From NCBI GenBank assembly GCA_001799895.1, contig MGUI01000052.1, forward strand, positions 87,029-119,028: a stretch of DNA of 32,000 bases, given 5' to 3'. The stretch is from Elusimicrobia bacterium GWD2_63_28. Lineage in GTDB: Bacteria; Elusimicrobiota; Elusimicrobia; Elusimicrobiales; UBA9959. Of the stretch, positions 1 through 32,000 are shown piece after piece. Within the stretch, counting starts at the first letter, position 1; each line of letters opens with the position of its first letter. The position numbers were made by a program, and so were the translations under genes. A model generated the notes under the pieces. The model was not told the origin of the DNA. It ran no database searches and saw only the letters and a program-made list of their open reading frames with translations.

Positions 1-89
1 GCTGTTATGCGTCCCGCGCCCCTCCACGGCTATTATAGGAAAGATAAAGAGGGGATTCAGCCCGCGGCCCCGCCGCCCTGGCGGCGCCC

Positions 90-118
90 TTGCGAAGGGG
101 CGGCGTTTCTGGTATCAT
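90..118 (+). promoter_or_regulatory. Candidate sigma70-type promoter of the trpR-like/trpB/msrC operon
   Basis: -35-like TTGCGA (90-95), a 17-nt spacer, then a TGn-extended -10 (TG 110-111, hexamer TATCAT 113-118). It lies 33 nt upstream of the ATG at 151. Pattern match only. Confidence 0.45.
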
Positions 119-137
119 GTTTCTATGCATAGAAACA
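118..137. promoter_or_regulatory. Perfect 20-bp palindrome TGTTTCTATGCATAGAAACA; candidate operator overlapping the -10/+1 region
   Basis: The reverse complement is identical to the forward sequence (checked base by base). It starts at the last base of the putative -10 hexamer and covers the expected transcription start. The operator role is inferred. Confidence 0.5.
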
Positions 138-150
138 AAAGCGGGCGGCC

Positions 151-417
151 ATGAACGCGCTGAAGGAAGTCGCCGGGGCCCTGTGCGGCATCAATAACCC
201 GTCCCAGATGCGGAAGTTCCTGGCCGAGCTTTTTACGCCGGCCGAGCTGGAGGATACGGCCCTGCGCTGGCGGCTGTTGAAAATGCTCAAAGCCGGGCGC
301 ACCCAGCGGGAGATCGCCAGCGAGCTCAATATCAGCCTGTGCAAGATAACGCGCGGTTCTAAGATTTTAAAAGACCGCGATTCGGCTATTAATCAAATCT
401 TGGGAGAACTGAAATGA
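151..417 (+). CDS. TrpR-fold DNA-binding protein, YerC/YecD-like (Trp repressor family)
   Basis: 88 aa. It has a helix-turn-helix-like segment [24 protein letters not shown]. Size and pattern are typical of TrpR/YerC/YecD proteins. The stop overlaps the trpB start (ATGA at 414-417). Confidence 0.75.
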
Positions 418-1643
418 ATATTCTTAAAAATGACCAGCTGCCCGACGCCAGGGGATATTTCGGGGCTTACGGCGGCAGTTTCGTGCCGCCGCAGCTGCAG
501 GGCATACTCGACGAGATCACCGCGGCTTACCTCAAGCTCAAGGCTGAGCCCGCTTTCATAGCCGAGCTGGAGGGGCTGTACAGGGATTATGTGGGCCGGC
601 CCAGCCCGGTGTTTCTCGCGGCGCGGCTGTCGGCGGAAATCGGCGGGGCGGATATTTACTTCAAGCGGGAAGATCTCAACCATACTGGCGCGCACAAGAT
701 AAACCACTGCCTCGGCGAGGCCCTGCTGGCCAAACGCATGGGCAAGAAGAAGGTGATAGCCGAAACCGGCGCCGGCCAGCATGGCGTGGCGCTGGCCACG
801 GCCGCGGCCCTGCTGGGGCTGGAATGCGACATCTACATGGGCGAGGTGGACATACTCAAAGAGCACCCCAATGTCAGCCGCATGAAGATACTCGGCGCCA
901 GGGTGATCCCCGTGGCGGCCGGCCTGAAGACGCTGAAAGACGCCGTAGACGCGGCTTTCGAAGCCTACCTGAAGGACCCGGTCACGCAGTTCTACGCCAT
1001 CGGCTCCGTGGTGGGCCCGCATCCTTTTCCCATGATGGTGCGCGACTTCCAGGCCGTGGTCGGCCGCGAGGCCAGGCGCCAGATGCTTGAGCGGACGGGG
1101 CGCCTGCCCGACGCGCTGGTGGCCTGCGTGGGCGGCGGTTCCAACGCCATAGGCCTGTTCACGGCTTTCCTGGAGGACCAGGAGGTGCTGATGTACGGCG
1201 TGGAGCCGTCGGGGTTGAGCTTCAAGGACGGGGAGCACGCCGCCACGCTGACCAAGGGCAAGCCGGGGATACTGCACGGCTTTAAAAGCTATTTGCTGCA
1301 GGATGAGCAGGGCCAGCCGCAGAAGGTGTACTCCGTGGCCAGCGGCCTGGACTATCCCGGCGTTGGGCCCGAGCACGGCTACCTGAAGGATATCGGCCGG
1401 GTGCGCTACGAGTGCGCCTCCGACGCCGAGGCCATAGAGGCCTTCTTCACGCTGTCGCGCAAAGAAGGGCTGATACCGGCCATAGAAAGTGCCCATGCCG
1501 CGGCTTTCGCCCTGAAGCTGGCCGCCAGCCTCGGCAAAGGCAAAAATATCCTGGTGAACCTCTCCGGGCGCGGGGACAAGGACATAGACTTCGTGATAGA
1601 AAAATACGGGGCGGCTTACGGCGTCGGCCCCGCGGGGAAATAA
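414..1643 (+). CDS. trpB: Tryptophan synthase beta subunit
   Basis: 409 aa. It carries the PLP-lysine motif [18 protein letters not shown] and the glycine loop [10 protein letters not shown]-like GGGAGAA lies upstream. No trpA is adjacent. Confidence 0.93.
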
Positions 1644-1646
1644 AAT

Positions 1647-2123
1647 ATGGCCGAAGACCTGGCGGTGACCGGGGCGACCAAGGAAGAAAAATACCGCAGC
1701 CTGCTGGCCCAGGTAAAAGGGCTGACGGCGGGCGAGAGCGACGCCGTGGCCAACATGGCCAATATCTGCGCCGCCATCAAGTACGGCCTGGGCTATTTCT
1801 GGGCTGGCTTTTACCTGGTGAAGGGCGGCGAGCTGGTGCTCGGGCCTTTCCAGGGGCCGGTGGCCTGCACCCGCATCCGCAAGGGGCGCGGCGTCTGCGG
1901 CCAATGCTGGGAAAAGGGCGAGGCGCTCATCGTGGACGACGTATCGCGCTTCCCCGGGCATATAGCCTGCAGTTCGCGGTCCAAGTCCGAAATAGTGCTG
2001 CCGGTCAGGAACCGGGAGGGGCAAATTGTCGGTGTGCTGGATGTGGATCACGACGCCGTCGGGGCCTTCGACCAGACAGACAAGAGATGTCTGGAAGAAA
2101 TAGCCGCCCTCGCCGGGCTGTAG
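1647..2123 (+). CDS. msrC: GAF-domain free methionine-(R)-sulfoxide reductase (YebR/MsrC-like)
   Basis: 158 aa, single GAF domain. Motifs LGPFQGPVACTRIRKGRGVCGQCW and GHIACSSRSKSEIVLPV match the fRMsr cysteine pattern. It starts 4 nt after the trpB stop. Confidence 0.8.
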   Translation: MAEDLAVTGATKEEKYRSLLAQVKGLTAGESDAVANMANICAAIKYGLGYFWAGFYLVKGGELVLGPFQGPVACTRIRKGRGVCGQCWEKGEALIVDDVSRFPGHIACSSRSKSEIVLPVRNREGQIVGVLDVDHDAVGAFDQTDKRCLEEIAALAGL

Positions 2124-2148
2124 CCGGCCCCGGCGGGAAATGCAACAA

Positions 2149-2182
2149 CTGAACCCCGCGCTCTGGCGGGGTTCAGTTTTTT
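2149..2182 (+). terminator. Rho-independent terminator after msrC
   Basis: 11-bp perfect stem CTGAACCCCGC (2149-2159) / GCGGGGTTCAG (2166-2176), 6-nt loop, then TTTTTT (2177-2182). Confidence 0.85.
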
Positions 2183-2200
2183 GTCCGGCTGATGTTCCTG

Positions 2201-2761
2201 TTAAGGAACGAAGGCGAACTTTATGGTTATGACGCCCTTGCTCCACTCGCGGGCGTTCCTGCAGGCGAACTCCGCCACTTCGCGCAGGTCGGCGTAGAGC
2301 TCCTGGTTTGCCAGGCTGATCCTGGAAGAGTTGCGGACTACTATGAGGATCCTGTTGTTGTGGTGTATGCCCGGCAGGTCGCCGATGAAGTCTATCATCG
2401 CGTCCCAGTTCTCCGGCACGCCGGGCAGGCGCAGCGTCCTGGTGGTGTAGTCCAGCAGGGCCGGCTTGGTGGTCATCTTCGCCCCGTCCAGGCTGAACAC
2501 GGCGTAGCCGTTGGTCTGCGCGTAGTTGGACAGGAAGTCGGCGTAGACCGGGCTCAGGTCGAGCACGTCCGAGGCGAGCGACTTTTCGGCCTGGTACTTC
2601 TGAAGGTCGATGAGGGGCTCCGGTACGGGAACCTCCGCCACCTCGATTTTAAGGCCGGCTGTTTGGGCCAGCAGGGCGCTCAGGGCGCCGTTAGCCTGGC
2701 CTGCATGCGCCGCGCAGGACAGGAACAGGGAGATAGCGATAACGTTCGATACGAGTTTCAT
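2201..2761 (-). CDS. Exported protein with a C-terminal barstar-like (ribonuclease-inhibitor family) domain
   Basis: 186 aa. The N-terminal signal peptide is MKLVSNVIAISLFLSCAAHA. The C-terminal half (LDGAKMTTKPALLDYTTRTLRLPGVPENWDAMIDFIGDL...ILIVVRN) follows the barstar core pattern (lP..g.NlDAl.D.l.dl). Recognised by eye only. Confidence 0.55.
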   Translation of the reverse strand: MKLVSNVIAISLFLSCAAHAGQANGALSALLAQTAGLKIEVAEVPVPEPLIDLQKYQAEKSLASDVLDLSPVYADFLSNYAQTNGYAVFSLDGAKMTTKPALLDYTTRTLRLPGVPENWDAMIDFIGDLPGIHHNNRILIVVRNSSRISLANQELYADLREVAEFACRNAREWSKGVITIKFAFVP

Positions 2762-2990
2762 AATAGCAGTAGCCTCCGAATATAAGTTTCTATATTCCGA
2801 TACTTTGTGCTAAGTTCCGTTTTTAGGTGGGGGAAACTTAACGCGCCTTCCGATATTATCCTGGAAGGACATCGCCGTAGCCGGTAGTTTTGGTGATTTA
2901 TGGATACCGGGCAGCTTGTAAGATACGGTAAACGCTGAAGTCTTACGTGAAGTATTACTATTATATCAAATCAGGTCCGCGGCCGTGAAT

Positions 2991-2999
2991 TGTTATAAT
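2991..2999 (+). promoter_or_regulatory. Extended -10 promoter element (TGtTATAAT) for the DJ-1/cytochrome b5 pair
   Basis: Exact TGnTATAAT at 2991-2999, in a roughly 260-bp AT-richer intergenic region. It lies 21 nt upstream of ATG 3021. The -35 is weak. Confidence 0.5.
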
Positions 3000-3020
3000 T
3001 TACGAGGGCGAGGAGGAGTC

Positions 3021-3527
3021 ATGAAAAAAATAGCGGTCTTCATAGCTTTCCAGGGTTTCCGCGACGAAGAGTACGTTGAGCCGAAGAAGGCGCTCGAAGC
3101 CGCCGGCCACCAGGTAGTCACGGTCTCCACCGCCAGGGGCGAGGCCCGCGGCAAGTTCCGCGTGACCGCGCAGGTGGACAAGACGGTGGACGAGATAGAT
3201 CCCGCCGATTACGACGCGCTGGCGCTGGTGGGCGGTCCGGGCGCGCTGGAGCATTTGGATAACCCCAAGGTGCACGCGCTCTTTAAAAAAGCTACGGAGC
3301 TGGGCAAGGTGATAGGCGCCATCTGCATCTCGCCGGTGGTCCTGGCCCACGCCGGCCTGCTGAAGGGCAAAACCGTTACCTGCTGGCCGGACGGCGCCGA
3401 AGAAGTGCGCAAGGGCGGCGGCAACTATACAGGCTCGGACCTGGAGATAGACGGCAGGCTGATAACCGCCAGCGGCCCCGTTCCGGCGAAGAAATACGGC
3501 CAGGCCATAGCCGAGGCTTTGAAATAA
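3021..3527 (+). CDS. DJ-1/PfpI family protein (class I glutamine amidotransferase-like)
   Basis: The ORF track starts at 2985, but ATG 3021 is preceded by AGGAGG (3011-3016). The protein MKKIAVFIAFQGFRDEEY... has the nucleophile-elbow cysteine GAICISPVVLA, typical of DJ-1/PfpI. Confidence 0.88.
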   Translation: MKKIAVFIAFQGFRDEEYVEPKKALEAAGHQVVTVSTARGEARGKFRVTAQVDKTVDEIDPADYDALALVGGPGALEHLDNPKVHALFKKATELGKVIGAICISPVVLAHAGLLKGKTVTCWPDGAEEVRKGGGNYTGSDLEIDGRLITASGPVPAKKYGQAIAEALK

Positions 3528-3540
3528 AAGGAGAATTAAA

Positions 3541-3957
3541 ATGAAAATACTGACAGCTTTATTAATGACGGTCATGCTGGCGGGCTCTGCCGCCGCGGCG
3601 GAGAAGAAGTCAGCGGAAAAGGACGCCTGGAAAAAGCGGGTGTTCACCGCCGAGGAGCTGCAGAAGTACAACGGCAGGGACGGCCAGCCGGTCTACGCGG
3701 CCGTGGACGGCATCGTTTACGACCTGAGCAAGTCCAAGTACTGGAAGACCGGCACGCATATGAAGCAGCACGAAGCCGGCGCCGACCTTAGCGCCGATAT
3801 CCACGAGAAAGCCCCGAAGGGCATACACAAGGACGGCAAGATCCTCAACAAGATGCCCAAGGTGGGCGTGACCGAAGAGTATGCGAAGAAAAAGCCGGAA
3901 GCTTCCGCGGTGAAGGAAAAGGCCGGCGCTCCGAAAGAAAATAAGGTCAAGAAATAG
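3541..3957 (+). CDS. Exported cytochrome b5-like heme/steroid-binding domain protein
   Basis: 138 aa with signal peptide MKILTALLMTVMLAGSAAAA. The core FTAEELQKYNGRDGQPVYAAVDGIVYDLS..YWKTGTHM.QHEAG.DLS matches the cyt-b5/MAPR-like pattern. AGGAG lies upstream. Confidence 0.75.
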   Translation: MKILTALLMTVMLAGSAAAAEKKSAEKDAWKKRVFTAEELQKYNGRDGQPVYAAVDGIVYDLSKSKYWKTGTHMKQHEAGADLSADIHEKAPKGIHKDGKILNKMPKVGVTEEYAKKKPEASAVKEKAGAPKENKVKK

Positions 3958-3971
3958 GCGGAAGGCTAATT

Positions 3972-4003
3972 AAAAAACCCGGGCGCGTCGGCCCGGGTTT
4001 TTT
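3972..4003. terminator. Bidirectional Rho-independent terminator between convergent operons
   Basis: AAAAAA (3972-3977), stem CCCGGGC (3978-3984) / GCCCGGG (3991-3997), then TTTTTT (3998-4003). It sits between the stop at 3957 (+) and the stop at 4017 (-). Confidence 0.85.
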
Positions 4004-4016
4004 ATTGCCGCCGGCC

Positions 4017-5861
4017 TCAGTCCGGCTGCTGCGCCAGCGGGGCTTTTATTTTTTCAGATGCCTCGGCCGCGCGGGCGCGCACATATTGGGAGCGGTGCTG
4101 CTCCAGACCCTTCAGCCGCTGCAGCGCCGTAGCCGCCTCTGCGCCCATGCTGCCCAGGGCGCGGGCGGCGCACATTACCACGAAATCGTCGGTGTCTTCC
4201 AAGGCGGTCTTTAGCACAGGCAGGCCGGTGGAACCCAGCCGGGCCAGGGCGGCCGCGGCTTCCACCGAAAGCGGGTATTCCCCGCGGCGGAGAGTTTCTT
4301 GCAGCGGCTTAACCGCCGCCGGACCTATGTTTGCCAGCGCGCCGGCCGCCGCCCGCGCCAGGTGCTTGTCGCCGGCGAGCTTGCCGATCAGGGCGGGCAC
4401 GGCCTCTCCGGCTTCCGGCCCCATTATGGCCAGGGCCTCCAGGGCGGCGTACGGCATCCTGGAGCGCTTGGAGTCCAGAGCGGCGATAAGTTCCGGGAGG
4501 GCACCCTTCTCCGCCGGGCCTATGCTGGCCAGCAGGCCGCGGAAATCGTCCCCGTAGATCTCGCTGCTTCGGCCCTGCGCGCGGACCAGCACGGGTACGG
4601 CTGACCTGGCGGCGGGGCCTATCGCGCCTAAGGCGTAAGCGGCGTTATCCCTGACCTTCACCTCTTCGTCCTCCAGCGCCGTGACGAGCTGCGGGAGATA
4701 CTCCACCGCCGCGGGCCCCAGCTTTATCAGCCCCCAGGAGGCAAAGATCCGGTCGTTAGCTTCCGGGCTCTTCAGGGCCGCGGCCAATTCCGCGGCTAAG
4801 CCTCGCGTATCGGGGGCTATCGCCGCCAGCGCGCCGGCCGCAAAGGCCCGCGCCGAAGGGTCTTTATCTTCCAGCGCCTTCTCAAGCGCCGGCACCGCTT
4901 CCGCGGCCGGCAGCCCCCGGCGGGACAGGGCCCCGGCGGCGTCGGTGCGGGTCCTGAGGTCGGGGTCCGAAAGCAGCCTGGCCAGCTCCGCTACGATACC
5001 GGGCGTGGCCGGGGACAGTTTTGCCAGCGTGATGGCGGCCGCGCCGCGCACGTCCGGGTCCGCGTCGCCCAGCGCTACCGTCAGGGCCTGCGCCGCCCCG
5101 GCCGGGGCTCTTTCGGTGAAGGTGAAATAAAGCGCCGCGCAGCGGCGGAGATAATTGTCCGGCGAGGACAGCAGTTTGAATATTTCCGGGTTCACTCTTT
5201 CAGGGGGAAACTTGCCCAGGGCGGACGTGACCCTGGCGCAAAGCTGGTAGGGCGCGCCGCTGAACAGCCCGAGGAGCGCGGGCACCGGGTCGGCCTTTTC
5301 CATCCGCAGCTCGCCCAACGCCCAGATGGCGTTCTCCCGCACCTTCTCGTCCTTGTCCTTGAGCAGGTTCAGTATTTTCTGCTCGTCCTTTTCTTTGTGG
5401 TAATGGGTTTTCCCGATCACGTACAGGGCCCGGCCCCTGGCGCCCGCGCTTTCGGAAGCCAGCTCTTTTATAAGGTCGTCGTACGGGTTTATGTCGGCCA
5501 GCGCTTCGGCGGCCGCCAGGCCGAAAGCCTTGTTCTTGTCGCCCATGGCCTCAATAAGTTTTTTCACGCCGCTCGCGGGGAAGGGCTCCATGTGGCCCAG
5601 CGCCCAGGCCGTCACCTCCCTGACTTCCCAGTCCGGGTCTTTAAGGGCCTCTATGAGCGGGGGCACGGCCGCCTCCGGGCCAGCGGCCTTAAGCTTGTAC
5701 ATGGCCGCCAGCTGCGCGTCCCCGTCCCCGGTCCGCGCGGCTGCCTTAAGTTCCTCCGCGGCGGCGGCGGGGTTCAGCTGTTCGAGCACGGCAGTTCCGG
5801 CCGCCGAAGCCGGGAGGCAGGCGGAAAGAAGCCAGGAGAAAAAAAACAGGGCAGAGTTCAT
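4017..5861 (-). CDS. Exported HEAT-repeat (PBS-lyase HEAT-like) protein
   Basis: 614 aa with signal peptide MNSALFFFSWLLSACLPASAAG. It contains many roughly 31-aa repeats of the type AVPALIEALKDPDWEVRxxAAxALGxIG. SD GGGAGAAAA lies upstream. Confidence 0.85.
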   Translation of the reverse strand: MNSALFFFSWLLSACLPASAAGTAVLEQLNPAAAAEELKAAARTGDGDAQLAAMYKLKAAGPEAAVPPLIEALKDPDWEVREVTAWALGHMEPFPASGVKKLIEAMGDKNKAFGLAAAEALADINPYDDLIKELASESAGARGRALYVIGKTHYHKEKDEQKILNLLKDKDEKVRENAIWALGELRMEKADPVPALLGLFSGAPYQLCARVTSALGKFPPERVNPEIFKLLSSPDNYLRRCAALYFTFTERAPAGAAQALTVALGDADPDVRGAAAITLAKLSPATPGIVAELARLLSDPDLRTRTDAAGALSRRGLPAAEAVPALEKALEDKDPSARAFAAGALAAIAPDTRGLAAELAAALKSPEANDRIFASWGLIKLGPAAVEYLPQLVTALEDEEVKVRDNAAYALGAIGPAARSAVPVLVRAQGRSSEIYGDDFRGLLASIGPAEKGALPELIAALDSKRSRMPYAALEALAIMGPEAGEAVPALIGKLAGDKHLARAAAGALANIGPAAVKPLQETLRRGEYPLSVEAAAALARLGSTGLPVLKTALEDTDDFVVMCAARALGSMGAEAATALQRLKGLEQHRSQYVRARAAEASEKIKAPLAQQPD

Positions 5862-5881
5862 GGTTGGTTTTTCTCCCGGCC

Positions 5882-6571
5882 CTATTTTCTCATCTCGCCC
5901 GCCGAGCGGGGGGCCGGGTCCTTCCTGGCGCAGAGCGTGAGCTGGAAATTAACGAATTCATTCAGCGCGCCCGGCAGCTGCTTGCCGCTGAGGCCCCTGA
6001 GGATCTTTTTCGCCTCGCTGAAATTTGAGAGCCTGCGCAGCAATTCGGCCAGCAGGTATTGGCCTACCGGCCACTCCGGGGAGCCCTTCGCTATGCCCGC
6101 CATGTAGGTGTTAAGATGGAAGAAGGCCAGCCCCAGGTCCTCTTTGAGTTTAACGGGGTCGTTCTCTTCCTGCCAGGAGGCCTTCAGGTAGGCCTGGCCG
6201 ATATCCGCTTGATCGTGTGCGCCAGTTTTTTTATACAGGAAGGCCAACCTGTAATAACTGGAGCGCGCGCTCAAGGCTTTGTATCGGGGGGAGGCGGTGA
6301 TTTCGCGCATGGCGGCCAGGGCGCGCGGGCCGGCGGAACTGCCGTGCACCACGAAGCCGCACTCGGAGCAGACCGGCAGCGGGGACGGCGTAACCACCGC
6401 GCCCAGCGGCCTGAAATCCAGCCCCGTGTCGAAGACCGAGGCCGACATCTGCGCGTTGTGGAAAATGTCTGCCAGGCAGACCGGGCAGACCTTTGACTCC
6501 CCGGTCATCGTGGACGCCGCCGCGGGCAGGGCCGCCGCGGCGCACAGGGCCGCTAAAACAAAACATTTCAC
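5882..6571 (-). CDS. Exported hypothetical protein with a CxxC...CxxC zinc-ribbon and a helical C-terminal half (DUF2225-like by eye)
   Basis: 229 aa with a signal-like N-terminus MKCFVLAALCAAAALPAAAS. It carries CPVC ... CSEC pairs. The GTG start overlaps the aroA stop (GTGA, 6568-6571). Family assignment is tentative. Confidence 0.6.
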   Translation of the reverse strand: MKCFVLAALCAAAALPAAASTMTGESKVCPVCLADIFHNAQMSASVFDTGLDFRPLGAVVTPSPLPVCSECGFVVHGSSAGPRALAAMREITASPRYKALSARSSYYRLAFLYKKTGAHDQADIGQAYLKASWQEENDPVKLKEDLGLAFFHLNTYMAGIAKGSPEWPVGQYLLAELLRRLSNFSEAKKILRGLSGKQLPGALNEFVNFQLTLCARKDPAPRSAGEMRK

Positions 6572-7824
6572 TTCCTGCTCCCGGCGGGATAAAAGCCGAA
6601 AACTTTCTTGAAATCCTCCCAGAAGGCCGGGTAGGACTTGCCGACGCAGGCCGGGTTTTTTATCGCCAGGCCCGGGCAGGCCGCCAGCGCGGCGGCGGCG
6701 GCCATGGCCATGCGGTGGTCGTTGAAAGTGTCCGCCGGGGCGACGGGCCTGAACCTGCCCGCCCCTGTCACGAACAGGGTGCCGCCCCTGTAAGTGGCCT
6801 TGACGCCCAGCGCGGCCAGCAGGGCCAGCACGCTGTCCACCCGGTCGGATTCCTTGGCCTTCAAATTCTCTATGCCGCTGATCGCGGTGGTCCCCGCCGC
6901 TTTGGCGGCCAGCAGGGCCAGCAGCGGCACTTCGTCTATCATCGCCGGGATCTCGGCGGGAGTGATCTTTATCGCCGTCAGGGGGGAGGGAATTATTTCA
7001 ATTTCTCCGGACGGCTCCGGGAAGGTGTTGGTGATCTTCAGGGTGACCTTGGCGCCCATCCTCTGCAGCGCGGTGATGAAGCCGAGGCGCCTGGGGTTCA
7101 GGCCGCAACCGGTGATCCTGAGCGGCTGCCCGGCCAGCAGCGCGGCGGCTATGAACGGGGCCGCCGACGAGATGTCTCCGGGCACGGTGACCGGCCGGGA
7201 CGTCAAAGGGCCGGGTTCCAGCCTGAGGGCCGCGCCCTTCGTCGAGAGCTTCGCCCCCATCAGGACCAGCAGGCGCTCGGTATGGTCGCGCGTCGGGAAT
7301 TTTTCTTTCAGCTCCGTGGCGCCGGCGGCGTAAAGGCCGGCCAGCAGCAGGGCGGATTTCACCTGCGCGCTCTCCACGCCGGAAACCTTGCCGCCCTTCA
7401 GCTTCGCCGGCTTTATGGCCAGCGGCAGTTTGCCGCCCTTGCAGTCTATTTTAGCGCCCAGTTTTTTCAGCGCGGACGCGGTGGCGGCCATCGGGCGGTT
7501 CAGCAGCGTGCCGCGCCCGGTGATGGTTGAGGGAAAGGTCTGCCCGGCCAGGAGGCCGGCCAGCATGCGGGCCAGCGCGGCCGATTCTCCGGCGTCCAGC
7601 GGCGCGACCGGCTTTTTAAAACCTTTCAGGCCGCGGCCTTCTATCACCACGGCGTTGCCGTCGCGGCACAGTTTTACGCCCAGGGTTTCCAGGCAGAAGA
7701 TGGCCGCCTCGGTGTCAGCGCAATACAGCGGGTTCTCTACCCGCGCGGTACCGCTGCCGGCGGCGGCCAGCAGCAGGGCCCTTATGGTTATGGATTTGTC
7801 CGGCGGCGGGGTATAGGATTTCAT
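6568..7824 (-). CDS. aroA: 3-phosphoshikimate 1-carboxyvinyltransferase (EPSP synthase)
   Basis: 418 aa. Motifs: KSITIRALLLAA, LLNRPM, DHRMAMAAA. It overlaps aroQ by 4 nt. Confidence 0.93.
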   Translation of the reverse strand: MKSYTPPPDKSITIRALLLAAAGSGTARVENPLYCADTEAAIFCLETLGVKLCRDGNAVVIEGRGLKGFKKPVAPLDAGESAALARMLAGLLAGQTFPSTITGRGTLLNRPMAATASALKKLGAKIDCKGGKLPLAIKPAKLKGGKVSGVESAQVKSALLLAGLYAAGATELKEKFPTRDHTERLLVLMGAKLSTKGAALRLEPGPLTSRPVTVPGDISSAAPFIAAALLAGQPLRITGCGLNPRRLGFITALQRMGAKVTLKITNTFPEPSGEIEIIPSPLTAIKITPAEIPAMIDEVPLLALLAAKAAGTTAISGIENLKAKESDRVDSVLALLAALGVKATYRGGTLFVTGAGRFRPVAPADTFNDHRMAMAAAAALAACPGLAIKNPACVGKSYPAFWEDFKKVFGFYPAGSRK

Positions 7825-8249
7825 AGTTTTTTAGTCAGATAATTCAGCGCTTTAAAATAGGAGACCGGGCCCTCGCCCTTGAACTGGACCAGGCAGACGG
7901 GCTTTATCACCGAGACGCGGCGGAAAGGCTCGCGCTTGGAAATGTCGCTGAGGTGCACCTCCGCGGCGGGCAGGCACAGCGCCTCTATGGCGTCGCGGAT
8001 GGCGTAGCTGTAATGGGTGTAGGCGGCGGGGTTTATCACCAGCGCGTCGGCCCAGGGAGCGTTCTTTGTGAGCAGGTCTATAATTTTGCCTTCGGAATTG
8101 CTCTGGAAGATCCGGACTTTAACGCCGAGGCCGGCCGCGTGCTTCTTTATGGCGGCGTTGAGCTGCGGCAGGGTGGCCTGACCGTAAATTTCAGGATCGC
8201 GCCTGCCGAGCAGGTGCAGGTTGGGGCCGTGTATCACCAGGATATTCAT
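7821..8249 (-). CDS. aroQ: Type II 3-dehydroquinate dehydratase
   Basis: 142 aa. Motifs: ILVIHGPNLHLLGRRDPEIYG, INPAAYTHYSYAIRDA. Confidence 0.93.
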   Translation of the reverse strand: MNILVIHGPNLHLLGRRDPEIYGQATLPQLNAAIKKHAAGLGVKVRIFQSNSEGKIIDLLTKNAPWADALVINPAAYTHYSYAIRDAIEALCLPAAEVHLSDISKREPFRRVSVIKPVCLVQFKGEGPVSYFKALNYLTKKL

Positions 8250-9334
8250 TTCAGGGCCCCTTCGAAGGCTTTCTTGAGCAGCGGGGCGTCCAGGTTCTCG
8301 GCGGGGCAGAGGCGGCCCGGGCCGGCTATCAGCACGAAGCGGTTGTCCGCGCCGCGCGCCTTCTTGTCGCGCGAGACCAGCGAAAGGAAATGACGGAAAT
8401 CCCGGCGCACGGCTGCGGGCTTCAGGCGCAGCGCTTCCACCAGCGCGTCCAGCTTCAGGAAATCGGCGCGTTTCAGGATGCCGGTTTCCCGGGAAGCTAT
8501 GAGCGCGAAGCGGATGCCGCGCGCCACGGCGTCGCCGTGAGGAAGCTTGCCCCCGGACATGGCCTCGAAGGCGTGGCCGGCGGTGTGGCCGAAGTTCAGC
8601 GCCTCGCGCACGCCGCGCTCGTCGCGCTCGTCGGTGGCCACCAGCTTCAGCTTGTAGGCGGCGCAGGCGCTGACGCAGCCCGTCAGGGCCGACTTGTCGC
8701 CCGCCAGGGTCTTGGAAAGATTCTTCTTTATCACCGCGGCCAGCGCGGCCGGGCCTATCATCGCGTATTTCACCAGCTCGCCCGCGCCGGAGCGCAGCTC
8801 GGCGTGCGGCAGGGAATCCAGGAAGGCCGTGTCGCAGACGGCCAGCGCCGGCTGGTGGAAGGTCCCGGCGATATTCTTGGCGCCGGCCAGGTTCACCGCC
8901 GTCTTGCCGCCCAGCCCGGCGTCTATCTGCGCCAGGAAGGTGGTGGGCACGCTCACCCAGGCGATGCCGCGCATGTAGATGGAGGCCGCGAAGCCGGCCA
9001 GGTCCGTCACCGCGCCGCCGCCCGCCGCTATCACCAGCGAATTGCGCGAGAAGCCGCGGTCGAAGAGGAAAGAGCAGAGGCGGCCGGCCTGCTCGAGGGT
9101 CTTGGCCGACTCGGAGGGCGGCAGCCAGAAATAGGCGTGGGGGCTCTTGCCCTCGGGGAACAGCGCCAGCGCCCGCGCGCGCAGGGAGGGCGGGGCGTCG
9201 GAGCCGGTGACCAGGCAGATCTTGTCGGCGGCGCCGAACAGGGCGGGGAACTCCGCGGGGATGTTCGCCAGGCCGCGGCCGAGCGCCGCTTTTACGGTCC
9301 TGGAGGTTGTGAGCTTGAAGCTGAGGGTTTTCAT
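8246..9334 (-). CDS. aroB: 3-dehydroquinate synthase
   Basis: 362 aa. Motifs: GGGAVTDLAGFAASIYMRGI, VPTTFLAQIDAGLGGKTAVN, FGHTAGHA. Confidence 0.92.
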   Translation of the reverse strand: MKTLSFKLTTSRTVKAALGRGLANIPAEFPALFGAADKICLVTGSDAPPSLRARALALFPEGKSPHAYFWLPPSESAKTLEQAGRLCSFLFDRGFSRNSLVIAAGGGAVTDLAGFAASIYMRGIAWVSVPTTFLAQIDAGLGGKTAVNLAGAKNIAGTFHQPALAVCDTAFLDSLPHAELRSGAGELVKYAMIGPAALAAVIKKNLSKTLAGDKSALTGCVSACAAYKLKLVATDERDERGVREALNFGHTAGHAFEAMSGGKLPHGDAVARGIRFALIASRETGILKRADFLKLDALVEALRLKPAAVRRDFRHFLSLVSRDKKARGADNRFVLIAGPGRLCPAENLDAPLLKKAFEGALK

Positions 9335-9876
9335 AATTGCAGCGACCTCTTGAGTTTGACCGCGGTCTGCGCCGGGTTCAGCCCGGCCACGTTCACGATT
9401 ATATCCGCCCGGCGGTAGTAGGGCAGGCGGGCTTCGTAGAGCTTTTTGGCCCGGGGGGCGGCTTCGGCCCAGGGGCCGGCCAGCAGCGGGCGCCCGGCGC
9501 GCGAGGACTTGAGCCGCTCCTCCAGCTCCGGCCAGGGGCAGTACAGGAACACGGTGAGCCCGGCTTTTTTAAGCAGCGCCGCGCGGCTTCCCGACGGGTA
9601 GAAGCCGCCGCCCAGGGCTATCACCTGGCCGTCGCTCTCCGCCAGTGAGCGCACCAGCGCGGTCTCGAGCGTCCTGAAATGGCCGAGGCCTTTCTTGTTT
9701 ATGAGGTCGGCGGGGGAGGCGCCGTGTTTCCTTTCAAGCAGGGCGTCGCAGTCGGCGAAGGGGCGCTTCAGGGCGCGCGCCAGCGCCGCGCCGGACCGGG
9801 TCTTGCCGGCGCACATGAAGCCAGTGAGGCAGATATTTATAACCGGCCCAGTACGCGGCCCGTTTCTTTGCGCCAT
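9331..9876 (-). CDS. aroK: Shikimate kinase
   Basis: 181 aa with Walker A GFMCAGKTRSG. The annotated ATG overlaps the aroC 3' end by 40 nt, so the true start may lie slightly downstream. Confidence 0.85.
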   Translation of the reverse strand: MAQRNGPRTGPVINICLTGFMCAGKTRSGAALARALKRPFADCDALLERKHGASPADLINKKGLGHFRTLETALVRSLAESDGQVIALGGGFYPSGSRAALLKKAGLTVFLYCPWPELEERLKSSRAGRPLLAGPWAEAAPRAKKLYEARLPYYRRADIIVNVAGLNPAQTAVKLKRSLQL

Positions 9877-10859
9877 TCGTCCAATCTCCGCTTCAGCTCT
9901 CCGAGGGAATCCCCGCCGAATTTTTCCAGCAGCGCATCCGCCAGCTCCAGGGCGGCGGCGTGCTCGGCCACCACGGCGGCGGCGAACACGGCCGTGGTGT
10001 CGGAAGTGCTTGAAACGCTGAGCTTCCGCTTGAAAGTTTTCAGGTCCGTGGAGGGCGCCCCGCCCGGCAGGCCGGGCACGGGCTTTACCGCGCAGCGCAG
10101 GATAAGCCCGCGGCCGTTGGTCATGCCGCCGTCCAGGCCGCCGGAGAGCTCAGGGTACTCCGAGGCCTCGATGCCGCCCAGTTCGGCCAGCGCGAAGCCG
10201 CCGCCGATCTCGAAGCCTTTTACGCCGTTCACGCCCAGCAGGGCCGCGCCCAGCCGCGCGCCCAGGCGCCTGTCGGCCTGCGCGCAGCTGCCGAGGCCGG
10301 CCGGCAGTCCTTCCACTGAAAGTTCGAAGACTCCGCCCAGGGTGTCGCCGGCGGAGCGGGCGCGCAGCAGCTCGGCCGCGGCCGTCGCCGCGGTAATGGA
10401 GGGCAGGCGGCCCAGGCTGAGCACGCGCGAATTGATAGCTATGCCCAGCAGCTCGTGCAGCCGCAGGGCGAAGGAGCCCAGCGCCGTCCGCGCGGCCGTC
10501 TCCCGGGCGCTGGCGCGCTCGCGGATGAGGACGGCGTTGAGCGTATTGTATTTCAGCATGCCCGCCAGGTCGGCGTGGCCGGGGCGCGGCAGGCTCGACG
10601 GCGGGGGCAGGTCGCGCCCGGCGTTCTTTATCAGCACGGTTATGGGGGCGCCGGTGGTGACGCTCCCGCTGAGGCCGGAAATTATCTCGAAGTCGTCGGT
10701 CTCTTTGGCCTGGCGGGCGCCGCGGCCGGGGGCCAGGCGGCGGCGCCGCAGCTGGGCGGCCAGGTAGCCTGAAGGCATTTTCACTCCGGCGGGGAAGCCC
10801 TCCAGGATGCCGGTCAGAAATCTGCCGTGCGATTCGCCGGCGGTGAGGTAGCGCAGCAT
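9837..10859 (-). CDS. aroC: Chorismate synthase
   Basis: 340 aa. The N-terminal signature is MLRYLTAGESHG, followed by PGHADLAG and RERASARETAARTA-type motifs. Confidence 0.92.
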   Translation of the reverse strand: MLRYLTAGESHGRFLTGILEGFPAGVKMPSGYLAAQLRRRRLAPGRGARQAKETDDFEIISGLSGSVTTGAPITVLIKNAGRDLPPPSSLPRPGHADLAGMLKYNTLNAVLIRERASARETAARTALGSFALRLHELLGIAINSRVLSLGRLPSITAATAAAELLRARSAGDTLGGVFELSVEGLPAGLGSCAQADRRLGARLGAALLGVNGVKGFEIGGGFALAELGGIEASEYPELSGGLDGGMTNGRGLILRCAVKPVPGLPGGAPSTDLKTFKRKLSVSSTSDTTAVFAAAVVAEHAAALELADALLEKFGGDSLGELKRRLDEWRKETGRVLGRL

Positions 10860-10860
10860 G

Positions 10861-11703
10861 TTAAAACCCCTTGTTCGATCTCAGAAGCGCCAGGGCTTCC
10901 TTTTTAAATTCTACTATATCGCCGGCCGGCAGGCCCGACCAGTATTTAAGGGACAGCGCCGCCTGCCAGACCAGCAGGGAGAGGCCGTCTATCGCCGCGG
11001 CGCCGGCCGCGGCGGCGGCCCTGCTGAATTCAGTGCCGCCCGGGGCGTAGGCCAGGTCGGCGCAGAGGACCCCCGGTTGCGGTTCGTAAGGCGGGCGGCC
11101 CGGCTGGTACATGCCGAGCGGCGTGGCGTTCACCACAAGGCCGGGCGCGCCGGCCGGCGCGCCGAAAGGCGCCGCGGAGAAAACGGTTTTGGGGAAAGCT
11201 TCGGCCAGCTGTGCCGCCAGGGCGGACGCCGCCCCTGAGTTGCGGGCGTAAAAGGTGACCGAGGCCGCCGCCGAGCGGCCGAGCGCCCAGCCGGAGGAAG
11301 CCGCTCCGCCGCCGGAGCCGAAGACCGCGGCGTCCCTGCCCGCGGCGGAGAAACCAACTTCTTCCAGCGCGCCGATCAAAGCCCGCGCGTCGGTGTTCAG
11401 GCCCTCCAGCCCGGCCCGGCCGAAGCGGACGGTGTTGACCGAGCCGCATGCCCTGGCGGCCGGGTCGGACAGCGTCAGCATGGCGCAGACGGCTTTTTTA
11501 TGCGGAATAGTGACATTGAAGCCCGCCCAGCCGCCTGCCCGCAGCGCGGGGATGAGATTCTGCAGGTCCTGCGGGGTGCAATCCAGCGGGCTGTAGCTGA
11601 TCTCCGCCCCGGTCAGCGCCGCGAAAACGGCGAAGACGTCCGCGGAAAGGGATTTGGAAACAGGGTGGCCTAACAGCCCCGCCTTGATCTGCTTTTTAGA
11701 CAT
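10861..11703 (-). CDS. aroE: Shikimate 5-dehydrogenase
   Basis: 280 aa. Motifs: GLLGHPVSKSLS, FNVTIPHKKA, GLNTD, GSGGGAAS (NADP loop). Confidence 0.9.
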   Translation of the reverse strand: MSKKQIKAGLLGHPVSKSLSADVFAVFAALTGAEISYSPLDCTPQDLQNLIPALRAGGWAGFNVTIPHKKAVCAMLTLSDPAARACGSVNTVRFGRAGLEGLNTDARALIGALEEVGFSAAGRDAAVFGSGGGAASSGWALGRSAAASVTFYARNSGAASALAAQLAEAFPKTVFSAAPFGAPAGAPGLVVNATPLGMYQPGRPPYEPQPGVLCADLAYAPGGTEFSRAAAAAGAAAIDGLSLLVWQAALSLKYWSGLPAGDIVEFKKEALALLRSNKGF

Positions 11704-12668
11704 TATTTGCCGGTTATCGCGCGGAAGGTCTCTATGGAAACGGTCTGCCTGCCGTCGACGCGGGCGGCGAAAGGGTCCGGGCTGGCTTCCATCAGCAGGC
11801 CGTCGGCCCCGGCGCGCAGCGCCTGCCTGGCCAGTGCGGCCGCCAGCGCCCTGTCGCGCGAGGCGTGGCTGGGATCGGCGAGAACGGGCAGGCCGGTGAG
11901 TTTTTTAGCGGCGGCCATCAGCTTGAAATCCAGCAGCGGCCCGCCGGGGCGGGCCAGGGCGTCGCCCCGCTCGCACAGAATTATTTTTTTCGCGCCGCTG
12001 GCCAGCAGATACTCGGCCGACAGCAGCCACTCGGTGAGCGTGGCGCGCAGGCCGCGCTTGAGCAGCACCGCGCGGCCGGAGCGGGCCAGCTCCTTGAGCA
12101 GTTCGTAGTTGCGCATGTTGCGCGCGCCCACCTGCAGGATATCGCAGGCGGCGGCCAGGCGCTGCACCTGGCGGGTGTCGGTGGCCTCGGTCACCAGCGG
12201 CAGGCCGGTGAGCTTTTTAGCTTTGGAAATTATTTTCAGCCCGGGCCAGCCCAGGCCCTGGAAGGCGTACGGCGACGAGCGGGGCTTGAATAGCGCGGCG
12301 CGCAGGGCGTGCGCCCCGGCGGCCTTCAGGGCCAGCGCGGCGGCGAGATAAGACTGCTCGCCCTCAACGGCGCAGGGCCCGGCTATGAAGACGGGGCCGC
12401 GCCTGAAATCGAGCGGCGAGGAGGGGAGCCGCTTCGGCAGGGCGCAGGCCAGCGGGCACAGCTCGGCGTCCGAGAGGACGGCCTTTTCCACTCCGGGCAG
12501 GTTCTCCAGGGCCGGCGCGGCTTCGGCCAGGCGCTGCGGCCTGGCCGCGCTGATCGTGAGGCGCCCGCCGGAGCGTTTTACCGACGCGCCGGGCAGCAGG
12601 CGCGCCGCGGCCCGGGCCAGTTCGGCCGCCGCGGCCGGGGCCAGGTTCTTTTTAAGGAGTATGATCAT
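11703..12668 (-). CDS. aroF: 3-deoxy-7-phosphoheptulonate (DAHP) synthase, type I-beta, with a roughly 95-aa N-terminal regulatory-type extension
   Basis: 321 aa. The catalytic core is FIAGPCAVEGEQ...LFKPRSSPYAFQGLG...LQVGARNMRNYELLKE...LLKRG. The N-terminal extension resembles the ferredoxin-like domain of Thermotoga-type DAHP synthases (inference). Confidence 0.88.
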   Translation of the reverse strand: MIILLKKNLAPAAAAELARAAARLLPGASVKRSGGRLTISAARPQRLAEAAPALENLPGVEKAVLSDAELCPLACALPKRLPSSPLDFRRGPVFIAGPCAVEGEQSYLAAALALKAAGAHALRAALFKPRSSPYAFQGLGWPGLKIISKAKKLTGLPLVTEATDTRQVQRLAAACDILQVGARNMRNYELLKELARSGRAVLLKRGLRATLTEWLLSAEYLLASGAKKIILCERGDALARPGGPLLDFKLMAAAKKLTGLPVLADPSHASRDRALAAALARQALRAGADGLLMEASPDPFAARVDGRQTVSIETFRAITGK

Positions 12669-12916
12669 CCGGCGGCCTGGATCTTCTTCGTCTGCCTGAT
12701 TATCTCGGAGAAAACGGCCCTGGCGGCCCGGGCGTGGATCTTTTTTACGGCGGCCGCGGCATTGGCCAGCACCTGCCGCTCGCGCGCCGGGTCGGAGGCC
12801 TTCGCCTTCAGCGCGCGCAGCGGCGCGGCCAGCGCCAAGCGGCGCGACAGCAGCGCGGCTATGCGCCTGTCGAGCGCGTCGATCTTAAGCCTTGCGGCTT
12901 CAAGCTTAGTGGCCAT
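12665..12916 (-). CDS. Chorismate mutase (AroQ class, stand-alone)
   Basis: 83 aa, all-helical. The pattern LEAARLKIDALDRRIAALLSRRLALA...K.....DPARERQVL is typical of type II chorismate mutase. The stop overlaps the DAHP synthase start (ATGA). Confidence 0.8.
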   Translation of the reverse strand: MATKLEAARLKIDALDRRIAALLSRRLALAAPLRALKAKASDPARERQVLANAAAAVKKIHARAARAVFSEIIRQTKKIQAAG

Positions 12917-12931
12917 AATAGAATTCTATTA
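12916..12931. promoter_or_regulatory. Perfect 16-bp palindrome TAATAGAATTCTATTA in the divergent chorismate mutase / prfB control region
   Basis: Exact self-complementarity. It overlaps the A of the chorismate mutase ATG (12916) and presents TAGAAT (-10-like) on both strands. Neither flanking gene has an SD in the 53-bp AT-rich gap. Confidence 0.5.
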
Positions 12932-12969
12932 AAATACGGCGGGGAATAAAATTGTAAAATAGTCTTATT

Positions 12970-14115
12970 ATGGCCGGAACGCTGGAACTCAAAGATGTAG
13001 TCAACAAGCTGGAAGAGCTCGCCGCCGCGCTGGACGCCGCGTCTAAGCTTTACGGCCTCGAAGCCAAGCGCGCCACGCTGCGCGAGAAAGAGGCCGTCTC
13101 CGGCTCCGGGGATTTCTGGAACGACGCCGCCAAAGCGCAGGTCCTGCTCAAGGAACTCAACGACCTGAAGAAGGGCGTGGAGCTGCTCGATACCGTCGGG
13201 CGCGAGCTGGAGGACTTCAAGGTGCATTTCGAGCTGGCCAAGGACGCCGGCGACGCCGGCGAGCTGGCTGTCATCATGGACGGCCTGCTGGCCGTGGAGA
13301 GGAAACTGAAGATCCTGGACTTCGAGCTGAAGCTGGCCGACCCGGCCGACAAACTGGACGCCATTATCACCATCCACGCCGGGGCCGGCGGCACCGAGGC
13401 CTGCGACTGGGCCCAGATGCTGCTGCGCATGTACACCCGCTGGGCGGAGCAGAAGGGTTTCACCTTCGCCATCACCGACATGCTGGCCGGCGAAGAGGCC
13501 GGCGTGCGCGGCGTGACCGCCATCGTCAAGGGCAGGTACGCCTACGGCTACCTCAAGAGCGAGATAGGCGTGCACCGCCTGGTGCGGATCTCGCCTTTCG
13601 ACGCCAATAAGCGCCGCCATACCTCCTTCTCTTCCATCGACGTGCTGGCGGACATCGACGACACGATCGAGATCAAGATCGAAGACAAAGACCTGAGCTG
13701 GGACACCTTCCGCTCCGGCGGCGCGGGCGGCCAGAACGTCAACAAGGTGGAGACCGCCGTGCGCGTCACGCACGCGCCGTCGGGCATAGTGGTGGCCTGC
13801 CAGATAGAGCGCTCCCAGCACCAGAACCGCGAGACCGCGATGAAGATGCTCAAGGCCAGGCTCTACGAGATAGAGATGGACAAGAAGCGCACGGAGATGG
13901 AGCGCCACTACGACGCCAAGGGCGCCATAGGCTGGGGCCACCAGATCCGCTCTTACGTTTTTATGCCTTACCAGATGGTCAAGGACCTCCGCACCGGCGA
14001 GGAGACCTCGCAGATAGAAGCCGTTATGGACGGCGCGCTGGACCCTTTCATGCACTCCTACCTCACCTGGGCGGCCGGGGGGAAGAAGAAGCGCAACGTC
14101 AGCAGCGAGGATTGA
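12970..14115 (+). CDS. prfB: Peptide chain release factor 2
   Basis: 381 aa in a single uninterrupted frame. It has the RF2-specific SPF (RISPFDA) and the GGQ motif ([16 protein letters not shown]). Confidence 0.93.
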
Positions 14116-14163
14116 CGCCCCCTCCGCACCCATGCCTTCCGCCGCCCCGAGGATAATATTTAA

Positions 14164-14964
14164 ATGCTGATAGAAACCCATTCCCACCTCAACGACAAGG
14201 CTTTCGACGCCGACCGCGCCGCGGTGACGGACCGCGCCTTCGCCTCCGGCGTCGGAAAGATAGTGGAGATAGCCTGCCAGCCCTCCGAATGGGCTCAGGG
14301 CGAGGCCTTCTGCGCCGCCTATCCCGGCAAAGTCTCCTGCGCCTTCGGGGCGCACCCCGAATACACCAAGACGCTGCCGCCGGACCTGCTGGCGCAGCTG
14401 GAGCTTTACCTGGCCAAACCCTGCGCCGTGGCGCTGGGCGAGGTGGGGATAGACTACTGGTGGGACATCGGCCCCAAAGAGGCGCAGCTGGCGCTGCTGA
14501 ACCTGCAGCTGCCGCTCTGCGCCAAATTCAACAAGCCCGCGGTGTTCCACGCGCGCAACGGCAAAACGCCGGAGCAGAACGCCTACGCCGACCTGCTGGA
14601 GGCGCTGAAGGGCTGGTCCTATAAGCCTGCCCGGCGCTTTCGCGGCGTGCTGCACTGCTTCTCCGGCAACTGGGACGACGCCAGGGCCGGGCTCGACCTG
14701 GGCCTCGCGCTCGGCGTGAACGGCACCTTTACCTATAAAAAGAACGGCTACCTGCGCGATATAGCGCTGAAGGCCGGCATAGACAACCTGGTGCTGGAGA
14801 CGGATTGCCCGTACCTGCCGCCGGAAGGCTCGCGCGGCCAGCGCAACGACCCGTCTTTCATCCCCGAAATAGCGGCCATGGTGGCCGGCCACCTGGGGCT
14901 GAGCAACGGGGGCGTAGCCGACAAGACCACGGCCAACGCTTTCGACCTTTTCGGAGAATTCTAA
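14164..14964 (+). CDS. TatD-family metal-dependent hydrolase
   Basis: 266 aa. Motifs: IETHSHLND, GEVGIDYWW, HCFSG, LETDCPYLPP. SD GAGGA lies upstream. Confidence 0.88.
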   Translation: MLIETHSHLNDKAFDADRAAVTDRAFASGVGKIVEIACQPSEWAQGEAFCAAYPGKVSCAFGAHPEYTKTLPPDLLAQLELYLAKPCAVALGEVGIDYWWDIGPKEAQLALLNLQLPLCAKFNKPAVFHARNGKTPEQNAYADLLEALKGWSYKPARRFRGVLHCFSGNWDDARAGLDLGLALGVNGTFTYKKNGYLRDIALKAGIDNLVLETDCPYLPPEGSRGQRNDPSFIPEIAAMVAGHLGLSNGGVADKTTANAFDLFGEF

Positions 14965-14973
14965 GGAGAATTT

Positions 14974-17490
14974 ATGAGCACGAACGAGATCAAAAAACTG
15001 TTCGCGGAGCGCATCCCCGTCTTCGACGGGGCGATGGGCACCTACCTGCCGGCCTTCGGCCTCAAAGAATCGGATTTCGCCGGCCACGACGGGCTAAACG
15101 AGATGCTGTCCCTCTCCCGCCCCGACGTGGTTACCAAGGTCCACGAAGACTATCTCGCCGCCGGCGCGGACTTCATCGAGACCAACACCTTCGGCGCCAA
15201 CGCGGCCGTGCTGGCCGAATACGGCCTGCAGGCCCGGGTGCGCGAGTTCAACATCGCCTCCGCGCGCCTGGCCAGGGCCGCCGCGGAAAAATATTCCGGC
15301 GACGGCAGGAAGCGCTACGTGGCCGGCTCCGTCGGCCCCACCAACAAGGCCCTGTTCGTCACCGGCGGCCTCTCCTTCGACGAACTGCGCAGCGTCTACC
15401 TGGAGCAGCTGCTGGGCCTCATCGAAGGCGGCGCGGACCTGCTGCTGCTCGAGACCGCGCACGACGTGCTGAATCTGAAGGCGGGGCTGGCCGCGGCGCG
15501 CCTGGCCTTCCAGAAAGCCGGCCGGGACCTGCCCGTGATAGTTTCCGCCACCATGGACGAGCGCAACAAGATGCTGTCCGGCCACGACGCGGAGGCCTTC
15601 TTCGCCGCCGTCGAGCATTTCCCGCTCGCGGCCATCGGCTTCAACTGCTCTACCGGGCCCGAGGGGCTGGGGTTGCGCCTCGAGCGCCTGGCCGCCCGCG
15701 CCCAGTACCCCGTCTTCGCCATGCCCAACGCCGGCCTGCCCGACGAGAACGGCCTCTACCTGCAGACCCCGGAGACCTTCTCCGCCGTGATGGCGGGCTA
15801 CGCTAAAAGGGGGCTGCTCAACGCCGCCGGCGGCTGCTGCGGCACCAACCCGGACCACATAAAGGCCCTCGCCGAAGCCGTAAAAGGCGTAAAGCCGCGC
15901 GTCCCGAACGCCGTCGCCCCCTGGGTGGTGTCCGGCGTGGAGGCCCTGTTCTTCGACGAGATAGAGCCGCCCGCCATGGTGGGCGAGCGCAATAATTCCA
16001 TCGGCTCCAAGAAGTTCCGCGACATGGTGGCCGCCGGGGACTGGGACGGGGCCGTGGCCCTGGCCAAGGCCCAGGCCGGGGCGGGAGCCCATATCCTGGA
16101 CGTCTGCCTGGCCAACCCCGAGCGCAACGAACTGGCCGACGTTAAGACCCTTATCCCCAAGCTGGCCCGCGCGGTGCGCCTGCCCGTCATGACCGACACC
16201 ACCGACACCGCCGTGATGGAAGAGGTGCTCAAAGCCGTGCCCGGCAAGGCGCTGCTGAATTCCGTCAACTTCGAGTTCGGCCTCGAAAAGCCGCGCGCCG
16301 CCGCCGAGCTGGTGAAAACCTACGGCGCCAAGCTGGTGTTCGGCTGCATCGACGAGGACAAGGCGCACGGCCTGCCGCTCGACGCGGAGCGCAAGGTGGC
16401 CATAGCCCGCCGCGCCTACGCCTTCCTCACCGAAGAATGCGGCCTGCAGGCCGGCGACATCGTCTTCGATACGCTGGTGTTCCCGGTGGCCGTCGGCGGC
16501 GAGCACGCCAAAACCGCCCACGAGACCATAAAGGCCATAGAGGCTATAAAAGTGGAATTCCCCGGAGTGAAGACCGTGCTCGGCGTCAGCAATGTCTCTT
16601 TCGGCCTGCCGCCCGCCTCCCGCGAGGTACTCAACTCCGTCTTCCTGCACCACGCCGTGAAGGCCGGGCTGGACCTGGCCATAGTCAACATAGAGAAACT
16701 CAAGCGCTACGCCGGGATCTCCCCAGAGGAGAAGGCGCTGGCCGAGGACCTGATCTTCGCGCGCAAGCCGGACGCGGCGCAGCTCTTCGCCGCGCGCTAT
16801 CGCGACGCCAAGAAAGGCCCGGCCGCCCCGGCTGCGCAGGACGCGCCGCCGGCGGAGAAGCTGCGCCTGGCCGTGCTCAACGGCACGCGCAACGGCATAC
16901 CGGAAGCCGTGGCCGCCCTGCTTCAGACGGAGAACCCGCTCGATATTATCAACGGCCCCGTCATGCAGGCCATGGCCGAGGTGGGCAAACAGTTCTCCTG
17001 CGGCGATTTGATAGTGACCGAGGTGCTGCAGAGCGCCGAGGCGGCCAAGGCCGCCGTCACCGCGCTGGAACCGGCGCTGAAGGCGCAGAAAGCCCCCAAG
17101 CGCGGCCGCGTGCTGCTGGCCACCGTGAAGGGCGACGTGCACGACATCGGCAAGAACCTGGTGGGCATCATCTTCGAGAGCAACGGCTTCGAGGTGGAAG
17201 ACCTCGGCGTGAAAGTGGCGCCGGAGGATATAGCCGCCGCGGCCGCCAAGTCGCGCCCCGACTTCATCGGCCTGTCCGGCCTGCTGGTGCGCTCCTGTGA
17301 GCAGATGACCATCACCGCCCGCGAGCTGGCCCGCGCCGGCGTGAACTGCCCGCTGCTGGTGGGCGGCGCCGCCCTGACGCCCAAATTCACCGAAGCCAAC
17401 ATAGTCCCGAATTACGCCGGGCCGGTCTTCTACGCCAAGGACGCGATGGAGGGCCTCAACTACGTGCTGAAGCTCGGGGTCGCCAAATAG
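14974..17490 (+). CDS. metH: Cobalamin-dependent methionine synthase lacking the C-terminal activation domain
   Basis: 838 aa. Domain order is homocysteine S-methyltransferase, pterin-binding, B12-cap, then B12-binding Rossmann domain with DxHxxG (DVHDIGKN). The protein ends right after the B12 domain. SD AAGGAG lies upstream. Confidence 0.92.
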   Translation: MSTNEIKKLFAERIPVFDGAMGTYLPAFGLKESDFAGHDGLNEMLSLSRPDVVTKVHEDYLAAGADFIETNTFGANAAVLAEYGLQARVREFNIASARLARAAAEKYSGDGRKRYVAGSVGPTNKALFVTGGLSFDELRSVYLEQLLGLIEGGADLLLLETAHDVLNLKAGLAAARLAFQKAGRDLPVIVSATMDERNKMLSGHDAEAFFAAVEHFPLAAIGFNCSTGPEGLGLRLERLAARAQYPVFAMPNAGLPDENGLYLQTPETFSAVMAGYAKRGLLNAAGGCCGTNPDHIKALAEAVKGVKPRVPNAVAPWVVSGVEALFFDEIEPPAMVGERNNSIGSKKFRDMVAAGDWDGAVALAKAQAGAGAHILDVCLANPERNELADVKTLIPKLARAVRLPVMTDTTDTAVMEEVLKAVPGKALLNSVNFEFGLEKPRAAAELVKTYGAKLVFGCIDEDKAHGLPLDAERKVAIARRAYAFLTEECGLQAGDIVFDTLVFPVAVGGEHAKTAHETIKAIEAIKVEFPGVKTVLGVSNVSFGLPPASREVLNSVFLHHAVKAGLDLAIVNIEKLKRYAGISPEEKALAEDLIFARKPDAAQLFAARYRDAKKGPAAPAAQDAPPAEKLRLAVLNGTRNGIPEAVAALLQTENPLDIINGPVMQAMAEVGKQFSCGDLIVTEVLQSAEAAKAAVTALEPALKAQKAPKRGRVLLATVKGDVHDIGKNLVGIIFESNGFEVEDLGVKVAPEDIAAAAAKSRPDFIGLSGLLVRSCEQMTITARELARAGVNCPLLVGGAALTPKFTEANIVPNYAGPVFYAKDAMEGLNYVLKLGVAK

Positions 17491-18275
17491 TGGCGGCCCG
17501 CTTCCCGGCCGATAACCCGGTCCCCGCGGACCTGGAGCGGCATTTCGTCGAGCAGCCGCTGCCCGAGCTGTTCGCCAACATGGACGAGGACCTGTTCAAC
17601 CTGCGCTTTCTCGGCCTGAAGAAAGCGCAGGAGGATAAGCGCCGCGAGGCCGCCGCGCAGCTGGCCGCCCTTAAAGAGGAAGTGCTGACGAAAGGGCTGA
17701 TAAAGGCGCGCGGCGTCTACCGCTTCTTCCCGGCCGCTTCCGACGGCGACAAGATCCGAGTTTACGGCGGGGACGGGGCCGAAGCGGCCGTTCTGAACTT
17801 CCCGCGCCAGGCCGCCGGCGACCGCCTCTGCCTGGCCGACTTCACCGCCCCGGCGGCTGACGCTAAAAAAGATCATATCGCCCTGCTGGTAGTCACCTGC
17901 GGCGAGGGCGTGCTGGCCCTCGCCCGCCGAGAGCGCGAGGCCGGCAACTATGTGCGGTCCTACCTGGTAGAGGCGCTGGCCCTGACGCTGGCCGAGGCCT
18001 TCGCCGACGTGCTGCATTACCGCATCCGGCGGGAGTGGGGTATAGCGGAGGAGAACCCGGTCATCCCGCTGCTGCGCAGCAAGTACCGCGGCAAGCGCTA
18101 CTCCTTCGGCTACCCGGTCTGCCCGGACCTGGCCAACCAGGCTGTTCTATTCGACCTGCTCAAGCCCGAGCCCGACGCCGGCATCAAGCTGACCGACGGC
18201 TATATGATGGACCCTGAAGCCTCGGTCTCGGCCATAGTCTTCCACACCCCCGCCGCCGTCTACTTCGGCATCTAG
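17490..18275 (+). CDS. Methionine synthase activation (AdoMet-binding, reactivation) domain protein
   Basis: 261 aa. The GTG start overlaps the metH stop by 1 nt (TAGTG). Motifs: FPRQ, LCLADF, GYPVCPD, EASVSAIVFHTPAAVYF, as in the MetH C-terminal domain. Confidence 0.85.
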   Translation: MAARFPADNPVPADLERHFVEQPLPELFANMDEDLFNLRFLGLKKAQEDKRREAAAQLAALKEEVLTKGLIKARGVYRFFPAASDGDKIRVYGGDGAEAAVLNFPRQAAGDRLCLADFTAPAADAKKDHIALLVVTCGEGVLALARREREAGNYVRSYLVEALALTLAEAFADVLHYRIRREWGIAEENPVIPLLRSKYRGKRYSFGYPVCPDLANQAVLFDLLKPEPDAGIKLTDGYMMDPEASVSAIVFHTPAAVYFGI

Positions 18276-18316
18276 CCTGTCGAGGTTGAACCTCCACGAG
18301 GTTCAGCCTCGACAGG
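18276..18316 (+). terminator. Long hairpin directly after the metH-activation gene stop; probable terminator or RNA-stability element with no adjacent U-tract
   Basis: The 19-bp stem is CCTGTCGAGGTTGAACCTC / GAGGTTCAGCCTCGACAGG with one U.G pair and a 3-nt loop CAC. It starts 1 nt after TAG (18273-18275). Confidence 0.5.
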
Positions 18317-18342
18317 GAGTTGACATGGGACTTTTTTGGGTC

Positions 18343-18370
18343 TTGACAGCGGGGATTGGTCTGCTATACT
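18343..18370 (+). promoter_or_regulatory. Near-consensus sigma70 promoter P1 driving hairpin RNA copy 1
   Basis: -35 TTGACA (18343-18348), a 16-nt spacer, TGc (18362-18364), then -10 TATACT (18365-18370). The hairpin RNA begins 7 nt downstream of the -10. Confidence 0.6.
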
Positions 18371-18376
18371 ATGAAT

Positions 18377-18423
18377 GGGTCCGCGGCCCCTCTCAGTGGG
18401 TTTCTCGCGGGCCCTTTCTTTTT
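18377..18423 (+). ncRNA. Candidate 47-nt small RNA, copy 1 (hairpin plus U-tract)
   Basis: Sequence GGGTCCGCGGCCCCTCTCAGTGGGTTTCTCGCGGGCCCTTTCTTTTT. The 9-bp basal stem is 18377-18385 / 18406-18414 with one U.G pair. An inner CCC/GGG helix is possible. The U-tract is 18415-18423. It is 46/47 identical to copy 2. Confidence 0.5.
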
Positions 18424-18509
18424 GGATGGAAACGGGGAGGGAGGGAAGCGTTCCGCGGCCTGATTCCGGGGCCCGACCGGGCATGCTCCGGCCGTGCGCG
18501 GCGCACCCC

Positions 18510-18537
18510 TTGACAAGTCAAGACTATCTGCTATAAT
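18510..18537 (+). promoter_or_regulatory. Consensus sigma70 promoter P2 driving hairpin RNA copy 2
   Basis: -35 TTGACA (18510-18515), a 16-nt spacer, TGc (18529-18531), then -10 TATAAT (18532-18537). Geometry is the same as P1. Confidence 0.6.
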
Positions 18538-18543
18538 ATATTT

Positions 18544-18590
18544 GGGTCCGCGGCCCCTCTCAGTGGGTTTCTCGCGGACCCTTTCTTTTT
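18544..18590 (+). ncRNA. Candidate 47-nt small RNA, copy 2 (hairpin plus U-tract); may also act as terminator for the convergent WG-repeat gene
   Basis: Sequence GGGTCCGCGGCCCCTCTCAGTGGGTTTCTCGCGGACCCTTTCTTTTT. The perfect 9-bp basal stem is 18544-18552 / 18573-18581. It ends 4 nt before the stop codon (18594-18596) of the minus-strand gene. Confidence 0.5.
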
Positions 18591-18593
18591 GTC

Positions 18594-19553
18594 CTATTTC
18601 TTGTATTCAAAACCTTTGGCGTCTATGTAGAAGGAGCGGCCCCCCAGGCTTACCCTGGCTATGCCGCCGCGGAAGCCAGAGGCCTGCGAATACTTGAAAT
18701 CTATCACGGCCTTGCCGGTCTTGTCTATGTAGCCCCAGCCGCCGTGGAAATCCTTGAGCGCCGGCGCCAGGCCGCCCTCGAAGGAGGCGCACATGGCGAA
18801 GAGGGCCGGTATGGCCTGTTTGCCCTCTGAGTCTATGTAGCCGCAGCGGCCTTCCCCCTCCAGCGCCTGCGCGTGGGCCAGGCCCTCGCTGTAGGGCCCG
18901 ATGGCGACGAAGTCGCGCGCCTTGAAAGCCAGCGTCGAGCGGTTGATGAAGCCGTACCTGTCGCCCAGCCTGGCCGCCGCGAAGCCCCCGCTGAAAGGGA
19001 AGGCTTCGGCGTAGACCGGCGGGGTGGCTTCTTTGCCCGAGAGGTCTATGAAGCCGTACTTGCCGTTCACTTTCACCCGGGCCAGGCCCTCGCTCGGCGG
19101 GTAGATCTCTTCGTAGATGCCGCTGCGGAACTCGCGCGCGTCCCTGAGCAGCAGCCCCCAGCGCCCGCCCTTCTTGGCCGGCGCGGCGCCACCTGAGAAC
19201 TGCAGCAGCTCCTCGTATTCAAAAGGCACGGCCGTTTTTCCGGCCTTGTCCACGCAGCCCCAGAGCCCGCGCGATTTTACCGGCGCGCAGCCCTCGCTGA
19301 AAGAGCCGGCCGACTGGTAACGGGGGGGAATAGCCTTGCCGCCCTTCTTGTCTATGAAACCGTATTTTCCTCCGGAGCGCACCAGCGCCAGCCCCTCGCT
19401 GAAGGGCTCGGCGTAGTCGTAGCGCGCGGGTATGCGCAGTTTGCCGCCGGGCGCGGCGTAGCCCCACTTGCCGCCGGAGTTGAAAGGGATGAGTTCCTGC
19501 GCGGAGGCTCCGGCGCAGCAGGCCAGCAGCAGGGCAAAAGCTATTTTCTTCAT
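18594..19553 (-). CDS. Exported WG-repeat (KWG-type) protein
   Basis: 319 aa with signal peptide MKKIAFALLLACCAGASA. It has about eight repeats of the form GKWGYIDxxGKxxIPxxYxxAxxFSEGLAxV. Confidence 0.85.
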   Translation of the reverse strand: MKKIAFALLLACCAGASAQELIPFNSGGKWGYAAPGGKLRIPARYDYAEPFSEGLALVRSGGKYGFIDKKGGKAIPPRYQSAGSFSEGCAPVKSRGLWGCVDKAGKTAVPFEYEELLQFSGGAAPAKKGGRWGLLLRDAREFRSGIYEEIYPPSEGLARVKVNGKYGFIDLSGKEATPPVYAEAFPFSGGFAAARLGDRYGFINRSTLAFKARDFVAIGPYSEGLAHAQALEGEGRCGYIDSEGKQAIPALFAMCASFEGGLAPALKDFHGGWGYIDKTGKAVIDFKYSQASGFRGGIARVSLGGRSFYIDAKGFEYKK

Positions 19554-19638
19554 GGTAAAAATGATACCAATTTTTCCGGCGGCCGCCGCGCGCGCGAAAC
19601 TTCAGCCGGGGTTTCCGGGTTATTTGTATAATGGGCTT

Positions 19639-20121
19639 ATGAAAAAGAGAATCGCGGTTTACCCGGGCAGCTTCGACCCGGTCACCTTCGGCCACCTGGA
19701 CATAATAGACCGGGCGTCTAAAATTTTCGACCACCTCGTAGTCAGCGTGTTCGTGCACAGCGCCAAGAAACACCTGTTCTCGCTGGACGAGCGCGTGGCC
19801 ATGCTGAAGACCGCCCTGAAGGGCAAACGCAACGTGTCGGTGGACTGCTTCGAGGGGCTGCTGGTGGAGTTTGTGAAGAAAAAGAAGACCAGCGTGGTGG
19901 TGAGGGGCCTGCGCGCCATCTCCGACCTGGAGTATGAGTTCCAGATAGCGGCCACCAACCGCACCCTCTACCCCGGCATAGAGACCGTCTTCTTCATGCC
20001 GCGCCAGCGCTATACCTACCTGTCCTCGAGCATAGTGCGCGACATCGCCCATTTTAACGGCGACGTCTCCAAGCTGGTGCCGCCGCACGTGGCCAAGGCC
20101 ATAGCGAAACTGAAGCGCTAG
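19639..20121 (+). CDS. coaD: Pantetheine-phosphate adenylyltransferase
   Basis: The ORF track starts at 19468, but homology begins at ATG 19639 (MKKRIAVYPGSFDPVTFGHLDII...). The motif ISSSIVR is present. TATAAT (19627-19632) lies 6 nt upstream of the ATG and there is no SD. Confidence 0.92.
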   Translation: MKKRIAVYPGSFDPVTFGHLDIIDRASKIFDHLVVSVFVHSAKKHLFSLDERVAMLKTALKGKRNVSVDCFEGLLVEFVKKKKTSVVVRGLRAISDLEYEFQIAATNRTLYPGIETVFFMPRQRYTYLSSSIVRDIAHFNGDVSKLVPPHVAKAIAKLKR

Positions 20122-20134
20122 GCCCGCTATAAAT

Positions 20135-20165
20135 AAAAAACCCCGGCTCGAAACCGGGGTTTTTT
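20135..20165. terminator. Bidirectional Rho-independent terminator between coaD and the FecR-domain gene
   Basis: AAAAAA, stem CCCCGG (20141-20146) / CCGGGG (20154-20159), 7-nt loop, then TTTTTT (20160-20165). Confidence 0.85.
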
Positions 20166-20181
20166 ATTTACAGGGGAGGGC

Positions 20182-20907
20182 TTACTTCTTCTTCAGCTTT
20201 ATCTCCACGTCCTTGGACTTGCCGTCCTTGTCGATCTTCACCTTGAGGTTCCTGGCGCCCTTGGGGTCCAGGCCCACCTGCTCGAGGTATTTGCCTATGT
20301 CCTTCACGTCAATGCCGTCCTGCCATTTGCCCATCTCGGAGGCGCTCATCTGGCGGGGGGCGGCGGGGGCGGCGTTGGCCCCGGCCACGGTGCTGATCTG
20401 GCCGGCGCGCAGGGCCTGCTTGCCCAGCTTGTTCTGCAGCTCCACGTGGCCCTCGTAAACTTTAACCGTCATCAGTTCTTTCTGCTCGATGTCGGCCTCG
20501 GTGCCGCGCACGGCGCAGACGGCCGAAGGGGTGCGCACGCTGAGCTTGGCTTTCTTGTGCAGCATGCGGCTCCACACCTGGCCCACGGTCAGGTCGAACA
20601 TGGAGCGCACCCTGCTCTTGCCGGGGATGTCGAAGGTGGAATTCTCGTTGATGCGGACCTCGGCGCCGTCCTTGGTGACCATGGAGGCCTTGCCCCCGGG
20701 GCCGGTCTTAATGGAGTCGCCGGGCTGCATGGCCTCGTTGACCTTCAGTTCGGCATAGTCGGCGCCGCCGCGCTTAAGCTTCACGTCGCCCTGCACGAAA
20801 ACTATAACGCCGGCCATCTTTTCAGCGCAGAACGCGTAGCCGGAGGGCCAGAGCGCGGAAAAGGCGAAAGCCGCGGCCAGCGCCAGTGTAAGTTTGTTGA
20901 GTTTCAT
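20182..20907 (-). CDS. Exported FecR-domain protein
   Basis: 241 aa with signal peptide MKLNKLTLALAAAFAFSALWPSGYAFC. The FecR-like core is VIVFVQGDVKLKRGG..Y.ELKVNEAMQPGDSIKTGPGGKASMV..DGAEVRINENSTFDI. The tail is Lys-rich. Confidence 0.75.
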   Translation of the reverse strand: MKLNKLTLALAAAFAFSALWPSGYAFCAEKMAGVIVFVQGDVKLKRGGADYAELKVNEAMQPGDSIKTGPGGKASMVTKDGAEVRINENSTFDIPGKSRVRSMFDLTVGQVWSRMLHKKAKLSVRTPSAVCAVRGTEADIEQKELMTVKVYEGHVELQNKLGKQALRAGQISTVAGANAAPAAPRQMSASEMGKWQDGIDVKDIGKYLEQVGLDPKGARNLKVKIDKDGKSKDVEIKLKKK

Positions 20908-21023
20908 AATGTTTTGTCCCCTCTATATGGCGGCAGAGCCGCGCAAAAAGCCCATCTCTTAAATTATAGCCGAGGAAGAGGATTTAATCAATGTTAATTT
21001 GGTCACTTGTATCCTCATTGGCA

Positions 21024-21052
21024 TTGCCATTCTTATTGTTATCTATTATTAT
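21024..21052 (+). promoter_or_regulatory. Candidate sigma70 promoter for the 21087 gene and giant-protein operon
   Basis: -35 TTGCCA (21024-21029), a 17-nt spacer, then -10 TATTAT (21047-21052), in an AT-rich gap. SD AAGGAG (21075-21080) precedes ATG 21087. Confidence 0.45.
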
Positions 21053-21086
21053 ATGAGATGTTGTGAAAAGTGCGTAAGGAGATCAG

Positions 21087-21998
21087 ATGGGAAACGTCCC
21101 GTTTGCGGTTATCCTTTTCGCCGTTCTGACGCTTCCGGCCTCCGGGGGCGAGGGGGCGGTTTTACCCGCGGCTTCCGTGGGCGGCGGAATCGTGTCCGAA
21201 CAGGACATTTCGGACTGGCAGGCGGCGCAGGGGTGCTATGGCGAGGACGCCATTACCTCGCGCAAGGCCGGTTTCATGCGCATGTTCGAGGCCACCATAC
21301 TCGAAGATCTGCTGGTGCACCAGGCCACGCGGCCCATAAACGCGGAGGATTACGCCAAAGAAGTGGCGCGCATAGACAGGGAAACCCGCGCGCCGGACAT
21401 CCTGGGCTGCATTAAGAAATATTTCGGCGAGGGCACGGCCCGCTACGAAAGGGTCTTCATAAGGCCCATCCTGGCGCAGCGCTTCCTAAGGGAATACGTG
21501 AAAACGGACCCGGCGGTGCAGGCCAAAGCTTACGCGCAGCGCGAAGGCGCGCTGAAGGACATAGCCAAAAAGAAGGCCTTCAAGGCCATAGGGGAGGAGC
21601 GCGGCATCGCCTATTCCACCTCGGCCTACGCGGTGGAAGAGGACACCACCGCACCACAGGCCCTGGAGCCTTGGAAGCGCTGGTCGCCTTTCGAGGCCGC
21701 TTTCATCAACGAGCACCTGAAGGGCCTGAAACCGGGCGAGGTGAAGCCGCAGCCCATAGAGGACGAGGCTAACATAAAATTTGTGCGGCTGATAAAGATA
21801 GAAGGCAAAAAATACTATTTCGAGACGCTGACCATCGCCAAACTCACCACCGAAGACTACCTCAGGCGCGTCACCAAACTGCCTTGCAGGATTAACGACA
21901 GGGAATTGCACGACTGGGTGGCCCCCATAAAAGGCAACCCGCTGATAGCCCCGGCGGACCTGGATGGTCCGGGCGGAGCCAGTGGGGCCGGCAAGTAG
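21087..21998 (+). CDS. Exported hypothetical protein; possibly a SurA/PrsA-like chaperone with a degenerate parvulin-like C-terminal part
   Basis: 303 aa with a strong SD and a hydrophobic N-terminus MGNVPFAVILFAVLTLPASG. The C-terminal segment FINEHLKGLKPGEVKPQPIEDEANIKFVRLIKIEG loosely resembles PpiC-type PPIase. The function call is weak. Confidence 0.6.
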   Translation: MGNVPFAVILFAVLTLPASGGEGAVLPAASVGGGIVSEQDISDWQAAQGCYGEDAITSRKAGFMRMFEATILEDLLVHQATRPINAEDYAKEVARIDRETRAPDILGCIKKYFGEGTARYERVFIRPILAQRFLREYVKTDPAVQAKAYAQREGALKDIAKKKAFKAIGEERGIAYSTSAYAVEEDTTAPQALEPWKRWSPFEAAFINEHLKGLKPGEVKPQPIEDEANIKFVRLIKIEGKKYYFETLTIAKLTTEDYLRRVTKLPCRINDRELHDWVAPIKGNPLIAPADLDGPGGASGAGK

Positions 21999-22011
21999 GA
22001 AAATAAAAACG

Positions 22012-29031
<7,020 letters not shown>

Positions 29032-29077
29032 CTGGAGGGGACGCTGTTTACTATATGACTATTTGAGCTGAAATTTC

Positions 29078-29096
29078 GAGAGTAGAGAGTAGAGGG
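29078..29096 (+). repeat. Tandem heptamer GAGAGTA x2 (+GAGGG) in the gap between the two giant genes
   Basis: GAGAGTAGAGAGTAGAGGG read directly from the sequence. Function is unknown. Confidence 0.6.
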
Positions 29097-29140
29097 ACGT
29101 TGCTTAGTTTTTGAGTTTTGGTCTGCGGGCGCGGTTCTAT

Positions 29141-32000
29141 ATGAAAACGCGCGGGCATAATATATTTGCGCGCCTCTTTGAAAAAGAGGGTGTAAGGGGG
29201 CTATTGGCCGCGGGGCTGCTGGCCGCCCCGCTGGCGCTTTATGTCACCGCGCGCGCGGCCGACTGGTTCCCCGGCAACGGCGCCGCCATGAGCGCCCCCA
29301 GCGCGGAGTTCTACCTGCCCTCCCCGGAACTGATGGCCCAGTGCGGCGTGCTGAAGACCGTAAAGCTGGACGGCGGCGCCGACCATGTCTCCATTCAGGT
29401 AGCCGTCGATTCCCTGGGGGTGAGCCTGAGCACCAACTCCTGCGTGGTGGTGCTCGACCAGAGCACCTACCCCGAAGCCGTCAGCCTTAGCGGCATAGAT
29501 ACCGGCGGTTACAGGCTGCGCATAGTGAAAGATCCTACCATGACCGGGGCCCCTACGGTGCAGCCAGGCGTGGCTTCGCCTGCCTTCCAGGTAAACAGCG
29601 ACAGCGTGACAATACGGGGCATAAATATTTCCATGGGCCTGGGTTCGGAGGCCGTGCGGTTCCAGAACAGTGACGCCTGCGAGTTCAGCCAGAGCACCAT
29701 AACCCACAGCGGCGGCACCTACGCCATTTATTTCAACGGGGCCTCCTCCAATACCGTTTCAGAGGTCTACGTCTCCAACCTGTCTGGAGACGGGCTGCAT
29801 TTTACTAACGGCTCCAACTCCAACTACGTGGAACTGTCCATGCTTGACATCGCAGGCGCTGACATGTCAGGCGCGTATTTTGAGGCCTCTTCATCCAATA
29901 CCGTAACCGGCAGTTTCTTTACAAATCCCGGCGGCTATGGCGCGCATTTTGGCAGTGCAGCCAGTTACAACACCGTGAGTTTAAGCACCATGACCGGCAT
30001 AGCCGGGACGGACCGGCCGGCTTATTACGAAAACATCGCCGGCGCCGGCAACAGGATAGAGGACAGCTACCTCGCCAACATCGGCGGCACGCCGCTCTAT
30101 TTCGGCACGGCCGGCACCGTAAGCGGGAGCGTCATTATTTCCGGCACGGTCGGGATGTACGCCGTGCATTTCGCGGCCTCTAACGCACTGGTGACCGGCA
30201 GTTATGTCAGCAACAGCGCCGGCACGGCGGTACTGGCCAACACCGGCGGCGGCAACAGGATAGAGAACAGCACGGTCACGGCTGCCGCTGGCGCCGGTTC
30301 TTACGCGGTCTCCTTCAACACGGGCGGCAATACGCTGGCCGACAGCTATGTCAGCAACAGCGCCGGCACCGCGGTATATCTCTCCGGCACGGGCAACGCG
30401 GTAAGCGGCAGCACGGTGACCGGCAACGGGGCGGGCGGCTATGCCATCCAGGCCAGCGCGGCCTCGAACACGCTGGTAACCCGGAGCCTCCTGCACAACC
30501 CTATGGGCACCAGCGTGAGCTTCTCTAATTGGGGGAGCGCGAACACAATAAGCTACAGCACCGTAACCAACGGCGCCGGCAATTATCCCGCGCTTAACTT
30601 TTCCCAGGCGCCCGACTCCGTAGTCGCGGACTGTTATGTGGCCGGCTCTACCGCGGCCTATGTGCGGGAGTCCGACCCGACGCGGCTTTACCGTAACGTG
30701 CTGGTCAGCACCTGGACCGGCGGCCTGGGGCTGGTGATAGAGGGTTACGGTGTCTACACCGCCTCGAATAACGTAATTTCCGGCGGTCCCGGCGGTACGG
30801 CGATAAGCTTGGACAAGCAGAGCAGCGGTTCCGTTATACTTTCCTCAAACGCAGTAGGCGGCGGCTCTTACGGCGTGGTGTTTCCCTCGGCTTTTGTGAC
30901 GCTTTCCATCAGCACCCTGACCTTCCGGGCCCTGTCGCCGGGCGCCACGGCCATACAGATGCTGAATTCCAATTACAGCTTAACCATTTCTTCGGTGCAC
31001 TTCGACAGTACCGATATAGCCGTGAACATAAACGCCGCGGCCATGACGGGCGGCGGCATAAATGTCACTTATCCCTTTGGCCAGAGCGCCTCGCAGTATC
31101 TGGCCATTGACCCCGGCAACCGCATAACCTGGCCCTGGCCCTACGCGCGGTCGCTGATGGGGGTGTACGGCAGCACCATCAGCGTGGGCGTGGGCACCGT
31201 CGACGCCCTTGGCTACCAGGTAGTGGCCTCCACCGACGAATACTTTAACGGGGATGTGATCTCCACCGCCACGGCGCAGCAGCTGTCAGTGCTGGACCTG
31301 ACCGGCCTGGCCCACAACACCACCTATTATGTGACCGCGGGCGCGCTGTGGGACCAGACCACCTATTATTATCCCACGCCCAACATGACCCCGGTGACGC
31401 TGATAGAGGAACCGACCGGCGTCTACTTCGACGAGGTGGGCAGCAACACCATAGTGGCCTCCGCCTACGCCCCCGGCGCGGCCTTCACCGGCCTGGAGCG
31501 CGAAGGCACCGCCGTGGCTGTGACCACCGACACAATTTTCGAGGCCTGGGGCTCCACCGGCAATTACTGGACTTCTAAGACGCAGATTCCGTCCCCGCGC
31601 ACCTTTGCGGCGGCCGCCGCGGTTGGCGGGAAAGTTTATGTTGTCGGGGGAGCTTACGGCGGGGCGGCGCTGGATGCTAACGAGGAGTACGATCCGGCGC
31701 TAAATATCTGGACGCCGAAAGCTTCCATGCCTACCGCCAGAGAGTACCTCGCCGCTGTCTCCCTGGCCGGCAAAGTGTATGCCTCAGGCGGCGATAACTA
31801 TGTCGGCACGTACCTGGGCGCCAATGAAGTCTATGACCCGGTTTCCAATTCCTGGCAGACAAAGGCGCCGATGCCTACCCCGCGTGCCGCTTTTGCCGCC
31901 GCGGCATCTGGCGGCCGTGTATATGCCATAGGCGGCTCGGACGGTTCTTATCTGGGTGTTAACGAAGAGTATGATCCGGCCTCTGATACCTGGGCGACAA
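29141..32000 (+). CDS. Second giant exported or surface protein, 3'-truncated by the window end (over 950 aa visible)
   Basis: It is absent from the ORF track because no stop falls in the window. Hand translation from ATG 29141 stays open to 32000, and an in-frame stop lies upstream at 29105-29107. The N-terminus MKTRGHNIFARLFEKEGVRGLLAAGLLAAPLALYVTARAADW is signal-like. Beta-helix repeats (NTVS/NRIEDSY.. periodicity) run from about 29400 to 31100. An FN3-like segment with NTTYYVTAGALWDQTTYYY...GVYFDEVGSNTIVASAYAP parallels 22930-23080 of the first giant. Kelch repeats start at about 31570 (GGKVYVVGG...EEYDPALNIW). Confidence 0.85.
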   Translation, partial: MKTRGHNIFARLFEKEGVRGLLAAGLLAAPLALYVTARAADWFPGNGAAMSAPSAEFYLPSPELMAQCGVLKTVKLDGGADHVSIQVAVDSLGVSLSTNSCVVVLDQSTYPEAVSLSGIDTGGYRLRIVKDPTMTGAPTVQPGVASPAFQVNSDSVTIRGINISMGLGSEAVRFQNSDACEFSQSTITHSGGTYAIYFNGASSNTVSEVYVSNLSGDGLHFTNGSNSNYVELSMLDIAGADMSGAYFEASSSNTVTGSFFTNPGGYGAHFGSAASYNTVSLSTMTGIAGTDRPAYYENIAGAGNRIEDSYLANIGGTPLYFGTAGTVSGSVIISGTVGMYAVHFAASNALVTGSYVSNSAGTAVLANTGGGNRIENSTVTAAAGAGSYAVSFNTGGNTLADSYVSNSAGTAVYLSGTGNAVSGSTVTGNGAGGYAIQASAASNTLVTRSLLHNPMGTSVSFSNWGSANTISYSTVTNGAGNYPALNFSQAPDSVVADCYVAGSTAAYVRESDPTRLYRNVLVSTWTGGLGLVIEGYGVYTASNNVISGGPGGTAISLDKQSSGSVILSSNAVGGGSYGVVFPSAFVTLSISTLTFRALSPGATAIQMLNSNYSLTISSVHFDSTDIAVNINAAAMTGGGINVTYPFGQSASQYLAIDPGNRITWPWPYARSLMGVYGSTISVGVGTVDALGYQVVASTDEYFNGDVISTATAQQLSVLDLTGLAHNTTYYVTAGALWDQTTYYYPTPNMTPVTLIEEPTGVYFDEVGSNTIVASAYAPGAAFTGLEREGTAVAVTTDTIFEAWGSTGNYWTSKTQIPSPRTFAAAAAVGGKVYVVGGAYGGAALDANEEYDPALNIWTPKASMPTAREYLAAVSLAGKVYASGGDNYVGTYLGANEVYDPVSNSWQTKAPMPTPRAAFAAAASGGRVYAIGGSDGSYLGVNEEYDPASDTWAT

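Follow-up and report, generated by a model that had tools for sequence, protein, structure and literature searches.

Type I 3′ UTR sRNAs such as DapZ and MicL are transcribed from their own promoter, share the terminator of the mRNA and carry a single-stranded seed 5′ of that terminator. In 6C, sX13, RsaE/RoxS and RepG, whose C-rich motifs are aimed at G-rich or Shine–Dalgarno (SD) sequences, the C-run lies unpaired in a loop and is conserved more strongly than any other element. 6S RNA, CsrB/RsmZ and GlmY have sizes of ca. 110–370 nt, and the ToxI repeats of type III toxin–antitoxin systems are contiguous, with one common promoter and a co-oriented toxin gene downstream. Pairing by plasmid antisense RNAs starts from small loops, and antisense transcripts controlled by a riboswitch or a protein are represented by the B12-controlled AspocR in Listeria and an S-box-controlled antisense RNA in Clostridium acetobutylicum. 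To our knowledge, RNA-based regulation is almost unexplored in Elusimicrobia, a largely uncultivated phylum, and a full-text literature search on small and noncoding RNAs of Elusimicrobia found nothing relevant.

The window, that is, the whole 32-kb stretch of DNA analysed here, contains two units on the plus strand, each consisting of a promoter and a hairpin (units A and B; Table 1), with a start-to-start distance of 167 nt. Both had been described in a sequence-only reading of the window, and every coordinate given there was confirmed, as was the 46/47 identity between the two predicted RNAs. Their sole difference, G18411 versus A18578, is at RNA position 35, the partner of U4, and changes a U.G pair to a U-A pair, again as proposed. 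The promoters were more alike than had been described: the spacers had been considered diverged apart from the −35, TGn and −10 elements, which understates the common promoter block TCTGCTATA. Units A and B were the top two promoter matches in 20 kb (A: 11/12 consensus, B: 12/12 consensus, both with TG). For the pattern TTGACA-N13-TGNTATAMT, 0.00 matches were expected from 100 window shuffles even when one mismatch was allowed, in line with the earlier argument that such boxes are very unlikely to occur twice by chance. The start site and 3′ end of sRNA A given in Table 1 are predictions from promoter geometry and the terminator. Covariance model (CM) scores were 80.1 bits for sRNA A and 80.7 bits for sRNA B; the RNA unit occurred in only two copies within the window, where TRF found no tandem-repeat array.

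Table 1. Coordinates of the two units and the adjacent features (positions in the window)
Feature	Position	Strand	Description
metH activation-domain gene	17490–18275	+	Stand-alone activation domain of B12-dependent methionine synthase (split MetH); Pfam PF02965, E = 6.9e-49
Upstream element of A-type promoter	18327–18342	+	GGGACTTTTTTGGGTC; T6 tract at about −43 to −48
Unit A	18343–18423	+	Architecture common to both units: TTGACA, 13 nt, TGC-TATA(C/A)T, 6 nt, 38-nt GC-rich hairpin, U-tract
Predicted promoter A	18343–18370	+	−35 TTGACA 18343–18348; 16-nt spacer ending in TGC 18362–18364; −10 TATACT 18365–18370
Discriminator of unit A			6 nt, ATGAAT, between −10 and RNA A
Predicted sRNA A	18377–18423	+	Predicted +1 G18377 at hairpin base; hairpin 18377–18414; U-tract UUUCUUUUU 18415–18423
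Unit B	18510–18590	+	Same architecture as unit A
Predicted promoter B	18509–18537	+	−35 TTGACA 18510–18515; TGC 18529–18531; −10 TATAAT 18532–18537
Palindrome	18509–18522		CTTGACAAGTCAAG; overlaps −35 of promoter B
Discriminator of unit B			6 nt, ATATTT, between −10 and RNA B
Predicted sRNA B	18544–18590	+	Predicted +1 G18544; hairpin 18544–18581; U-tract 18582–18590
WG-repeat protein gene, convergent	18594–19553	−	Pfam PF14903, E = 2.6e-75; stop codon 3 nt past U-tract of unit B

Further copies were gathered by genome and metagenome scans and by synteny-guided fetching; 2 of the 11 genome-scan hits (L011 and L020) were dropped as chance matches, as were metagenome-scan loci without a model hit. 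More than 50 copies were found in other genomes and metagenomes, comprising 29 distinct RNAs and 40 distinct promoter-plus-RNA units, and in the scans the family was confined to one clade of uncultivated Elusimicrobia. Units A and B, which are paralogous sister copies, occurred singly, in tandem or 1.7–2.5 kb apart. The tandem arrangement does not define the family, as one or two genes separate A from B in other genomes. Wherever unit A was present, it was preceded by the metH activation-domain gene, and in some genomes it began right after the metH stop codon. Because unit A directly follows this stop codon in several genomes, its hairpin probably also terminates the metH mRNA. Unit B was located at the 3′ end of the WG-repeat gene in nearly all genomes, and the WG-repeat orthologues had a signal-peptide-like N-terminus. 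The convergent neighbours of most units were the WG-repeat gene, an S1-domain gene, a 169-aa gene or an IS110 transposase gene. At one locus (L082), the gene after the unit was co-oriented and had its own promoter-like sequence past the terminator. Another terminator hairpin on the plus strand lay downstream of about half of the units, which suggests that the RNA is highly expressed. Identity was 68%–91% for the flanking proteins and, by alignment inspection, 85%–100% between the main-group RNAs and the copies in the window. No clue to function comes from the genes nearby (metH, WG-repeat, S1-domain and TPR).

An independent bacterial sRNA gene is expected to have its own conserved promoter, and a promoter with constant spacing to the hairpin base was intact in 39 of the 40 distinct promoter-plus-RNA units, with 0.00 matches expected by chance. 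The pattern shared by these 39 units was TTGAC[A/G]-13 nt-TGC-TAnAnT-6 nt-G(+1), and it preceded the hairpin at every occurrence in the ca. 0.5 Mb of collected sequence. Conservation began sharply at the −35 element (or at the upstream element) and ended at the U-tract, and the sequence outside the units was diverged. The sequence-only reading had considered that the hairpin might occur solely as a generic terminator lacking the promoter boxes; this was not the case, given the promoters in 39 of 40 units.

The RNA itself showed the conserved structure with covariation that is also expected of such a gene. In the window, the predicted folding energies were −24.0 kcal/mol for sRNA A (z = −3.9; −3.85 unrounded) and −24.6 kcal/mol for sRNA B (z = −4.5; −4.46 unrounded), and 0 of 200 shuffles were as stable. 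For RNA positions 11–29, the apical 19 nt of the hairpin, 0.00 matches were expected by chance with up to three mismatches. The consensus hairpin of the family is 38 nt long, with 15 bp, a 3-nt apical loop N-U-N and two bulges, both on the 3′ strand (1–2 nt and 2–4 nt). Except for the ninth pair and two A.C cells at pair 2, pairing was kept in every distinct sequence; compensatory changes occurred in eight pairs and a one-sided change in one. Among the modelled pairs, 7 of 13 were compensatory and 98.2% of cells were paired; slid-register controls gave 0–1. RNAalifold independently arrived at the same fold. Consistent with an intrinsic terminator belonging to each gene, the hairpin and UUUCUUUUU were flagged by the terminator scan, and the U-tract was conserved. 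The earlier proposal of selection on the promoter as well as on the RNA structure is strongly supported by the intact promoters and the covarying helix.

A structure-based parse of the 29 distinct RNAs added an apical pair, 14–20, which was C-G in 23 and U-A in six. All of these RNAs kept the U15-A19 pair and a U at the centre of the apical loop, and the loop occurred as AUU (9), CUC (6), UUC (4), AUC (4), CUU (3) and AUA (3); paralogues A and B often had unlike apical loops within one genome. The upper stem and flanking nucleotides (GCCCCU..AGUGGGUU) were invariant in the main clade; this apparent apical conservation is inflated because some of the copies were collected using RNA-derived sequence patterns, and the synteny-based sample was small. 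Variability was greatest among the free nucleotides, namely those of the apical loop, bulges and tail. The lower stem and U-tail correspond to the needs of any strong terminator, and termination efficiency alone may explain part of the conservation.

G.U pairs were found at G10.U25 in 27 of 29 RNAs and at U4.G35 in 4 of 29, and the minus-strand fold was weaker than the plus-strand fold. Given the G.U pairs and the U-tract, selection acts on the plus-strand RNA. A DNA cruciform or a minus-strand RNA was rejected, since G10.U25 and U4.G35 are mismatches on the other strand and the fold of that strand is weaker. A coding function was likewise rejected: the ATG at 18375 precedes the predicted +1 and is not conserved (the discriminators ATATTT, ATCTTT and ATCAAC lack it), and covariation and the G.U pairs also disfavour this reading.

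In agreement with the sequence-only reading, which had recognised no known RNA family, Rfam 15 gave no hit at the gathering threshold over the whole window. At E ≤ 10, no hit in positions 18200–18700 overlapped the units, and at E ≤ 1, eight homologous loci gave only sub-threshold, terminator-like hits (ncr1175, 34.8 vs. 60 bits; anti-hemB, 25.7 vs. 49.5; suhB, 24.9 vs. 41). ARAGORN detected no tRNA or tmRNA genes in the window. Mimicry of a tRNA anticodon arm was suggested by the apical C-U-NNN-A-G, but this register would require one additional bulged base, neither AUU nor AUA occurs naturally as an anticodon in bacteria, and a 3-nt loop is instead closed by pairs 14–20 and 15–19. By inspection, the defining motifs of SRP RNA, 6S RNA, a PyrR-binding loop and boxB were absent. 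A mobile or phage origin was rejected because IMG/VR gave one chance hit without the hairpin and the phage and plasmid collections gave no match. A dispersed REP- or MITE-like repeat was also rejected, as there were two copies in 32 kb and the copies sampled elsewhere were at the same two syntenic positions, with the promoter present in 39 of 40. The tandem arrangement of small RNA units in the window resembles that of ToxI antitoxin RNAs. Unlike ToxI, however, each unit has a separate promoter and terminator, no toxin gene or other co-oriented open reading frame lies downstream, TRF found no array, and in other genomes the units are not linked; a type III antitoxin array was therefore rejected. 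On these searches, the family of predicted ca. 45-nt small RNA genes is previously undescribed.

It is highly probable that the units are genuine sRNA genes in their own right. Each would be driven by a sigma-70 promoter that is close to consensus and has an extended −10 element, transcription is predicted to begin at the first G of the hairpin, and the hairpin followed by UUUCUUUUU would serve as an intrinsic terminator. Given this architecture, the predicted product is an RNA of ca. 45 nt with a 5′-triphosphate, paired from its first base and U-tailed, and such an RNA should be plentiful and stable. We infer the start site, termination and abundance, as well as the protein-ligand mechanism considered below, from sequence features. 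Unit A resembles type I 3′ UTR sRNAs in its place directly behind a co-oriented gene, that for the metH activation domain, and in combining a promoter of its own with a U-tailed terminator hairpin. In contrast to DapZ and MicL, the Elusimicrobia transcript would lack any 5′ region before the hairpin, and it shows no sequence relationship to them and no Rfam hit. For a bacterial sRNA, a transcript consisting of a bulged hairpin and a U-tail and nothing else is an unusual architecture. As a candidate the family is clean: it is short and has strong covariation, textbook promoter and terminator signals and two differently promoted paralogues.

The RNA might act as a structured protein ligand, such as a decoy, a sponge or a subunit of a ribonucleoprotein (RNP). 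A protein ligand appears most likely because almost nothing in the RNA is single-stranded, because sequence constraint is stronger in the helices than in the loop, bulges and tail, and because in more distant lineages the apical part has changed en bloc. The complete proposal, namely paralogous, autonomous and clade-restricted sRNA genes whose RNA is a protein ligand, is advanced only tentatively. The proposed mode resembles that of 6S RNA, CsrB/RsmZ and GlmY, in which an abundant, stable RNA with multiple paralogues is recognised by its shape and by specific helix or bulge nucleotides. The Elusimicrobia RNA, at ca. 45 nt, is much smaller than these and contains neither GGA motifs nor a 6S-type central bubble. 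A more specific version, which we consider possible but somewhat unlikely, is that the RNA is the subunit or decoy of a clade-specific, novel RNA–protein system, i.e., a seedless, hairpin-only RNA of ca. 45 nt acting purely by being bound. It would then be produced at very high output from two differently regulated promoters, one UP-like (A) and one with an operator-like palindrome (B), and would titrate or guide a protein. If so, it would be smaller than any known bacterial protein-sequestering RNA and could represent a bacterial design counterpart of small Pol III-type hairpin RNAs; a protein partner, if it exists, would define a very small regulatory RNP.

Rather unlikely, in our view, is that independent sRNA genes encode an RNA acting in trans by base pairing. 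Pairing could start by loop–loop “kissing” followed by helix opening of the upper stem, involve the pyrimidine-rich bulge or tail, or be directed by CCCCUCUC against a G-rich SD sequence, the last of which had been suggested in the sequence-only reading. The C/U-rich composition and the invariance of GCCCCU..AGUGGGUU in the main clade are consistent with such a role, and the unlike apical loops of A and B within one genome could give distinct target specificities. The same invariant sequence also fits a base-pairing interface that opens on target binding, which speaks against a protein ligand. Like 6C, sX13, RsaE/RoxS and RepG, the RNA would be a small sRNA of a GC-rich genome with a CCCC run, pyrimidine-rich segments, an independent gene and an intrinsic terminator. 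However, the C-run of the Elusimicrobia RNA is paired (C11–C14 with G20 and G22–24) rather than displayed in a conserved, unpaired C-rich loop. Most of CCCCUCUC (C11–U15) lies within the helix of a −24 kcal/mol hairpin, leaving a free loop of 3 nt that occurs in six variants, and C14-G20 is replaced by U-A in deeper relatives. The single-stranded parts are the least conserved, the opposite of what would be expected of a seed. The FecR target put forward earlier, AGAGGGG, is an ordinary SD sequence, and the match is not conserved in orthologues (AAGGGG, GAGGAG, GAGGAU, GGGAGG and GGGGAGG). A duplex scan of the 32-kb window found no target above the GC-rich background, and self-antisense alone stood out. 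If the RNA were nevertheless an ordinary base-pairing regulator, or a by-product of a terminator, it would be a routine addition to RNA family catalogues.

That the function lies at the level of DNA or transcription, with the RNA as a by-product, is improbable. Under this reading, the hairpin would terminate transcription strongly, and partly in both directions, where genes adjoin, and the promoter would keep RNA polymerase loaded there as an insulator or collision barrier shielding neighbouring genes from read-through. Consistent with this, most units lie between an upstream co-oriented gene and one of the convergent genes named above, the WG-repeat stop codon in the window is close to the U-tract, and unit A, which in some genomes comes straight after the metH stop codon, is probably a metH terminator too. 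As in intrinsic terminators, including bidirectional ones, a GC-rich stem and a U-tract are found at gene ends. In contrast to generic terminators, 39 of 40 units have a consensus promoter upstream of the hairpin at a distance of exactly 6 nt, and sequence-level conservation across species extends to the upper stem, the bulges and the pair that closes the apical loop, whose conservation a terminator does not need. Furthermore, the G.U pairs and U-tract favour the plus strand alone, the second hairpins face plus-strand read-through rather than the convergent gene, and the L082 unit precedes a co-oriented gene. We know of no precedent in which a consensus promoter, perfectly conserved, is joined to a terminator so as to act as an insulator or barrier. 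Less probable still is a conditional antisense regulator, in which read-through of a regulated terminator would produce antisense RNA or interference against the convergent WG-repeat or S1-domain gene. The convergent orientation of the downstream gene in most contexts would suit such a regulator, and it supports the earlier view that the RNA is not a leader, attenuator or riboswitch. With its predicted start at the base of the hairpin, the transcript would have no upstream sequence for an antiterminator and no alternative pairing partner. The second terminator in about half of the units implies selection against read-through, unit A in the tandem arrangement runs into unit B instead of a gene, and the gene downstream of the L082 unit is co-oriented.

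The units provide the first well-supported strong sigma-70-type extended −10 promoters for this lineage, which should be of use in annotation and expression tools. The two promoter types differ around the −35 element. The T6 tract of GGGACTTTTTTGGGTC resembles an UP element and may act as one; A-type units of other species keep this element as (T/G)AGGACTTTTTTGGGYC, and the sequence farther upstream is unalignable. The palindrome CTTGACAAGTCAAG of promoter B may serve as an operator, and TTGACA(A/G)GT(C/T)AA was found again in B-type units of other species.

Both units of the window have the sequence and coordinates described in the sequence-only reading (see the table below), and the sole difference between their RNAs lies at position 35, counted from the predicted +1 (G18411 in A versus A18578 in B), facing U4. 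The units are spaced 167 nt apart, and the repeat (family D14) runs from TCTGCTATA to the end of the U-tract. In a 20-kb scan, the promoters of B (12/12) and A (11/12), each with the TG extension, were the two best matches. Shuffles of the window gave 0.00 expected chance matches for the composite promoter pattern, and likewise for the 19-nt apical hairpin segment (RNA positions 11–29). The plus-strand RNAs fold at −24.0 and −24.6 kcal/mol (both with z near −4), and the minus-strand versions fold more weakly (−17.1 and −22.2).

Units A and B with their flanking genes in the window, and elements of the RNA in a structure-based parse of 29 distinct RNAs
Feature	Window position	Strand	Sequence or variation
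MetH activation-domain gene, stand-alone, flanking	17490–18275	+	
Unit A −35	18343–18348	+	TTGACA
Unit A TGC	18362–18364	+	TGC
Unit A −10	18365–18370	+	TATACT
Unit A discriminator		+	ATGAAT, 6 nt
Unit A RNA	18377–18423	+	
Unit B −35	18510–18515	+	TTGACA
Unit B TGC	18529–18531	+	TGC
Unit B −10	18532–18537	+	TATAAT
Unit B discriminator		+	ATATTT, 6 nt
Unit B RNA	18544–18590	+	
WG-repeat protein gene, flanking, convergent	18594–19553	−	
Lower stem			9 bp; covarying pairs 2, 3, 4, 7, 8, 9
3′ bulge 2			2–4 nt: UUCU, UUU, UA, AUU or GUA
Upper stem			G.U and three C-G pairs; variants: one U-A, one G-C
3′ bulge 1			1–2 nt: U, C or AC
Pair 14–20			C-G in 23 RNAs, U-A in 6
Pair 15–19			U-A, invariant
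Apical loop			3 nt, N-U-N: AUU, CUC, UUC, AUC, CUU or AUA
Tail			UUUCUUUUU-like

The window sequence lies within contig DOYQ01000054.1 of an Elusimicrobia MAG (GCA_003518445.1), and the locus also occurs in groundwater metagenome assemblies, including PRJNA268031. With the 19-nt apical segment as query, a scan covering a single genome for each GTDB species yielded 11 loci, nine of them true homologues, nearly all titled Elusimicrobia, Elusimicrobiales or Elusimicrobiaceae; a degenerate pattern retrieved 51 metagenome loci. The covariance-model search for further copies, proposed as a check in the sequence-only reading, found homologues in the metagenome loci: the model (R1), built from the first 11 copies, gave 32 plus-strand matches of at least 45 bits in 25 of the 51 metagenome loci. 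By synteny, independently of the RNA sequence, contigs encoding homologues of the MetH activation-domain protein were collected. The RNA was present 3′ of this gene at 65–69% protein identity (loci L073, L074, L078, L080, L082, L083 and L084) and absent from L079 (62%) and L075–L077 (≤ 59%), where the gene order also differs. Because of this presence at 65–69% and absence at ≤ 62% identity, the family appears to be confined to one clade. Flanking proteins of the collected loci share 68–91% identity with those of the window. Two loci, L018 (DMCN01000032.1, titled Gallionellaceae UBA12482) and L021 (titled "bacterium"), carry the sRNA with metH and WG genes 68–76% identical to the window; the Gallionellaceae label is probably due to a mis-binned contig.

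The claim that the promoter is conserved together with the RNA held in 39 of 40 distinct units, which share TTGAC[A/G], 13 nt, TGC, TAnAnT, 6 nt and a G at the hairpin base, with zero variation in the spacing from the −35 to that base. Of these 39, 38 have TTGACA as the −35; at the −10, 27 units carry TATACT and nine TATAAT. When 13 units were aligned together with their flanks, conservation began at the −35 (or an upstream element) and stopped past the U-tract, and every occurrence of the promoter pattern in approximately 0.5 Mb of collected sequence leads into the hairpin. The one exception, the unit in L041 (59–165, +), has an intact RNA behind a degenerate promoter (TTGCAA ... GGGAACTAT instead of TTGACA ... 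TGCTATACT) and may be a copy that has weakened or is decaying.

The two units are real, whereas their tandem layout is not a general feature: A and B are two paralogues rather than a tandem repeat as such. They are adjacent in the window, L013, L014, L015, L017 and L019, but 1.7–2.5 kb apart in L025, L034, L042, L057, L078 and L083, separated by a convergent S1-domain gene and usually one more (TPR-like in L025); only B is seen in L012, L016 and L021, and only A in L018, L073, L074, L082 and L084. Unit A lies 3′ of the MetH activation-domain gene and its promoter carries a conserved upstream GGACTTTTTTGGGYC, whereas unit B adjoins the convergent WG-repeat gene at its 3′ end and has a palindrome overlapping the −35 (TTGAC-AA-GTCAA, window 18509–18522), conserved in B-type units elsewhere. 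This difference suggests that A and B may be regulated differently, B for example by a dimeric DNA-binding protein. The downstream gene is convergent as a rule; the exception, a co-oriented radical-SAM gene in L082, has its own promoter-like sequence past the terminator. Roughly half of the distinct units (23 of 42 by the script's criteria) have a second, non-conserved plus-strand hairpin with its own U-tract within approximately 25 nt, which we read as a sign that read-through from a highly active promoter is selected against.

Covariation, called for in the sequence-only reading, was evident. Across 53 copies (26 distinct) aligned to the model, pairing reached 98.2% and compensatory changes appeared at 7 of the 13 modelled pairs, against only 0–1 in control registers shifted by 1–3 columns; RNAalifold returned an identical fold plus two apical pairs. 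As the structure-based parse shows, the RNA is essentially a 15-bp bulged helix. G10.U25 occurs in 27 of 29 RNAs and U4.G35 in four; together with the one-sided U-tract, these wobble pairs indicate that the plus-strand RNA is under selection, not the DNA or an opposite transcript.

The architecture of the units, their conservation and covariation, their strand specificity and their paralogy are all observed, and we are highly confident that these are genuine, independent sRNA genes. Transcription would start at the first G of the hairpin, 7 nt past the −10, and terminate at the U-tract, so that the product would be a 5′-triphosphate RNA of approximately 45 nt, base-paired from the very first nucleotide. 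Given how 5′-end-dependent decay works, stability is to be expected of this RNA, and its promoter predicts that it is also abundant.

How the RNA might act is a more tentative matter. Its helices are the most conserved parts and its single-stranded parts the least, the opposite of seed-pairing sRNAs, in which single-stranded parts are more conserved than helices. This pattern points to a protein ligand, a possible role that we favour with reserve, in which the surface of helix, bulges and loop would be read by a protein that would have co-evolved in the deeper lineage. It speaks against base pairing through the apical loop or the tail, which we regard as rather unlikely, and a target search within the window produced no outstanding candidate. 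The anti-SD role speculated earlier is not supported, as C11–U15 sit in helices, the unpaired apical loop varies, and C14-G20 becomes U-A with an altered adjacent 3′ bulge in deeper relatives; its suggested target, AGAGGGG of the FecR gene, is simply a variable SD. A terminator or insulator module acting at the transcription level is improbable, and a conditional antisense regulator more so still; a small share of probability goes to none of these explanations.

Rfam 15 contains no matching family, only sub-threshold terminator-like similarities, which agrees with the initial impression of an RNA outside known families. No tRNA or tandem array was found, the family is not present in viral, phage and plasmid collections, and literature searches turned up nothing on Elusimicrobia sRNAs. 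Among known systems, unit A resembles DapZ and MicL (3′UTR-embedded sRNA genes with their own promoter) in gene organisation but lacks any 5′ seed region; the RNA is similar in composition to the C-rich-motif sRNAs 6C, sX13 and RsaE but misses their defining unpaired, conserved C-loop; and its proposed action is like that of the protein-sequestering 6S, CsrB and GlmY, although it has none of their motifs. A real, previously undescribed sRNA family is well supported; its architecture is unusually minimal and lacks a seed, and its two paralogues are under different promoters. To a phylum that has been little studied it adds a solid, directly testable RNA motif, which would in itself surprise specialists only if it proved to have a novel protein partner.

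Several features of the neighbourhood were also observed. The B12-dependent methionine synthase is split throughout the clade, here into an 838-aa core (14974–17490, +) and a separate 261-aa activation-domain gene, overlapping by one base. Between the metH stop and unit A lies a long hairpin without a U-tract (18276–18316, +; CCTGTCGAGGTTGAACCTCCACGAGGTTCAGCCTCGACAGG). The motif GAGGTT(G/C)A(A/G)CCTC recurs in hairpins beside the sRNA units of two other genomes, there downstream of unit A (L078, 1262–1296; L034, 2590–2620), and may represent a small recurrent palindromic element or terminator family. An extra TTGACA at 18320–18325, 23 nt upstream of the unit A −35 (GAGTTGACATGGGAC), has a counterpart in L014 and L015 (TTGACG or TTGACA); no matching −10 was seen. 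The S1-domain gene encodes a protein of approximately 400 aa that may be ribosomal protein S1; in many genomes (L025, L034, L041, L078, L083, L084) it converges on unit A, and it also occupies the metH–WG interval of L076, an outgroup without the RNA. On one metagenome contig (L047), an IS110-family transposase gene (921–1868, +) lies immediately downstream of, and convergent with, an sRNA unit (1991–2037, −); since hairpins and REP-like sites are frequent targets of IS110 elements, the hairpin may be a former insertion target. Farther along the window (21964–29031, +), a giant 2355-aa protein with Gly-rich, Kelch, fn3, beta-helix and FGE-sulfatase domains is encoded by a gene with internal 138–147-nt repeats, followed on contig DOYQ01000054.1 by an ORF of approximately 8,480 aa.
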